Program-made: the position numbers and the translations under genes
In this document: positions 1 to 54,490 of the stretch, in pieces
Position numbering within the stretch: the stretch's first letter is position 1
How the letters are laid out: each line of letters opens with the position of its first letter
IMG/VR virus record: IMGVR_UViG_3300036861_000394
Coordinates: 1-54,490 of that record
DNA from: a virus
Taxonomy: Duplodnaviria; Caudoviricetes
DNA: 54,490 nt
Strand: one strand, 5' to 3'
The notes under the pieces: model-generated
What the model was told of the DNA's origin: nothing
The model's input: only the letters and a program-made list of their open reading frames with translations
Databases searched by the model: none

Positions 1-127
1 CCCCCCGGGCATCTCAAACGTGAGATCCTCGGGGAGCAGCGCTCCGAGCTTGATGATTTTTGCCAAAGGAGGGCTCCTTTCGGGTATGCTCCGTTAGTTG
101 TGATCCGCCGCCTCTTCTTCATCGCGT
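1..127. repeat. Terminal direct repeat, identical to 54364..54490 (circular assembly overlap)
   Basis: First and last 127 nt are identical; the repeat cuts through the tail chaperone gene; 127 is a common assembler k-mer. Confidence 0.95.
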
Positions 128-249
128 TCATCGTGCTCGGCGGCTGGCTGCTCTACATCCCGAAATGGATTCTTGTCGGGACGAAAGCGGGTCGAGAGCG
201 AAAAGCCATCTTGCGCGAACTCAAGCGCGCAAACGCGCAACGAGGCTAG
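100..249 (+). CDS. Small membrane protein (49 aa), antisense moron
   Basis: Hand-translated MIRRLFFIAFIVLGGWLLYIPKWILVGTKAGRERKAILRELKRANAQRG; fills the gap between the tail tube and chaperone genes; TATGCT at 85-90. Confidence 0.6.
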   Translation: MIRRLFFIAFIVLGGWLLYIPKWILVGTKAGRERKAILRELKRANAQRG

Positions 250-254
250 ATCGC

Positions 255-1262
255 TTACGCACCGTACGCGCTCGCGTGTCCGTTGCCCAGCCGCATGATG
301 AGCGGATGCGTTGCGCCGACCAGTGCCTTGCCGGCGACGGTCTGGTAGACCGTCTTCCCGTCCGGATCGAGCTCGGTCAGCGTGTCGCCGCGGTAGGTGA
401 GCAGATAGGCGCCGATCTCGAAGCGACGGTTTGTCTCTGCGCCGCCGCCGTCGTACTGGTTGTAGACGACGAGTGAGCCGGTCGCCACGGAGGTCGTCGG
501 CGAGACGGCCGCGCCCATGTTTACTTTCTTCCAGAGCGTCGGGTCTTCGTAGCGCAGCGTATATTCGACGTTCGTGTCCTTGTTCTGGACGACCATCTCG
601 TCAAGCGAGATCGCCTGCGCCTGCAACTCCTCGATCCCGAACGTGTGCTCGAACTTCCAGGAGTTGATCGTGGAGTCGACCGAGCCGTCGATCCGGTACG
701 ACGGTGCATAGTGATAGACGAAGGGCTCGTTGGAGCCGGTCGGGACACCATAGGTCGGCGTCAGGATCGTCGAGGAAGCTCCGTGCGTGATCCCGACCCA
801 GGGGGCCGTGATCTTGATCGGCTCTCCTGCTGCTCCCTCGATCGTGATCCCGGTGAAGCGCGCGTCCGAGATGAAGTGGACGAGCGAGGTCGCCGGATGG
901 CCGATCTGGAAGGTTGCCCAGGGGTGCGAGGCGTGTCCGGCGTGGAAGGCGTGTGAGGCCGAGAGCGTGGCGCCGGACCAGGTGGCACCTCCCGGAATGA
1001 TCGCGAGGACCTGTCCTAGCTGCTCGGGATGCGCGTAGAAGACGAGATTTCCGACCGCCTTCTGAGCGCGCTTGTAGGTGTAGGCCCAGTTGAGCCCGCC
1101 GCCGCCCTCCCGGATGTCGACAACATCCTGCTCGGCCTGAACCTCGGCCCCGGAGAGGTAGGGCAGGAAGCGGAACTTGGCCTGAGCCGTCTGCGGCGTG
1201 CCCTTGGCGCTTTGAATGCCGACACCGAAAAATGCGGCTACGTCGGCGCTTGAAAACGGCAC
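255..1262 (-). CDS. Major tail (tube) protein
   Basis: 335 aa, beta-rich; lies between the tail terminator and the chaperone/tape measure genes; SD AAGGAG. Confidence 0.8.
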   Translation of the reverse strand: MPFSSADVAAFFGVGIQSAKGTPQTAQAKFRFLPYLSGAEVQAEQDVVDIREGGGGLNWAYTYKRAQKAVGNLVFYAHPEQLGQVLAIIPGGATWSGATLSASHAFHAGHASHPWATFQIGHPATSLVHFISDARFTGITIEGAAGEPIKITAPWVGITHGASSTILTPTYGVPTGSNEPFVYHYAPSYRIDGSVDSTINSWKFEHTFGIEELQAQAISLDEMVVQNKDTNVEYTLRYEDPTLWKKVNMGAAVSPTTSVATGSLVVYNQYDGGGAETNRRFEIGAYLLTYRGDTLTELDPDGKTVYQTVAGKALVGATHPLIMRLGNGHASAYGA

Positions 1263-1289
1263 AGTGTCTCCTTAGTCAGTTGGGGTCGG

Positions 1290-1817
1290 CTAGGACCCCT
1301 CTAGCTGTTCAACTTGGTAGATCGTGAGATAGAACCCGCGCCACATCTCCGTCTGCTGGTCGGGATCGAAGACGCGGCCTGGTTGTGTTCGTAGAGGAAT
1401 GAGCCGGAAGGCAAGTGGCGATCCGTCGGCCTTGGCGAGCGCCTCCTGTGGCGCCGAATCCCAGAGAGCCTCCATCGTCGCGCGAACCTGCCGCTGCAAC
1501 CGCTTGCCGAGAAGCTGCCGATCCTTGTCCTCCTCGAGAATCCAGACGCCGATCTCGGTTTGCGAGATGAAGGAGTGCGGCCCTTCGGTATCGGGTGAGA
1601 CCTCCATCGGCCCCTCGGCGATGACGTAAGCGGGCGCGCGGGGGATCGCGGCGAGCCCAGACGTGTAGTAATCCACATCGGCCGGGACCTTCAGGGAGGG
1701 CGTCAGGATCGGGAGCGCAGCGTCGTTGTTGATTGCCTCGATGCGCGCTGCCACATTGGCTTGCAGCTTCGCCTTGACCGCTTCGACGAGAGGCTCGCCG
1801 AGCTTTAGTGACCCCAA
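1290..1817 (-). CDS. Tail terminator / tail completion protein
   Basis: Position just upstream of the tail tube gene; 175 aa. Confidence 0.6.
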   Translation of the reverse strand: MGSLKLGEPLVEAVKAKLQANVAARIEAINNDAALPILTPSLKVPADVDYYTSGLAAIPRAPAYVIAEGPMEVSPDTEGPHSFISQTEIGVWILEEDKDRQLLGKRLQRQVRATMEALWDSAPQEALAKADGSPLAFRLIPLRTQPGRVFDPDQQTEMWRGFYLTIYQVEQLEGS

Positions 1818-1869
1818 AGTTAGCTCCCTAAGCTTGGGTAAGGGGAAGCGCTACCCAAGGTTACGTTGG

Positions 1870-2385
1870 TTATGCCGCTATCCGCCCGAACGCCTTGGCC
1901 GCTTCGGAGTTGATCCACTTGACCATCTCCTGCTCCAGCTTCCGGCGATCCTCCACGCGAAACGGATCGGGGATCACCTGGCGCTGCGGCATCTTCGTCG
2001 TCCCCTCCTGGTGATAGCGGGCGTACTCCACGTCGGTCCCGTAGCTAAAGCGCATCGGCCCCTTGTCACCGGCCGCACCGGGGTTCGTCAAAGACTCTTT
2101 GAGCGAGCCCGTACGAACAAGAGGGTCAGAGGGCCAGCCGTGCCGCGACTTCTGCTCTAACGTCGACTGCGCGAGCGGGGGCCATGCTCCCTGACCGTGC
2201 GTGGAAAACTGCTCCTCCTCGACTTGCGCGAGGATCGGCTCGAAGCGATCCCAGAGCGGTTCGAGGTTGCGGAGCCTGCGCCCGAACGAGCCTGCCTGCT
2301 TCGCAATGAACTCGAGCGGGGGACGAAAGTGGATCGTGACACCGCCCGCGCCGGAAGTGACGCCGCCTGTTACCGGGGCGGGCAT
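1870..2385 (-). CDS. Virion morphogenesis protein (Mu gpG-like neck protein)
   Basis: Motifs W.PLA.ST, LVRTG.L..S, GT.VEYA.YHQ.GT.KMP.R. Confidence 0.85.
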   Translation of the reverse strand: MPAPVTGGVTSGAGGVTIHFRPPLEFIAKQAGSFGRRLRNLEPLWDRFEPILAQVEEEQFSTHGQGAWPPLAQSTLEQKSRHGWPSDPLVRTGSLKESLTNPGAAGDKGPMRFSYGTDVEYARYHQEGTTKMPQRQVIPDPFRVEDRRKLEQEMVKWINSEAAKAFGRIAA

Positions 2386-2592
2386 CTATGCCTCTAGTGC
2401 CTGAAGGCGTGTCTCTACGCTTTGCATCCAAGCGGCTTTAGCCGGGTCCTCGCAATCTGCCTGGTTCAGTTTCGCGTCAAGGACGGCTAGGCGGCGGATG
2501 ATCTCCTGGTACTCGTCGAACTGCGGACGTGTCCATTGCTGTGGGGGCACGTTGATCCGCATGTAATCGTGCAGGGCGCTCACTGAGCACAT
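2386..2592 (-). CDS. Hypothetical protein (68 aa)
   Basis: Strong SD GGAGGAAAGGAG before ATG 2592; stop abuts the next gene. Confidence 0.7.
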   Translation of the reverse strand: MCSVSALHDYMRINVPPQQWTRPQFDEYQEIIRRLAVLDAKLNQADCEDPAKAAWMQSVETRLQALEA

Positions 2593-2721
2593 CGGCAGAC
2601 TCCTTTCCTCCCGGAAACGGGCGCATAGGGTTAGGTCGAATCGGCTTCGGCTTACGCGAACTGATCTCAAACCTCTGCCCGGGGAAAGCCCGCGTAATGA
2701 ACCGCGCAAGGGCGTGACACA

Positions 2722-2871
2722 TTACGACTTGCTCCACGGACAATCCTTGACGTGCTTGCCATTCCGGCTCTTACAAAGCGCGCAGGCGTAGCCATACAAC
2801 TTGCGATTGAATCCATTCCCCACCAGGAACATGGCGATCACTACAGCGAGGCAGAGCGTGAGTGCTTCCAT
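2722..2871 (-). CDS. Small membrane-anchored protein with CxxC...H...C motif
   Basis: MEALTLCLAVVIAMFLVG...CALCKSRNGKHVKDC; TAATG coupling to the upstream gene. Confidence 0.55.
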   Translation of the reverse strand: MEALTLCLAVVIAMFLVGNGFNRKLYGYACALCKSRNGKHVKDCPWSKS

Positions 2872-3338
2872 TACGGCACCCAGTCCATCGTCGCCTGTGG
2901 ATCGACGCCGGAAGTAGCCAGCGGATTCGAGGTCGAATACGAGCGGGGAAGCTCGCGGCCTTGCCCCTCGGGCCCGGGCGGCGCGCCGATCAGAATGTAG
3001 TCGCCCGCGCGCAGCATCTTCAGCGCCTCCGCATAGGCCGCGCAGTAGGTATCGGCAAGCGGCATCTTGCCCGCTTCGCTGCCGGGGAAGATCACGCGCA
3101 AGGTGTGGCAGCCTGCACCGCGCACGGTCAAGAGTTGCATCTGTCCGTAGGCAGCGGTCGCGGTCGTCGAGATTGGGACTGCGTAGCCGGCGGCGGCGGC
3201 GGCGGAGTCGAGCTCGGCACTGATCTGCTCGCAGACCGTCGCCACTTCTCCGATCGTGAGCGGGAGTGAGGAGCCTGTGATCGTGCCCACGGCGGCGGGG
3301 AGCGTCAGCACGAACGAAGAGGCGTCGATGTAGGCCAC
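2871..3338 (-). CDS. Head-tail adaptor (Mu gp36-like)
   Basis: MAY start, SAELDS...GY.VP, Y..ALKML motifs; position after the capsid genes. Confidence 0.7.
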   Translation of the reverse strand: MAYIDASSFVLTLPAAVGTITGSSLPLTIGEVATVCEQISAELDSAAAAAGYAVPISTTATAAYGQMQLLTVRGAGCHTLRVIFPGSEAGKMPLADTYCAAYAEALKMLRAGDYILIGAPPGPEGQGRELPRSYSTSNPLATSGVDPQATMDWVP

Positions 3339-3341
3339 TTG

Positions 3342-3842
3342 CTACCCCTTCGGCGCGGCGATCGTAGTCAACGGCATCCAGTAGTTGACTCGCCAGCGAT
3401 TCGTCCTGACGAGGATGATCCAGAAATGAAACCGGCCAGCATCGGGCGCGAACATCTCCACGATCGCCTCCACGCGATGCCCGTTCGCCTTCACAACTTG
3501 GGCGATTTCCGCAGTCACCTTGTACTTTGAGAGGAAGGGCACGACCGGGATGGTTCCCAGGCCCCACTCCGTTCGCGACATGCCCCCTTGCATCTTGGTC
3601 GTCACGAGGTCGTAGGAGCAGGCGACGCTGGTACGCGTAACTGCAGTTTTGATGAAGGTCGCGGCAACCGCGCCTGCATTGTCGGCAACCGTCGGGCAGG
3701 GCTTCGGATCGTGCTTGAACGCGGGGAGGTAGACGAATACTAGGACGAAGGCCGCGAACATCGCGAGCGCGATCGTCATCCCAATCTGGTAGATGTGGCG
3801 GATGGCAAACGGGCGCCAGCGGCGCGCGAGACGATCTCGCAT
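3342..3842 (-). CDS. Membrane-anchored hypothetical protein
   Basis: One TM segment IALAMFAAFVLVFVYL followed by a small domain; SD present. Confidence 0.65.
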   Translation of the reverse strand: MRDRLARRWRPFAIRHIYQIGMTIALAMFAAFVLVFVYLPAFKHDPKPCPTVADNAGAVAATFIKTAVTRTSVACSYDLVTTKMQGGMSRTEWGLGTIPVVPFLSKYKVTAEIAQVVKANGHRVEAIVEMFAPDAGRFHFWIILVRTNRWRVNYWMPLTTIAAPKG

Positions 3843-3850
3843 GAAGGCTC

Positions 3851-6800
3851 CTAGGCTGCTACGAGCGCGCGCGGCTTCCGCTTGCGTTTAGCTTGCGTCT
3901 CGCCTGCGAGCGCGAGCCAATCCTTGAACGGCTCCGACCAGTCGAGCTTCGCGGTTCCTCTCCGGGCCCGAGCGCTCCACTTCGTCCAGAACTCCTCGTC
4001 AATCAGACTGCGGACGACGTGATCGACAAACACCTTGCCGTACTCGGGCGTGTGATTATGCGGCGCATCCTCGTCGCCGCCCCAGGGGATCTGAATCCCA
4101 TGCGGGCCCACCGATTCCTTGAGAGCGGCGAGGTCTGAGGTAATCGGAACGAGTCCTGCCGCCCGCGCCTCCATCGCGCCGATGCAGGAGGTCTCGAGGA
4201 ACGCGGTCGGATACGACCAGACCCGCGCCTTCATCATCTCGTCGGCAAGCTCGCGCTGTCCGACCCGACCGCGCATGAAGACGCCGCCCTCCTCGCCCCC
4301 GCACGCTTCGGTTAGCTCGATCACCCGCGCCTTGTAGGCCATTAGATGCGGCTGGGTCAGAGCCACTCGGTCGAATACGTCCCAACCGTAGAAAACGTGA
4401 AGCTCGGCCTTCGGAACCTGTTCGCGGATCAGTGGCCAGAGTTCCAGGAGTCGATCCAGTCCGCGGTCGGCAGAGGACGAATAGATGCAGCGCGGGAAGC
4501 GGTCAACATACTCGCGCTGATACGCGATGTAGACATCCTCCCCATCCCATTCGCGGAAGCTGATCCCGTTTCGGATCACCTGTAGCTTGTTTTGCGCGAA
4601 TGGGTAAAGTCGGGCGAAGCGATCGCGCTGCCAGTTCGAGAGAGTGATGATGGAGTCGATCTTGGCCGCGCGATCCTCAGTAAGGATGCCAGGGTACGAA
4701 TGGTCGTGGCACCAGAGCGCGGTCTTGCGTGCCCCGAGCTGATTGTCGAAGACGTGCGGCATCCGGGAGACGATCAGGAGGTCGGTCTCCTCGGTCGGGT
4801 CCCAGGCGGTGTGCGGTCGCCAGAGCGCGCCGCCGTAGAGTCCCTGCTCGGCGCCGGAGTAGACCTTCGTGCGATACCCCGCCTGCGCGAAGCGGGTAGC
4901 GACCTGCACGAGCGCCGTCTCCGAGCCGCCTAGCCCACCCTCGCGGATCGAGGCCGGCGACCACGGCTCCCAACCCGCGCCCGCATAGAGGGTCACAGTC
5001 CCCTTGCGCTTCTTCGGGATGTAGCCGCAGAACGTGACCCGGTCGCCGTCACCGACATGCAGCGCCTTGACCTCGCCGCGGGCGGAGATCATCTCGGCAA
5101 GCTCGTGGATCGGGATCGCGCGCAGATGCCCCTTGCGTTCTACCTTTGCCCAATTCGGAAGCTGTCCGTTCTCGAAGGCACCGTCTGGGGTGGAGACGTA
5201 GATGCGGCCTCCGGGACGAAGCAGCGACTCGCAGACCTTCAGCGTCTTCTCGATGTCGGGGACGTGCTCGATGACCTCGAAGAGAGAGACGGCGTCGTAT
5301 GGCTCAAAGCGAGGAGGTTCGGGATAGTGGTAAATATCGGTTAGAAGCTTCCGGGCGTTATGTAGATCCCCATGAACGATTGTCGCATCACGTGAGAAGC
5401 GTTCTTTTCGTTCGATCGCCTTCTCGTAGGACGTGCGGTTGAGCTCCACGCCGTCGCAGCGATAGCCCTTGCGAGCGAGCGCCTCGCCCATCCACCAGTC
5501 GTTGCAGCCGAGATCGAGGACGATAGGCTTCCGGCCTAGCTCGGCTTCCTGCTCGGCCAAGCCATCGAGCAATCCCTTGACGCGACCGAACATCTCTCCG
5601 ACAAGGTCGATGTGCTCGTCGAGGAGCGTCGATTCCTTCGGCTCGTCCTGATACCAGCGGGCATACTCCTCCGGACGCAGGTAGTGCTTGACCATCTCCC
5701 GCTGGTCGGCCCGGGCCTTGACAATCTCGGGCCGCTCGGCGATGACGTAGGGGACGTTCTCCAGGATCGAGTACGCCTTTAGGTTCTCGTCGTAGCGAAC
5801 GCAGACCTCGCGCAGCTTGAGCGCGGCCTCTGTGACCTCGTGCTCGAAGCGCGCCTGCTCGAAGACGGCTAGCCGTTCCTGAAGCTGCGGATTGTCGGGA
5901 AGGATCTGCGCGGCCTGCGCGAAGGTGGCGCTTGCCTCTTGCCAACGGCCGAGATTCCCGTACGCCTCCGCGAGTCGGATCAGCGGCAGGAACGTGAATT
6001 CGAGCGGATTCAGGATCAGCATCGACTGGGGCATCCCGAGCTCTAGCGCCCGCTTCGCGAATTCCTCGACCCGGTTCCACTGACCCAGCACTGCGAACGA
6101 CTCGGCGAGCCCGCAGTGGGTCTCGGCCCAGTCGCCTCGTTCCTTGTACGCCTGCCACTCGACCTCGACGGCAGCGAGTGGGTTTCCGATCAGGCGCAGA
6201 CAGGTCGCTAGCTTGTGGTGGACCTGCGCGCGCTCGTCTGTCCAGCCGGCCTCGGGGTGTTCGAGGTAAGCCTGGAAGTAGCCCGCCGCTTCCTGGAACT
6301 GTCCGCGTGCCATCTGCTCGGTGCCGAGATAGGCGATCGTGCGCGGATCGAGCGGCTTTCCTTCCGCCTCTGCCCGCTCCTTCGCGGCGAGCAAGATCTC
6401 TAGGTTTCGCGTCGGCGGATAGCGGTCCGGCGGCCGCTTGTGGATATACCAGATTTGCTCTTTCTGGACCATCGCCAGATTCGAGGGTTTGCCCTCTGGC
6501 GGGACGAGAACCTCATGGACCGCGCACTGCCATTTGTAGCCCGCGCTCCGTCGCATGAGTCGCTCGCGCCAGAGCTGGCAGACACAGTTTCCGTGCTCGT
6601 CCTGCGCGTAGTCGTAGAAGAAGACGAAGCCATCTAGCTCGGGTGGTGCACTCTGCGCGAGGACGCGAAGCTGGTGGGCGTTCGCCACGACATCATCGTC
6701 ATCTAGCCAAACATTGAATTCAAAGTCATCCGGCACCATCGCGAACGATTGCTCGCGTGCCCAGGCGAAATCGTCTCGCCATTCGCCGCGCTCGATCGTG

Positions 6801-7072
6801 ATCGGTGCCAGCGGCAGATAGATGCAGTCGGCCCGTTCCTTCGCGGGCGGCGCCTTCAGCTTGCCGACCATCTCGCCGGTCTCGCGCTTGGCTGTGGCGA
6901 GTATCTGCCGGTTGAGCTTCTCGATCAGCCTGAAGGTGCCGTCAGTCGAGCCGGTGTCGTAGATGTAGACCGCGTCGACAAAGGGACGGATCGAGTCGAG
7001 GCAGGCTTCGAGAGTCTTCGCCGAGTTCTTACAGATGAGCGCGGCGGCGATCTTCGGTGGATTCACTGCCAT
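3851..7072 (-). CDS. Multidomain glycosyltransferase: GT2 - TPR - class I SAM methyltransferase - GT4
   Basis: GT2 motifs LICKN, DTGSTDGT, DFAWAR, WLDDDD, VHE; TPR-like helices; MTase motifs VLDLGC, FEVIEHV; GT4 motifs GGSE, SSADRGL, ETSCIGAMEA. Confidence 0.9.
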   Translation of the reverse strand: MAVNPPKIAAALICKNSAKTLEACLDSIRPFVDAVYIYDTGSTDGTFRLIEKLNRQILATAKRETGEMVGKLKAPPAKERADCIYLPLAPITIERGEWRDDFAWAREQSFAMVPDDFEFNVWLDDDDVVANAHQLRVLAQSAPPELDGFVFFYDYAQDEHGNCVCQLWRERLMRRSAGYKWQCAVHEVLVPPEGKPSNLAMVQKEQIWYIHKRPPDRYPPTRNLEILLAAKERAEAEGKPLDPRTIAYLGTEQMARGQFQEAAGYFQAYLEHPEAGWTDERAQVHHKLATCLRLIGNPLAAVEVEWQAYKERGDWAETHCGLAESFAVLGQWNRVEEFAKRALELGMPQSMLILNPLEFTFLPLIRLAEAYGNLGRWQEASATFAQAAQILPDNPQLQERLAVFEQARFEHEVTEAALKLREVCVRYDENLKAYSILENVPYVIAERPEIVKARADQREMVKHYLRPEEYARWYQDEPKESTLLDEHIDLVGEMFGRVKGLLDGLAEQEAELGRKPIVLDLGCNDWWMGEALARKGYRCDGVELNRTSYEKAIERKERFSRDATIVHGDLHNARKLLTDIYHYPEPPRFEPYDAVSLFEVIEHVPDIEKTLKVCESLLRPGGRIYVSTPDGAFENGQLPNWAKVERKGHLRAIPIHELAEMISARGEVKALHVGDGDRVTFCGYIPKKRKGTVTLYAGAGWEPWSPASIREGGLGGSETALVQVATRFAQAGYRTKVYSGAEQGLYGGALWRPHTAWDPTEETDLLIVSRMPHVFDNQLGARKTALWCHDHSYPGILTEDRAAKIDSIITLSNWQRDRFARLYPFAQNKLQVIRNGISFREWDGEDVYIAYQREYVDRFPRCIYSSSADRGLDRLLELWPLIREQVPKAELHVFYGWDVFDRVALTQPHLMAYKARVIELTEACGGEEGGVFMRGRVGQRELADEMMKARVWSYPTAFLETSCIGAMEARAAGLVPITSDLAALKESVGPHGIQIPWGGDEDAPHNHTPEYGKVFVDHVVRSLIDEEFWTKWSARARRGTAKLDWSEPFKDWLALAGETQAKRKRKPRALVAA

Positions 7073-7296
7073 GCCTCATCGAAATGGGCCTTGCCCCAAA
7101 ATTCGATGAACGAGAAACCCTGGCACCAGGCGTCTTCCGGGTGCATCCCGCTTTCGATGCAGAGGCGTGCGATCGTCGCGCCTGTGTCGAAGATGTGCTC
7201 GACGAACCCGGTCAGTTCATGGGTATTGCGGACTGTGGTGAGTTTGGCTGCCTGCTTGGCCACAAGCGAGGCGGGAGGAATGGGAACTCTGGGCAA
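7063..7296 (-). CDS. Hypothetical protein (77 aa) coupled to the glycosyltransferase gene
   Basis: SD AAGGAG plus TTG; 10-nt overlap with the GT start. Confidence 0.55.
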   Translation of the reverse strand: MPRVPIPPASLVAKQAAKLTTVRNTHELTGFVEHIFDTGATIARLCIESGMHPEDAWCQGFSFIEFWGKAHFDEAWQ

Positions 7297-7320
7297 GGAG
7301 GGCTCCTTGGGTAGTGATGT

Positions 7321-7412
7321 GCCTTGACGGCGACGGGGATCTCACGGCGGAGCCCGATCCGCGAAACATCCCCGTCGCCCTCAAGGCTGGCGGGTGAGGG
7401 GGCCGGGCTCCT
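7321..7412 (-). other. Two strong RNA hairpins after the capsid gene
   Basis: GAGGGGGCCAGG/CCGGCCCCCTC stem, then a GCCTTGAGGGCGACGGGGAT/ATCCCCGTCGCCGTCAAGGC stem. Confidence 0.6.
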
Positions 7413-7434
7413 GGCCCCCTCTGTGTCAAGCGGC

Positions 7435-8439
7435 TTAGGCGACAGCCGCCGTCAGCGTGTAACCGGCAAACGGGGCTACGACCTTCTCGGCGATGGTCTC
7501 GCCGACCGCGAACCCGTCGAGCCTTCGCACGTCGTCACGCCAAGACCGCGTGAGGCGCGGCTCAGACGTGAATGTGTACGCAAGGGACGGGGAATCGAGC
7601 GCGGGACCCGGGGTGACGTATGCGAGTAGCACGTCCTTGCCCCAGATGTCGGAGTAGGAAGCGGTCTGACCTTCCTTGGCCGTGTTCTTGATGTTGCCCG
7701 GCACGAGCACCCGCATCCCCAGAATCCGCGATGGAAGCAGCGGGAACTGCTGGAAGTAGGCATTCGACTCAGGCGAGCCCGTGTATGTATTCAGCGGGCC
7801 ACCGGCAGACGAGAAGATGATCGACTTGTTCATCCCCTCTGCAACAGCCGCCGGAATGACGAGCGTGTTCGGACGGACGCCGACCGACTGGCGCATTTTC
7901 TGAGCGCCGGTCGTCAACTGACCCACGAAGTCTTTCCATGTGGTCGTCGCAGCGTCCAACTGCGGAGAAGCCGCAGCGGTCATCGTGGAGTCGATCCCAC
8001 CTACGATCGGCTCGCCGTTGATGACGGTCGTCGAGGTGTTGATCTTGAGCAGTGCGGCCATCCGCATCTCGCGGAGTGTCTGCAGGTTGCGAAGCGTTCC
8101 GATCTGCTTCGTCTCTTCGAGTCGTAGCTGGCTGTCGGCGTTCTTGCGCTCGCGATCGGAGATCGTCCACGCAAGCTCACGCCGAAGCGCCGAGTACGAG
8201 CTCGTCGAGTAGCTGAAGTCGACCTCGCGGGGTGCGGCGCGGTCGGCCGTCAGGTCGGAGACATCGCTTCGGTAGAACGGACCCTGATCCCAGACCACGT
8301 AGTTGTCGGTCTCGTGGACGACTGGAAGGCGGGGGCAGATGTCCTCGGCGATGAATCCCTCTTCCAGCGGCATGTAGCGCGCTGCAAGGTTCGAGAGGAG
8401 GACGTTCGTGTGAACGTTCCCCACGGAGAGGGTTGCCAT
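7435..8439 (-). CDS. Major capsid protein
   Basis: 334 aa after the protease and cement genes; motifs L.N.A..Y, FIA..I.P..PV, G.RPNTLVI, IWGKDV.L.Y. Confidence 0.9.
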   Translation of the reverse strand: MATLSVGNVHTNVLLSNLAARYMPLEEGFIAEDICPRLPVVHETDNYVVWDQGPFYRSDVSDLTADRAAPREVDFSYSTSSYSALRRELAWTISDRERKNADSQLRLEETKQIGTLRNLQTLREMRMAALLKINTSTTVINGEPIVGGIDSTMTAAASPQLDAATTTWKDFVGQLTTGAQKMRQSVGVRPNTLVIPAAVAEGMNKSIIFSSAGGPLNTYTGSPESNAYFQQFPLLPSRILGMRVLVPGNIKNTAKEGQTASYSDIWGKDVLLAYVTPGPALDSPSLAYTFTSEPRLTRSWRDDVRRLDGFAVGETIAEKVVAPFAGYTLTAAVA

Positions 8440-8482
8440 TGGTTACTCCTGTGGGGCGAGCTAATCTCGCCCAGGTATCGGG

Positions 8483-8875
8483 TTAGATGAAGCTCGGGTT
8501 CACGAGGACGCTGAAGACGTCCCCAGCGGCGGCGTTGACAAGTGCCTTGCCGACCACGCCGACTGGCGCGGAGCCAACTCCGCCAGCGGCGACGAGAGCG
8601 ATAGCGCCGAGCGAGCCGAGGCCAAGCGGAGCGCCCGCCCCGATTGAGGCTCCCGCGATCATCTTCGCGACGCCGTAGGTGATGACCTCGCACGAATCAT
8701 TCGCAGCGTGCGATGCCCTCGTAACGCCGAGGGGAGTGATCCCGGAAGCGGCCGGGATCACCGATTCGTCGAGCTGTGAGCCGGCTGCCGCCACTCCCAC
8801 TCCGGCATACGCCCGAACCGCGGACGCAGCACGCTGCGAGATGACAAAAGCCGCGCTCTGACCTTCATGTGCCAT
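8483..8875 (-). CDS. Capsid cement/decoration protein (DUF2190-like)
   Basis: Gly/Ala-rich 130 aa ending VGKAL.AA.GD..SVL; directly upstream of the capsid gene. Confidence 0.8.
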   Translation of the reverse strand: MAHEGQSAAFVISQRAASAVRAYAGVGVAAAGSQLDESVIPAASGITPLGVTRASHAANDSCEVITYGVAKMIAGASIGAGAPLGLGSLGAIALVAAGGVGSAPVGVVGKALVNAAAGDVFSVLVNPSFI

Positions 8876-8904
8876 TGGTTACTCCTGAGAAGCCCGCTAG
8901 GGGC

Positions 8905-10440
8905 TTAGTAGACGAGGTTCGAGCGAGCCTCTTCGGCCGCCGTGATGTACTCGTCGGTCGTGTAGTCGTCGCCCTTGCCCTGTTCCTTCAGGACTTCGAG
9001 CGCGAGCAGATGCAGCTTGGCCGACTCGGCATCAACCGGATCGGTGGACTTGTACGAATTCGTGAACTGCGCGACATCGGCGTCGTCCGTGAAATCCTGC
9101 GAGCCGCCGGAGCCGCGTGGGGTTCCGTTGATCTTGCTGAAGCCCTCCGGCCGCGAGGCGATCAGGGACTTGAGGCCCTTCACGTTGTCCGCGAACAAAT
9201 CGGCGAGCTTGTCCTTCTCGACCGGGAGGACGCGGCCCTTCTCGACCGCCTTGGCGAGGAAGACCTCGATATCGCGGGAACGGTCGCGCCGCTCTAGATC
9301 CTCGATGCGTTCGTTGAGCTTCTCGGACTCCTTGACCTTGGCCGTGAGCGTCGTGATGTTCTCTTCGAGTGCGAGGATCTGCCCGTCCTTGTCGTTCAGG
9401 GCGGCGTTGATCTTCTTCTGAGGATCTGCGGTCTCGTCGAGGCCGAGGATCTTCAGATAGTCCGTGACCTTCTCGGCCATGGTGTTCTCCTGTTCGGGTT
9501 CGTCCTGTTCGTCTGACTCCTCGTCGTCGGAGGAGGAGTCCTTGAGTTCGTCATCGAGTTTTGCGAGCACCGTCTCTTCGTCGGCGTCTTCGGGAAGGCC
9601 GAGCTTGACGGCAAGTGTCTTTAGTTCCACTTCCGCTCCTTGCGTGATTTCGGGATCGTTGTCGGTGCCGAGAACGGCGCGAGCGAGCTTTTGAACTCGC
9701 TCATCTTCGCTACCGAGTCCGGCGAGAATGAAATGGACGAAGTCAGAGCCGTACTGGTCGGCCAGGCCATTCAGTTGCTTCGCGTCGAGCAGGTCGCGCG
9801 CGGTGACGGCCGCGAGGTCCTCGAAGAAGGGCCGGTTCGTCAACGTCGCTGCGCCTAGCTCCTTCAGCTTCGTCATCAGGCCGCTGCGAGGATGGGTCTC
9901 GGCCATCGCCCACTCGGGGCTGATGAATCGGAAATCGCCGTCGCGGATCTCCTGCACCGCGGTCGGCGTCCATTTGACCTCGGCCCAGACGGACGGGCGC
10001 TCTTGCACGCCTCCATCTGGATTCTTCTCGTTCTCTCGAACGACGATGGCCTCACCAGTGAACCAGCCGGCAGCGCGCGTATCGCCGTCTCCGCCACCGT
10101 GGTCGCGGTCAATGGGGATACGGTTGGGATTCTCGCCAATGTAGGCCGCGAGCGTGTCGAGATCCTCGGCCGTGATCGTGAAGTACCAACGGCCGTTTCG
10201 CGCCTTCTCGGCGGTCGGCATGACCTCGATCCAGGAGCGCCCCTCGGCGTCGATCTTGGTCGCGGCGATCTCGACTGAGCCGCGCATCGTGTTAGCCACG
10301 TCTGCTCCAGTGGGAAGGTCGCCTATGGCGAGTCCCTGTTTGATTGCCTTCTTCTTCGCGCCCGGCCCCGTATAGCAGCGTCCGGATTCTCCCCATCGCC
10401 AGCCGCCCTTGCCGTTGCTCTGGCACTCCTGAAGGGGCAT
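8905..10440 (-). CDS. Prohead protease / scaffold fusion (Mu gpI-like)
   Basis: PID.DH, AAGW, V.WT..A...I....FRFISPE, ATLTNRPF; acidic coiled-coil C-terminus. Confidence 0.9.
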   Translation of the reverse strand: MPLQECQSNGKGGWRWGESGRCYTGPGAKKKAIKQGLAIGDLPTGADVANTMRGSVEIAATKIDAEGRSWIEVMPTAEKARNGRWYFTITAEDLDTLAAYIGENPNRIPIDRDHGGGDGDTRAAGWFTGEAIVVRENEKNPDGGVQERPSVWAEVKWTPTAVQEIRDGDFRFISPEWAMAETHPRSGLMTKLKELGAATLTNRPFFEDLAAVTARDLLDAKQLNGLADQYGSDFVHFILAGLGSEDERVQKLARAVLGTDNDPEITQGAEVELKTLAVKLGLPEDADEETVLAKLDDELKDSSSDDEESDEQDEPEQENTMAEKVTDYLKILGLDETADPQKKINAALNDKDGQILALEENITTLTAKVKESEKLNERIEDLERRDRSRDIEVFLAKAVEKGRVLPVEKDKLADLFADNVKGLKSLIASRPEGFSKINGTPRGSGGSQDFTDDADVAQFTNSYKSTDPVDAESAKLHLLALEVLKEQGKGDDYTTDEYITAAEEARSNLVY

Positions 10441-10443
10441 GGC

Positions 10444-10587
10444 CTAGCTCTGCTGGCCGCGGTAGGCTTCGAGAAGCCCGCCGTAACCGAACGAATCCAG
10501 CATCGTCGTGATTGCGGCTAGCTGGGCTTCCAGCTCGGCCACGCGCTTTTCGAGCTTGCTCGGCGATTGTTTCTTCGGATCTGCCAT
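10444..10587 (-). CDS. Small coiled-coil protein (47 aa)
   Basis: Hand-translated MADPKKQSPSKLEKRVAELEAQLAAITTMLDSFGYGG...; coupled to the upstream stop. Confidence 0.6.
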   Translation of the reverse strand: MADPKKQSPSKLEKRVAELEAQLAAITTMLDSFGYGGLLEAYRGQQS

Positions 10588-10901
10588 TAGAGGATGAAGC
10601 TCCGTCCTTCGTAGGAGTAGTAAAGAACTTGTATCGCGGCACTGCCCATCACATAGGCGCGGAAACGAGATAGTCCGCCGGAAGGAGCCCCGCCACCATC
10701 AATGCGGAAAGGCGGGTCCGCGCCAGAGAGCAATATTCCAGAGCTAGCCGTCAACATGATGCTTGCCGTCTCGGACCAGCGAACGGTTCCGCCATCTACG
10801 CGAATGACTGCATTGTCGGCGCCACTCGGAATCGAGGCGAGTCCGATGACAATGCCGCTCGCACCGGAGGCCGTCTCGATGAAGTTCAGGGGTCGTGCCA
10901 C
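10587..10901 (-). CDS. Putative virion structural protein
   Basis: A.I.V.GG.VRW....T.SSG..L pattern of small beta-sandwich phage proteins; SD GGAG. Confidence 0.65.
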   Translation of the reverse strand: MARPLNFIETASGASGIVIGLASIPSGADNAVIRVDGGTVRWSETASIMLTASSGILLSGADPPFRIDGGGAPSGGLSRFRAYVMGSAAIQVLYYSYEGRSFIL

Positions 10902-10984
10902 GCTAGTCTCCTACCGGATTGGTTGCGGCGCCAGGATTGGGCCGATTGGATCTCGCTGCCCTCCGTCGGGCCGATGCTTTTCCA

Positions 10985-11803
10985 CTATGCCGCCTTCCTG
11001 ATTCGCGCTAGCTCGTCCACAGTCGGCTCTGGCGCGCGCACGTCGCCCGGCCCGTAGCCGAAGACCATCAGACCCCGGCAACGTCCGCCGCCGTAGCAAT
11101 CGGTCGGAGGCAAGTGGCTGAAGTAGGCATCCGAGCCGACCTCGTAAATCTCGCCGTGCGCGCGGACGCAGCCGTCACAAGTTGCCTTGTCTAGCTGCTC
11201 GCTTCGCAGAGCAAACTCGGGCGGGTTCTTCATTGCCATCGCGCCCGCGGTGCGACCGAGATTGAGTGTCTCGCCGACGAGTTCCAGGACGTGGTTGTGA
11301 AGTGTCTTCAGCGCGGCGACCGATGCGACCGTGACCAACGTGACCACATCGCGCTCGGGCGAGTCGGCGACTGCGGCCGTGGCGGAGGTCCCGATCTCAT
11401 AGGCCGTCTGCTTGGCACGATGCTGGATGAGCGCCACGATCCCGGCTACCCCGTGTCTGGCGAGCCGCGCGTAGTGACCGGCGTCGGGGATGGAGTAGGC
11501 AAGGATCGGCTCGGTAGGTACGTATTTCTGCCGGGACGATGCGTCCAACTTCCGCAGTTCCGCCTGCGCCGAGCGATAGCCGAAATGAAGTACCCGGCTG
11601 AGCTCGGTCTGAAGGCGCCGCTCGAGCGTGTCGAGCGCGGCCAGCGGCAGCAGGCGCAGGCTGGCGACGAGGTAGGCGATCCGTTTCGTCGATGGAGTCG
11701 CGCCGGACTCGACGTACATGCGCTCGAAGATGATTACGGCGTTATGGGCTTGGAAGTCAACCTGCCGTTCGGCGAGGGTGAGCGGGACCCGGGGCTGGAA
11801 CAC
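10985..11803 (-). CDS. Head morphogenesis / minor capsid protein (Mu gpF-like)
   Basis: C-terminal LD..TC..C...HG...PP..C.GG.RCR motif. Confidence 0.7.
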   Translation of the reverse strand: MFQPRVPLTLAERQVDFQAHNAVIIFERMYVESGATPSTKRIAYLVASLRLLPLAALDTLERRLQTELSRVLHFGYRSAQAELRKLDASSRQKYVPTEPILAYSIPDAGHYARLARHGVAGIVALIQHRAKQTAYEIGTSATAAVADSPERDVVTLVTVASVAALKTLHNHVLELVGETLNLGRTAGAMAMKNPPEFALRSEQLDKATCDGCVRAHGEIYEVGSDAYFSHLPPTDCYGGGRCRGLMVFGYGPGDVRAPEPTVDELARIRKAA

Positions 11804-12115
11804 CTAGAGGACGAAGCTCTGATCGACGTCGAAGTACCATTCCTCCGCCGCCTGAATCCCGCCCGTCCCGATCGAGCGGTAGTACCAGCGCCCGTAGTTG
11901 TCGACCGTAATGTCCTTGTAGTAGGCGCCGGTCGGGACGCGAGTGATCGAGGCACCGCCTACGCCGAACGCATAGCAGGCGACCGTGGTGGCCGGACTCT
12001 TGACGAGAAAGATGATCGTCGACGGATCGGCCGGGGTGACGAGATCGGTGGAGACGTAGGTGGCGATCAGGCGGACTAAATCGCCCACGTCGTAACGGCC
12101 TAGGCTTGCTGGCAC
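11804..12115 (-). CDS. Putative structural Ig-like protein
   Basis: YDVGD.VRL, DP, TG.YY.D, G.W.Y...G.G pattern. Confidence 0.65.
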   Translation of the reverse strand: MPASLGRYDVGDLVRLIATYVSTDLVTPADPSTIIFLVKSPATTVACYAFGVGGASITRVPTGAYYKDITVDNYGRWYYRSIGTGGIQAAEEWYFDVDQSFVL

Positions 12116-13285
12116 TTAGACCCCCGGAGTGTCGGCGAGTGCGGCGTCATTGACGAGGGCGCCGCTGGTCGTTACGCCCATTCGCTCCTCGTCCGAGAGT
12201 CCAACCTCGTGGACGCTGCGAGCGCCGAGCGTAACGGACATCATCGCGCCATCGAAGAGCGCCAGGTGATAGACGACTCGGTCGCTCAGTGTGACCGATC
12301 CGAATGCGCTCGCGAACATTACGGTTCCGACCGTAGCGGTACCGAACTCCTCGCGCGAGGGGATCGACTGGACGAAGACGATCTGCGGGCTCTTGGTCGG
12401 AGTCCCGAACGCCTCGCGGCTGACGATCCCTACGACTTGGACGAGCCGGACGAGCTTCGTTACCCCGAAGGACTCGCGGGTGACGATCCCACCAACGTTG
12501 GCGACCAGGCGAGAGAGTGTGGTCGAGCCGAACGCTTGCAGGGTCGGAATCGCACCCGCGTTCTTGACCAGCCGGGTCAGATTGGCCGATCCGAACGCTT
12601 CCGCCGAAGGGATCTGCCCGACGCCCGTGACGAAGACGAGGCCGAAGGAGACCGTCGCCGTTCCGAACGCCTCGCCCGTGGTGATGCCACCCGCGAGCTT
12701 GACGAGCCGAACGACGTTCGTGGAGCCGAACGCCTCACGCGAGTCGATTTGGCCCGCGCCGGTTACGACCTTCTTCGAGAGATCGGCGGTGCCGAACGCC
12801 TCGCCGGAAGTGATCGCCCCGGCGTTCTTGATGAGGCGAATGACGTTCGGAATCCCGAACGCTTCCTGAGATCCGATTCCCGTTCGGACCTGAACGTAGA
12901 TCAGGCGCGGAGTGCCGAAGGCTTCGCTTGTCGAGATCGCGCCCGCGTTGGCAACGAGTCGAACTACTCGGGTCGTGCCGAAGGATTCCGAGCTCGGGAT
13001 TGCGCCGGCCAGCTTGACCTGGCGCGTTACCCTCGTCGTACCGAATGCTTCCCTGGTGGAGATCGCGCCCGCATTGAAGATGAGCCGGGTGAGCCTGGTT
13101 GTTCCGAAGCTCTCGCCGGAGGCGATCGCCCCTGAGTTCTTGACGAGCCTCGTGAGTCTCGTCGATGCGCCGAATGCCTCAGCGGAGGAAATCTGCCCAG
13201 CACCGGTGACCGTCTGAGTTGCAGGCCCGCCGTCTGCTTGCTGCTGGCCCGCGCCCGGAAGGAGTGGCCCCCACCAGGGATGCAT
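12116..13285 (-). CDS. Repeat protein, about 14 copies of a ~21-aa GxIxSxEAFG repeat; putative fibre
   Basis: Repeats are directly visible in the translation. Confidence 0.8.
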   Translation of the reverse strand: MHPWWGPLLPGAGQQQADGGPATQTVTGAGQISSAEAFGASTRLTRLVKNSGAIASGESFGTTRLTRLIFNAGAISTREAFGTTRVTRQVKLAGAIPSSESFGTTRVVRLVANAGAISTSEAFGTPRLIYVQVRTGIGSQEAFGIPNVIRLIKNAGAITSGEAFGTADLSKKVVTGAGQIDSREAFGSTNVVRLVKLAGGITTGEAFGTATVSFGLVFVTGVGQIPSAEAFGSANLTRLVKNAGAIPTLQAFGSTTLSRLVANVGGIVTRESFGVTKLVRLVQVVGIVSREAFGTPTKSPQIVFVQSIPSREEFGTATVGTVMFASAFGSVTLSDRVVYHLALFDGAMMSVTLGARSVHEVGLSDEERMGVTTSGALVNDAALADTPGV

Positions 13286-13630
13286 TTAAGCGATCTTTCT
13301 AATCGACCAGGGGTAGGCCCTCCCAGTACCGGCTGTCTGCTTCAGCGTCACGTCCCAACCATTCATCAGCACGAGTGCCGGCGAGACCCAGAGATTGTCA
13401 TCGGCCGAAGGATCGTGGGCGAGCACGGCTTTGAGACAAGTGCGCTGCGTATCTCCCGTCCGTGCCTTCTCCTTGACGCGGATCTCAGTGATGTCGCCGA
13501 GCGCCATCGCATCGATGTCGATGAAGACCTGATAGATGCCGTCAGTCGTCTCGGGAGTCGTCGTATTCAATGTGTGCTCGGTATTGATCGTCGCCGTCTG
13601 CGAGCCGGTTACATGCTCGGTGATCGCCAT
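13286..13630 (-). CDS. Putative structural protein
   Basis: Thr-rich, beta-type 114 aa; coupled to its neighbours. Confidence 0.7.
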   Translation of the reverse strand: MAITEHVTGSQTATINTEHTLNTTTPETTDGIYQVFIDIDAMALGDITEIRVKEKARTGDTQRTCLKAVLAHDPSADDNLWVSPALVLMNGWDVTLKQTAGTGRAYPWSIRKIA

Positions 13631-14283
13631 TAGACAGTCAGCCGATCGTTATGCATTCCGAGATGATTAGCCTGCTCGATCGTCAAGGCAGGCGCTCCCC
13701 ATGCCTCCTCATCACCGACCAGAGCGTGATGCGGTCCGCAGCCGGTGAACGAAGTGGCCGTCTTGCCTGTATAGGTGACCTGGTGATCGTCCTTGCCATC
13801 CACGAAATCGGTGAGCTTGAACGAGCCCGAGCTGGGGAACCCGTCCGTCTCGTTGACGTTGATCGTCGCCGAGTCTGCGGCGTGTACTCCGACGACGAGC
13901 GCGTAGGGAACGCCGTAGATGACGTCGCCATCGCTCAAGGCGAGATGCCCTCCGCATTGCAGGAAGGAGGTGGCCGTCTTCCCTGTATGCCAACAGAAGC
14001 CACCCTTGATGTAGATGTAGCCATCTGTCGAGAAACCAGCCGTTGAGATGACGTTGATTACCGTGGAATCAAGGGCATTGGCACCATTAGAGGTGGTCTG
14101 ACCGGTGAAGGGATCGATTATCAACACATTTGAGCTCGTATCGCCACTCGCGTACACGAGTCCCAGCGTGTCGATCTGAAAGCCCATGCCGAACGCGTGC
14201 TCGAACACGCGCGCCAGGCCGCGATAACACTCTGCTCGATCTACGAAGGGAGTATTGTCGAGGTAGTAGAAGGTGTTGTACAT
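13630..14283 (-). CDS. Putative virion protein with two internal repeats
   Basis: Two copies of INV..T.GF...G ... TGKTATSF..CG.H.AL. Confidence 0.7.
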   Translation of the reverse strand: MYNTFYYLDNTPFVDRAECYRGLARVFEHAFGMGFQIDTLGLVYASGDTSSNVLIIDPFTGQTTSNGANALDSTVINVISTAGFSTDGYIYIKGGFCWHTGKTATSFLQCGGHLALSDGDVIYGVPYALVVGVHAADSATINVNETDGFPSSGSFKLTDFVDGKDDHQVTYTGKTATSFTGCGPHHALVGDEEAWGAPALTIEQANHLGMHNDRLTV

Positions 14284-14289
14284 CTCGAC

Positions 14290-15141
14290 TCAATAGAGCC
14301 CATAGAGACCAGCGTCGAAGGTCTGCGCATCTGTGCCCGACTGCTCGACCCGCACCTGAAGCTGAGTCCCGGACGGAATCTGCCCGAAGTAGGGAAGAGG
14401 CGGTATCGGCCCGGAGACCATCTCCGTCGTGTTCGTCCCCATGTAGTACTCCATCAGCGTCGTCGAGGAGTAGCCGATCTCGAAGTGGTAGGCGATCGAA
14501 GTAGTGGTCGTGTCAGCAAGCGTCCCCCCGATCCCGAGCAGAAGTCCGCTATAGGGCTGAGAGGTCGTGGAGCCGACGTTGAACCAGGCCGACTCATTGC
14601 CGCCACCTGTCGTAACGGGCGTGATCGTAGTTCCGTTAGAAGCCCCAGCGGAGGTGATGCCATAGGCATCGGCGCCCCGGAAAGTAGCCCACGCGATTCC
14701 GTCCGCGCCGCCGAAGAGCCAACAACTGACCGAGACGGTGTCGCTGGCGGTATTGGACTGACAGCGGGCCGAGAGGCGCACGCCCTTGGGGAGAAAGAGC
14801 GGCAGCACAAACTGCTTCGGCATCAAGGCCGATGCGGCCGGCACCGACGACCAGCCCGCGAGATAGTTGGGGATGATGACTTGCTCGGAGCCGCCGCCGG
14901 AAGTGCCAATACCGATGTCGACCAGGAAATCCGTGCGCGTCGCGGAAAGAAACGAATTGTGGAAGACGAAGTAGGCGAGACAGTTCTCGTAGGGCACGGG
15001 ATCGACCAACGAGGCCCAAGAGCCTTTGACGTTCGCGGCCCCGGCAGTGAGAACGGTGCCGGGATTGTTGATGCCTGGCGTCGCCGTCAGGTTGTGGACT
15101 GGCGCGTTGCCAAGTATCGAAGGGGCAATCGCCAGGCTCAT
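14290..15141 (-). CDS. Putative structural protein with two related beta-domains
   Basis: GT.(L/I)T....N....W and (L/I)P.G..L..R.(.)QS motifs occur twice; ATG 15141 follows the upstream stop. Confidence 0.7.
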   Translation of the reverse strand: MSLAIAPSILGNAPVHNLTATPGINNPGTVLTAGAANVKGSWASLVDPVPYENCLAYFVFHNSFLSATRTDFLVDIGIGTSGGGSEQVIIPNYLAGWSSVPAASALMPKQFVLPLFLPKGVRLSARCQSNTASDTVSVSCWLFGGADGIAWATFRGADAYGITSAGASNGTTITPVTTGGGNESAWFNVGSTTSQPYSGLLLGIGGTLADTTTTSIAYHFEIGYSSTTLMEYYMGTNTTEMVSGPIPPLPYFGQIPSGTQLQVRVEQSGTDAQTFDAGLYGLY

Positions 15142-15148
15142 CGAGCTA

Positions 15149-15586
15149 TCACAACTTGAAAATCTTATTAGCCCCTGCGTCCCAGGCCACGGAAACATCG
15201 CCGCCATTCGGGAGGAAGGGCAATCCCGTAGCTACGCCGATATAGCCGATGAGCAGGCTCGTATTCGAGGCATTCGTCTGATTGACGAGCACGAGCCCGT
15301 CAGCAGTCGCGGCGCCGCTCGAGCCGACTCCCGTGAAGGTGATGTCGTCCGCGTCGGCAACGCCCGCCGTCGTCGTCTTGTTGGCAAGCGCGACGAGCGC
15401 GGATTTCCACATGTTGCCAGTAAGGGGGATGTCGGAGAGAAAGACGTTTGCCGCCTGGCTCAGGTTGTAGGACGAGATGATGTAAGCGACGATAGAGGCC
15501 GGGACCGATCCCGCCTTCCAACCGCCGGAGGCGACGAGAAACATCTCCCTTCCTGAATCAAAAAGTCCGTTAGTCGCGGCAGCCAA
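15149..15586 (-). CDS. Putative structural protein
   Basis: N.L...GRE.FL, GV.DADD.TF, L..YI..ATGLP..PNGGD..V.W....KIFKL pattern. Confidence 0.8.
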   Translation of the reverse strand: MAAATNGLFDSGREMFLVASGGWKAGSVPASIVAYIISSYNLSQAANVFLSDIPLTGNMWKSALVALANKTTTAGVADADDITFTGVGSSGAATADGLVLVNQTNASNTSLLIGYIGVATGLPFLPNGGDVSVAWDAGANKIFKL

Positions 15587-15629
15587 TTTGCGTCCTTTGG
15601 TATCCGGCTAGTCCAGTAAAATTCTGAAT

Positions 15630-16103
15630 GTGCCGATGGTCAGAAGAAATTGCTTAATGTGTGGAAAGCCCTTTGAGCGGGCGGTCTGGCCCAGCGAATA
15701 TCGGCACAAGAAGAACCCCGGCCGTTATTGCTCCAGGTCTTGTGCTGCTAAGCAAAAGCGGGGCGGCAAGTATCCGGGCAGAGAAATGATGCAGGCCGCC
15801 GGGCACCCGCTTGGGGGCGAAAGGAATGGCGTAATCTTCGTCTATCGAAAGATACTCTACGACGCGATAGGCCCTGGAAAGCATCCATGCTGCTGGTGCG
15901 GAGAATTGGTGAAATGGACTACGGGCGGCAAGGGAAGGGGCTGTCACGAGGGAGCGTTAGTGGTAGACCATCTCGACGGCGACCGCTACAACAATGCCCT
16001 AAATAATCTCGTCCCGGCTTGTAGTAGCTGCAACACGGCACGCGCCCTGATTCGTCGGTGGACTGAGCGAACAGGTCGCAGTGTCACCGAGCTTCTGTCC
16101 TAG
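15630..16103 (+). CDS. HNH endonuclease with N-terminal Zn-binding domain
   Basis: C..CGKPF...YCSRSC; C.WCG; VDHLDGDR.NN..NNL..AC..CN. Confidence 0.85.
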   Translation: MPMVRRNCLMCGKPFERAVWPSEYRHKKNPGRYCSRSCAAKQKRGGKYPGREMMQAAGHPLGGERNGVIFVYRKILYDAIGPGKHPCCWCGELVKWTTGGKGRGCHEGALVVDHLDGDRYNNALNNLVPACSSCNTARALIRRWTERTGRSVTELLS

Positions 16104-16107
16104 CTAG

Positions 16108-16314
16108 TTACTCCTTGGGATCTGGATCGGTACCGAAGGCGGTTCGAGATTCGATGCCGCCGGCTCCGGTAATCTGAATCGGGGTAGGGGGATGCTCGGT
16201 CTCGCGATGAGCGATGAAGACTTGTCGGCTCAGGAATGACGCGCCACAATCGGGGCATTCAATGGCGAGCGTGTTGCGTACCTTCCAGAGATACCCCGGT
16301 CGCGTGTTCGTCAC
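16108..16314 (-). CDS. C2H2 zinc-finger microprotein
   Basis: CPDCGASFLSRQVFIAHRETEH. Confidence 0.7.
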   Translation of the reverse strand: MTNTRPGYLWKVRNTLAIECPDCGASFLSRQVFIAHRETEHPPTPIQITGAGGIESRTAFGTDPDPKE

Positions 16315-16505
16315 GGCTCATCTCCCAGCCCGTCGATGTGCTCCTGAAACACGAACGCGACGTCCCAGTCGAACCGGATCTGCTCCTCCGGCGAAAGCGG
16401 TGGGTAGTTCTCGGGCGAGATGGCCCGGTCAAGGTGCAGGTCGCGGGCGTGCTCAAGGAACTCGCGGAGCGTGAGGCCGCTGAAGCCCCAGCGATCGACG
16501 CTCAT
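16311..16505 (-). CDS. Hypothetical protein
   Basis: Coupled ORF in the operon. Confidence 0.55.
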   Translation of the reverse strand: MSVDRWGFSGLTLREFLEHARDLHLDRAISPENYPPLSPEEQIRFDWDVAFVFQEHIDGLGDEP

Positions 16506-16613
16506 TCAGCCCGCCCCGATGAAGAAACCTAGGCAGAAGATGAGTACGCCAACGCCCAGGATCTCAAGAGCGCCTATGACCATCTGGCGACGCACCCAGA
16601 TAGGATCATTCAT
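16506..16613 (-). CDS. Small membrane protein (35 aa)
   Basis: Hand-translated MNDPIWVRRQMVIGALEILGVGVLIFCLGFFIGAG; ATGA overlap. Confidence 0.5.
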   Translation of the reverse strand: MNDPIWVRRQMVIGALEILGVGVLIFCLGFFIGAG

Positions 16614-18061
16614 CGCTCGAATGCTCCAAGATCCGGCGCGCCATTCCGAGGGTTGCCGTCGAAGTCGAAGGGCAGCGCGTAGTCGGGATCGGCCCGGTCG
16701 ATCGCCGCGCTGCCGGCGTTGAGGTGGTAGTCGAAACCCGCGCGATCCACGAACAGCGGATCGGCTTCGAGGTTCTGCGTCCCGCAGCTTGTGTAAACAC
16801 CCTGCCCGTCGGAGAAATCGAGGATCAGATGGCCCGACGTATTTCCGCAGCGCGTCGTACTCGTGTCCCAGGCCAGGTTCGTGAATGCGCGGTTCATGCT
16901 CGCCGGGGGATCGGAGCCGGAGCCGTAGAGGCCATAGAGTTCTTGCTGTCCGTTGAGCGAGAAAGCCGAGATGTTGTTGCGGAGCCGCACGCCCGAGCAG
17001 TTGTTCTCGACGTAGATCCCGCGCCCGCCGGCAGTCGAGGCATAGGGAACGTCAACGACCGTGTTGCCGGTCACGATTACGGCGCAGGTCTTGACCGTTG
17101 AGGTGTCGGCGCGAACCTGGATGCCGAAGCCGTGCGGGTCGTGGTAGACGACGTTGTTCGCGACCATCCCCGAGTCGGCCTGGATGTAGAGGCACTGGCG
17201 CTGCGTCGAACCGTTGCCCCAGTCGTGGCAGCGGTTGCCGACGATGTTGATGTTCGTCGCGCCCGGGCCGACGAGGAAAGCGGTGATGTCGTGGCCGGTC
17301 GTCGTGCCCGCGTCGTAGCCCGCAAGGTCGTTGCCGATGACGTCGATATCGTGTGCGCCACCGACCCCGGAGATGTAGAAGGGCTGGCGCCCCGTGCCTG
17401 TCCATAGCGTCGGGGTCGCTTCGATCTTCAGGCCCTTGATGCGCTTGAAGCCGCCGGTTACTCGCAGAATCTCAGAGCTGGAGGCGGCGGCATGGAGGAT
17501 CGCCACGCCCCCGTAGCTCTCAAGCGTGATCGGCTCGGTAGCCGTACCGCTGGATGTCCAGTTCAGATTGACGTCGTAGGTGCCCGCGGTCGCTTCGATC
17601 CGGTTGCCTGCGACCGCCGTATTGATGCCGGTCTGCATCGAGCAGGGAACCGAGAGCGTGCAGGCTGAGCCCGAGCCGAGCGGGGCTACAAAGAGTTGCG
17701 GTCCGGTGGAGTCGGGGAGCAGCGGCGGAAGCGCCTGGCCAATCGGTGGCGGTGGAGGAGGTGGCGGTGGAGCAGGCGGAGGCGGTGGAACGGGGGGCGG
17801 GGGTGGAGGAGGCGGGGGTGGTATTGGCGGAGGTGGTGGAGGAGGGGGCGGTACTGGTTCGGTCTCACAGGCGCTCACCTCGTGGATAGCGGTGTGGATC
17901 TTGCTCAGCCGCGTACTCGGCGACCCGGACGAATGCCATGCCGTCTCGATGTTGGCGATCTTCTGGAGACAGGCGGCGTGAATCGGGTCGTGGTTCGCCG
18001 AGGCCGTGGGAAGGAAGACGAGCAGGGCGGCGCAGGCCGCGAGGGCGAGTATGAGACGCAA
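16610..18061 (-). CDS. Secreted right-handed beta-helix (pectin-lyase-fold) protein with poly-Pro linker
   Basis: Signal peptide MRLILALAACAALLVFLPTASA; Pro run; PbH1-like Asn repeats; C-terminal DYHL..GS.AID...DFDGNPR...PDLGAFE. Confidence 0.85.
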   Translation of the reverse strand: MRLILALAACAALLVFLPTASANHDPIHAACLQKIANIETAWHSSGSPSTRLSKIHTAIHEVSACETEPVPPPPPPPPPIPPPPPPPPPPVPPPPPAPPPPPPPPPIGQALPPLLPDSTGPQLFVAPLGSGSACTLSVPCSMQTGINTAVAGNRIEATAGTYDVNLNWTSSGTATEPITLESYGGVAILHAAASSSEILRVTGGFKRIKGLKIEATPTLWTGTGRQPFYISGVGGAHDIDVIGNDLAGYDAGTTTGHDITAFLVGPGATNINIVGNRCHDWGNGSTQRQCLYIQADSGMVANNVVYHDPHGFGIQVRADTSTVKTCAVIVTGNTVVDVPYASTAGGRGIYVENNCSGVRLRNNISAFSLNGQQELYGLYGSGSDPPASMNRAFTNLAWDTSTTRCGNTSGHLILDFSDGQGVYTSCGTQNLEADPLFVDRAGFDYHLNAGSAAIDRADPDYALPFDFDGNPRNGAPDLGAFER

Positions 18062-18070
18062 ATGGGCTCC

Positions 18071-18205
18071 TTAGGGGTTTCGGCGCTCGACGACCCAGCG
18101 GTACCACTCGGCGCCGGAAACGCGGGCACGTTCGAGGTCTCGCATCAGCAGAGCCAGGATGCGGCGCCGCTCAGCGCGCTTGTGGTCAGGCCGGGGTCGA
18201 TCCAC
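18071..18205 (-). CDS. Hypothetical protein (44 aa)
   Basis: Hand-translated; fills the gap and abuts the upstream ORF. Confidence 0.45.
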   Translation of the reverse strand: MDRPRPDHKRAERRRILALLMRDLERARVSGAEWYRWVVERRNP

Positions 18206-18376
18206 TTAGGCGGTTCGCTCGATCAGAGCGTGTGCGTAATCGGCTTCGCGTAGTGCCAACTCTGCGCGCGGACGCTTCGACGACTCATAGCCGCAGGAAC
18301 AGACGACCATGAACTCCTGATCGCCGACTGCCTCCACCTTCTGCTCGTGGACCTTGCGCTTCTTTCCGTCTGGCAC
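18206..18376 (-). CDS. Hypothetical protein (56 aa) with H...CSCG...H motif
   Basis: GTG overlaps the portal stop codon. Confidence 0.55.
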   Translation of the reverse strand: MPDGKKRKVHEQKVEAVGDQEFMVVCSCGYESSKRPRAELALREADYAHALIERTA

Positions 18377-19815
18377 TAGCTCTCCTGTGGGGGTGGCGTA
18401 TCGGTCTGCTGGGCTGGCTGCGGATCTCCGGGCTGCCGCTCTTGCTCGATCGGGGGCAGCGGCTCGGGGGCTAGCTGCTCCTCTGCGTCATCGTCCTCAT
18501 CGGGCGCGCCGATTGCCTCGCGCGCAAACTCGCGCAGCGACTTGTCTGGTAGCACGGCCGCCGAGGCGACGAGCTTCGAGAGCGAGTCCGCAAACTCGGT
18601 CAGGTTGCGAGACTCGATGTCGTGGGCGACGAGCTTCGGGTATCGCTCGGCCGTGTAGTTGGCATCGACCAGGCGACGAATCTGATCGTCGTGCGAGTCA
18701 CCGATCTGGCGCGCGACCGCGTGCAGCGCGTCGTACCAGACCTCGGACTGCACATCTCCGGTTGCCCGGGCACCTGTCGACCCATGGCCGAGCTCGGCAA
18801 AGCGCGCGAGCACGTTGCCCTTGATCTCGCCGCGGCAGTATTCGAGCAGGTCGGTGAAGTCGGGGACGCCACCCGACGGGGAGGCGATCTCGAAGGTGAA
18901 GCCCTCGCCGCCGATCGTGCCGAGCGCCTTGGGGCCGGGGAAGACGAGATAGTTGAACTCGCCGGAACGGAGATTCTGAAGCATCTCCTCGATCCGGTCC
19001 ATCAGGGCGTCGTCATCCTTGGCCGATGTGGGGACGTAGGCGACCGGCGTCCCGACTCCGTGCCGCTCGACGGCAACGAGCGCCACCTTCTCGGTTAGCT
19101 CCTTCATCACCCATGCCTTGTAGGCGGAACGCAGGAGGCTGATCCCGGTTAGGTCGTCTCCCTCGCGCTCGTGGGTATAGACGAGGAGGGTCTCGGCGGG
19201 GATCTCGATGTTCTCGTAGTTCCCGTCTTTGTAGACCCTCTGGGTAATCGCGACCAACTCGCCGTCTTCGACGTTCCACTTGTAGATCGTCTCGGGAAGC
19301 CGTTGAGCGAAACGGCGCAGGGTCAAGAACTGGCGACGGGGGAGCTTGCGCGGCGTGCCGTCCGGCTCCTCTACCTCCAGCTCGTCCTCGACGACTTGCT
19401 CAACGCGCTCGAAGACCTGATGCCCGAAGGTGAGAAAGAGAAGAGCCTGGGTTAGGTGCTCGAGGAAGGGCTGCGCCGGCCACTCGAAGTACGAGCGGCG
19501 CACGAACTCCGCGACCTCCAGGTCTTCCGGTTCGTCGGAGGCTGCCTCGATCTCCCAGGTCGCGTTGCGGATCGGGGCGACGATGTGCTGGAGCGCCTCA
19601 CGGACCGAGGCATCCGATCGGCGCATCCTGTCGAAGATGCGGATAGCCGCTTGCCCACGCAGGTCGTTGTTGTACTCGGCCTGAACGAGCAGCCCGTCTT
19701 GGAGGATCGTCCCCGAGGCTCCACGCTCACGGCGGGGCTGCGGTATCTCGGCAGCGCGGATGCGCCCGATCTCGATGGGTCCGATCTTCAAGGGCGCTCC
19801 TATAGCTAGGGCCAA
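18376..19815 (-). CDS. Portal protein (DUF935 / Mu gp29-like)
   Basis: M.RSD..V, AL.FG...FE, G.SLLRSAY..W..K, ER.G.G.P motifs; downstream of terL. Confidence 0.9.
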   Translation of the reverse strand: MALAIGAPLKIGPIEIGRIRAAEIPQPRRERGASGTILQDGLLVQAEYNNDLRGQAAIRIFDRMRRSDASVREALQHIVAPIRNATWEIEAASDEPEDLEVAEFVRRSYFEWPAQPFLEHLTQALLFLTFGHQVFERVEQVVEDELEVEEPDGTPRKLPRRQFLTLRRFAQRLPETIYKWNVEDGELVAITQRVYKDGNYENIEIPAETLLVYTHEREGDDLTGISLLRSAYKAWVMKELTEKVALVAVERHGVGTPVAYVPTSAKDDDALMDRIEEMLQNLRSGEFNYLVFPGPKALGTIGGEGFTFEIASPSGGVPDFTDLLEYCRGEIKGNVLARFAELGHGSTGARATGDVQSEVWYDALHAVARQIGDSHDDQIRRLVDANYTAERYPKLVAHDIESRNLTEFADSLSKLVASAAVLPDKSLREFAREAIGAPDEDDDAEEQLAPEPLPPIEQERQPGDPQPAQQTDTPPPQES

Positions 19816-20375
19816 ATACCGTCCCCGGCCGTCAAATCCCAGACACCATCCGGCGCGCAGCGCTGCGAATCGCGATAACGGGGCACTTCACGAATGAGTC
19901 GCCGATGATCCCGGTAGGCATAGCCAAGAACGAGCGCCGTCCAGCGAGCATCGAAGGGGCCGAACAGGCTCATCATCTCGTCGACCTGCTGGAAGGCGAG
20001 GCATTCGGTCTTCGCCTCGTTGGCCGTGCCGCGCTGATGGATCGCCTCATGGGTGAGAATGATGAGGCCGATTCCCTGCCGGACGGGCGTGACCTCCACC
20101 TGTCCCGACATCGCGCGGAGCGGGCTACAGAAGTGATCCTCGATCCAGACCGTATTGAGCCACCCGGACGAGGCTCCGCCACCCAATCCCCTGACGCAGG
20201 AAACCGTGACCGGGTGTCCGACGTAGCGGGTAGCTATTGCGCCTAACGTCGGACTCGGCCCATCGGCGGCAGCGGAGGCCGCGAAGACGAGGGCGAGCAG
20301 ATGCCCGCAGACGATGCAGCGCCAGGGCGGCGCTTTGCGGATCGGCCAGTGGCCGCGTAGTAGGCGGTGGATCAT
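19806..20375 (-). CDS. Exported HExxH zinc-metallopeptidase-like protein
   Basis: Hydrophobic LLALVFAASAAA segment; LTHEAIH...NEAKTEC. Confidence 0.65.
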   Translation of the reverse strand: MIHRLLRGHWPIRKAPPWRCIVCGHLLALVFAASAAADGPSPTLGAIATRYVGHPVTVSCVRGLGGGASSGWLNTVWIEDHFCSPLRAMSGQVEVTPVRQGIGLIILTHEAIHQRGTANEAKTECLAFQQVDEMMSLFGPFDARWTALVLGYAYRDHRRLIREVPRYRDSQRCAPDGVWDLTAGDGIWP

Positions 20376-20518
20376 CGGCGCCTGCCCTTCCGCCTCCGCC
20401 CTTGCGGCTTTGGGAACTCGCAGGTCCGGCATTGGACGACGCGCCCATCCGCGCTCACCCAGCCATGTCGCTTCGGTCCGGGCAGCTTGCCGCGACAGCG
20501 GCCCATGCATCGCCTCAT
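20372..20518 (-). CDS. Small basic Cys-containing protein
   Basis: Hand-translated MRRCMGRCRG...QCRTCEFPK...; ATGA overlaps at both ends. Confidence 0.5.
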   Translation of the reverse strand: MRRCMGRCRGKLPGPKRHGWVSADGRVVQCRTCEFPKPQGRRRKGRRR

Positions 20519-20682
20519 TGAGCGGCGATCACGCAGGCGAGGCAGCAGTACTCTCGCTCCTCATCGCCGACGAGGTGGAGGAACCAGCCTGCTTCGCGCC
20601 ATTCGTTCTCGGGATCGTCGCCGTTGAATGTCTCGCTGGCCGTGCACCATTCGCAGGTCGCCGTGATCGAAGCGATGGCCAC
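20515..20682 (-). CDS. Small Zn-binding protein
   Basis: CEWC...GW...YCCLAC. Confidence 0.55.
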   Translation of the reverse strand: MAIASITATCEWCTASETFNGDDPENEWREAGWFLHLVGDEEREYCCLACVIAAQ

Positions 20683-20879
20683 TAGAATCCGAGATCCCGC
20701 CGTGGCCGACGCCGCTCGAATGTGATCGCCTCGTCCATGTAGATCTCGCCCTTGCGAAGCGTGACTGTTAGATCGCTCTCGGCCGGGAGCCACATCTCGG
20801 GCAGCTCGGCATCTGGCGGCTCGGCGACGTCGCTTGCATCGGGGGCGGCTTCGATCTCGCTCACGTCTTCGTCGGGCAT
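20682..20879 (-). CDS. Acidic hypothetical protein
   Basis: SD AAGGAG before the ATG of MPDEDV. Confidence 0.55.
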   Translation of the reverse strand: MPDEDVSEIEAAPDASDVAEPPDAELPEMWLPAESDLTVTLRKGEIYMDEAITFERRRPRRDLGF

Positions 20880-21131
20880 GTCGGCTCCTTGTGGGGCTTC
20901 ACCCTTGACCAAGTTCCCGGTCCGCCCCAGGGACGATCTCTAGCTTCGATCCGCCCAAATACCGAGATACTTCCCAGCAACCATGAGACTCGCCAGCACA
21001 CATGGTCAAATCGCGTGTCATCCCTCATATCGGACTCCTCTCAGGCGCGCTTGCCACGGCCCCCTCCATCTGCCGTGACGTGACAGCCTCCGAACTCAAG
21101 AGCTCTGGTGGGACTGTCTCCCTCTCTAAAG

Positions 21132-21203
21132 GGGGTCGCCCGGGACTTGCATCCGGCTCCACGGGTCCACAACCCGAGGGCTCGCTGCCTAGCCTTGCGA
21201 CCC
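21132..21203 (-). tRNA. tRNA-His(GTG)-like gene, degenerate
   Basis: Acceptor GGGTCGC/GCGACCC plus C73; D stem GGCT/AGCC; anticodon arm CGGG-TTGTGGA-CCCG; T arm CCGG..TGCAAGT..CCGG; no encoded G-1 or CCA. Confidence 0.65.
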
Positions 21204-21214
21204 GTTAGAAAACC

Positions 21215-22750
21215 TTAGAAAACCTTTTCCTGAATCCCCGCCGAGATCGCGCGGGCCGACTCCGGTCGTTCTTTGTCACCGTTCTGAGATCCGCCCCACT
21301 CCCGCGGCATTCGCAGAAGGGCCTGGCTCATCGCATCGACTTGGTCGTCATGCGTGGCGTTCGGGAACGCCGCCGCCTCGTCGATTAGCTCTTGCACCCA
21401 GGATGGTGTTCGTCCTGAATCGGGACCCTGGCCGTCCGCGGCCGCATGACCAGGAACGTAGACCTGCCCGGCCTCTAGCTGTGGTGCGATCGCATGGGCG
21501 CGCTGAGTCTTGTCGCCCTTGACGACGGCGGGGATGATTCCCTGAATCTCGTTCCGCATTGAGGCAATGATCTCCGGCCCGTTGGCCGAGTTCTCGACGA
21601 GAACCGAGTGGGGGATATTGGGCAGATAAGCACGCGCCCACTGGCACATCTGCCGTATCTGTGTCTTCGTCTCGGGAAGATCGAAGCGTCCGCGCACCGA
21701 GCGGAGCAGGTAGCGGTTCGCGCCGATCCCGCCCCAGAGCTGGCCGACGACGTAGTCCGAGGTCTGCTTGTCCTTGAAGGCCGTGTCCCAGGAGGAGACG
21801 AGCCGCTGCGGGACGATGCGCGAGAAATCAGGCTCCGAGACTGTGGCCGGGTCGAAGTAGCGCCACCAGGCCCGCTTGAGGATGCCGCCCTCGGCCGGCG
21901 CGGGAAGCTGCTGGTACTGGCCCGCATAGCCGTAGGAGCCGAGGTCGATCTTGACCGACGCGATCTCGGGGTCGCCCTCGCGATCGGGCCAGAGTAGCTC
22001 CCCCGGCTCTGACCGGCGGTCTGCGGGCCAGACGAAGGGATGGGAAGGGCTGAACTCGGCCGGGAGGCAGAGATGCTCCCAGCCCCGCTCCTTGGCGAGC
22101 AGATGCCCCGTTACGTCGTCCTCGTGGAGCCGCTGCATGATGACGACGATAGCGCCGGTTCGCTTGTCATCGAGGCGCGAGGCGAGCTTCTGGTCGAAGA
22201 GGCGATTGGCCTTCTCGCGCTCGATGTCGGAGAGGGCCTGCTCGGGATCGAGCGGGTCATCGACGACGAGGATATCGCCGCCCTTGCCAGTCGCGGTGCC
22301 GCCGAGCGAGGTCGCGACCATGTGCCCGCGCTGATCGTTCAGGAACTCAGTCTTGACGTTCTGGTCGGAGGCGAGGGTGAAGCGGTCGCCCCATCGTTCC
22401 TGGAACCAGTCCGACTGAATAACCGTGCGTCGATCGACCGAATGCTTGGTTGCAAGTGACTGCGAATAGCTTGCGAAGATCCAGCGCGACTCGGGCCGAT
22501 GCGTCCAGGTCCAGGTTGGCCACATGACCGATACGCAGATCGATTTCATGTAGCGGGGCGGGATGTTGACGATCAGGCGGAGCAACTCGCCGCGCGAGAC
22601 GGCCTCCAAGTGCTCGGCGATTACGTCGATGTGCCAGTTCCGCAGATACTCGGTTGTCGGCTCTAGCACCGGCCAGGCGCGGGGGATGTAATCGGCGAGT
22701 GCGCGCTCGCAGAGCTCGGCCTCGACCTCGGCCAATGTCAGGTCAGACAC
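21215..22750 (-). CDS. terL: Terminase large subunit
   Basis: NIPPRYMKS Walker A variant, TGKGGDILVVDDP, QRLHEDD, SWDTA...SDY, FPN..HDDQVDA; GTG 22750 overlaps the terS end. Confidence 0.95.
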   Translation of the reverse strand: MSDLTLAEVEAELCERALADYIPRAWPVLEPTTEYLRNWHIDVIAEHLEAVSRGELLRLIVNIPPRYMKSICVSVMWPTWTWTHRPESRWIFASYSQSLATKHSVDRRTVIQSDWFQERWGDRFTLASDQNVKTEFLNDQRGHMVATSLGGTATGKGGDILVVDDPLDPEQALSDIEREKANRLFDQKLASRLDDKRTGAIVVIMQRLHEDDVTGHLLAKERGWEHLCLPAEFSPSHPFVWPADRRSEPGELLWPDREGDPEIASVKIDLGSYGYAGQYQQLPAPAEGGILKRAWWRYFDPATVSEPDFSRIVPQRLVSSWDTAFKDKQTSDYVVGQLWGGIGANRYLLRSVRGRFDLPETKTQIRQMCQWARAYLPNIPHSVLVENSANGPEIIASMRNEIQGIIPAVVKGDKTQRAHAIAPQLEAGQVYVPGHAAADGQGPDSGRTPSWVQELIDEAAAFPNATHDDQVDAMSQALLRMPREWGGSQNGDKERPESARAISAGIQEKVF

Positions 22751-23150
22751 GCTCGGCTTTGGCCAGCAGCCTTTCCAGGTCGCGCAGCTCATCCTCGGAG
22801 AGATTGGCGAGGCGCCGGGTGCGCGGGACCCTGACCTCGTGCTCGACCTTCGCGTTCCGGCGATAGAGATCGGAGCGGCGCGCGTTGAGGACGGCGCAGG
22901 CGGAGGCGACACGGGCTGCGTTCGGAGTCTCGCGCCCAACGGCCATGTCCAAGAGTGACTGCTCGACCATGTCCAGGCCCGATTGGTACGCGTCCGCATA
23001 GGCGACGGCAAACTTCTCGTCCTCCTGGCGGAGTCGTAGGATCGAGCGACGGGATGTAGCTGCGGCTCGTGCGGCCTTTTCGGGCGAGTTGCCATCGCGC
23101 AAGTGCTGGAGGAAGACCTCGCGCTGGTCGGTGGTAATCTTGCTAGCCAC
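22743..23150 (-). CDS. terS: Terminase small subunit
   Basis: N-terminal HTH (FL..L..G.S...AA.AA..SR), D..F; LSEDEL tail; directly upstream of terL. Confidence 0.8.
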   Translation of the reverse strand: MASKITTDQREVFLQHLRDGNSPEKAARAAATSRRSILRLRQEDEKFAVAYADAYQSGLDMVEQSLLDMAVGRETPNAARVASACAVLNARRSDLYRRNAKVEHEVRVPRTRRLANLSEDELRDLERLLAKAERV

Positions 23151-23358
23151 TTCGCTTCTTCGCCTTCTCGATCAGCATGTCCGCAAGCTCGGTCGGCGTG
23201 ATCGACGCCTTGGACGTGCGGGCGACCTTGAGCTCGTACTCGAAGCCTTCGAGCGATGGCGGATACGAGGGTGGATGGATGTGTTTGGACATGCTCGCCC
23301 AGGCTGCGGCGTAGCTCGTTCCCTCGCGGTTGTAGAAGTCGGCTTCAACCAGCGTCAT
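23143..23358 (-). CDS. Hypothetical protein
   Basis: SD AAGGAG; overlaps the terS start. Confidence 0.6.
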   Translation of the reverse strand: MTLVEADFYNREGTSYAAAWASMSKHIHPPSYPPSLEGFEYELKVARTSKASITPTELADMLIEKAKKRSG

Positions 23359-23367
23359 CGGGACTCC

Positions 23368-23681
23368 TTAGCTTCGCCGCGCACTCGCCTGCCCGGTCGC
23401 CTGTTCCCAGGTCAAGCTGGTCATCTCGTCGTGAACTCGCACGGCGTCGCGCCAGGTCTCGAAGCCGCGCTCAAGCACCTCGTAGCCGTCGCTGTCGATG
23501 TCGTCGACCGCGAGCCCGCCGTAGAACTTCTGGCGCAGATCCGAGAACGAGGACGGCTTCGTGCGCTGGCAGACCTCGAACACGATCCGCGGCGAGTAGT
23601 AGCCGCAGGAATCGCGGTCGCCCAGGTAGAGGCCGATCAGGTCCCGCATTGTCGGCGTTGGCGGGGCTGTGGCCTGAGCCA
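23368..23681 (-). CDS. Hypothetical protein
   Basis: Globular 3' part of ORF 23368..23949; start uncertain. Confidence 0.45.
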
Positions 23682-23876
23682 TTGCACCGGCTGCGACTAT
23701 TCCGGGCTCAGACCAGCGCTTGCGTGAGTCGCGCCAGAACACGGCGATACCAAGGAAGACGCCGACCAGTAAGAGCGAGGCCCGTGACGGGGACAAGATG
23801 GGTCTCCTCGCTATAGAGCTGTACGAGGCTGCGCCCGGGCGGTGCCGCAGCATTGCCAATGAAAAAGACGCGAACG

Positions 23877-24185
23877 CTAGGCTGCTGTGGGGAGTTCTTC
23901 GGCATCGGCTTGCTCCCTCTCTTTGATCCGCTTCCTCATATCCGCCCAATACTTCTCGGAGCCAACATATGGCGTCAACACACGAGCGCGGAATTTCTCC
24001 CAGGAGTCAATGCGCCCGTCCATTGATTTCCGGGTCGATTTACCCCACGCGAGGTCATCCTTTGTTGCGACGTCTTCGTTCAACCAATCATCGACAGCAT
24101 CCTGATAGTCGCGGTCGGCCCAGTAGTAGTACGGGTCCTCTCCGGCCTGATTGTCTGACCAGTCCATGTCATCCCACCAAGCCAT
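23877..24185 (-). CDS. Acidic Trp/Asp-rich hypothetical protein
   Basis: TAATG coupling to the upstream gene. Confidence 0.6.
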   Translation of the reverse strand: MAWWDDMDWSDNQAGEDPYYYWADRDYQDAVDDWLNEDVATKDDLAWGKSTRKSMDGRIDSWEKFRARVLTPYVGSEKYWADMRKRIKEREQADAEELPTAA

Positions 24186-24475
24186 TACGCCGCTTCCCTT
24201 TCGGGATCAGCGACGAACATCCCCGCGCGCCGCTTCGCCGCAAGCGTGACCGGAGCATCCTCGGGATCATCGGCGCGAACGAGACCGAGGCCATTGCCGG
24301 GTCGCCCAATCGGATCGAGGCCGCGTGGTTGCCACCACATGCCATACTGCTGCCAGTATTGCCGCGTTCCCCGGTGGCCGCGTGGGCCGAAGGGCGCAGC
24401 GAAACATGTTCGGCAGACCGCATCCACAAACGAGGGGTTGCGAAGCTGCCCACCGCACTTAGTGCAAGCGGACAT
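24185..24475 (-). CDS. Zn-finger hypothetical protein, first gene after the putative late terminator
   Basis: CTKC...CRTC; SD AAGGGAG. Confidence 0.6.
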   Translation of the reverse strand: MSACTKCGGQLRNPSFVDAVCRTCFAAPFGPRGHRGTRQYWQQYGMWWQPRGLDPIGRPGNGLGLVRADDPEDAPVTLAAKRRAGMFVADPEREAA

Positions 24476-24489
24476 GTTGGACTCCCTTG

Positions 24490-24518
24490 AAAAGAAAAGA
24501 ACCGGCCGAAGTCGGTTC
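24490..24518 (-). terminator. Intrinsic terminator (tR'-like)
   Basis: GAACCG-AC-TTCG-GC-CGGTTC followed by a U-rich tract. Confidence 0.7.
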
Positions 24519-24589
24519 GCGGGCAGGACTTTTCAGTACCCTGGCGGAATGTGGATTCCGCAGAAAAGGGCCATAGACCCTCTCCACAA

Positions 24590-24769
24590 CTAGGTTAGCA
24601 GTAATTGCGGTCGGACTGTCAAATCGGACGGGCGCCACTCGGCGGGATAACTCTCGGCGTAGTAGTCGCGGACAATGGCCGGATAGTCCACGATCCGACG
24701 GCAGAACTCGCAGCGCGCAAGCCAGTCATGGGGGAGTGGGATACCGCAGCCGCGACAGCGGGCTATCAA
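24590..24769 (-). CDS. Small Zn-finger protein (59 aa)
   Basis: Hand-translated MIARCRGCG...RCEFCRR...; abuts the HNH stop. Confidence 0.45.
   Translation of the reverse strand: MIARCRGCGIPLPHDWLARCEFCRRIVDYPAIVRDYYAESYPAEWRPSDLTVRPQLLLT
24592..24622 (-). promoter_or_regulatory. Putative late promoter (pR'-like)
   Basis: TTGACA-19 nt-TAACCT with extended TGn. Confidence 0.55.
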
Positions 24770-25120
24770 TCACGCCGCCTCCCGCACAAACCTGAACCGG
24801 AACTGCTTGGGTATCGGATACCGCTCGATGAAGTCCAGATTTCGCGCCGTGTTGCAGGCCCGGCAAGAGCAGGCGAGGTTGTGCGGCTCGTTCGCTCCCC
24901 CGGCAACTAGCGGCCAGGCATGATCGAACGACGCCGCATCTTGGCTCCACGGATCGTCCGGTTGGATCTTCGTGAAGTCGAGAGAGGAGCCGCAATAGAC
25001 GCAGGCCGATCCGTCGCGTTCGATGATCTTCCGAAGATCGAGCCCGGTCACACGACCCGGGATTCCGTGCATCCGAGCGCGGTTGTTCATCCGCCATGCG
25101 CGATTTGACCAGATGCTCAC
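24770..25120 (-). CDS. HNH endonuclease
   Basis: RDG..CVYCG, DH..P...GG.N...NL..SC..CN. Confidence 0.85.
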   Translation of the reverse strand: MSIWSNRAWRMNNRARMHGIPGRVTGLDLRKIIERDGSACVYCGSSLDFTKIQPDDPWSQDAASFDHAWPLVAGGANEPHNLACSCRACNTARNLDFIERYPIPKQFRFRFVREAA

Positions 25121-25968
25121 GCCGCCACCACCGATGTAGCCACGATCTTCGACACCGCGGACTGCGAGAGCCCGAACTCCCGCGCCAGCCGCGCCTGCTT
25201 CCAGCCCTCCTCGCCGTGGAGCCGCCGGATCTCCGCGTTCCGCTCCCCGGTCGCGGTCAGGTCCGAGCGCCGCTGTCGCGTCGGCTCCTTCAGCACCGGG
25301 ACGTGCGCCGGCAGGATCGGCTTGTCCATCCGCAGGGCCACGAGCAGGACGAGCCGATTCACCCTGCCCTGCATCCGCGGCGACTGGATCTCCAGGCCGT
25401 GCACGCAGAAGCGCCCGAAGTCCCGATAGCGGCGATACTCCCGCTCCCGCATTCCTAGCCAGACCCGTTCAAGCTCGGCGTACGACCCACGCTCGTATTG
25501 CCGATCCTTTGCCGAGCAGGCGGCCGTGTAGGCATCGTCGGTGCCCTCGATCGCAGCCTGCATCCGAGCGAGCTCGGACTCGTTCCGCTCTCGCTCCTCT
25601 GCCCGCAGGTCGCCGCGGGTGCCGGGGTCACGGTTCAGGTGCTCGTAGTGGGCGGAGAGCGATTCGTCGCCGGCCACTCGCTCGCGGCCTGTGTAGGCGT
25701 CGACCTTGATTCGCCCGGTCGCGGAACAGCGCTCGCAGGGCATGGGGATGCCGCGAACCCGCTTCATGCCTTCGCCCTCGCAGCGCGGACAGGGCTTGAA
25801 CTTCGAGGGGACCTCTCCCGGCTTGGCGCCGAGCGCGACGATCATCCCGGTCGAGGTCTTGACGTGCCGCGCCCAGTCGTAGAGAGTCGCGGCCAGAAAC
25901 CGCACGCGGGCAAGGTCGGCCTGACTGGCCCGCGGCTTGACGTTCAGACCGTTGCTCGATCCGGCCAC
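25117..25968 (-). CDS. Transcription regulator with CxxCxGxG Zn finger and C-terminal HTH (Q-like candidate)
   Basis: CPRCEGEG...CERCSATG; ERNAEI...QARLAREFGLSQSAVSKIV. Confidence 0.7.
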   Translation of the reverse strand: MAGSSNGLNVKPRASQADLARVRFLAATLYDWARHVKTSTGMIVALGAKPGEVPSKFKPCPRCEGEGMKRVRGIPMPCERCSATGRIKVDAYTGRERVAGDESLSAHYEHLNRDPGTRGDLRAEERERNESELARMQAAIEGTDDAYTAACSAKDRQYERGSYAELERVWLGMREREYRRYRDFGRFCVHGLEIQSPRMQGRVNRLVLLVALRMDKPILPAHVPVLKEPTRQRRSDLTATGERNAEIRRLHGEEGWKQARLAREFGLSQSAVSKIVATSVVAA

Positions 25969-26025
25969 CGGCGACCTCCGACAGTCGGGGGGTAAGTTCC
26001 CTAGGGAAGTTCTTGGGGCGAGAGG

Positions 26026-26479
26026 CTAGCGGGGCGGTCGGACGATGCGCCGACGCGTTGCCGCGATCTCGTCACGGCGTGCCTGGACTCGGAGCTCGTC
26101 CGTGTTTGCTGCGATGTTCGCATCCACCATGCAACAGCCCAATGGAGGATTCTCCAATGCCTCATCGCGAACGGGGCAGCCCCTGCGGTGTTCACATTGC
26201 GGCGGAGCACTAGGCCAATTGCAGCCATCACCGCCACATGAACAGTCGAATGCACTTCCGTAGCGCCACATCTGACCGACCCCGAGACCGCCGAGGCCAC
26301 CGATCAGCGTGCGATTGTGCTCCTCATCGTGCTCAATCACAAATGAGCGTAAACCGTAACGAAGACGTGGAAACCCAGGCTCCGAATCCTTCTCCTCCCC
26401 GCAGCCAGCACACAGACCGTCCGTGCGGATCGCGGGGTGTTTGCGGCAGATGAGGCAGGCTTGGCCGAAGGTGGTCATG
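26026..26479 (-). CDS. Cys-rich hypothetical protein
   Basis: Start at MTTFGQ with SD AGGAGG; several Cys pairs. Confidence 0.5.
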
Positions 26480-26482
26480 GGG

Positions 26483-26710
26483 TCATCTGTCCTCCTGCGG
26501 TGGTGTCCATCCGGCTTCGAGTAGAGCATCGAAAAGAGTTATCAACTCATCTCTTGGTCGGACGAGTAGCGAACGCGTCAAGGTGTTGGCAAGAGGCTCA
26601 AGCCGGGCCGCACCCGAGGGCCATTCGATCTCATGGACGACCAACAAGCGACCGTCCATCCTCACAACATCGAACGGTCTCGGCTTACGAAATCTGATGG
26701 GAATCCTCAT
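26483..26710 (-). CDS. Hypothetical protein
   Basis: ATGA-coupled ORF. Confidence 0.5.
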   Translation of the reverse strand: MRIPIRFRKPRPFDVVRMDGRLLVVHEIEWPSGAARLEPLANTLTRSLLVRPRDELITLFDALLEAGWTPPQEDR

Positions 26711-26910
26711 CGAGACAACCATGGTCGGCGGAAGACGTCGATGAGCGTTTGTCCAAGTTCATCCAGTGCGTCGCCGAGAACGGCTAGCTGGTAGGTCATC
26801 GTCTTTTCCAACTGCTTGACGACGAAGGAGCGATCCACTGGATGACTAGCGCCGCTGCCGATTATCCAATCGTCTAGTAGGGATTGGGCTCGTGGGCCTC
26901 GCTTGCTCAT
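26707..26910 (-). CDS. Hypothetical protein
   Basis: MSKRGP start, ATGA coupled. Confidence 0.5.
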   Translation of the reverse strand: MSKRGPRAQSLLDDWIIGSGASHPVDRSFVVKQLEKTMTYQLAVLGDALDELGQTLIDVFRRPWLSR

Positions 26911-27082
26911 CCTGCTCCCTTCGTTTTTGGTTGTGGGCGGCGCATTCTCTGACGAGCCGCATGAATGATGCAGGCCTCGATGTTCACGACCTTGAAGCAC
27001 TTGCCGCACAGTGCTGTGACCAGATAGGCCTCCACAATCCCCGCGTTACAGCAAGGCGTCTTAACAGCGATCATCGTTTGAC

Positions 27083-27283
27083 TCACCCCGCCCCCGCCCC
27101 AAGCCGACACAGCACCATCACGACCCTGCCCTCCAACTCAACCTCGACCCACTCGCGTCCATTCGAGACTCGCGCTCCCCGCGGCAGCTTCATCTCCCGG
27201 CCAGCACCGGGGTTGTAGACGATCGGCTCGCCGTTGACGAGCTCGCTGTAGACGAACCACCGTTCTTTCTTTCGTCGTTTCAT
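27083..27283 (-). CDS. Hypothetical protein
   Basis: MKRRKKERWF start with GAGG SD. Confidence 0.45.
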   Translation of the reverse strand: MKRRKKERWFVYSELVNGEPIVYNPGAGREMKLPRGARVSNGREWVEVELEGRVVMVLCRLGAGAG

Positions 27284-27519
27284 TGGCCTCGTTTGAAGTA
27301 AAAGTGGAACATCAACGGCTTCCGTAGTTGGCAACATAGAGCGCGGCATCAGCAGACCGACCGGCACTCCCCGCATTCTTTTCAGCCCGTTCAACGCGAA
27401 CGAGCAGCCACATAATCCAACATCGGCAGCAGTTCTTCCCGCCCGGGTGCCCTCGCATGTCTGGCGGTCTATCAGCCCTGTATGCAGGATGATCGGAGCA
27501 GGTCACGCCGCACGACGTT

Positions 27520-27837
27520 TCATTGCTCATGCCCCGCGGGGAGAACGTCAACGCCCTTCGGATCTCGGACATAGCTGACTCCGTGCGTCCCCTTTGCCAT
27601 CCGCCAGCCTGTTCGCCGCTGTCCACCAGTCGCTCCCCCTAGATGTTCGCCCTGTCCGATCTTGTAGACGAAGAGGCCCGCAGGATTCGCGCCCTCGAAT
27701 GAGGCGAGCGCAACCTCGATCGTTCTATCGGGTGCTTGCTCGAATGCCATCCAAGCCAGACGCAATGCCTGACCGCGAAGGCTCAGATCCGAGAACAGCG
27801 TTTCGGCCATCTCGCGCGGAAGTAAGCTTACGTTCAT
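27520..27837 (-). CDS. Replication-associated protein (NPAGL motif)
   Basis: Follows the initiator; NPAGLF..I resembles C-termini of phage replication initiators. Confidence 0.5.
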   Translation of the reverse strand: MNVSLLPREMAETLFSDLSLRGQALRLAWMAFEQAPDRTIEVALASFEGANPAGLFVYKIGQGEHLGGATGGQRRTGWRMAKGTHGVSYVRDPKGVDVLPAGHEQ

Positions 27838-27854
27838 GGTTGGATGGTCCTTTC

Positions 27855-28223
27855 TTATTCTTCTTCTACTTCTAGGGAAGCATTTTGCGCCATTTTGCTA
27901 GCACGGTGATTGCGTCGGATTGGCTCAACAAAGCGGATAGCTAGCAGTTCTTGTAGACCGGTTGTTACGGTTTTGTCCGTCATATGTACTCTTTTTGTCA
28001 GCCATTTGCTATCCGTTGTAATCCGATTGTCTCGTTGCATGGCGATACACATGAGACAAGTCGCGAGCTCACGAGTGGGGGGGCGCAATTGCATCAACTC
28101 AGGATCTCCCAGCCGCTCGTGCCCGTAGACTTTGAACCAGATCATTTTCCGCGATTCATTCTGGTAATGCTGATACTTGTCCCAGTTGCGAATGCGGATG
28201 TGCTTCGGAATCCTCGGCGGCAA
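27855..28223 (-). CDS. Replication initiator N-terminal domain protein
   Basis: IRNWDKYQHY...WFK motif, winged-helix-like end; CATTTTGC repeats near the 3' end. Confidence 0.6.
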   Translation of the reverse strand: MPPRIPKHIRIRNWDKYQHYQNESRKMIWFKVYGHERLGDPELMQLRPPTRELATCLMCIAMQRDNRITTDSKWLTKRVHMTDKTVTTGLQELLAIRFVEPIRRNHRASKMAQNASLEVEEE

Positions 28224-28224
28224 C

Positions 28225-28422
28225 TCATGGCCCTTTGTTCGTCGGCGGACAGGTGAAGTGCCGGCTGACCGGAGTACCCCCCGGACCTCCGAAGCGCGAG
28301 AAAAAGAGATGCTGATAGCGCGGCTCGAGCTTCTTTGTATTGAGGGCGAGAGTGGCTCCGCAGAACTCGCATTCACGCGATTCCCAGCCGCCCCAGACAG
28401 TGTGTGATCCTTTTGAGGTCAT
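28225..28422 (-). CDS. Hypothetical protein (CxxC...H...H.C)
   Basis: Coupled ORF. Confidence 0.5.
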   Translation of the reverse strand: MTSKGSHTVWGGWESRECEFCGATLALNTKKLEPRYQHLFFSRFGGPGGTPVSRHFTCPPTNKGP

Positions 28423-28799
28423 TCGTCCCCTGACTCGCTGAGGGCGGCGTCCAAAATCCTCAGCGTTGCCGAGTGTGCCTCATCCTTGTTCACGAACGCA
28501 CGCTCGCAATCTCTCGCTTCCCGCAGCGCCTCCATCAGCCGCTCCTCCCGCTTGCGAAGTCGGGTGAAAGCATCAGCGCGCTCTTGCCAATCGTTGAGAT
28601 ACTGACCGCCATCAGGGACGCCGAACATCGTGGCTAGCTTCCGCTCTCGTTCACGAAGCCGGGTGAGTTCGGCCTCAGCTTGCTCTAGATCGATGAGGAG
28701 ATCCCGAATCGCTCCTCGCCCGAAGGGTTCGGTAAGCGGCCCGTGGACAATCCCCCGCAGACGTTCTCTACGCTCTTGCGTCACTCGCCGCTCACTCAC
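28419..28799 (-). CDS. Coiled-coil cassette protein B'
   Basis: RLRKREE.L.EALRE shared with 29566..29850. Confidence 0.65.
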   Translation of the reverse strand: MSERRVTQERRERLRGIVHGPLTEPFGRGAIRDLLIDLEQAEAELTRLRERERKLATMFGVPDGGQYLNDWQERADAFTRLRKREERLMEALREARDCERAFVNKDEAHSATLRILDAALSESGDE

Positions 28800-29175
28800 G
28801 GGGCGTCTCCTTGTCGGCCCATTGCCCGACTCGACCACAGACCTGACACTCGGCCCAGCCGCCACCGAGAGCAACCTGCGGATCACACGGGTACGTTTCA
28901 TCCTCGTCGGGGCCGTTCGGGCACTCGTTAAGGCCGAAGCCTTCCTGCCGCAGACGGCGCAGATCGAACTGGCGAACGTCTAGGTCGCTCATCGCGTCTC
29001 CTTGAATCGTCGGCGGTTCCTTGTCGTGCAGCTCACAGTAGAGACGGTTGTACGCGGCGCAGAGCCGAGCCGTTTCCGGGCCAAGGACAGGGTCAAGAGA
29101 GATGTCGGGATGATTCCGCAGGGCTTGGAGCAGTTCGTCAGCGAGCGCATCGATAGGTCCGACGTACTGGCTCAT
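28792..29175 (-). CDS. Hypothetical protein ending ADKETPRE
   Basis: Internal SD plus ATG suggests two fused cassettes. Confidence 0.6.
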   Translation of the reverse strand: MSQYVGPIDALADELLQALRNHPDISLDPVLGPETARLCAAYNRLYCELHDKEPPTIQGDAMSDLDVRQFDLRRLRQEGFGLNECPNGPDEDETYPCDPQVALGGGWAECQVCGRVGQWADKETPRE

Positions 29176-29573
29176 GGCGTCTCCTTGTCGGTGAGGGCGG
29201 CACTGAGCAATCCCATCTTTGAGTGAGAACCCATTGCTCCGTAGATATGCATATGTTCGTCAACCACTTCTTGGGCTGCTTTCTTCACCCGTTCCAGTTC
29301 GGCCTCGGCTTGCTCGGCCCTGGATTCAGCCTCTTCTAACTCCTCTTTGTACGCCTCGTGCGCGTCCGCCAGCGCAAAGTTCGCCGTTTCCCGCGTCGCT
29401 TTGTATGCCTCGTCCCGCTCCCGTGTCAGTTGCTCGACCTGGGCTTCGAGATGCCGCACATACGAAAGCGCTTTGGCTGCACCCGATTCTGATGAGGCTG
29501 AAACCCGTGACAACTCAGCCCGAACCTCGTTGCCGATTTCCCGCCAGCCCTCTCGGTCTATTGATTCAGGCAT
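29172..29573 (-). CDS. Coiled-coil cassette protein A'
   Basis: VEQLT, RAEQAEAELERV and AAL.DKETP shared with 30025..30372. Confidence 0.65.
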   Translation of the reverse strand: MPESIDREGWREIGNEVRAELSRVSASSESGAAKALSYVRHLEAQVEQLTRERDEAYKATRETANFALADAHEAYKEELEEAESRAEQAEAELERVKKAAQEVVDEHMHIYGAMGSHSKMGLLSAALTDKETP

Positions 29574-29850
29574 GGCGGGCGAGGGCGGCGCGGGCGATTT
29601 CCTCAGGATGGCGATAGCCAACAAGTCGTCCTAGACCGGGCGCAGGCTGATAAGCGATCTCTCGCAGCGCCTCCACCAGCCACTCCTCCCGCTTGCGAAG
29701 CCGGGAGAGTGCGGTCTCAAGTTCGGCGATGCGGGCCACAGACGCTTTGTGCACCGCAAGAACGCCTAGCGCCAACAAGTCACCGCTTGCCCTAGCTTGC
29801 CGTTCTATCTCCGCACATTGAGCTTCGGTCAATGCCTCGCGGTCAGTCAC
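29566..29850 (-). CDS. Coiled-coil cassette protein B
   Basis: Paralog of 28419..28799. Confidence 0.65.
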   Translation of the reverse strand: MTDREALTEAQCAEIERQARASGDLLALGVLAVHKASVARIAELETALSRLRKREEWLVEALREIAYQPAPGLGRLVGYRHPEEIARAALARHA

Positions 29851-30028
29851 GGGGCGTCTCCTTGTCGGCCTCGTACTCGTGTTGCTCGTTCCGCAGTTCC
29901 CACGGCATCCAGCCGTAGTTCCAGTCATCGAGGTTTTCTCCGGTGAAGATGTAGCGACGAGCGGTGAGCGGATCGACCCATACGTCACCGACTTGGGACT
30001 TGCTCGGGCCGGGTGGTAGCAGGCTCAT
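29843..30028 (-). CDS. Hypothetical protein ending ADKETPRD
   Basis: Bounded by junction repeats. Confidence 0.6.
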   Translation of the reverse strand: MSLLPPGPSKSQVGDVWVDPLTARRYIFTGENLDDWNYGWMPWELRNEQHEYEADKETPRD

Positions 30029-30372
30029 GGCGTTTCCTTGTCGGCGAGGGCGGCGTCAACAACGGCCCAGAGCGCATCCTTGATGGCTAGCTCGTCATAG
30101 TCCGGTGCGGCGGCGGTAGACCGGGCGCTCTTGGCAAATTCCCTCACCCGTTCCAGTTCGGCCTCGGCTTGCTCGGCCCTCTCGCGCCAATAGTTTGTAC
30201 GCCGCATCCATTGGCCGACAACTATTCTTTCGGCGTACCGATCCTGTGTCAGTTGCTCGACCTCATCGGCCAGGCTCGACACGGAGCCACGGAGCCACAC
30301 AGGACTGTTGGCACGAACAGACAGAGGTCGCTCATTGGCAAGCGCCTTGAGTTCTCTTGACTGCTCGCTCAT
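30025..30372 (-). CDS. Coiled-coil cassette protein A
   Basis: Paralog of 29172..29573. Confidence 0.65.
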   Translation of the reverse strand: MSEQSRELKALANERPLSVRANSPVWLRGSVSSLADEVEQLTQDRYAERIVVGQWMRRTNYWRERAEQAEAELERVREFAKSARSTAAAPDYDELAIKDALWAVVDAALADKETP

Positions 30373-30665
30373 CGTTCCAACTCCTCATCGAGGCGAGCGA
30401 GGGCGGCATCGAGCCTACGGAATGCGGGGCCGTCTTCCATATCCCACTTTGCCGACTGCGCCGCCTCCGCCACATCCAGCAAGGTCTCCGCTGCGTTGAC
30501 GGCCTGGACGATGAGGGCGGCATCGTTCTTTCTGCTGTCCCGCGCCACATATGCGTCGTACTCGGTGTTCGTCAGGACGTCCCAGACGTCGGCATGCACC
30601 TCGTGATGCCACGGCCTCTCCGTCGCCTCCCCAAGTAGCTTCCTGAATCGCTCGATGCCGCTCAT
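30369..30665 (-). CDS. Hypothetical phage protein (AT..PW...DAALI..AVN family)
   Basis: Motif common in small phage early proteins. Confidence 0.65.
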   Translation of the reverse strand: MSGIERFRKLLGEATERPWHHEVHADVWDVLTNTEYDAYVARDSRKNDAALIVQAVNAAETLLDVAEAAQSAKWDMEDGPAFRRLDAALARLDEELER

Positions 30666-30807
30666 GCTGCGCTCCGCGTTTCGAGGTACTTAATCGAGCG
30701 CTCGCCCATATTGTCCGTGAGCAGAGTCCAGAAGCACTCGCCCAACAATCCCGGCCGCTGCCCTGTAACCGCGAAGATCACAAAGAACGATCCGTGTCTT
30801 ATGCCGC

Positions 30808-30996
30808 TCACGCTGCTGAATCTCGGTCGATAGCTTCCATGAGTCGAAACCGCAAAGCCCGCTCCTCGGCCCATTTCTCTTCTAGCTTGCGAGCGACGGT
30901 CCAGCCGGAACGGAACACGCAGCCCCGCTTATGCCCCTTGGGCTCAGCGCACAGCTTGTCGCCGTGAACATTCAGACAAAGACGATTGCCGGTCAT
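30808..30996 (-). CDS. Small Cys/His protein
   Basis: C...C....H...C; ATGA coupled. Confidence 0.5.
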   Translation of the reverse strand: MTGNRLCLNVHGDKLCAEPKGHKRGCVFRSGWTVARKLEEKWAEERALRFRLMEAIDRDSAA

Positions 30997-31274
30997 GCTG
31001 CGCTCCACCTCCAGCCCATTTCCCACAGGCCGAGTTCGATCCCATGTACGAGCCGTTCTTCAATGGCGCTGCCTGCCCAATCCGGGTGTTGGGTCTGAAT
31101 CAGTCGGTGGAGGACTTCGTGAAGCAGGACGCGTTCGTCGTACTCGCGCAATGCGATTTCCCGACAACCGGGAGCATTCCGAACGATGCCGCGAGTTTTA
31201 AGCGTGGGATCGTGCCGGACCCAACAGTCGATTCCTTCGACCTCAATGCGGAAGGGCATCTCAGGTTCGCTCAC
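30993..31274 (-). CDS. Small HExxH protein
   Basis: VLLHEVLH...EE. Confidence 0.65.
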   Translation of the reverse strand: MSEPEMPFRIEVEGIDCWVRHDPTLKTRGIVRNAPGCREIALREYDERVLLHEVLHRLIQTQHPDWAGSAIEERLVHGIELGLWEMGWRWSAA

Positions 31275-32125
31275 GCTGCGCTCCGGGTTTGGGCTAGGTG
31301 CTGCATCAGCTGGTGGCCTATGAGCTCGGTGTAGGCTGGCGGGATTGCTTGCGACAGTTCGCGCCAGTTGGCCCAGGGCATCTCGAACGCTTCGCGTGCC
31401 ATCGCTAGACCTTCTGCTGCGCGAAACTGCCCATTCTCTACCGAGGTGGCACGCCTCCGGTCGCGTGCGTGGTCGCCGTAGATGCCGAGCGTAGGGCGAC
31501 CACTGTGAGCGCAGGGAGGAACGAGCAGTGGCCAGTTCGTCTCGAAGAGACGGTGGCGGCGGATCTCGTGCGTTGCCGTGCCGAGCACAGTTGACGAGCC
31601 GCAGATTTGTACCGGGCTCACCATCGGAGCTCCAGGAACGTTTTCGATGACGTATGGGAGGCTGAGCTCAATCAGTAGCTCCCGCGTCGGTGTCAGAAGA
31701 TCCTCGTGCTCGCCAGCGTTCCACATTGTCTTGAGATCGGTGAAGGCCTGGCAGGGTGGCGAGGCATGAATTGCAGCGAAGTCCTTGACTTCCAGAGCCG
31801 GCTTTGTAGAGTCGAAAGCGACACCGACCAAAGGAGCGGCATGCCTCGCACGATCCTCATCCACCTGAACATCGAAGCCCCGGATACCGACAGCCGCACC
31901 GCCGACGAGATCGCCGACGCGATCCTCGCCAAACTCAGCAGAGAAGAACTTGCCATCGTCGCTCCACTGGCTGAGGAGGTCTAGCGCGTCAGCCTGTACG
32001 AACTCGAACGGATACCTCGGCTGCGGCTTGATGTCCACGCCCACGACCTCGAAGCCCGCGCGGCTGTAGCCCATCGCTGCGCCGCCAGCTCCGCAAAAGA
32101 GATCGAGGAGGCGAGGTTTACTCAC
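31271..32125 (-). CDS. DNA cytosine-C5 methyltransferase-like protein with an insertion of about 60 aa
   Basis: LLDLFCGAGG, VDI, SPPCQ, IENV, RRHRLFE, QAIPPAYT. Confidence 0.85.
   Translation of the reverse strand: MSKPRLLDLFCGAGGAAMGYSRAGFEVVGVDIKPQPRYPFEFVQADALDLLSQWSDDGKFFSAEFGEDRVGDLVGGAAVGIRGFDVQVDEDRARHAAPLVGVAFDSTKPALEVKDFAAIHASPPCQAFTDLKTMWNAGEHEDLLTPTRELLIELSLPYVIENVPGAPMVSPVQICGSSTVLGTATHEIRRHRLFETNWPLLVPPCAHSGRPTLGIYGDHARDRRRATSVENGQFRAAEGLAMAREAFEMPWANWRELSQAIPPAYTELIGHQLMQHLAQTRSAA
31785..31812 (+). promoter_or_regulatory. Antisense promoter inside the C5 methyltransferase
   Basis: TTGACT-16 nt-TAGAGT. Confidence 0.55.
31841..31984 (+). CDS. Nested antisense gene (47 aa)
   Basis: SD AAAGGAG, ATG, MPRTILIHLNIEAPDTDSRTADEIADAILAKLSREELAIVAPLAEEV; coincides with the MTase insertion. 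Confidence 0.7.
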   Translation: MPRTILIHLNIEAPDTDSRTADEIADAILAKLSREELAIVAPLAEEV

Positions 32126-32643
32126 GGCTTGCACTCCCATTGCCCCCATCTAGGCTTATGAGCTCGGACTGCGCGCGCCACCGTATACGCCGCGGTAAAC
32201 ACGTTCGCGTACGGATCGAAGACGCTAAAGCCCGCTCGCCCGAACGGCCCGTGCTCAAACATCGGACCTTCCTGCATCACGCCCCGGTAACGACCGTTCC
32301 GGGCTAGCGGGTAGAGGTGCGACTCGCACGAGCCGACGCTGACGAGCTCAGCCCGCGGCACGCCCCAGATCGTCGAGGCGAGGGAGATCGCGTGGAGGAC
32401 ACTCGGACGCCAGTAGCGGCGAGCCTCGCGCTGCAGCCTCCGCACTCGCCGCCCATTGATCCTCGCCGAGCGCCGCGCCTTCCGAAGCTTCACCCGCAGG
32501 ACGCGATTCTCCCGCTCGAGCGAAGGCTCCCGCTGTGCCCTGACCGCGTGGATGATCCGGTCGAAGCCGATCGGCGGGCCTCCCTTGGCGCTGGAGACGA
32601 AAAGGAAGAGAGCGGTCAGGCAGGAGGCTAGGGCGAGCTTCAT
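32122..32643 (-). CDS. Secreted lytic-transglycosylase-like (SLT/Rpf-like) protein
   Basis: Signal peptide, coiled coil, CES...A.NG.Y.G..Q, DPYAN...A, W..WEC. Confidence 0.75.
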   Translation of the reverse strand: MKLALASCLTALFLFVSSAKGGPPIGFDRIIHAVRAQREPSLERENRVLRVKLRKARRSARINGRRVRRLQREARRYWRPSVLHAISLASTIWGVPRAELVSVGSCESHLYPLARNGRYRGVMQEGPMFEHGPFGRAGFSVFDPYANVFTAAYTVARAVRAHKPRWGQWECKP

Positions 32644-32943
32644 GGCTGATGCCGTATTCGGTCCCATGCTTTTTCAAGGGGTGATAGCTGGCACTCGCAG
32701 GCTGCGGTTGTACGCACGATTCTCGGCTCACCTTCGGGATGGAGAATCCAGCCAGTGGGAGCGAGGTCCGGCCTACGCTCGTCGGCGATTAGCGAGAAGC
32801 ACAGCGGACAAAGGAAGGCCCACTCATCGACGCCACCTTGCCGAACTACCGCATTCCAGACATCGTGCGGCGCAAACCAGACAGGATAGTCGCGATCGCA
32901 GAGATCACAGAGAAGCTCGCGGTGTTCCCGCCCCTCTGCCATC
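32640..32943 (-). CDS. Zn-binding hypothetical protein
   Basis: CDLC...W..P..VWN.V...LCPLCF. Confidence 0.55.
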
Positions 32944-32956
32944 GCATCCCCTGGGG

Positions 32957-34594
32957 TCACGCCGACCCCGCTTCCGCGAGTACCGAAAGCTGCTGGGTCC
33001 GCCGCGCGGCCAGCTCGCAGTACACCTCGCTCAACTCGATCAGGATCGAGCGGCGTCCGTGCTTGCGGGCGACGAGGCCGGTTGTGCCTGAGCCGGCAAA
33101 GCAATCCAGGACCGTCCCCGCAGTTCGAGAGGCGCTACAGCAGACGCTTACCGGATCGCGAACGTCTTGCCGCAGTGCGGGCAGGCCACCGTTCCTCGGT
33201 GCGGTTCCCGCGCCATGATCTCCAAGTTCTCCGGGCGGTTGTCCGTCTTGATCGCGTTCCGGTGATGCACCGTCTCCCCTCGTTCGAGTGATCGGCCCAG
33301 TACTTGCTCCATCACCACGCGATGCTCCAATAGGTACTTCCGTTGCTCGCGGCTGTAGATCCTGACGTACCCGTTCACATCGATGACTTTGCCGCCCTTC
33401 CAGTTCGCCGCTCGACGCTCCGGTGGGAACGGCCTGCGGTTCGCCCCCGTCTTCGTCGCCCACTCCCCGGCACACTTCAGCGAGCAGCACTTGCTTCGCA
33501 TCCTCTGTGTGGGCTGCCCGCAGTTGAGACACGCAGGCCGCGTCTTCACCCGTAATCGATTCTTCGCCGTCGTGCTGCAACTCCGGCTGCAATACATCGG
33601 CCCGCGACCCTCGTAGTACTTCCCGCACTCGTCGCACTCCCTCTTGTGCGGGCGGTCGCTCGGCCAGTTTCGAGTGCTGCTCATCTACGAATGGAGCATA
33701 ACAGGCGGAGCAGACATACTCAGGGCATCCGGCGAGAATGCAGCGGCGGACGAGCTCCTGCGGGTAGGTGGCGAAGTGCGCCTCGGGATAGGGCTCGGTG
33801 GCGATCTCCCAGACGGAGCGGATGTTGCGGCCCGAGCCTGGCGTGAATCGCTCGTCAGTTCCATGCCCTCCGTCGATAGCCGAGCTCCGAGCCCCGCCCT
33901 GTCGTCCTGCGAAGCCGTTACCACTCGGTAGTCCAGCGTCCTTTTCGCGGACAGCCTCGGCATCCCAGAAGTACCGAGCCGACTTCGAGAGCAGGAAGAT
34001 CCGCGAGTGCGAAGTCGTTGGCCGATCTCTCGTCGACTCTGGCATCGGATTCGACTTGTGCCAGATGATCTCGCTCCTGAGATACCAGCCGTCTGCGCGG
34101 AGGGCGAAGGCTAGGAGCCAGGGTGCGCCGATGAGGTCCTTTTGCTTCAGCCCTGCTACGGCTGTATTCGCCGCCCGCCCTCCTCGATCGCGCCACGCCG
34201 CAAGCCCTCGCGCATGTTCGTATCGCTCGTCATCCTCATATCGAGCCTGTCGGCGCTGGTCGTGCGCGCTGGACTGATCCTCGATCTGCTTCCCACCAGC
34301 CTGCGCGTAACTGTCCCCGATTTCGATCCAGCAGGTGCCATCGGCGCGCAAGATCCTTCGCACCTCCTGGAAGACCTCAACGAGCTTGGCGACCCATTCC
34401 TCAGGGGTGGGCTCGAGACCTAGTTCAAGCGACTTGTCCTCATGCCCGTCAGGCAGATACGAACGAAGCCCGTAGAACGGCGGCGAGGTCACGCAGCAGT
34501 GAACCGACTCGCTCGGGAGCTCGCGAAGGACGGTGAGCGCGTCGCCCTGATAGAGGGTGAGGTCGGCATCCTCAAGGTAGGACTTGGGGGTCAT
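32957..34594 (-). CDS. DNA N4/N6 methyltransferase (beta class) with an insertion of about 180 aa
   Basis: VTSPPF, IIWHK.NPMPES..DR, HFA.YP..L...CI.AG, VLDCFAGSGTT, IELS..Y. Confidence 0.9.
   Translation of the reverse strand: MTPKSYLEDADLTLYQGDALTVLRELPSESVHCCVTSPPFYGLRSYLPDGHEDKSLELGLEPTPEEWVAKLVEVFQEVRRILRADGTCWIEIGDSYAQAGGKQIEDQSSAHDQRRQARYEDDERYEHARGLAAWRDRGGRAANTAVAGLKQKDLIGAPWLLAFALRADGWYLRSEIIWHKSNPMPESTRDRPTTSHSRIFLLSKSARYFWDAEAVREKDAGLPSGNGFAGRQGGARSSAIDGGHGTDERFTPGSGRNIRSVWEIATEPYPEAHFATYPQELVRRCILAGCPEYVCSACYAPFVDEQHSKLAERPPAQEGVRRVREVLRGSRADVLQPELQHDGEESITGEDAACVSQLRAAHTEDAKQVLLAEVCRGVGDEDGGEPQAVPTGASSGELEGRQSHRCERVRQDLQPRATEVPIGASRGDGASTGPITRTRGDGASPERDQDGQPPGELGDHGAGTAPRNGGLPALRQDVRDPVSVCCSASRTAGTVLDCFAGSGTTGLVARKHGRRSILIELSEVYCELAARRTQQLSVLAEAGSA
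33148..33684 (-). CDS. HNH endonuclease nested in the +1 frame of the methyltransferase
   Basis: Zn motifs, NWKGG, GYVRI, EHRVVME..LGR.L...E.VHH.N..K.DNR.ENL. Confidence 0.9.
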   Translation of the reverse strand: MSSTRNWPSDRPHKRECDECGKYYEGRGPMYCSRSCSTTAKNRLRVKTRPACLNCGQPTQRMRSKCCSLKCAGEWATKTGANRRPFPPERRAANWKGGKVIDVNGYVRIYSREQRKYLLEHRVVMEQVLGRSLERGETVHHRNAIKTDNRPENLEIMAREPHRGTVACPHCGKTFAIR

Positions 34595-34812
34595 ACTGCC
34601 TCCAGATTGGCCTCGCGCTCAATACGCCTGCGGTCCGCCCAGTACGCCTCTTTGCGGCCTCGATCTTTAACCTCATAAACGACTTCTTCCTTCTCAAACC
34701 AAAGCTTTGCGTGGGCATACGAGCAGAAGTGCCACTGGTCATTGTTGACCGCAATCTTGGAGTGATAGCCACAGTCCTTCTTGCACCAGTCACAATGTTT
34801 ATGAATGCTCAT
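34591..34812 (-). CDS. Small Zn-binding protein
   Basis: CDWC...HFCS..H. Confidence 0.6.
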   Translation of the reverse strand: MSIHKHCDWCKKDCGYHSKIAVNNDQWHFCSYAHAKLWFEKEEVVYEVKDRGRKEAYWADRRRIEREANLEAV

Positions 34813-35036
34813 GCCAAATCTCCCTTTGCCATCCCATGCGGCACAAGCCGATCGAACCGATCCTCGTAGTCACGCAATACGGCTGCAAGCGCATCATCGA
34901 GCCCCCGGTAGGTGCCGAGATCGAATCCGAAGGCCATCGCCTGATATCGCGCAGGCTCGTTCCTGGTGATGAGATAGTGCCTGCCGCCCCAGGAATATGT
35001 CTGCGGTGTCGGCTTTCGTTGGCGGTGGAACTTCAT
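34809..35036 (-). CDS. Hypothetical protein
   Basis: Starts MKFHRQRK. Confidence 0.55.
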   Translation of the reverse strand: MKFHRQRKPTPQTYSWGGRHYLITRNEPARYQAMAFGFDLGTYRGLDDALAAVLRDYEDRFDRLVPHGMAKGDLA

Positions 35037-35046
35037 TTCCCGGCCA

Positions 35047-35235
35047 TCACTGGAGCCATCCCGGAAGCCGCCCGCGCCGTCGGGCAAAGAGACGGCAGCC
35101 CAGCTTTGTATTGAAGGTACGAAAGACGAGATATTTGCCCGCGTTGTAGTTCACGCTGTATCGCGGGAAAGGCCGCGGGCCGTGCCAACGCTCGAATATG
35201 AGATAGGTCGTCTTTCGCTGACGACGGAATTTCAT
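35047..35235 (-). CDS. Hypothetical protein
   Basis: Starts MKFRRQRK. Confidence 0.5.
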   Translation of the reverse strand: MKFRRQRKTTYLIFERWHGPRPFPRYSVNYNAGKYLVFRTFNTKLGCRLFARRRGRLPGWLQ

Positions 35236-35486
35236 GCCGACCTCTCGCAGTCGCTCTCGGAGCGGGCCGAGGCGCTCGACGAGCGGGGGGCCGACCTATA
35301 AAAGTCTGCACCCAGCGGCCAGTCGCTATCTGTATGGCCTCCCCCTAGGCGGCGAAGCCTCCAGGGTACTACCACCGCTTGCTCCCGCTCGTCCAACGCC
35401 CGCTGAATCTCAGAAGCCTGGCCCAGCCCGTAGGCGATGTAGAGGAAGCCAAAGGCAATCAGAACGTAGGCGAGGGTGGCGATCAT
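35232..35486 (-). CDS. Small membrane protein
   Basis: N-terminal TM segment MIATLAYVLIAFGFLYIAYGLG. Confidence 0.55.
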   Translation of the reverse strand: MIATLAYVLIAFGFLYIAYGLGQASEIQRALDEREQAVVVPWRLRRLGGGHTDSDWPLGADFYRSAPRSSSASARSESDCERSA

Positions 35487-35695
35487 GCGATTGACCATCG
35501 CGCTTCGTCCGCTAGCTCAAGCGTCTTAACGTCTTCGTCTGTGAGCTCAAACCCCCAAATAGCCAAGCCCGGCGCGTGCTTCGTCCAGCCATCTACCGGA
35601 TGCTTCGTAAGAATGTCTCCTGGAAGGAGCGGATAGTTCGTATGGATGGGGTGCTTACCGGCGAGCTCCACCGTTACGCGGTATTGGTGCTTCAT
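35483..35695 (-). CDS. Hypothetical protein
   Basis: First ORF after attP; coupled to the next gene. Confidence 0.55.
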   Translation of the reverse strand: MKHQYRVTVELAGKHPIHTNYPLLPGDILTKHPVDGWTKHAPGLAIWGFELTDEDVKTLELADEARWSIA

Positions 35696-35857
35696 GCTGC
35701 CCCAGCCTTTGTAACACCGAAAACCCCGCGATATGCAGGGAGAGTGTTACAAACTACTGAGGCGTTCCTAACAGCGGTTCGAGCCCGCTCAGGGACATGC
35801 GTCTGTTGCCAAGGCTGACGAAGTTCCTGCAAATACCCGGAATCGGATTGACCCTGA

Positions 35858-35884
35858 ACGCGGGTTCGATTCCCGCCGCCTCCA
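35858..35884 (+). other. attP core: 3' end of a tmRNA (ssrA) or tRNA gene
   Basis: ACGCGGGTTCGATTCCCGCCGCCTCCA is a T-arm plus 3' acceptor strand only, about 400 bp from the integrase. Confidence 0.8.
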
Positions 35885-35918
35885 ATGTCCCTGCAAATGG
35901 GGATTTCGGTCTGTCGCG

Positions 35919-36275
35919 TCATTTGCTTGATCCGGCATCCCTGATTGACTCCACGCGGCCATGTGTAAACCGCGCGATGTATTCCATCCAGCCACCGTTG
36001 GGGCCGGATGCGTAGAACGTGATATCGCCGTGGTGTAAGACTTCCTCCTGGCCTAGATCGGTTCTCCTGAACGGATGGTTACCTGCCGCAAAGGGCTTGT
36101 TTTTGTCGTGGTCTAGATTCTCGTCGAGGAGATGGCGGTCCACGAGCAATCGCCCGTCCTCGGTGATGGTGTACATGTCGAGATTGCAGTCGAGGTCCTT
36201 GGTCTGGAACGCGAAGTCTTGAGCCTCGGGGTCGGGCAACGGGTATTTGCACCGGATGTCATCGAACATGCCCAC
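35919..36275 (-). CDS. Conserved hypothetical phage protein
   Basis: GMFD.I.C..PLP, FQTKDL.C....Y.I..DGRL, W.EY.A.F..G. Confidence 0.7.
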   Translation of the reverse strand: MGMFDDIRCKYPLPDPEAQDFAFQTKDLDCNLDMYTITEDGRLLVDRHLLDENLDHDKNKPFAAGNHPFRRTDLGQEEVLHHGDITFYASGPNGGWMEYIARFTHGRVESIRDAGSSK

Positions 36276-36277
36276 CG

Positions 36278-37435
36278 CTACTCCTCCACCATCGCCCTCA
36301 ACGCAGCCTCAAGGTCTGCCGTCGTCAGATGCGCATACATGGCCGTCGTCCGAATGTTCTTATGGCCGGCGAGCTTCCGCGCGAGCTCCAGGTTGCCCGT
36401 GGCGCGCAGCAGGTCGGTGATCGCGCCGTGCCGCCCCCGATGCATGTTCTGGCCGCTCGTCGTGCCCTTATCAACAAGGCCTGCGTTCTCTAGGCAGCGA
36501 TACCACCAGAGGTGCATCCGCTTCCCGGAGGGCTCGCGGTCGTGCTTGCGGCTCGTTGTCCAGGCATAGCCCTGCATCGTTCCCGGCTCGATCTCCAGGA
36601 TCTCGGTTGCCTCTTCGATCTCTACCTTCCGCCGACGCGTGTCCGTGCGCCAATTGATGAGGTAGTCGTCGGAGCCGAGGCGCAACTCAAGCTGCGTCAG
36701 TCCGAGCTCGCGCCAGAATTCTTCCTCCGGGATAGGCAGCGGATAGATACGCCCGCCCTTCGTGAAGACGGTGATCTCTCGCTTCTCAAAGTCGAAATGC
36801 TTGAACTGGCAAGCGGCGAGCGCGCCGCGCCGTAGGCCGTAGCGAAGAACGAGGACGCAGCCCAGGCGGTCAGGAAGGTAAGCCTGACCGGCGATCATCG
36901 CTGCCACGAACTCGTGGGAGAAGGTCTCGATCAGGACATCCCGCTTCTTCGGCGAGGAGAGGGCTCGGGCCGGATTGCCGCGCATCTTTCGCTCGCGCAC
37001 GGCCCAATCGAAGAAGTCAACCCAGACCGAGCGCACCTTCGCGCGCGTCCTGCCGGAGAGGTCGCCCCAGTAGCGATCCCAGCATTCGCGCAGGCGATCA
37101 GTCCCGTCCGGCGGCTCGAAATCGGCGAGGCCGAGCTCGGCATGGAAGAGAACTAGGCGCGCGAGGATCGCCTCGTAATCGACAAGCGTCAGGTCAGCTG
37201 CGCCCCATTCGTTCTTCTTCCAGCGCAGGTAGAGACCGACCTCTGGCCCGGTCGCGGTGTTTACCCGGTAGCTCTTGTCCTTCAGGGCTTCTCGGATGAT
37301 CCTCGCCGCTTCCCCTACGGTCAAGGCGGAATGGTCAGGCATGTCCCCCCATTGGGCGGCGGTCAAGTAGGTCTCGGTGGCGAGAGCGGTCAAGACACCC
37401 GCTTCCCGGTGCCAGGCGGATCGCCCTTTTTCCAC
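36278..37435 (-). CDS. int: Tyrosine integrase (start may be TTG 37393)
   Basis: GLR, KGG, HRGRH, LAGH...TT..Y catalytic motifs. Confidence 0.9.
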   Translation of the reverse strand: MEKGRSAWHREAGVLTALATETYLTAAQWGDMPDHSALTVGEAARIIREALKDKSYRVNTATGPEVGLYLRWKKNEWGAADLTLVDYEAILARLVLFHAELGLADFEPPDGTDRLRECWDRYWGDLSGRTRAKVRSVWVDFFDWAVRERKMRGNPARALSSPKKRDVLIETFSHEFVAAMIAGQAYLPDRLGCVLVLRYGLRRGALAACQFKHFDFEKREITVFTKGGRIYPLPIPEEEFWRELGLTQLELRLGSDDYLINWRTDTRRRKVEIEEATEILEIEPGTMQGYAWTTSRKHDREPSGKRMHLWWYRCLENAGLVDKGTTSGQNMHRGRHGAITDLLRATGNLELARKLAGHKNIRTTAMYAHLTTADLEAALRAMVEE

Positions 37436-37641
37436 AAGGTCATTTCGCGCGTCAGCACATCTACGTCGTCGGGGCTGCGAAGGATGTGCTCTGCGACAAG
37501 ATCGAAGACGGCTGCCACGGCGTCCTCGTGGCCTTCATCGTCCGCATCAAAGAGAGCGCGCTTCTCCGCTTCGCTCCATCCTTCGATGACGCGGCTCAGA
37601 GCAATGCGGCCGGAGACTTCAAGCTCGACGTAGACGCTCAC
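37390..37641 (-). CDS. Hypothetical protein
   Basis: VSVYVELEV start, coupled to its neighbours. Confidence 0.45.
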   Translation of the reverse strand: MSVYVELEVSGRIALSRVIEGWSEAEKRALFDADDEGHEDAVAAVFDLVAEHILRSPDDVDVLTREMTLWKKGDPPGTGKRVS

Positions 37642-37902
37642 CCCACACCCCGCGTCCAGAACCTCCGCGAGCGGGGCGACGGTATCTCTCCGCCGGGTAT
37701 CCCGTACCTTGGTCCCCGCTCGCGCAAGTTCTTGGCGATGAAGGTGAGGGTTGAGACGTTCACGTCTTCGCCTCCATGACAGAGACGAACATGGCGCCCA
37801 ATCCAATGAGCAGGAGGAGCACCCATGCATTCACCAACATGAGCAGAGCTGCGAGCGTCGCGGCGAGACCGCCGATAAAAACGAGATTCGCGACCCTCGA
37901 AC

Positions 37903-38187
37903 TCACACTCTCAACTCCTTCAACGCGCGCCCAACCGCAATATCCCGCCCGATCCGCTTACAGAACGTGTCCTTGTCGGAACACTTGGCGACGCCGAATG
38001 CAACGCGGCCGTCGGCAAGCGCAATCCGCGCGCTCGTTCGGCCACCCTTTGCGGCAATCTTTAGGCCCATTGTTTTTGCCATCACGTGATGGCTGATGTA
38101 GCCCTCGGGAATGTTGCTATCGGGCAAGATGACCGCGCGCAGATGCGATACCTTTACGCTCGCGCCTTCGGGGATTTGGGGTCTCAT
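37903..38187 (-). CDS. Conserved hypothetical phage protein
   Basis: KGG.T...G.A.CS.KD.FCK.IGR.IA.GRA motif. Confidence 0.7.
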   Translation of the reverse strand: MRPQIPEGASVKVSHLRAVILPDSNIPEGYISHHVMAKTMGLKIAAKGGRTSARIALADGRVAFGVAKCSDKDTFCKRIGRDIAVGRALKELRV

Positions 38188-38426
38188 GCCTTCACCAGAC
38201 GCTTGAATCGGACGATGCCGTCCGCCTTCTCAACCATGCAGGGTTTGCCGTCCAGCTTCTCGATGCTATAAACGCTGCCGAGAAGTGCCTGTCCTTCTTC
38301 CGAGTTAATTTCAAAGACCTGGAGTGCACTCCAGCCCTCGCCTACCACATCGAAGAACATGACGGGATGGCCGAGGTCGCGGCGTCCACAGCCAGGTTCG
38401 CGGATGATCGCTAGTTCTTCGCTCAT
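38184..38426 (-). CDS. Hypothetical protein
   Basis: ATGA coupled. Confidence 0.55.
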   Translation of the reverse strand: MSEELAIIREPGCGRRDLGHPVMFFDVVGEGWSALQVFEINSEEGQALLGSVYSIEKLDGKPCMVEKADGIVRFKRLVKA

Positions 38427-38641
38427 GCCGCCCACCGACTCCCGCAATCCTCACACCATCCGACCGGCTCCAGTCCCTCCTCGATGTGCACGACCGAAGC
38501 GCCGCAATCCGGGCAGGCGAACTCGTGACAATCGCTGATCCCCTCGTGATCGACGTGGCAGGACGGGTCGCAGCGCACGAAGCAGCGGGCGGCGTCGTCC
38601 CAGAGGCGGTGTGGGGGGAGGGCGTGGGCGGTCATGGTCAC
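38423..38641 (-). CDS. Zn-ribbon protein
   Basis: CPDCG...WCEDCG. Confidence 0.55.
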   Translation of the reverse strand: MTMTAHALPPHRLWDDAARCFVRCDPSCHVDHEGISDCHEFACPDCGASVVHIEEGLEPVGWCEDCGSRWAA

Positions 38642-38997
38642 GCGCTCGCGTCCGCAGCTTTCCTGAGTGCCGCGACGACTTCTGCCTTCGTGCGACCGGG
38701 CTGATCGTTCCAACACGCGACGTTGCGGATGTAATCGGAACGCCAGAGACCCGCGGAGAGCTCCTCCCAGCCTCCTCGCCCGCTCCCGAGATCGGCGCCG
38801 GACTGCCGATATGCGCCGTAAACACAGAACGCCTCAGGAGAATGAAAGCGACAGTCCGTATGCCCGAACTCACAGACCCGGTAGTGCCCCTGGCACCACC
38901 CGAACTCCTCGATCAGGTCGGCGGCGCGATGGAGCCGCTCGCGGATCGTGACCTCGGGCCTGGTCTCTACCTGTTGCTCGATCTCGATGGTTGCCAT
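38638..38997 (-). CDS. DUF6197-like protein
   Basis: AADLIE..GW.QG, C..GA, WND.PGRT..EVV..LR.AA. Confidence 0.7.
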   Translation of the reverse strand: MATIEIEQQVETRPEVTIRERLHRAADLIEEFGWCQGHYRVCEFGHTDCRFHSPEAFCVYGAYRQSGADLGSGRGGWEELSAGLWRSDYIRNVACWNDQPGRTKAEVVAALRKAADASA

Positions 38998-39008
38998 CAG
39001 GACTCCTT

Positions 39009-39218
39009 TCAGTCCTCGGGGTCGGCTGGCTCTAGCGGGTCGGGATGCGGCGCTACAACATTCGGCTCTACAACATTCACGTCGTCCTCCTGGAAGTCGG
39101 GGTGGCCGGACCATTCGTCCTTGTGTTCTCGGAGGCGCAGCGCATTCGAGGCAGCCGCATCGAGATAGGCCGAGACCTCGTCATCGGTGACAAATCCGCG
39201 ATCATCATTCCAACCCAT
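39009..39218 (-). CDS. Acidic hypothetical protein
   Basis: TGATG coupling. Confidence 0.5.
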   Translation of the reverse strand: MGWNDDRGFVTDDEVSAYLDAAASNALRLREHKDEWSGHPDFQEDDVNVVEPNVVAPHPDPLEPADPED

Positions 39219-40162
39219 CAGAAGGGAACCACCTCGGCTTGGAGCGACTGCCAGAGCTCTCCTCGCTCGGCGTTCGTCAGCTTGGATGCACTCTTGCCGG
39301 GGAAGAGCTCGTGGCCGATCGCCTGCACGACCTCGCGCTCGATTCCCGCCTCTTCGATCTTGGCGTTCAGGGCATCGGAGTCAAGGCCGATCCGCATTCC
39401 CCGCGATTCGGAGGCTGGCTTATCGGGCTGAGCCTTTCCGCCCTTGGCCCACTCGCCGAGCAGCTTCCCGGTCTCCTCGTCGATCGGCTGATCGGGCGGG
39501 AAGAATGGCTTGTGCTGTTCCTGCAACTTGATTGGCTTCGGGATTCCCGGAGCGCCCGCCATGAGCAGGAATGAGGCCGTGAGCTCATAGGGCAGCATCT
39601 TCTCGGTGATCGGGAGCCAGCCATCGAGGCCGGTCAGGGATGCCTTCGGGACGATCTTCCATTTCCCATCCTGATCCTTGACCTGCTCAACCTTCGGCTC
39701 GGCGCGGAAGCAGAGGATGACGTGCGCGTTCACTTGAAGCAGGCGCGTGACCATCTTCTTGTGCTCGCGCTTGACCGGAATCCAAGCGGAGAGGTTCTTC
39801 TTCGGATCGCCGCCCGCGATCTCGTCGTGCCAGTCGAGGCATCCGCCATCGCCTGCCCACTCGTGCGAGACCGAGTCAACGAGGATTACGCCAAAACCCT
39901 CAGCGTCCGCCGCTTGAACCGCGTCCGCATACTTGTCTGGACGGAACGGCGCCGTGATGTCGGCGTGCTGCATCTCCGGGAACAGGTCGGCGTAGTGCTT
40001 TGCGCGTCCGTTCTCCGTGTCCACGATCGCGAACGGCTGCCCGCCCGCGAGACCGCGCGCGAAGAGAAGTGCGCTATAGGTCTTGCCGCTTCCGGTTCCG
40101 CCAGCGAGACCGATCAGGAGCGGGACGTTCTCCCGCTTGGCGGGACGGAAGACAAAGCTCAT
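39218..40162 (-). CDS. AAA ATPase, Sak4-like single-strand annealing protein
   Basis: G.TGSGKTYSAL, DTE, DS.SHEW.G.GG, H.I.C.R. Confidence 0.85.
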   Translation of the reverse strand: MSFVFRPAKRENVPLLIGLAGGTGSGKTYSALLFARGLAGGQPFAIVDTENGRAKHYADLFPEMQHADITAPFRPDKYADAVQAADAEGFGVILVDSVSHEWAGDGGCLDWHDEIAGGDPKKNLSAWIPVKREHKKMVTRLLQVNAHVILCFRAEPKVEQVKDQDGKWKIVPKASLTGLDGWLPITEKMLPYELTASFLLMAGAPGIPKPIKLQEQHKPFFPPDQPIDEETGKLLGEWAKGGKAQPDKPASESRGMRIGLDSDALNAKIEEAGIEREVVQAIGHELFPGKSASKLTNAERGELWQSLQAEVVPF

Positions 40163-40362
40163 GATGTTTCCACCGTCTGCATCACGGTCTGAAGAACGTG
40201 GTCGTAATCGCCACTCATTGCCTCAGCGATAAAGGCGTCGATTTCAGCCTTCGGAATGTCGGCGCGGCGAAGCGCCTTTGAAGTACGCGCGATGATGAAC
40301 ATCGCATTCCCGTCTTCGCCCGAAAGCTGTACTTCAATGTGCGGATACCTGACTCCACTCAT
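40159..40362 (-). CDS. Conserved hypothetical phage protein
   Basis: V.L.GEDGNA...A.SGDY..V motif. Confidence 0.7.
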   Translation of the reverse strand: MSGVRYPHIEVQLSGEDGNAMFIIARTSKALRRADIPKAEIDAFIAEAMSGDYDHVLQTVMQTVETS

Positions 40363-41240
40363 ACCGCTTCCCTACCTTCCTTTTCGAGCCAGCGCGCCTC
40401 TTCCCATGCCGGGAGCTCGGCGTAGCAGACTTCGGTCGGGAAGGCCGGCCATTCATTCGAGGCGAGGCATTCGCGCCAGCGGTTGATCGCGTAGTCGACC
40501 TTGGCATCGGCTACCGCGAGTACGTCCGGTCCGAGTGAGACAACGCTCAGCGCATAGGGCGGGAAGGTCTCCTGCACGATGTAGCGCATGATGGCGTCGA
40601 TGCCCGTGATCGCCTTGAGGCCGCGCAGATAGAACGCGCTCTGAATGTCGGCACCGATGCCGAACAGCGTCCGCCGCGTCCAAACCTCGGGGTTCGCACT
40701 CGCGCTCGTCGTCTTAAAATCGTCGATCGCGGAGTAGTCGTTCCGAAGCCAGTCGAGAAGCGCGCGGCAAAGAATGCCGTCTTCCTCCCAGATCAGAGAT
40801 TGCTCTGGCTGCCCGTCAGTGAGTAGCGGCGGCTCGGCATTCACAGCGGCGAGTTGCCGTCTGGTCGCGGTCAGCATCGCCGCAACGCTCTCTACGGTAT
40901 GGGCGAGGAGCGCGACCTTGCCCGCCGCACGTGCCGCCTCCCGCTCGTCCTTTGCAGCGTTCGTCCGCCAGTCCTTTGCGTTGACGATGACCACCGCGTC
41001 CTCGAGCTCCCGACCTTCCAGGAGAAGGGAATGCGCGACCGTGCCGAGATCGAAGCGGTCTTCGCGCCGTTCCCTGAAATCCGGGTTCAGCTTCGGATGC
41101 GCCGTCCAGGCATGGAGTGGCGATTGCGAGCAGAGAATGTAGGCGATCGACGCCGAGAGCGATGGGCGCTCACACGGATCGGCGTGGTAAGCCTCGGCCG
41201 AAAGCGAGATGATGCCCGGAAGTTGGGCCACTTCGCTCAT
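40359..41240 (-). CDS. RecE / Exo VIII-like PD-(D/E)XK exonuclease
   Basis: YH...SLS.S, GT.AH..LLE, E.S..W, R...D, D.KTT, Q.A.Y. Confidence 0.85.
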   Translation of the reverse strand: MSEVAQLPGIISLSAEAYHADPCERPSLSASIAYILCSQSPLHAWTAHPKLNPDFRERREDRFDLGTVAHSLLLEGRELEDAVVIVNAKDWRTNAAKDEREAARAAGKVALLAHTVESVAAMLTATRRQLAAVNAEPPLLTDGQPEQSLIWEEDGILCRALLDWLRNDYSAIDDFKTTSASANPEVWTRRTLFGIGADIQSAFYLRGLKAITGIDAIMRYIVQETFPPYALSVVSLGPDVLAVADAKVDYAINRWRECLASNEWPAFPTEVCYAELPAWEEARWLEKEGREAV

Positions 41241-41428
41241 TCCGGCCGATCGACCACCCTGAGCGATTGCCGCCGATTATCCGGCCATTGCGCAGATTCG
41301 CGTATCCCCTGCGCGCGTAGTTCCTCCGCCCCCCGGCGCGTCGTCACCGCGAGCTCCTCGAGCTCGTAGGCGATCTTGTCGAACAGATCAGCTACGACTT
41401 CGATGACCGGATCGGAGGGCGGCCTCAT
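41237..41428 (-). CDS. Hypothetical protein
   Basis: MRPPSD start, coupled. Confidence 0.5.
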   Translation of the reverse strand: MRPPSDPVIEVVADLFDKIAYELEELAVTTRRGAEELRAQGIRESAQWPDNRRQSLRVVDRPE

Positions 41429-41592
41429 CACAGCTTCCGCCCCTCCCGTTCCGTGATCCCGTGGTATGCCTCGGAGCACTTGCGCGAACAGAACGGATCG
41501 GCCTCGTAGTAGGCGCGCTCGGTGTAGAAGACTCCGGGCAACTTCTTGCGCTTCCCGCATTGCTTGCAGTGATCGGGAGGCGGCTTCGTCAC
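41428..41592 (-). CDS. Small Zn-finger protein
   Basis: CKQCG...FCSRKC. Confidence 0.55.
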   Translation of the reverse strand: MTKPPPDHCKQCGKRKKLPGVFYTERAYYEADPFCSRKCSEAYHGITEREGRKL

Positions 41593-41817
41593 GGATATTC
41601 CCTTCGTGCGCTGCCGAGATGCAGCCTGCGCTTGAGCCACCAGAGGAGTTGGCCCCGCGCACCGATTGCATACGCGCGGGGCGTCCACTCATCTACCCGT
41701 GCCCAGCGTCTCACCAGATCCCCCTTGCCACCAGCCAGGCAAGCCCGACGTAGATCACGAGCCAGAGAAAGAGAGGCCAGCGACGGCGGGCTTGGTACTC
41801 GGAGCTCCAGGAGGGAC

Positions 41818-42024
41818 TCATTGTTCTAGCTTCCCGCCACCTGCCCCATGGATAAACGCGCCCGTTAACTTCAGCGCCTGGGCAACCTCAAAGCCTTCCT
41901 CCAAGCATCCCTGGAAAAGATTCCAGGCAAGAGTCGCTGCGCTTCGTATCCCGGCGATCGCTTCAGCGGTCTCAATTGGGTCCCCTCTGCGCCCTTCATC
42001 TGTCATAGCTGATGCCAATGCCAA
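41818..42024 (-). CDS. Hypothetical protein
   Basis: GF...QAL.L motif; start may be ATG 42006. Confidence 0.55.
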   Translation of the reverse strand: MALASAMTDEGRRGDPIETAEAIAGIRSAATLAWNLFQGCLEEGFEVAQALKLTGAFIHGAGGGKLEQ

Positions 42025-42281
42025 CAGGCGTAGCGGCTGTACCCGCAGCCCCAGATCCAGCCGTTATCCGGCTCGTAATGGCCGCTGCCGTAGTGGTAGG
42101 CGAAGTGACAGACCATGAGCGCGGGGCCGTAGTAGGCCCGCTGCCCATCCGCGTATTGGTCGCAGTAGTAGCCGCCTCCGTCGCCGTCTAGCGATGGGTA
42201 GTCGGGAGCTCGTGCAGCGCTGACCGTCGCTCCGATCAGGAGTAGGGCCGTCAGGACTGCGAGGGCGAGGGTGAGCCTCAC
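42003..42281 (-). CDS. Secreted Tyr/Gly/His/Cys-rich peptide
   Basis: Signal peptide ending ARA; 4 Cys in the mature part. Confidence 0.6.
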   Translation of the reverse strand: MRLTLALAVLTALLLIGATVSAARAPDYPSLDGDGGGYYCDQYADGQRAYYGPALMVCHFAYHYGSGHYEPDNGWIWGCGYSRYACWHWHQL

Positions 42282-42412
42282 TTACGGGCCGTCCCAGAAT
42301 GAATCACGAATCATCGTGGAGTTCCTTTCGATAGACGCTCCGAAAGCCGACCGCGCAGGAGGACCCCATGAGCAGGGGAAGGAGGAACACGGTCGGCTAT
42401 CGCAACGTCCGG

Positions 42413-42904
42413 TCATACGGCGACCTCGTAATAGAGGTCGGCTAGGTCGGTGTGCCAGAGGTGATTGAGATCCATCGCTGAGAGCAGGCGGTCTGCCTTC
42501 GTAAAGGTGATCCAGTGGCAACGGCGAATGCGCCAGATCGCATTGGCGTCTAGTCCAGCTACCAGCGCGAGTTCGGCTAGCCCGCCCCTCGCTTTTGGTT
42601 TTGCCGCGATGGGCCAACTAGAAAATCCTCCAGCCGGTTGGACATCATGTGCAGAGATCCAGGCCGCGACAATTGGCCAGATGCGGTCCGCGGGAATCCA
42701 ATCGACACGTCTTGGCGGCACCGAACTGCGATCGATCTGCTCGCGCGCTGCTGCTTGGCTTAGCCTCTTGCGCTCCCTCCAACGACGCTGGGAGACCGAG
42801 CGATGCGCGCGACATTCGTCGCAGCGGCAGCGATGCTTGCGATACGCGGACTCAGTTCCGTGAACGAGACCTCGGCCGACATGAACAAAAGGCCGGGCAT
42901 TCAT
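42413..42904 (-). CDS. DNA-binding protein (Zn motif plus HTH)
   Basis: HGT...Y....CRC..CR; LAELA..AGL....I.RI...ADRL. Confidence 0.7.
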   Translation of the reverse strand: MNARPFVHVGRGLVHGTESAYRKHRCRCDECRAHRSVSQRRWRERKRLSQAAAREQIDRSSVPPRRVDWIPADRIWPIVAAWISAHDVQPAGGFSSWPIAAKPKARGGLAELALVAGLDANAIWRIRRCHWITFTKADRLLSAMDLNHLWHTDLADLYYEVAV

Positions 42905-43145
42905 GACGACTTCTCCAACTTGCCCCGCGCCCTAATTGCCTGGCGGCGGAACTTCTCAGCCCTCTTGCGGTACTCCTCGGACTGCTCGCGCCAGAACTCG
43001 CGCTCGTCTATGAGGGTGTCGATCCGCTCGCGCAGCCGCAGATGCAGCGGCGCGTTGAGACTTTCAGGGGCGGGTGTTTCATGAGGGGGATCAGCAGGCC
43101 CCGTGCGCGGGATCTCCCCGGCCACCATGCCCGCCCCGGACTTCG

Positions 43146-43377
43146 TCATTCGGACTCGCCCCCGCGAAGCCATGCGCGCAGCTTCCTGTCCAAACGCTCA
43201 CGCTCGTTGAGGAGAGTCTTCTCGCGGCTTACAAGTTCTTCGTATTCGCGCTGATTGCCGTCAATCTCTGCGCGAACACCGGGGAGCAAAGTATCGGCGA
43301 GATGGTCGATTCGCGCGAGGATGGCGTCAACGCCTATCTCTTCGGCGCGGTCGATATTCAGGGTCTCGCCATTCACC
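43146..43377 (-). CDS. Coiled-coil hypothetical protein
   Basis: VNGETL start with GTGA overlap. Confidence 0.5.
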
Positions 43378-43499
43378 CGAGCAACTCCCTCGCCGTGACG
43401 AACGTGATGTACGCGCAGAAGGCGAGCGCGAGGGCGAGCCAGGCGCACTGTCGGCGGCGTCGGTTCTCGGCCCTAGCTTCTCCTCGTGTGATCTCCATA
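43374..43499 (-). CDS. Small membrane protein, first gene of the early operon
   Basis: Hand-translated MEITRGEARAENRRRRQCAWLALALAFCAYITFVTARELLG; TGGCAATCT just upstream. Confidence 0.5.
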
Positions 43500-43659
43500 T
43501 GGGGAGATTGCCACACGAACAAGACTTAGGGAAGGCCCTCAGGAAGAAAACTCTAGCAATTTGCGGGAATCTCGTTCAGGATGCAGCCTCCTAAGCCGCA
43601 GTTCCCGCGTCTTACTTCGCATACCGACTGCGGCGGTACCCCCCGAGTAGGAGCCCCGC

Positions 43660-43968
43660 GTGGCGGAACGTCTAGAGGCAGCAGAGCGCGAGGAGGTTCG
43701 CGGCTTCGTGCGCTGGCTCTACGAATACTCGGGCAAGAGAAGATGGGCGGACTTCGCCCGGCTGACCGAGGTCTCGGAATACAGCCTCTCCGAATGGCGC
43801 TCCGGCCGCGGGATGCCGAACGCGCTCAACCTCCTGCGGATGCTGGAAGCCGTGAGCGCCCTCAGCCCGGAGGCTAGCCAGGCGCTCTCTCATGCCCGCG
43901 AATCAGCGCAGTCTGCAACCGCTCAAGCAGAAGGTCTGCCTCGTGTTCCGCGCAGGCGAGGTCAGTGA
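43660..43968 (+). CDS. XRE-family HTH protein, probable immunity repressor
   Basis: ADFARLTEVSEYSLSEWRSGRGMP..NLL; divergent from the early operon; SD AGGAG. Confidence 0.75.
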   Translation: MAERLEAAEREEVRGFVRWLYEYSGKRRWADFARLTEVSEYSLSEWRSGRGMPNALNLLRMLEAVSALSPEASQALSHARESAQSATAQAEGLPRVPRRRGQ

Positions 43969-44134
43969 GAACGGCATCGACCTCATCGCGCAAGTCCTCT
44001 GCTCGGTTCGCTGCCCGGCGTAGATTCGTCCGCACCGCCGAGATGTCGATGAGCCAGGTCCCGGCTGGAACGCCTTCGGCCTGGAGTCGCTCCACGAGTG
44101 CCTCCAGCAGATCGCTGCGATCGTCTCTCTCCAT
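43874..44134 (-). CDS. Helical hypothetical protein, convergent with the repressor
   Basis: Protein-like amphipathic sequence; 95-nt tail-to-tail overlap. Confidence 0.5.
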   Translation of the reverse strand: MERDDRSDLLEALVERLQAEGVPAGTWLIDISAVRTNLRRAANRAEDLRDEVDAVLTDLACAEHEADLLLERLQTALIRGHERAPG

Positions 44135-44192
44135 CCCTGACGCCGCAGCAAATCAATAGACGCCGAGAGTCATCCTACCTTGCGGTCTGCCG

Positions 44193-44486
44193 TCAACTCA
44201 GAAGATGGAGTCTTCGAGAGAGGTAGACGATCGCGTCCGCGATCTCCTCGGCCGCTTCCGCGAGCAGCGCGTCGGCGTCGTACTCGAACAGGCCCTTCTC
44301 TTGAAAGCGATAGTGGCCTGCGACGTGGCGCCCGCGCGCGAGTACTATCAGGTCATGGCCGTTGTCGCCGAGCCAGCGGACGAGGAGATCGACGGCGTGT
44401 TGGGCTTGGGCATCGAAGCTCGCTAGCTTCGCGTCGAGGTCTAGAGTGGTCCCTTCCGTTCGATCATCGCAAGCGCAGCCCCTCAT
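44193..44486 (-). CDS. MazG-like all-alpha NTP pyrophosphatase-type protein
   Basis: G...Y...L.EA.EEIADAIVY. Confidence 0.55.
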   Translation of the reverse strand: MRGCACDDRTEGTTLDLDAKLASFDAQAQHAVDLLVRWLGDNGHDLIVLARGRHVAGHYRFQEKGLFEYDADALLAEAAEEIADAIVYLSRRLHLLS

Positions 44487-45215
44487 TCAAGGTCTCCAGA
44501 GAACGGGCGGGGCGAGCATTCCGCGGCTTAGCATCCGCTCGCGCATTTGCTTATGCTGGCGGACATCGCTTTCGACACGCTCGCGTTCTCGTTTCTGGCC
44601 TCCGCGCGTCAGCCTTGTCGCCCGCCGCCAGTCTGCATCAGACATGTGGTACTTCGTGGCGGCTGTCCGCAACATGCTGGAGAGATTCTCCTGCGACTTG
44701 CTAAGTCCCTCGAACTGGATCAGCCCGGTTTTTGTGTCCTGCACGAGCTTCTCCGACATCGGGGGCATCCCCCATTCGAGACAAGATCCATTCAAAATCG
44801 GCAGATCGAACTTTCCGATGTAGTGCCCCGTGACCAGTGTGGCCTCGTCGTAGAACTCAAGGAACCATTCCAACATGTGCGGGATGCGTTCTGATTCTCC
44901 AAGCAGGAGCGAATGTACTTTGCTCTCCCCGATCCAGGAGCAGCCGATGGCGATCGGCTCGCAACCAGCGGGCTTGAACTTGCCCGCCTGGTAGAAACCG
45001 ACTAGGCGCGTCTCTATGTCGAAGTCCAGGGTCCTACTCTTCGCTGTGTGAATCGGCTCCAACTTCGATTGCTTCTTGTGGGACACTTGCACCAGCCGCG
45101 AGGAAGGAAGAGGCGGCAGACTCGAAAGCCTCGATCCCAAGCTGTCTTCCTTCGAGCTCGGTTCCGGGCTGGGCGTCGGCAATCTTTGAGCCGAGATAGG
45201 CGTAAGCAGCTTCAA
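44487..45215 (-). CDS. RNase H-like 3'-5' exonuclease
   Basis: LDFDIET, GHY...FDLP.LN, DT, SDV. Confidence 0.8.
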   Translation of the reverse strand: MKLLTPISAQRLPTPSPEPSSKEDSLGSRLSSLPPLPSSRLVQVSHKKQSKLEPIHTAKSRTLDFDIETRLVGFYQAGKFKPAGCEPIAIGCSWIGESKVHSLLLGESERIPHMLEWFLEFYDEATLVTGHYIGKFDLPILNGSCLEWGMPPMSEKLVQDTKTGLIQFEGLSKSQENLSSMLRTAATKYHMSDADWRRATRLTRGGQKRERERVESDVRQHKQMRERMLSRGMLAPPVLWRP

Positions 45216-45308
45216 GAATCCTCCTCTGATACTGTCCGATTAGGCCAGACGTCTCAAGGCGGACGCGATGTTCAGCGTCGCGCCTCAGGTGATCCTTGGT
45301 GCTTGCCA

Positions 45309-45632
45309 CTACCAAAACCTCCTTAGGTTGTTGACCATATTCCGAAGGTCTTGCTTGCTTTTGCAGAACTCGCAGATTTTTATTCCTGGCAGGGCTATCT
45401 CCCCGCAGTGCCTACAAAGTCCTTGCTCGATGCGAAGACGCGCCAGGCGACGTTTCGCGGCATTTCTCTGCTCGATCCTGCGGCGATCGCTGCGGCGTTT
45501 CGTTTCCCGATAGCAGGCGCGACAGCGGCTTCGGACACTGGGGGGGCCACGCCACTCATCGTCCGGGTCGATCTCGTGCAACCCGTTCCTGCACAACTTC
45601 ACCACTGGAAGTTCCTGCACGGACATCACCAC
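45309..45632 (-). CDS. Zn-binding protein
   Basis: C.NG.H...CRAC; C.HCG...C.FC. Confidence 0.65.
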   Translation of the reverse strand: MVMSVQELPVVKLCRNGLHEIDPDDEWRGPPSVRSRCRACYRETKRRSDRRRIEQRNAAKRRLARLRIEQGLCRHCGEIALPGIKICEFCKSKQDLRNMVNNLRRFW

Positions 45633-45768
45633 AGGAAGTTAGCCATGTCATCGGACGACACGGGGGGTGCGCAAAGCAGCCGACCCCACGATGTCGCGAG
45701 GTCGGCCGAATCGGTATCGAACATGAGGACACATACAGACAAGGGCTCCTTTGTCCGGGGACTAGGCG

Positions 45769-45939
45769 TTACTTCGGCAGGTGTCGTCCTGCCGCAAGCA
45801 TGGCGGCGACGATCAGACCGGCCGCCGACATGGCAACCTCGTTCGGAAGATCGAGGCCTAGTTGGCTCGCGGTGTAGCCGAGGATCGACGCGACGTAGGT
45901 GGCGAGGATTGCCGCCGTAGCGTTCGGGTGTGACTTCAC
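45769..45939 (-). CDS. Holin-like membrane protein
   Basis: Two hydrophobic helices; lysis cluster; SD AAAGGAG. Confidence 0.6.
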   Translation of the reverse strand: MKSHPNATAAILATYVASILGYTASQLGLDLPNEVAMSAAGLIVAAMLAAGRHLPK

Positions 45940-45949
45940 AGGGCTCCTT

Positions 45950-46024
45950 TCAGACGAGGATTCCGGCATGGCAGAGGACGAAGCCCAGAATCAGGCCGAT
46001 GGCGAAGACGAGTACGTCGCTCAA
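45950..46024 (-). CDS. 24-aa membrane peptide
   Basis: MSDVLVFAIGLILGFVLCHAGILV with AGGAG SD. Confidence 0.45.
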   Translation of the reverse strand: MSDVLVFAIGLILGFVLCHAGILV

Positions 46025-46040
46025 GATCGCTCCTAGTGGT

Positions 46041-46337
46041 TCAACAGTCGAGAATGTCTAGGGTCTTGCGCGTGCGCTTCGAGTTGGTGAGGCCCCGCTG
46101 GATCACCGAAGCCGAGATGCCGGGGATGCCATTGGGATTCTCCTTGAGGAACTGCTCCGAGCTACCGATCTGTACGTCGAGGGCGTGTCGCTGCGCGCAG
46201 AGAACGATGTTGTTGCGATGAGCGACCGTGAAGACGTAGGCCCCGAGCGCGACCGTGATGAGAAAGAGCAAGCAGGTTGCGCCGACGAGCAGACGGAAGG
46301 CGTTTCGGATGCTGTGCTCAGTTGCGGGTTCGCTCAT
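46041..46337 (-). CDS. Membrane protein in the lysis cassette
   Basis: One TM segment, Cys after it and a terminal Cys. Confidence 0.7.
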   Translation of the reverse strand: MSEPATEHSIRNAFRLLVGATCLLFLITVALGAYVFTVAHRNNIVLCAQRHALDVQIGSSEQFLKENPNGIPGISASVIQRGLTNSKRTRKTLDILDC

Positions 46338-46612
46338 GTGTCCTTTCTCGTCGCGCCGTTAACAAGTCGCAAGAGGCGTGCGTTTTCCTGGCGGAGAACG
46401 TTTAGCTCATCGCTCAGCTTGTCGAGGCGTATCGACAGGTAGCGGTTTCGTTCCTCCAGCTCGCGCCGGATCGCGCTTGATTCCTTCCAAAGCTCAGCCG
46501 CATCGGAGGTCCTAACCCTCCCGCTCAACCTGCGTGCGGCAGCTAGGTAGGCCCCGAGCGCGCCGACGACGAGGCCGAGGAAGGCAACGAAGGGTGCATA
46601 ACTCGTTATCAT
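46334..46612 (-). CDS. Membrane protein with coiled coil (lysis accessory)
   Basis: N-terminal TM segment plus heptad repeats; follows the endolysin. Confidence 0.7.
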   Translation of the reverse strand: MITSYAPFVAFLGLVVGALGAYLAAARRLSGRVRTSDAAELWKESSAIRRELEERNRYLSIRLDKLSDELNVLRQENARLLRLVNGATRKDT

Positions 46613-46629
46613 CGGCTGTCCTCGATCAT

Positions 46630-47415
46630 TTAGAGCTTCTCGATGATGATGCTGCCGCCCGGCCCGATCTTCTTGAACAGGCGGGCAACTAGAACGCCCG
46701 GATAATCCGTGTGTCCCTGATCGACCGTGCCTGCATCTCTCACGGTGTAGGACGCCTTCTTCTCGGGTTCAGGCGGAGGAGGCGGCGGGGGCGGGGCGGG
46801 CACCTTCGTGCGAGCGATGCGTAGGAGTTCGGTCCAGCGGTACTGTCCCGGGTCCCAATGAGAGTTGCCGGGAATCTCAACGTGGCCGTACCAACCCGCG
46901 ACGCGGCCCCACTTGCCAGAATGGCGCCGACTGAAATTCCTCGTCGCCCAGGGGAGCGGAGGCATCGCGTCCGGGAACGGGTGCAGGAGTGGGATTCCGG
47001 CAGCGCCCTTGAGCGTCGCGAGCAACTCGGCGAGCGCGTCGAGCGTGCGCGTGTCGAACTGATAGAGCGTCGTCTTCGAGTAGCCGACGACCTCGATCTG
47101 CGCGCGGCAGACCCGGTTTGTCTCCGGGAAGCCGGACGGATGCTCAACGGCAGCCGCCATCTTTCCGAGCGGGATGAGTTGGGCGATCCGGCCTAGCCCG
47201 ACGAGGAAATGGGGCGCGTAATGCTCGCGGAAGACCTGGAGCGCGGAGGCCCAGCCGCCCTCAGTCGTGTGCAGGATTCCGGCAGGCGGAGCCCCGAGGT
47301 CTACGTCGTCGTTCGGATGCGGGCAGGGGATCTTCTCGATCCGGTACGGGCCTGCCCTATCGAGCCACGCGCGCGCGGGCGCACCGCCGTCGATGACGGC
47401 AAGGTTTGGAGGCAT
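46630..47415 (-). CDS. Endolysin, N-acetylmuramoyl-L-alanine amidase
   Basis: LHTTE, PH, QIEVVG, GH...P.N.HWDPG Zn-amidase motifs; Pro linker. Confidence 0.85.
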   Translation of the reverse strand: MPPNLAVIDGGAPARAWLDRAGPYRIEKIPCPHPNDDVDLGAPPAGILHTTEGGWASALQVFREHYAPHFLVGLGRIAQLIPLGKMAAAVEHPSGFPETNRVCRAQIEVVGYSKTTLYQFDTRTLDALAELLATLKGAAGIPLLHPFPDAMPPLPWATRNFSRRHSGKWGRVAGWYGHVEIPGNSHWDPGQYRWTELLRIARTKVPAPPPPPPPPEPEKKASYTVRDAGTVDQGHTDYPGVLVARLFKKIGPGGSIIIEKL

Positions 47416-47427
47416 GTGCTCTCCTAA

Positions 47428-47451
47428 GAAAGTCGGAAAGTCGGAAAGTCG
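47428..47451. repeat. Tandem repeat (GAAAGTCG)x3
   Basis: Directly visible between the tail gene and the endolysin SD. Confidence 0.85.
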
Positions 47452-47453
47452 GA

Positions 47454-49040
47454 CTAGCCCGTGACGCCGCGGGTGGCCGCTGCGAGCCGAGCGAGCAAAA
47501 TATCGGAGCGCCTCGTCTGGCCCTCGATCTCGAGCACAACGCGTCCCGTTTCGAGTTCGGCCTCGGTGCCGATAATGTGGAACAGGGTCTCTCCGTCACG
47601 GCCGGACTGAAAGAGGTCTGTCTTGGGCAGATCGGAGACGAGGACATTCTCGCCCGAGCGAATCTGGAAGGCGGGAAGGGACGGTCCGTTCGCGCGTTTG
47701 ACGGGAAGCATCGCGGGCAGAACCAGCCGTCCTCGGATCGCCGGATATGACCCCTGATCCGTCACAAGACGCGAAGAAAGCTGCGCAGAGGTCGAGCTCG
47801 TCATCGGAAAGCCGGGAGCAACGAGCACGTCCTGGGACTTGCCCTGCTTGACGTAGGGGTTAGCCTGTGTTGTGGAGGTAGACGATGCTTCCTTGTCTCG
47901 CTGCTCGGCTGCATCCATGTAGAGAACGTAGACCGTCTTCGCGAGTCCGTCGACCGATGAGGTGATCTCGGTTCCCGATTGAAGATCGGCGACTCGCGTC
48001 AACCATTGCGGCTCGTCGCGATTGGCGGTCTTCCAATCGAAGCGGCCGTCTTCCCAGATCGACCACTCGCGCGCATAGAAGCCCGCGACCTCCTCGACAA
48101 CCGACATCGACGACGAACGGACAGCACGCTCGATCGTTTGAATCGTGAAATCGGAACCGTCCTCGATGATCCCGAGCGTGAGACCAGGCACGAGCGCGAT
48201 GAGATCGCGCAGGATCGATCCGCCATAGAAGCCGCCCGCTACATCCTCGCCAAGGGAGGTGCCGAGGATTCGGATGTTCAGGAAATCACAGAACTCGGAT
48301 GCGATCGGCGTCTTGTTGACTCCTGAGTTGTTCCAGCCACAGAAGCCAATCGAGTCTCTTGAGGCACCGGAGACCGACTTCGCTCCGCTCGTAGTGAAAT
48401 CCGTAGAGGCCAGGCTGCCAGAGCTGTAGGAGTTCCATGTCCAGACGCGAGCTGCCGCAAGATTGGCGGGGCCGATCGTCAGATCGAAAAGAATCGTTTG
48501 GACCGAGATGTTCGGGCCAATCAACGCGAGAGCCGCGCCACCCGCGCTGGTCGCGACCACCACTCCATTTCCGGCAACCCGGACGCCGATCTTGGTCAGA
48601 TCGCTAATATCGACTTGACCGATCGAGACACTCAGATCGGCCTTGGCGAGATTGCCGATGCCCGTGAAGGGCATATTCGCGCCAAGCCCGCCGGGTGCTT
48701 CAGCCCAGGGGAGATCGCGTTTCGACCAGATCCGACGGACGCTGACCTCCTCCAGTTTGCGCCGGAATCCGAAGCAGGAAACGGATACGCCCCCGTCCGC
48801 CGGGCGCAGCGTCACGTCTTCGACCTGCCCCTCCCAGATGACAAAGGTATCGAGGACGATGCGGACTGTGGCGAGATGGGGGATCTCACGCTTCCAGCGT
48901 CCGGCATCGCCGGGGAGCTCGAACGAGCATGCGCCGAAGCCGCCGATCGCGGCCGTCGTCCAACGTAGGCTACGTTGCAAGGGGGTTAGGCGCAGGGGTG
49001 TTGAGCCGGGGCGGCCGATTGCGACTTCGAGCGGGATCAC
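47454..49040 (-). CDS. Minor tail / baseplate hub-like protein
   Basis: Second tail gene after the tape measure; GGF..CSF and WEG.V motifs. Confidence 0.7.
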   Translation of the reverse strand: MIPLEVAIGRPGSTPLRLTPLQRSLRWTTAAIGGFGACSFELPGDAGRWKREIPHLATVRIVLDTFVIWEGQVEDVTLRPADGGVSVSCFGFRRKLEEVSVRRIWSKRDLPWAEAPGGLGANMPFTGIGNLAKADLSVSIGQVDISDLTKIGVRVAGNGVVVATSAGGAALALIGPNISVQTILFDLTIGPANLAAARVWTWNSYSSGSLASTDFTTSGAKSVSGASRDSIGFCGWNNSGVNKTPIASEFCDFLNIRILGTSLGEDVAGGFYGGSILRDLIALVPGLTLGIIEDGSDFTIQTIERAVRSSSMSVVEEVAGFYAREWSIWEDGRFDWKTANRDEPQWLTRVADLQSGTEITSSVDGLAKTVYVLYMDAAEQRDKEASSTSTTQANPYVKQGKSQDVLVAPGFPMTSSTSAQLSSRLVTDQGSYPAIRGRLVLPAMLPVKRANGPSLPAFQIRSGENVLVSDLPKTDLFQSGRDGETLFHIIGTEAELETGRVVLEIEGQTRRSDILLARLAAATRGVTG

Positions 49041-49067
49041 GCGACCTCCTGCTGATACACTTCGGAT

Positions 49068-49517
49068 ATGGGTCGCGCAGGCATCGTGTTTCTAATCGCC
49101 TTTGTCCTAGTAGGATCAGCATCGGCCGCCACGTATCGCCCTGGTTTCAGCCGGGCAACTGAAGCGGCGGCGTACTGTTTGACGGCTTCCGAATGGGTCG
49201 CTTTTGCCGCAGACCCCTGGGATGGGGGCTACTACTTGCCCGAAACACAACAGGTATTTCTGAATCCATGGGACTGCCGCGTTCTAGATCACCGAAAACG
49301 AGCCCGCCCGTATGAACTCATTCCTGCTGTTTTTACGCTTGCACATGAGCGACAGCATGTTCTTGGCGTTCTGGACGAAGACGAGGCGGATTGTCAGGCG
49401 GGGCGTACTCTTCCGCTGATCGCCCATCGCCTCGGAATTCGTTTTCGTACGCGAGACCTCCGCGCCTTTTTCAGCAACCCACCAACAGCGGCGGAATGCC
49501 GCCCTCCGATCTCTTAG
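49068..49517 (+). CDS. Secreted HExxH metallopeptidase-like moron
   Basis: Signal peptide ending ASA; TLAHERQH...DE.EADC; TACACT 6 nt before the ATG. Confidence 0.7.
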   Translation: MGRAGIVFLIAFVLVGSASAATYRPGFSRATEAAAYCLTASEWVAFAADPWDGGYYLPETQQVFLNPWDCRVLDHRKRARPYELIPAVFTLAHERQHVLGVLDEDEADCQAGRTLPLIAHRLGIRFRTRDLRAFFSNPPTAAECRPPIS

Positions 49518-51010
49518 ATACCGCGGGCGAAGGCAAAGCGAGGTCGATAGCTAAGGCTCGCAAACGCCTGAAGGGGACCTGAATAGATAAGGGGTTCACT
49601 TGTTGTGGCGATGCGTTTGCGAGCCGCCGCAAAGAGATCGAGCTGGATGGTGCTGCCCCCAACGAGCGGGAGTTGACCTCGGTAGTAAAGATGGGGATTT
49701 GCATAAGGGGTATTGGTTGGTGCTCCGACTCCATCTCCGGAGAGATACATGCGACCATTGGTATCTGCATGAAACCAGGTCTGGACGTAGTTCGCGGCGT
49801 CGGTGATCGTGGGCTGAACCAGTCCGCGCGGCATCACTCCGGCTGGTGCATCTAGAGGCAAAAGAAAAACCCCGCCGAGCGAGACAATCGGTGTCCCCAC
49901 GCCTACATTGGTCGTTGCGGGACTCGCCCAAATGCGAATGTCGGAGCGAGCCGTAATGCCAGAGCCAATGATAGGAACAGCAAGTTCGCCTAGATCCAGC
50001 ACCGTGAAGGCTGGAGAGGGCTGGGCGCCATAGCCACCTGGAGCGCCAGAGGCAACGGCGGGAGCGATTGTGGCAATCGGAGCTGCGCTCGCAAGCGCAA
50101 TCCCCGCTCCGATAGGGGCGACATCGGCCGATAAATACCAAGGGAGCAGCTGGCTCGGGCCAATGCGCGCTAAAGCGAAGATTCGATGGCGACCCCGGAA
50201 GGCTGGTTCAAGGGCAGTGGCTAGCTGGATCTGCGCGGCTACTTGCCAAGTCGTTACCGATGCATAGATGTCGAGCGCCTGCGAACCGGGAACGAATGGC
50301 TGGCCAGTAAGTGTTCCCGCCAAAATCCTAACTATGCTTCCAGCGGGCCAATGGGCGGTGAAGCTGGGCCGCCCGGCGAGACTCCACATCAAAGCATCGG
50401 GTTGCCAATTAGCGCCGCTCGCCGGATACCCAGTCGCCGCCGTTGGGGCGATGTGCAATTCGCCAATACCGGGCACGTCTCCGAGTATGCTGCCAGCGCT
50501 AAAAGTGAGTTTGCCCGGCAGACCGACCGAGGCCGCCGACGCGAGGATGATCTCGGTCGGCAAATAACCGAACGGCTGCGGGCCGATGTCGAGCTCCAGC
50601 GTCCCGAGCCGAACTCCGATCTCCTGATGTCGAATCTTGTAGTCCGGCTTCCAGCGGCCCGAGAGAACGTCAAAACGAACGGCGGCCGTCGCCTCCGCTG
50701 GCAGAATGTCTACATAGGCACCGCCGGGACGCGCCGCTAGCCGGAAGTTCTGCTCCCACTTCTGGACGCTCCGGGCGGTGATCGGATCGCCGACACCCGA
50801 GGGGACGAGAAGCGGGAAGCGCATCGTCCGCGGTCCGATCGACTCGAACGCGAACTGGCCTCCGTCGGCAGCCGGACTCTGTGCGTATTGCGCCTCCATC
50901 CACGAGTCGCCGAAGTCCGGCCCATCCTCGGCGCGAATGAAGGAGGCGAGCTCGTAGGTGCTTCCGCCCGGGGAGGTCAGGACGTAGCTATCGTCACCGC
51001 CGAGTCCCAT
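49514..51010 (-). CDS. Distal-tail-like minor tail protein
   Basis: First gene after the tape measure. Confidence 0.7.
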   Translation of the reverse strand: MGLGGDDSYVLTSPGGSTYELASFIRAEDGPDFGDSWMEAQYAQSPAADGGQFAFESIGPRTMRFPLLVPSGVGDPITARSVQKWEQNFRLAARPGGAYVDILPAEATAAVRFDVLSGRWKPDYKIRHQEIGVRLGTLELDIGPQPFGYLPTEIILASAASVGLPGKLTFSAGSILGDVPGIGELHIAPTAATGYPASGANWQPDALMWSLAGRPSFTAHWPAGSIVRILAGTLTGQPFVPGSQALDIYASVTTWQVAAQIQLATALEPAFRGRHRIFALARIGPSQLLPWYLSADVAPIGAGIALASAAPIATIAPAVASGAPGGYGAQPSPAFTVLDLGELAVPIIGSGITARSDIRIWASPATTNVGVGTPIVSLGGVFLLPLDAPAGVMPRGLVQPTITDAANYVQTWFHADTNGRMYLSGDGVGAPTNTPYANPHLYYRGQLPLVGGSTIQLDLFAAARKRIATTSEPLIYSGPLQAFASLSYRPRFAFARGI

Positions 51011-53893
51011 CTAGAACCTGCCTGATCGACGGCGCTCGTCAGCCTTGCGTCCGAGCTTCATGCCGATGTCGTCGGCCGCGCCCGAGAACTCGACTCGCAC
51101 GAACTGCTTGAGCCAGGCCATCGCCTCATCCTCGACAATGATGTCCACGTTTACATCGCCGATCGAGCCGCCGTCGCCGCCGGAGCGCACGCCCGAGGGC
51201 GTGATGCGCTCGCCCGCATGAACCATCGCGAGACCCGTCTCAGGAACGTGGAGAGTGCCCTTCTGGAAGGAGCCGATGATTCCAAGCTGGGCAGTCTGGA
51301 TGCCGAGCGCGAGGCGCAGTTGACCGATGATGCGCTTCAGTTCCTCCGCGTCCTCGCCGCCTCCGCCCGGCGGAGCACTCGGCGGGAGCGTCGTTCCCGA
51401 AACATCCTTCCGCTCGGCCCGCAGGCGCTCCTCGTCAAGCTCGACCCCGCGGCGCTCGAAACGGATCTCGTGACCGAGGTTGTGGCGCACTGTGTCGAGG
51501 TCGCTGGACAACTCGCTCACTTGGCCGCTGAGATTGGAGGCGCGCGACTCGTGCCCCGACTGCTGACGCTCAAGGCGCGAGATCAGGTTCTCATTCGGCC
51601 TCTTCTTACGCCGCTCGGCCGTGATCTGACGAGCGAGTGTGCGAGCGGCGCGAGTCTCGGCGCGGATCTGGTCACGGAGCGCGGCGATGGCCTTGCGCAA
51701 TGCTGCGATCGCCTTCCGAAGCTCGGCCTTCTCCTCATCGACGAGCGCCAGCATCCGGTCGCGGTGAGCAAGTAGCTGGTCAATCTCGCCTAGCCGCTGG
51801 TCGATCGCGGCATTGTCGATTCGCTCCAGCCCCGTCGCCGGATCGGTGACGATGTAGGTCTCCTGCGAGATGTCGAAGGTCTCGACCATCTGCCCGTATT
51901 CGCGGTCGAGATCCTCCTCGCGCTGGTTGATCGCCTCGACGCCGGAGAAGAGTGCGCGGGCCTTGCGGACCTTGCCTCGGGTACGGCGGCGCGAGTGGGG
52001 AGAGCGGGATGCGCGCTTGCGCTTGGGCTTGGGCCTGCCGACGATGCCGCCGCCTGCGAAGCTCGGACCTTCCGCTCCGGTGAAACCAAAGAAGTTCGCG
52101 ATCGCGCCCTGTCCGCCGAGTGCCGCCTGCTGAGCCTGGTTGAGGACGACCTCCCCCGCGTGCGCGAGGATAACTACCGGATCACCGGAAGAACCCGGAA
52201 CGAATCCACCATGCTGGCGAAAGGGCAGGAGTTTGTCGGCGAGTCCACGACCGGGAATGCTGGGCAGATGCGGCGTCGGGATGCTGCGGATCGCATCCGA
52301 GAGCGCCTCTACCGCCCGCCGAACTGCATCGAACGCGGCTTCGAGCGCGTGAAGGATCGCCATGATGACTCTTGCAGTACCGCGGAAGATGGCTGCGGCG
52401 GCGCTCAGCCCCGACGAGATGGCGCTAGCAACGACTTGGACGGCTGGCGCGATCGCTCGCATGGCCTGGATGACCAGGAAGGAAACAGTTCGCATACCAG
52501 CCGCCCAGGCCCGAACGGTGAGGAGCATCGCTAAAAACGCCACTTTAAAGAGCGGGGCAAGCGCGCGGATCAGCGGCATGAAGGTAACGACCGTCTGTCG
52601 CACGGCTGCGAACTCCGCGCGCACAGCCGCCCAGACAGCCCGGACAGTGGAGGCGATCTGCGGCCAGTTGGCGCGAATGAATTCGGCGAGACGTCGCGCG
52701 GCCTGGGCGAGCTGATCGAAGTAAGGATGCGCCGCCGTGAGTGCTGATCGAACAGCCGCGACCGTTTGCTGGACAACCGAGCGAATCTGCGGCATGTAGC
52801 GATTGATCGTCGTTGCCAGAACGGAAGCGCCCTGTGCGGCCTTGATGAGCGCGGGGAAGAGAAGCGTCCCAAGCGGAATCGCGGCAGCGGTGAGGGATGC
52901 CTTTGCGCGCTGCCACTGGAATGAGATCGACTTCGCCTGTTCGGCGAATGCTCGCTGAGTTGCGCCGACACCCTCGGTTGCAGTACCCATCCCGCGAACG
53001 AGGTCGGTGTATTCACCGAGGTTCTTGCCCGTCAGGTTGATGATGCCGCGCAAGCCGCGAATGTCACCGAACCAGGACGCGAGGATCTCCTGGTTTCCGT
53101 GCGCGTCCTTGGAGAGACGACGCATGACGCCGGAGAGGCCGAGATGCGCGACCGCCGCCTGACCCGACTCGTAGCCCATCTTCTTGAACTCGGCCGCAAG
53201 CTCGTCGGTCGGCTTAATCATCGAGGTCAAGATGCGCGCGACCTGGGTCGAAGCCTCGGCCATGCTCGTCCCGTGGCGGGTGATGAGGGCGAGGGCAGCG
53301 GAGACCTCGCTGAAAGGCACCTTGAGCGCTGCGGCTGCCGGGGCCGTGTCGCCGATGTTCTGCGCGAGTTCCTCGAAGGTGTTGACGCCGAGGTTGACTT
53401 CCTGGAAGAGAACGTCCGAAACCTCTCGTGCCTTGCCCGCTTCAAGGCCATAGGCGTTGAGGATCGCCACGACGGCCTTAGTTGCAGTCGCGGTATCGGT
53501 CAGACCGGCGGTCGCGGCTTTCGCCGAAGCGGCGAGAATCTTCAGGCCCGCCTGCGCCTTGAAGCCCGAGGACACAATCTGGTAGAGACCCTCGGCCAGC
53601 GTCTTCGGAGCCTGCCCGGTCGCACCTGCGAGCTTTAAGACCTCTTTCGAGAGTGAGGCGAACTGCTTTTCGGAAAGCTGCGCGATCGCGTTGACATTGC
53701 GCATCGACCGATCGAAATCGACCGCGGCCTTGACCGCGAGGCCGAGGGCGCCGACAACGGCGGTCCCGACCGCGGCTGCGGCAAGCGTCGCCGTTCGTCC
53801 GAGACTTGAGAAGCCGCTCTGCAACCGTGAGACAGAGCGGACGGCGCTCGATGCATCGCCGAGGAAGAGAACGCGAACCGAACTCTCAGCCAC
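51011..53893 (-). CDS. Tape measure protein (TP901 family)
   Basis: F...M.NV.AI, LA.GLY...S.G, DVL...V..G..TF.ELA; Ala-rich helical repeats. Confidence 0.95.
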   Translation of the reverse strand: MAESSVRVLFLGDASSAVRSVSRLQSGFSSLGRTATLAAAAVGTAVVGALGLAVKAAVDFDRSMRNVNAIAQLSEKQFASLSKEVLKLAGATGQAPKTLAEGLYQIVSSGFKAQAGLKILAASAKAATAGLTDTATATKAVVAILNAYGLEAGKAREVSDVLFQEVNLGVNTFEELAQNIGDTAPAAAALKVPFSEVSAALALITRHGTSMAEASTQVARILTSMIKPTDELAAEFKKMGYESGQAAVAHLGLSGVMRRLSKDAHGNQEILASWFGDIRGLRGIINLTGKNLGEYTDLVRGMGTATEGVGATQRAFAEQAKSISFQWQRAKASLTAAAIPLGTLLFPALIKAAQGASVLATTINRYMPQIRSVVQQTVAAVRSALTAAHPYFDQLAQAARRLAEFIRANWPQIASTVRAVWAAVRAEFAAVRQTVVTFMPLIRALAPLFKVAFLAMLLTVRAWAAGMRTVSFLVIQAMRAIAPAVQVVASAISSGLSAAAAIFRGTARVIMAILHALEAAFDAVRRAVEALSDAIRSIPTPHLPSIPGRGLADKLLPFRQHGGFVPGSSGDPVVILAHAGEVVLNQAQQAALGGQGAIANFFGFTGAEGPSFAGGGIVGRPKPKRKRASRSPHSRRRTRGKVRKARALFSGVEAINQREEDLDREYGQMVETFDISQETYIVTDPATGLERIDNAAIDQRLGEIDQLLAHRDRMLALVDEEKAELRKAIAALRKAIAALRDQIRAETRAARTLARQITAERRKKRPNENLISRLERQQSGHESRASNLSGQVSELSSDLDTVRHNLGHEIRFERRGVELDEERLRAERKDVSGTTLPPSAPPGGGGEDAEELKRIIGQLRLALGIQTAQLGIIGSFQKGTLHVPETGLAMVHAGERITPSGVRSGGDGGSIGDVNVDIIVEDEAMAWLKQFVRVEFSGAADDIGMKLGRKADERRRSGRF

Positions 53894-54094
53894 CTAACCT
53901 GCCTTCTTGCGCTCCCACTCGGAGCGTGCCTGCGCGTTGCGGCGCTGGATGTGCCGCTTGATGGCGAGTCGTTGCCACTCCCGGAACTCGGGCAGCGTGA
54001 TCCGCCGCCAGTAATCAGGCGGGAAGCGGAACTCGTCTACGAGGATTGCGAGCCACTCGACCGCTTCGATCGTTTGGCTCGCTTGGGAGGGTCC
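53894..54094 (-). CDS. -1 frame extension of the tail assembly chaperone
   Basis: Open frame ...AVEWLAILVDEFRFPPDYWRRITLPEFREW...KKAG stops immediately before the tape measure start. Confidence 0.65.
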   Translation of the reverse strand, partial: GPSQASQTIEAVEWLAILVDEFRFPPDYWRRITLPEFREWQRLAIKRHIQRRNAQARSEWERKKAG

Positions 54095-54429
54095 GGCTCT
54101 TCGCCCTCGGCCTCCTGGCCGAAGTTGTATTGGCGGAGCAGTTCCGCGACGAAGTGCTGGACACCGATGACGCCGAAGGGACTGGCCTTAATGTTGGGAT
54201 CGCGCATCCGAAGGAGACTCAGTACCTCTTCATCCAATTCCCGGAGGATCTCTAGCCCGATCGCGTCCGCCTCTTCCTCGTCTGACCCCTCGGCCCGCTC
54301 AAAGAGCGAGGCGATCTTAAGAATCAGTTCGAGTGGCGGATCTCCGGGTGCAACAAAACGCTGCCCCCCGGGCATCTCAAACGTGAGATCCTCGGGGAGC
54401 AGCGCTCCGAGCTTGATGATTTTTGCCAA
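54037..54429 (-). CDS. Tail assembly chaperone
   Basis: 130 aa between the tail tube and tape measure genes. Confidence 0.8.
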   Translation of the reverse strand: MAKIIKLGALLPEDLTFEMPGGQRFVAPGDPPLELILKIASLFERAEGSDEEEADAIGLEILRELDEEVLSLLRMRDPNIKASPFGVIGVQHFVAELLRQYNFGQEAEGEEPDPPKRAKRSKRSSGSQSS

Positions 54430-54490
54430 AGGAGGGCTCCTTTCGGGTATGCTCCGTTAGTTGTGATCCGCCGCCTCTTCTTCATCGCGT
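54364..54490. repeat. Terminal direct repeat (copy of 1..127)
   Basis: Identical sequence. Confidence 0.95.

Follow-up and report, generated by a model that had tools for sequence, protein, structure and literature searches.

Conserved genes are the targets of phage homing endonucleases, both free-standing ones and HNH enzymes encoded in introns, such as I-HmuI (structure 1u3e). To our knowledge, the genes for these enzymes are found in intergenic positions or within self-splicing introns, and translation of the host gene never runs through them. How, then, does a DNA methyltransferase gene of an uncultivated soil phage come to hold a complete HNH nuclease gene in a second reading frame, while itself staying open from start to stop? 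The gene lies in virus record IMGVR_UViG_3300036861_000394, the whole of which (54,490 nucleotides) is referred to hereafter as the window. An earlier note, made from the sequence alone, had proposed that the nuclease is read through as a loop of the methylase, or that nuclease and methylase form an inseparable unit. The analysis reported here makes it likely that the insert is a mobile 'hidden HNH' homing cassette, with the methylase translated through it as a loop without splicing and the HNH protein responsible for homing.

The host gene encodes an N6A/N4C DNA methyltransferase of the beta class (Table 1). PF01555 (N6_N4_Mtase, Pfam) matched the protein at 3.1e-35 in two stretches, aa 31–291 and a C-terminal one, with both halves in one open frame, and phrog_67 (PHROGs) matched the 545-aa protein at 9e-63. 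Motif IV, (S/D)PP(Y/F), precedes motif I, FxGxG; this is the beta-class order and fits the PF01555 match. The SPPF and FAGSGTT motifs and the VCSAC and CC cysteine pairs listed in the earlier note were all present in the sequence. In an AlphaFold model of the methylase, pLDDT exceeded 90 over most of the N-terminal part of the core and was 95–97 in the C-terminal part. Foldseek matches to this model included M.BceJIV (1e-11, TM by target 0.79), PvuII, RsrI, CcrM and MboIIA, and the core aligned to solved beta-class methyltransferases across the insert. All 20 invariant columns of a 124-sequence alignment were retained in the window methylase. The near-invariant Pro preceding the Phe of motif I is replaced by Cys (Cys498, VLDCF), a substitution that could lower methylase activity.

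Table 1. Features of the methylase gene and its insert, in window coordinates.
Feature	Position	Strand	Basis or remark
N6A/N4C DNA methyltransferase ORF, beta-class, 545 aa, host gene	32957..34594	(-)	open start to stop across insert
Methylase N-terminal part, aa 1-292, up to ...ILAGCPE	33719..34594	(-)	profile positions 1-180; pLDDT
Methylase motif IV SPPF, aa 37-40	34475..34486	(-)	within N-terminal part
Inserted cassette, ~199-200 codons, ~600 bp, aa 293-492	33119..33718	(-)	alignment against uninvaded homologs; edges +/- one codon
5' cysteine pair VCSAC, aa 294-298, methylase frame	33701..33715	(-)	upstream of HNH start
'Extended -10' string TGTTATGCT	33695..33703	(-)	10 nt before HNH ATG
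HNH_3 endonuclease ORF, 178 aa, +1 frame of methylase	33148..33684	(-)	ORF list, Pfam, PHROGs
HNH catalytic motif VHHRNAIKTDNRPENLE, HNH aa 139-155	33220..33270	(-)	9-sequence alignment, invariant columns
3' cysteine pair CC, aa 485-486, methylase frame	33137..33142	(-)	directly past HNH stop
Methylase C-terminal part, aa 493-545	32957..33118	(-)	profile positions 179-220, 8.2e-13
Methylase motif I FAGSGTT, aa 499-505	33080..33100	(-)	within C-terminal part

Comparison with uninvaded homologs defined the insert. The nearest methylase-core relative (P0005; 71% identity over 304 columns) is without the cassette, and against it the window methylase has a 199-codon in-frame insert, placed a few codons ahead of motif I, the SAM-binding motif. 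Between the anchors L281 and G506 there are 226 residues in the window protein, as compared with 27 in 25 of the 124 aligned homologs (LVRRCILAGSPLDGTILDPFGGSGTTA in P0005). The disordered look that had been ascribed to the intervening stretch was borne out by AlphaFold: in the methylase frame, aa 301–480 had a pLDDT of 37–67 and were unstructured, while the same DNA read in the HNH frame gave a mean pLDDT of 78.6. The stretch was present in one sequencing run, a soil metagenome DNA run, and in no RNA run. Exact Logan contig matches from this single run covered 32933–33660 and 33803–34750; no exact contig of the run extended over 33661–33802, which leaves the 5' junction of the insert (~33718) without independent bridging. 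Divergent contigs from other methylases were seen around 33718–33830 in the same run. Its contigs contained neither joints nor an insert-free form, and are uninformative on splicing or empty alleles. When the insert in its methylase frame was searched against 5.8 billion proteins, one match was returned, P0271 (554 aa, PF01555, 44% identity), a result of no use as a census.

The HNH ORF occupies 537 of the ~600 nt of the insert, with only 34 + 29 nt lying outside it. As had been noted earlier, the 178-aa HNH protein is encoded wholly inside the methylase gene and both frames are open for 537 nt; the ORFs, Pfam and PHROGs agree on this. The HNH frame is the +1 frame of the methylase, since 34594 − 33684 = 910 = 1 mod 3. 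Its ATG, at 33684, abuts a TAG in its own frame, and its stop is the TAA at 33148–33150. The product matched PF13392 (HNH_3) at 7.8e-11, with 41.9 bits against a cut-off of 24.8, and phrog_20891 at 9e-26. In a 9-sequence alignment, 12 of the 17 positions of the catalytic motif were invariant (V139, H140, H141, N143, D148, N149, R150, P151, E152, N153, L154 and E155), and the catalytic His-His...Asn...Asn residues (H140, H141, N149, N153) are among those retained. No Foldseek match of the HNH model reached E≤0.001, and the HNH profile gave 0 matches at E≤0.01 among solved-structure sequences; the best relevant Foldseek match, bearing on a putative beta-beta-alpha-metal fold, was I-HmuI (probability 0.99, E 0.15, 64 columns), and I-HmuI-type enzymes belong to the same nuclease superfamily as the window HNH. 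The HNH of the P0121 contig is 85% identical to that of the window.

A comparable arrangement, the ShiLan domain, was reportedly found in mycobacteriophage DNA methylases by Gosselin and colleagues in 2023 (PMC9957025). The ShiLan domain is a hidden, out-of-frame HNH insertion (Arsenault, Gosselin and Gogarten 2025, PMC11855218). In the sections of that paper at hand, the properties that it has in common with the window are an insert of ~200 codons in a PF01555 phage methylase whose frame has no stops, a second frame in which a complete zinc-finger HNH takes up nearly all of the insert, the lack of any intron or intein signature, and an insert predicted to loop out. By the hidden-HNH criteria of that paper, the window has an insert that is absent from close relatives, open in frame, filled by an HNH gene and free of intron and intein signatures. 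A second hidden-HNH insertion, Pacc40 gp60, appears in section 3.6 of the same paper; there too an out-of-frame HNH-like ORF lies in an insert that is read through by a methylase-containing protein, and the case shows that hidden HNH genes exist at several sites and in several lineages. What the earlier note took for an undescribed strategy had thus already been put forward in print, for the ShiLan domain and for the Pacc40 gp60 insert.

The window element nevertheless differs from both. The ShiLan insert lies between duplicated EPxxxARKP motifs, mid-gene, in a different methylase lineage and without flanking cysteine pairs, whereas the window insert precedes motif I by a few codons, has no flanking duplication and is flanked by CxxC...CC. 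For Mantra gp64 and Bipolar gp76, HNH+1 is the host frame (the 'third frame' contains the HNH), whereas in the window the HNH frame is +1 of the host; over residues 31–157 the Mantra hidden HNH and the window HNH are 37% identical. Assignment to the ShiLan domain in the strict sense was rejected, as site, frame offset and methylase lineage all differ. The Pacc40 gp60 ORF differs in having 159 codons, in being in the +2 frame and in its location within the helicase portion of a protein of 1341 aa, and it gave no tblastn match to the window HNH at E≤0.01, which marks it as a different nuclease. By eye, the Pacc40 host-frame flanks also carry cysteine clusters (CRCLC ... QCPC). Overprinting of another kind has been described for inteins with out-of-frame or antisense homing endonucleases, in cyanobacterial dnaX (bioRxiv 10.64898/2026.09.14.751524) and in an actinophage survey (bioRxiv 10.1101/2025.01.02.630785). 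In the portions of these reports at hand, the nuclease gene overlaps an insert whose host frame has to remain open, as in the window, but that insert is a working self-splicing intein, whereas the window has no splicing domain. We conclude that the window element is a distinct variant: its methylase lineage, site and frame offset are different, and its host frame carries CxxC...CC pairs that belong to the element. The supplements and GitHub material of PMC11855218 report additional hidden-HNH cases, 'in other phages and prokaryotes', and these may already include relatives of the window variant.

The same cassette type was found elsewhere: L095 has it at an N-terminal methylase site, L003 in a methylase of another lineage and L084 in a PolX-like gene (PF14791). 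It is thus seen at four distinct sites, spread over two methylase lineages and the PolX-like gene. When the 8 rows with an insert were mapped on a methylase-core tree, 7 gains or losses were required, of which well-supported branches force at least four. An AU test of a single clade of insert-bearing methylases, with L097 left out, gave p 0.065 at an lnL difference of 116.6; because this does not formally reject a single clade, vertical inheritance with losses could also account for the pattern. The HNH tree (164 rows, 125 columns) was largely unresolved, with cassettes of the same frame offset scattered in a polytomy, and at this resolution one origin is indistinguishable from several.

HNH relatives often lie beside or inside methylase genes. 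Methylase segments were present in 28 of the 160 fetched HNH-relative loci (tblastn with the window methylase parts as query), and tblastn with ShiLan-type and L004-type methylase queries yielded further methylase-associated HNH loci. In section 3.6 of PMC11855218, a survey likewise places related HNH genes directly upstream of methylases. This association is consistent with a domesticated nuclease–methylase unit, in which the two proteins would cooperate in self-DNA protection or in defence and counter-defence and overprinting would lock the genes together. It is, however, explained without cooperation, because homing endonucleases usually target conserved genes. The presence of the same cassette type in the PolX-like gene, the antisense position of HNH relatives inside a clamp-loader and an SMC-like ORF (L131, L073), and the patchy occurrence of the insert on the methylase tree, with the nearest relative P0005 free of it, all argue against such a unit. 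We consider cooperation improbable, and the inseparable pairing suggested in the earlier note found no specific support. That note had also invoked a nested gene in the adjacent C5 methylase gene as reinforcement; this proved real in part, in that an insert in that gene contains a conserved 47-aa ORF, which runs antisense.

Along the 178 codons of the HNH gene, the methylase frame is interrupted by 0 stops and the other alternative frame by 5. When synonymous codons were permuted within the gene, 3.5 stops were expected on average (P=0.011), and resampling with the codon usage of the methylase a mean of 6.6 (P=0.0002), which confirms the stop depletion that the earlier note had proposed to look for. 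T-ending HNH codons before AA, AG or GA numbered 0/50 in the window as compared with 12/127 elsewhere (P=0.016). In their conservative versions (P 0.011 and 0.016), the tests for the window alone are only moderately strong. Across the full HNH ORF, the host frame has 0 stops and the remaining alternative frame 5–11 in every one of the seven loci of the same offset (WIN, L002, L004, L097, L003, L095 and L084). Across these seven, T-ending codons were found in 0 of 351 stop-prone contexts, compared with 139 of 894 elsewhere (P 3.7e-22), the nested loci having been picked out by their open frame, with a bias towards intact cases. Free-standing HNH relatives have T-ending codons in 1120 of 4455 such contexts (25%). 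Homologous inserts were also checked for methylase-frame stops, and there were none in any of the five fetched loci in which tblastn places methylase parts to either side of the HNH (L002, L082, L004, L097 and L030). Among 145 HNH relatives without same-strand nesting, the corresponding frame contains a mean of 1.9–11.8 stops per 100 codons, depending on GC.

These counts bear on whether the methylase gene has instead been disrupted and is decaying, with a frame that stays open across the insert by chance because the DNA is rich in GC. The GC content is 63%, motif I carries the Pro to Cys replacement, and among controls with a GC of 0.57–0.80, 5 of 26 HNH relatives without same-strand nesting are stop-free in that frame over 81–128 codons. 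Set against this are the P values of 0.011 to 0.0002 for the window, the complete avoidance of T in stop-prone contexts across the seven loci, the host frame that is also open in ShiLan-type relatives with a GC of 0.36–0.38, and a methylase core that is confidently folded and keeps its invariant columns. The open methylase frame is not merely a high-GC effect, and decay is very unlikely.

Removal of the insert after all, by an unrecognized self-splicing RNA or by non-canonical protein splicing, would be in keeping with its location at a conserved site of a conserved gene, as for introns and inteins, and with the cysteines at both of its ends. A search of 31000–35500 found no Rfam family at E≤1 except one chance snoRNA match, and thus no catalytic core of a group I or group II intron; only ~60 nt of the insert lie outside the HNH ORF. 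Pfam found no Hint or intein domain in the methylase at E≤0.01, and the insert ends in ...SASRTA, followed by GT, with no intein-type His-Asn. The low pLDDT of the insert also speaks against splicing, and an intron would gain nothing from selection that keeps stops out of the host frame. In the sections of PMC11855218 at hand, its authors likewise found neither an intron nor an intein signature in their elements. Splicing is therefore highly improbable, in keeping with the earlier statement that the locus has no intron or intein.

Signals for separate expression of the nuclease were sparse. The string that had been read as an extended -10 is present upstream of the HNH ATG; a consensus promoter scan gave 0 promoter-like sites in 32800–34900, so that TGTTATGCT counts only as a string match and not as a promoter. 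One terminator-like hairpin was found (33120..33107, minus strand), with 1.1 expected by chance. There is no Shine-Dalgarno-like sequence within 20 nt upstream of the HNH ATG, and published hidden-HNH cases, in the sections of PMC11855218 at hand, are also without a recognisable ribosome-binding site. Upstream, the HNH frame is open for 92 codons (33685..33963), up to the TAG immediately preceding the ATG. Programmed +1 frameshifting, by which the HNH would be fused to the N-terminal part of the methylase instead of initiating at a start codon of its own, would suit the lack of a Shine-Dalgarno-like sequence and this upstream stretch, which also leaves room for termination-reinitiation, but can be practically dismissed, as the TAG directly before the ATG blocks any upstream-started fusion, an in-frame ATG stands where HNH homology begins in all seven same-offset loci, and the 92-aa ORF has no Pfam or PHROG match.

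Reading of the nuclease through as a loop, the first proposal of the earlier note, is the mechanistic reading best supported by the stop depletion, the lack of a splicing signature and the AlphaFold model. A cassette of ~600 bp would have entered a short-loop beta-class methyltransferase gene in frame, just upstream of motif I. In one of its frames the cassette codes for a complete HNH_3 endonuclease with zinc-finger modules, and synonymous codon choice in this gene keeps the methylase frame stop-free. The ribosome would then read the methylase straight through to give a 545-aa enzyme, possibly active, with its halves joined by an unstructured loop of ~200 aa, and neither RNA nor protein splicing would be required. 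Translation from an internal start would yield the HNH protein on its own, and this presumably cleaves methylase alleles that lack the cassette, close to where motif I is encoded, whereupon repair would copy the cassette in (homing). The cassette also has cysteine pairs of its own in the methylase frame, CxxC at its start and CC or CxxC at its end.

The recurrence of these pairs was marked. A host-frame CxxC lies 9–23 residues before the HNH start in 7/7 same-offset loci, and a CxxC or CC follows the HNH stop by no more than 4 residues in 5/7, the other two having it just before the stop. Flanking cysteine pairs were seen in 0/10 ShiLan-type loci, and uninvaded short-form methylase relatives have no such pairs. 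Long-loop methylase relatives have a zinc-ribbon-like CxxC...C loop of their own at the insert position, so part of the cysteine signal could be host-derived in some lineages. In the methylase model, pLDDT was 93 for aa 291–300 and 77 for aa 481–490, the regions around the two pairs. The cassette-borne pairs probably bind a metal and clamp the loop at its base. It is conceivable, although we hold the idea only tentatively, that the cassette is a portable, self-closing module: a metal-stapled host-frame loop would join its own ends and so land, without splicing, in surface loops of various unrelated proteins, while the nuclease in the other frame would spread the module. The term 'cxxc' and, for the host frame, 'zinc' and 'cysteine' are absent from the sections of PMC11855218 at hand, and no such clasp is described in the publications consulted. 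If it is real, the clasp would account for the tolerance of a 200-residue insert so close, within a few residues, to the SAM-binding motif, and also for the ability of one cassette type to colonise different proteins.

The window element extends a class of mobile elements that has been in print only since 2023–2025, and only from a few mycobacteriophages, by an independent lineage found in an uncultivated soil phage. Relative to the portions of the published work at hand, what is new is the statistical evidence for selection on synonymous sites of the nuclease gene that keeps the host frame open. Gene callers give such methylases as one long protein, and the nuclease is missed or truncated; the database record of the window HNH consists of a 117-aa product only. 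Such nested pairs are natural overlapping-gene designs that tie the fate of one gene to that of another. If the portable-module reading is true, it would represent a third general solution for homing endonucleases, beside introns and inteins, in which the host-frame product is itself under selection.

At 54,490 bp and with terminal repeats, the window represents a complete viral record; it occurs in a single sequencing run, a soil metagenome. The phage is temperate and tailed; genes for terminase, portal, protease, tape measure and integrase were found. An earlier note had described an HNH nuclease gene lying wholly within a DNA methylase gene, and ORF, Pfam and PHROG results showed its coordinates, frames and motifs for both ORFs to be correct. 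Two HNH homologs aligned over 100% of the query (P0123, 58% identity; P0124, 54%), and the catalytic residues of the window HNH were invariant in the HNH alignment. The nested arrangement is genuine, has statistical support and is explained well.

Features of the window discussed in the text
Feature	Position	Strand	Details
Methylase ORF	32957..34594	-	545 aa; PF01555 N6_N4_Mtase 3.1e-35, match split between residues 31-291 and a C-terminal segment
HNH ORF	33148..33684	-	178 aa, +1 frame; PF13392 HNH_3 41.9 bits (cut-off 24.8); phrog_20891 9e-26
Cassette	about 33119..33718	-	199 codons
Terminator-like hairpin	33107..33120	-	only one of the region, at cassette 3' boundary, ~30 nt past HNH stop; 1 expected by chance
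C5 methyltransferase ORF (adjacent gene)	31271..32149	-	292 aa; phrog_363 1.5e-34; insert ~65 aa
Small ORF inside C5 methyltransferase insert	31841..31984	+ (antisense)	47 aa, MPRTILIHLN...PLAEEV
Second HNH_3 match	15951..16013	+	below threshold at 23.6 bits (cut-off 24.8), within an open frame of 163 codons

Over the 178 overlapped codons there were no stops in the methylase frame and five in the other alternative frame. When synonymous codons were permuted within the HNH gene, 3.5 stops arose on average (P 0.011); when codons were drawn according to the usage of the methylase itself, the average was 6.6 (P 0.0002). At this offset a stop requires a T-ending HNH codon followed by one starting AA, AG or GA. 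In the window, T-ending codons made up 0/50 in the stop-prone context as compared with 12/127 elsewhere (P 0.016), and their absence from such contexts makes the mode of stop avoidance visible.

We fetched 160 loci with relatives of the HNH (80 viral and 80 metagenome contigs), among which the length of open alternative frame across the HNH was bimodal. A same-strand alternative frame was open for 422-1067 codons in 15 loci and the window; in the other loci the open stretch never exceeded 349 codons and was mostly far shorter. The HNH was in the +1 frame of the host in the window, L002 (near-copy L082), L004, L097, L003, L095 and L084, the hosts being PF01555 methylases in every case but L084, where the host carries a DNA-polymerase-beta thumb domain. 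The opposite offset was found in L017, L030, L101 (near-copy L102), L044, L066, L067 and L060, in Mycobacterium phages Mantra and Bipolar and in a Cylindrospermopsis phage, some of these loci having a GC content of only 0.36-0.38.

In all seven distinct window-type loci the host frame was free of stops over the whole HNH ORF, with 5-11 stops in the other frame. When these loci were pooled, T-ending codons accounted for 0/351 in stop-prone contexts versus 139/894 elsewhere (P 3.7e-22); in free-standing HNH relatives the stop-prone figure was 1120/4455 (25%). Among the 145 control relatives without same-strand nesting, that frame averaged 1.9-11.8 stops per 100 codons, depending on GC; at GC 0.57-0.80 it was stop-free in five of 26, over only 81-128 codons. 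The earlier note had proposed a search for stops in homologous inserts; tblastn located methylase parts to either side of the HNH in five loci (L002, L082, L004, L097, L030), and in every one the frame was open. Broken cases may be under-counted, since nested cases were recognised by their open frame and database proteins are open by definition.

Several of these loci had further irregularities. In L002/L082 (~1975-2280) the first ~40 methylase residues match in frame 1 and the remainder in frame 3, a change that might reflect a frameshift, misassembly or a further insert near the N-terminus. The 1067-codon methylase ORF of L003 (504-3704), with its cysteine-flanked HNH cassette, has by eye an intein-like insert (CLDD...FPTGNS) near the N-terminus. 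The opposite-offset loci L030, L017 and L101 carry a second long host-frame insert downstream, between duplicated ...ARFFY.AK... motifs, with a second partial HNH zinc-finger match there in L017.

The insert was measured between conserved anchors L281 and G506 in 124 aligned methylase homologs. This stretch comprised 27 residues in 25/124 rows, 66-184 in 91 rows, which have their own CxxC...C loop, and 226-294 in eight. In the window it is 226 residues long (...ILAGCPE[Y VCSAC ... VCCSASRTA]GTVLDCF... at the insert). P0005, which stands closest to it in the methylase-core tree at 71% identity across 304 columns, shows the 27-residue arrangement ...ILAGSPLDGTILDPF..., indicating that the window methylase is the short form plus 199 codons. 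Seemingly conserved methylase-frame motifs in the insert, RRVREVLRG and ERDQDGQP, were rejected as such because the DNA shows a shifted reading of the HNH motifs CDECGKYYEGRG and HHRN..KTDNRPENLE.

The absence of an intron or intein, as originally claimed, was borne out. The cassette has only 34 nt at its 5' end and 29 nt at its 3' end outside the HNH ORF, and these ~60 nt leave no room for a ribozyme core; nor did Rfam (E<=1) return anything across 31000-35500 except one chance snoRNA match, and the intron reading was rejected. An intein was likewise rejected, as Pfam found no Hint domain in the methylase and the insert ends in ...RTA before GT, without His-Asn. An AlphaFold model of the methylase, run on the 124-row alignment, had pLDDT >90 for the core either side of the insert and 37-67 for residues 301-480; its matches to solved structures of beta-class methylases (M.BceJIV 1e-11, then PvuII, RsrI, CcrM and MboIIA) span the insert. 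The HNH-frame model of the same DNA, from only nine sequences, had a mean pLDDT of 78.6; its best relevant structural match, I-HmuI, was weak (probability 0.99, E 0.15).

The distinctive feature of the window element is a pair of host-frame cysteine motifs, one per cassette end, which lie mostly outside the HNH ORF and are therefore not explained by the nuclease. A CxxC occurs 9-23 residues before the HNH start in 7/7 window-type loci, and a CxxC or CC lies within four residues after the HNH stop in 5/7 and just before it in L004 and L003. Flanking pairs were found in 0/10 opposite-offset loci and in none of the window's uninvaded short-form relatives. In L004 and L097 the CxxC...C loop of the host is retained and the cassette adds a second pair; other members of the methylase lineage of L003 have no cysteine at that place; and the cassette occupies an N-terminal loop in L095 and a PolX-like protein in L084. 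These comparisons indicate that the cysteine pairs come with the cassette. AlphaFold modelled both insert ends with confidence (aa 291-300, pLDDT 93; aa 481-490, pLDDT 77). We infer that the pairs may act as a metal-binding staple of the loop base, of which the available text of PMC11855218 and bioRxiv 10.1101/2025.01.02.630785 makes no mention. In L173 (Mycobacterium phage Pacc40 gp60) a hidden HNH (159-codon ORF, +2 frame) likewise has host-frame cysteine clusters on either side, CRCLC upstream and QCPC downstream.

On a methylase-core tree built without the insert columns, seven gains or losses were needed to account for the eight insert-bearing rows; well-supported branches force at least four of these changes. 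An AU test holding seven insert-bearing rows together gave p 0.065, and for this reason we regard homing of the cassette as likely but no more. The HNH ATG immediately follows an in-frame TAG, and no Shine-Dalgarno-like sequence was found before it. The extended -10 reported upstream exists as a string, TGTTATGCT, but a promoter scan found nothing.

The C5 methyltransferase of the window phage likewise carries a read-through insert with a gene nested in it, the second in this phage. The 47-aa ORF, which neither Pfam nor PHROGs matched, belongs to a conserved family of 47-60-aa proteins (30 matches at E<=1e-3 in a set of 1.84 billion representatives); AT skew changes sign there. The small gene was again antisense within a long ORF in 2/4 fetched viral loci (L169 and L170, near-identical). 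HNH relatives lie antisense within PF01555 methylase ORFs of 527-767 codons, open across them, in viral and metagenome loci L022, L106 and L108 (GC only 0.34 in L108). They are also antisense within long ORFs in L131 (clamp-loader-like, PF13177), L073 (SMC-like), L019, L021, L024, L025, L026 and L033; by eye these ORFs look like mini-inteins (Cys after P-loop GPxG, ...HN before GKT), and those of the L021 group had no Pfam match. Among methylase homologs, P0002, P0022 and P0089 have a second in-frame insert (~165-170 aa) after an ...ALQA motif, with the LAGLIDADG-like sequence WLAATLDAEGTICGF and no visible intein ends, resembling the 'lone LAGLIDADG' of ShiLan-type methylases; others have long inserts at three further sites.

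The suggestion of an undescribed system is not correct, because this layout has been published (Arsenault, Gosselin and Gogarten, Genes 2025; PMC11855218). According to the available text of that paper, the ShiLan domain of mycobacteriophage methylases is a 202-aa insert whose host frame is free of stops and which contains a 195-aa HNH in the third frame; it has neither intron nor intein signature, is predicted to loop out and is disjunctly distributed. The paper also notes its position between duplicated EPxxxARKP motifs and a second, different hidden HNH, in Pacc40 gp60. Both Mantra gp64 and Bipolar gp76, which either appear in that paper or are related to it, fall in our opposite-offset group, with inserts between duplicated EPxxxARKP motifs. 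Out-of-frame or antisense nucleases inside inteins appear in the available text of two preprints (bioRxiv 10.64898/2026.09.14.751524; bioRxiv 10.1101/2025.01.02.630785). The window element is not that of Pacc40 gp60, and it differs from the strict ShiLan domain in methylase lineage, insertion site and frame offset and in having no flanking duplication. We conclude that the window cassette is a new variant within the kind of element published in 2025.
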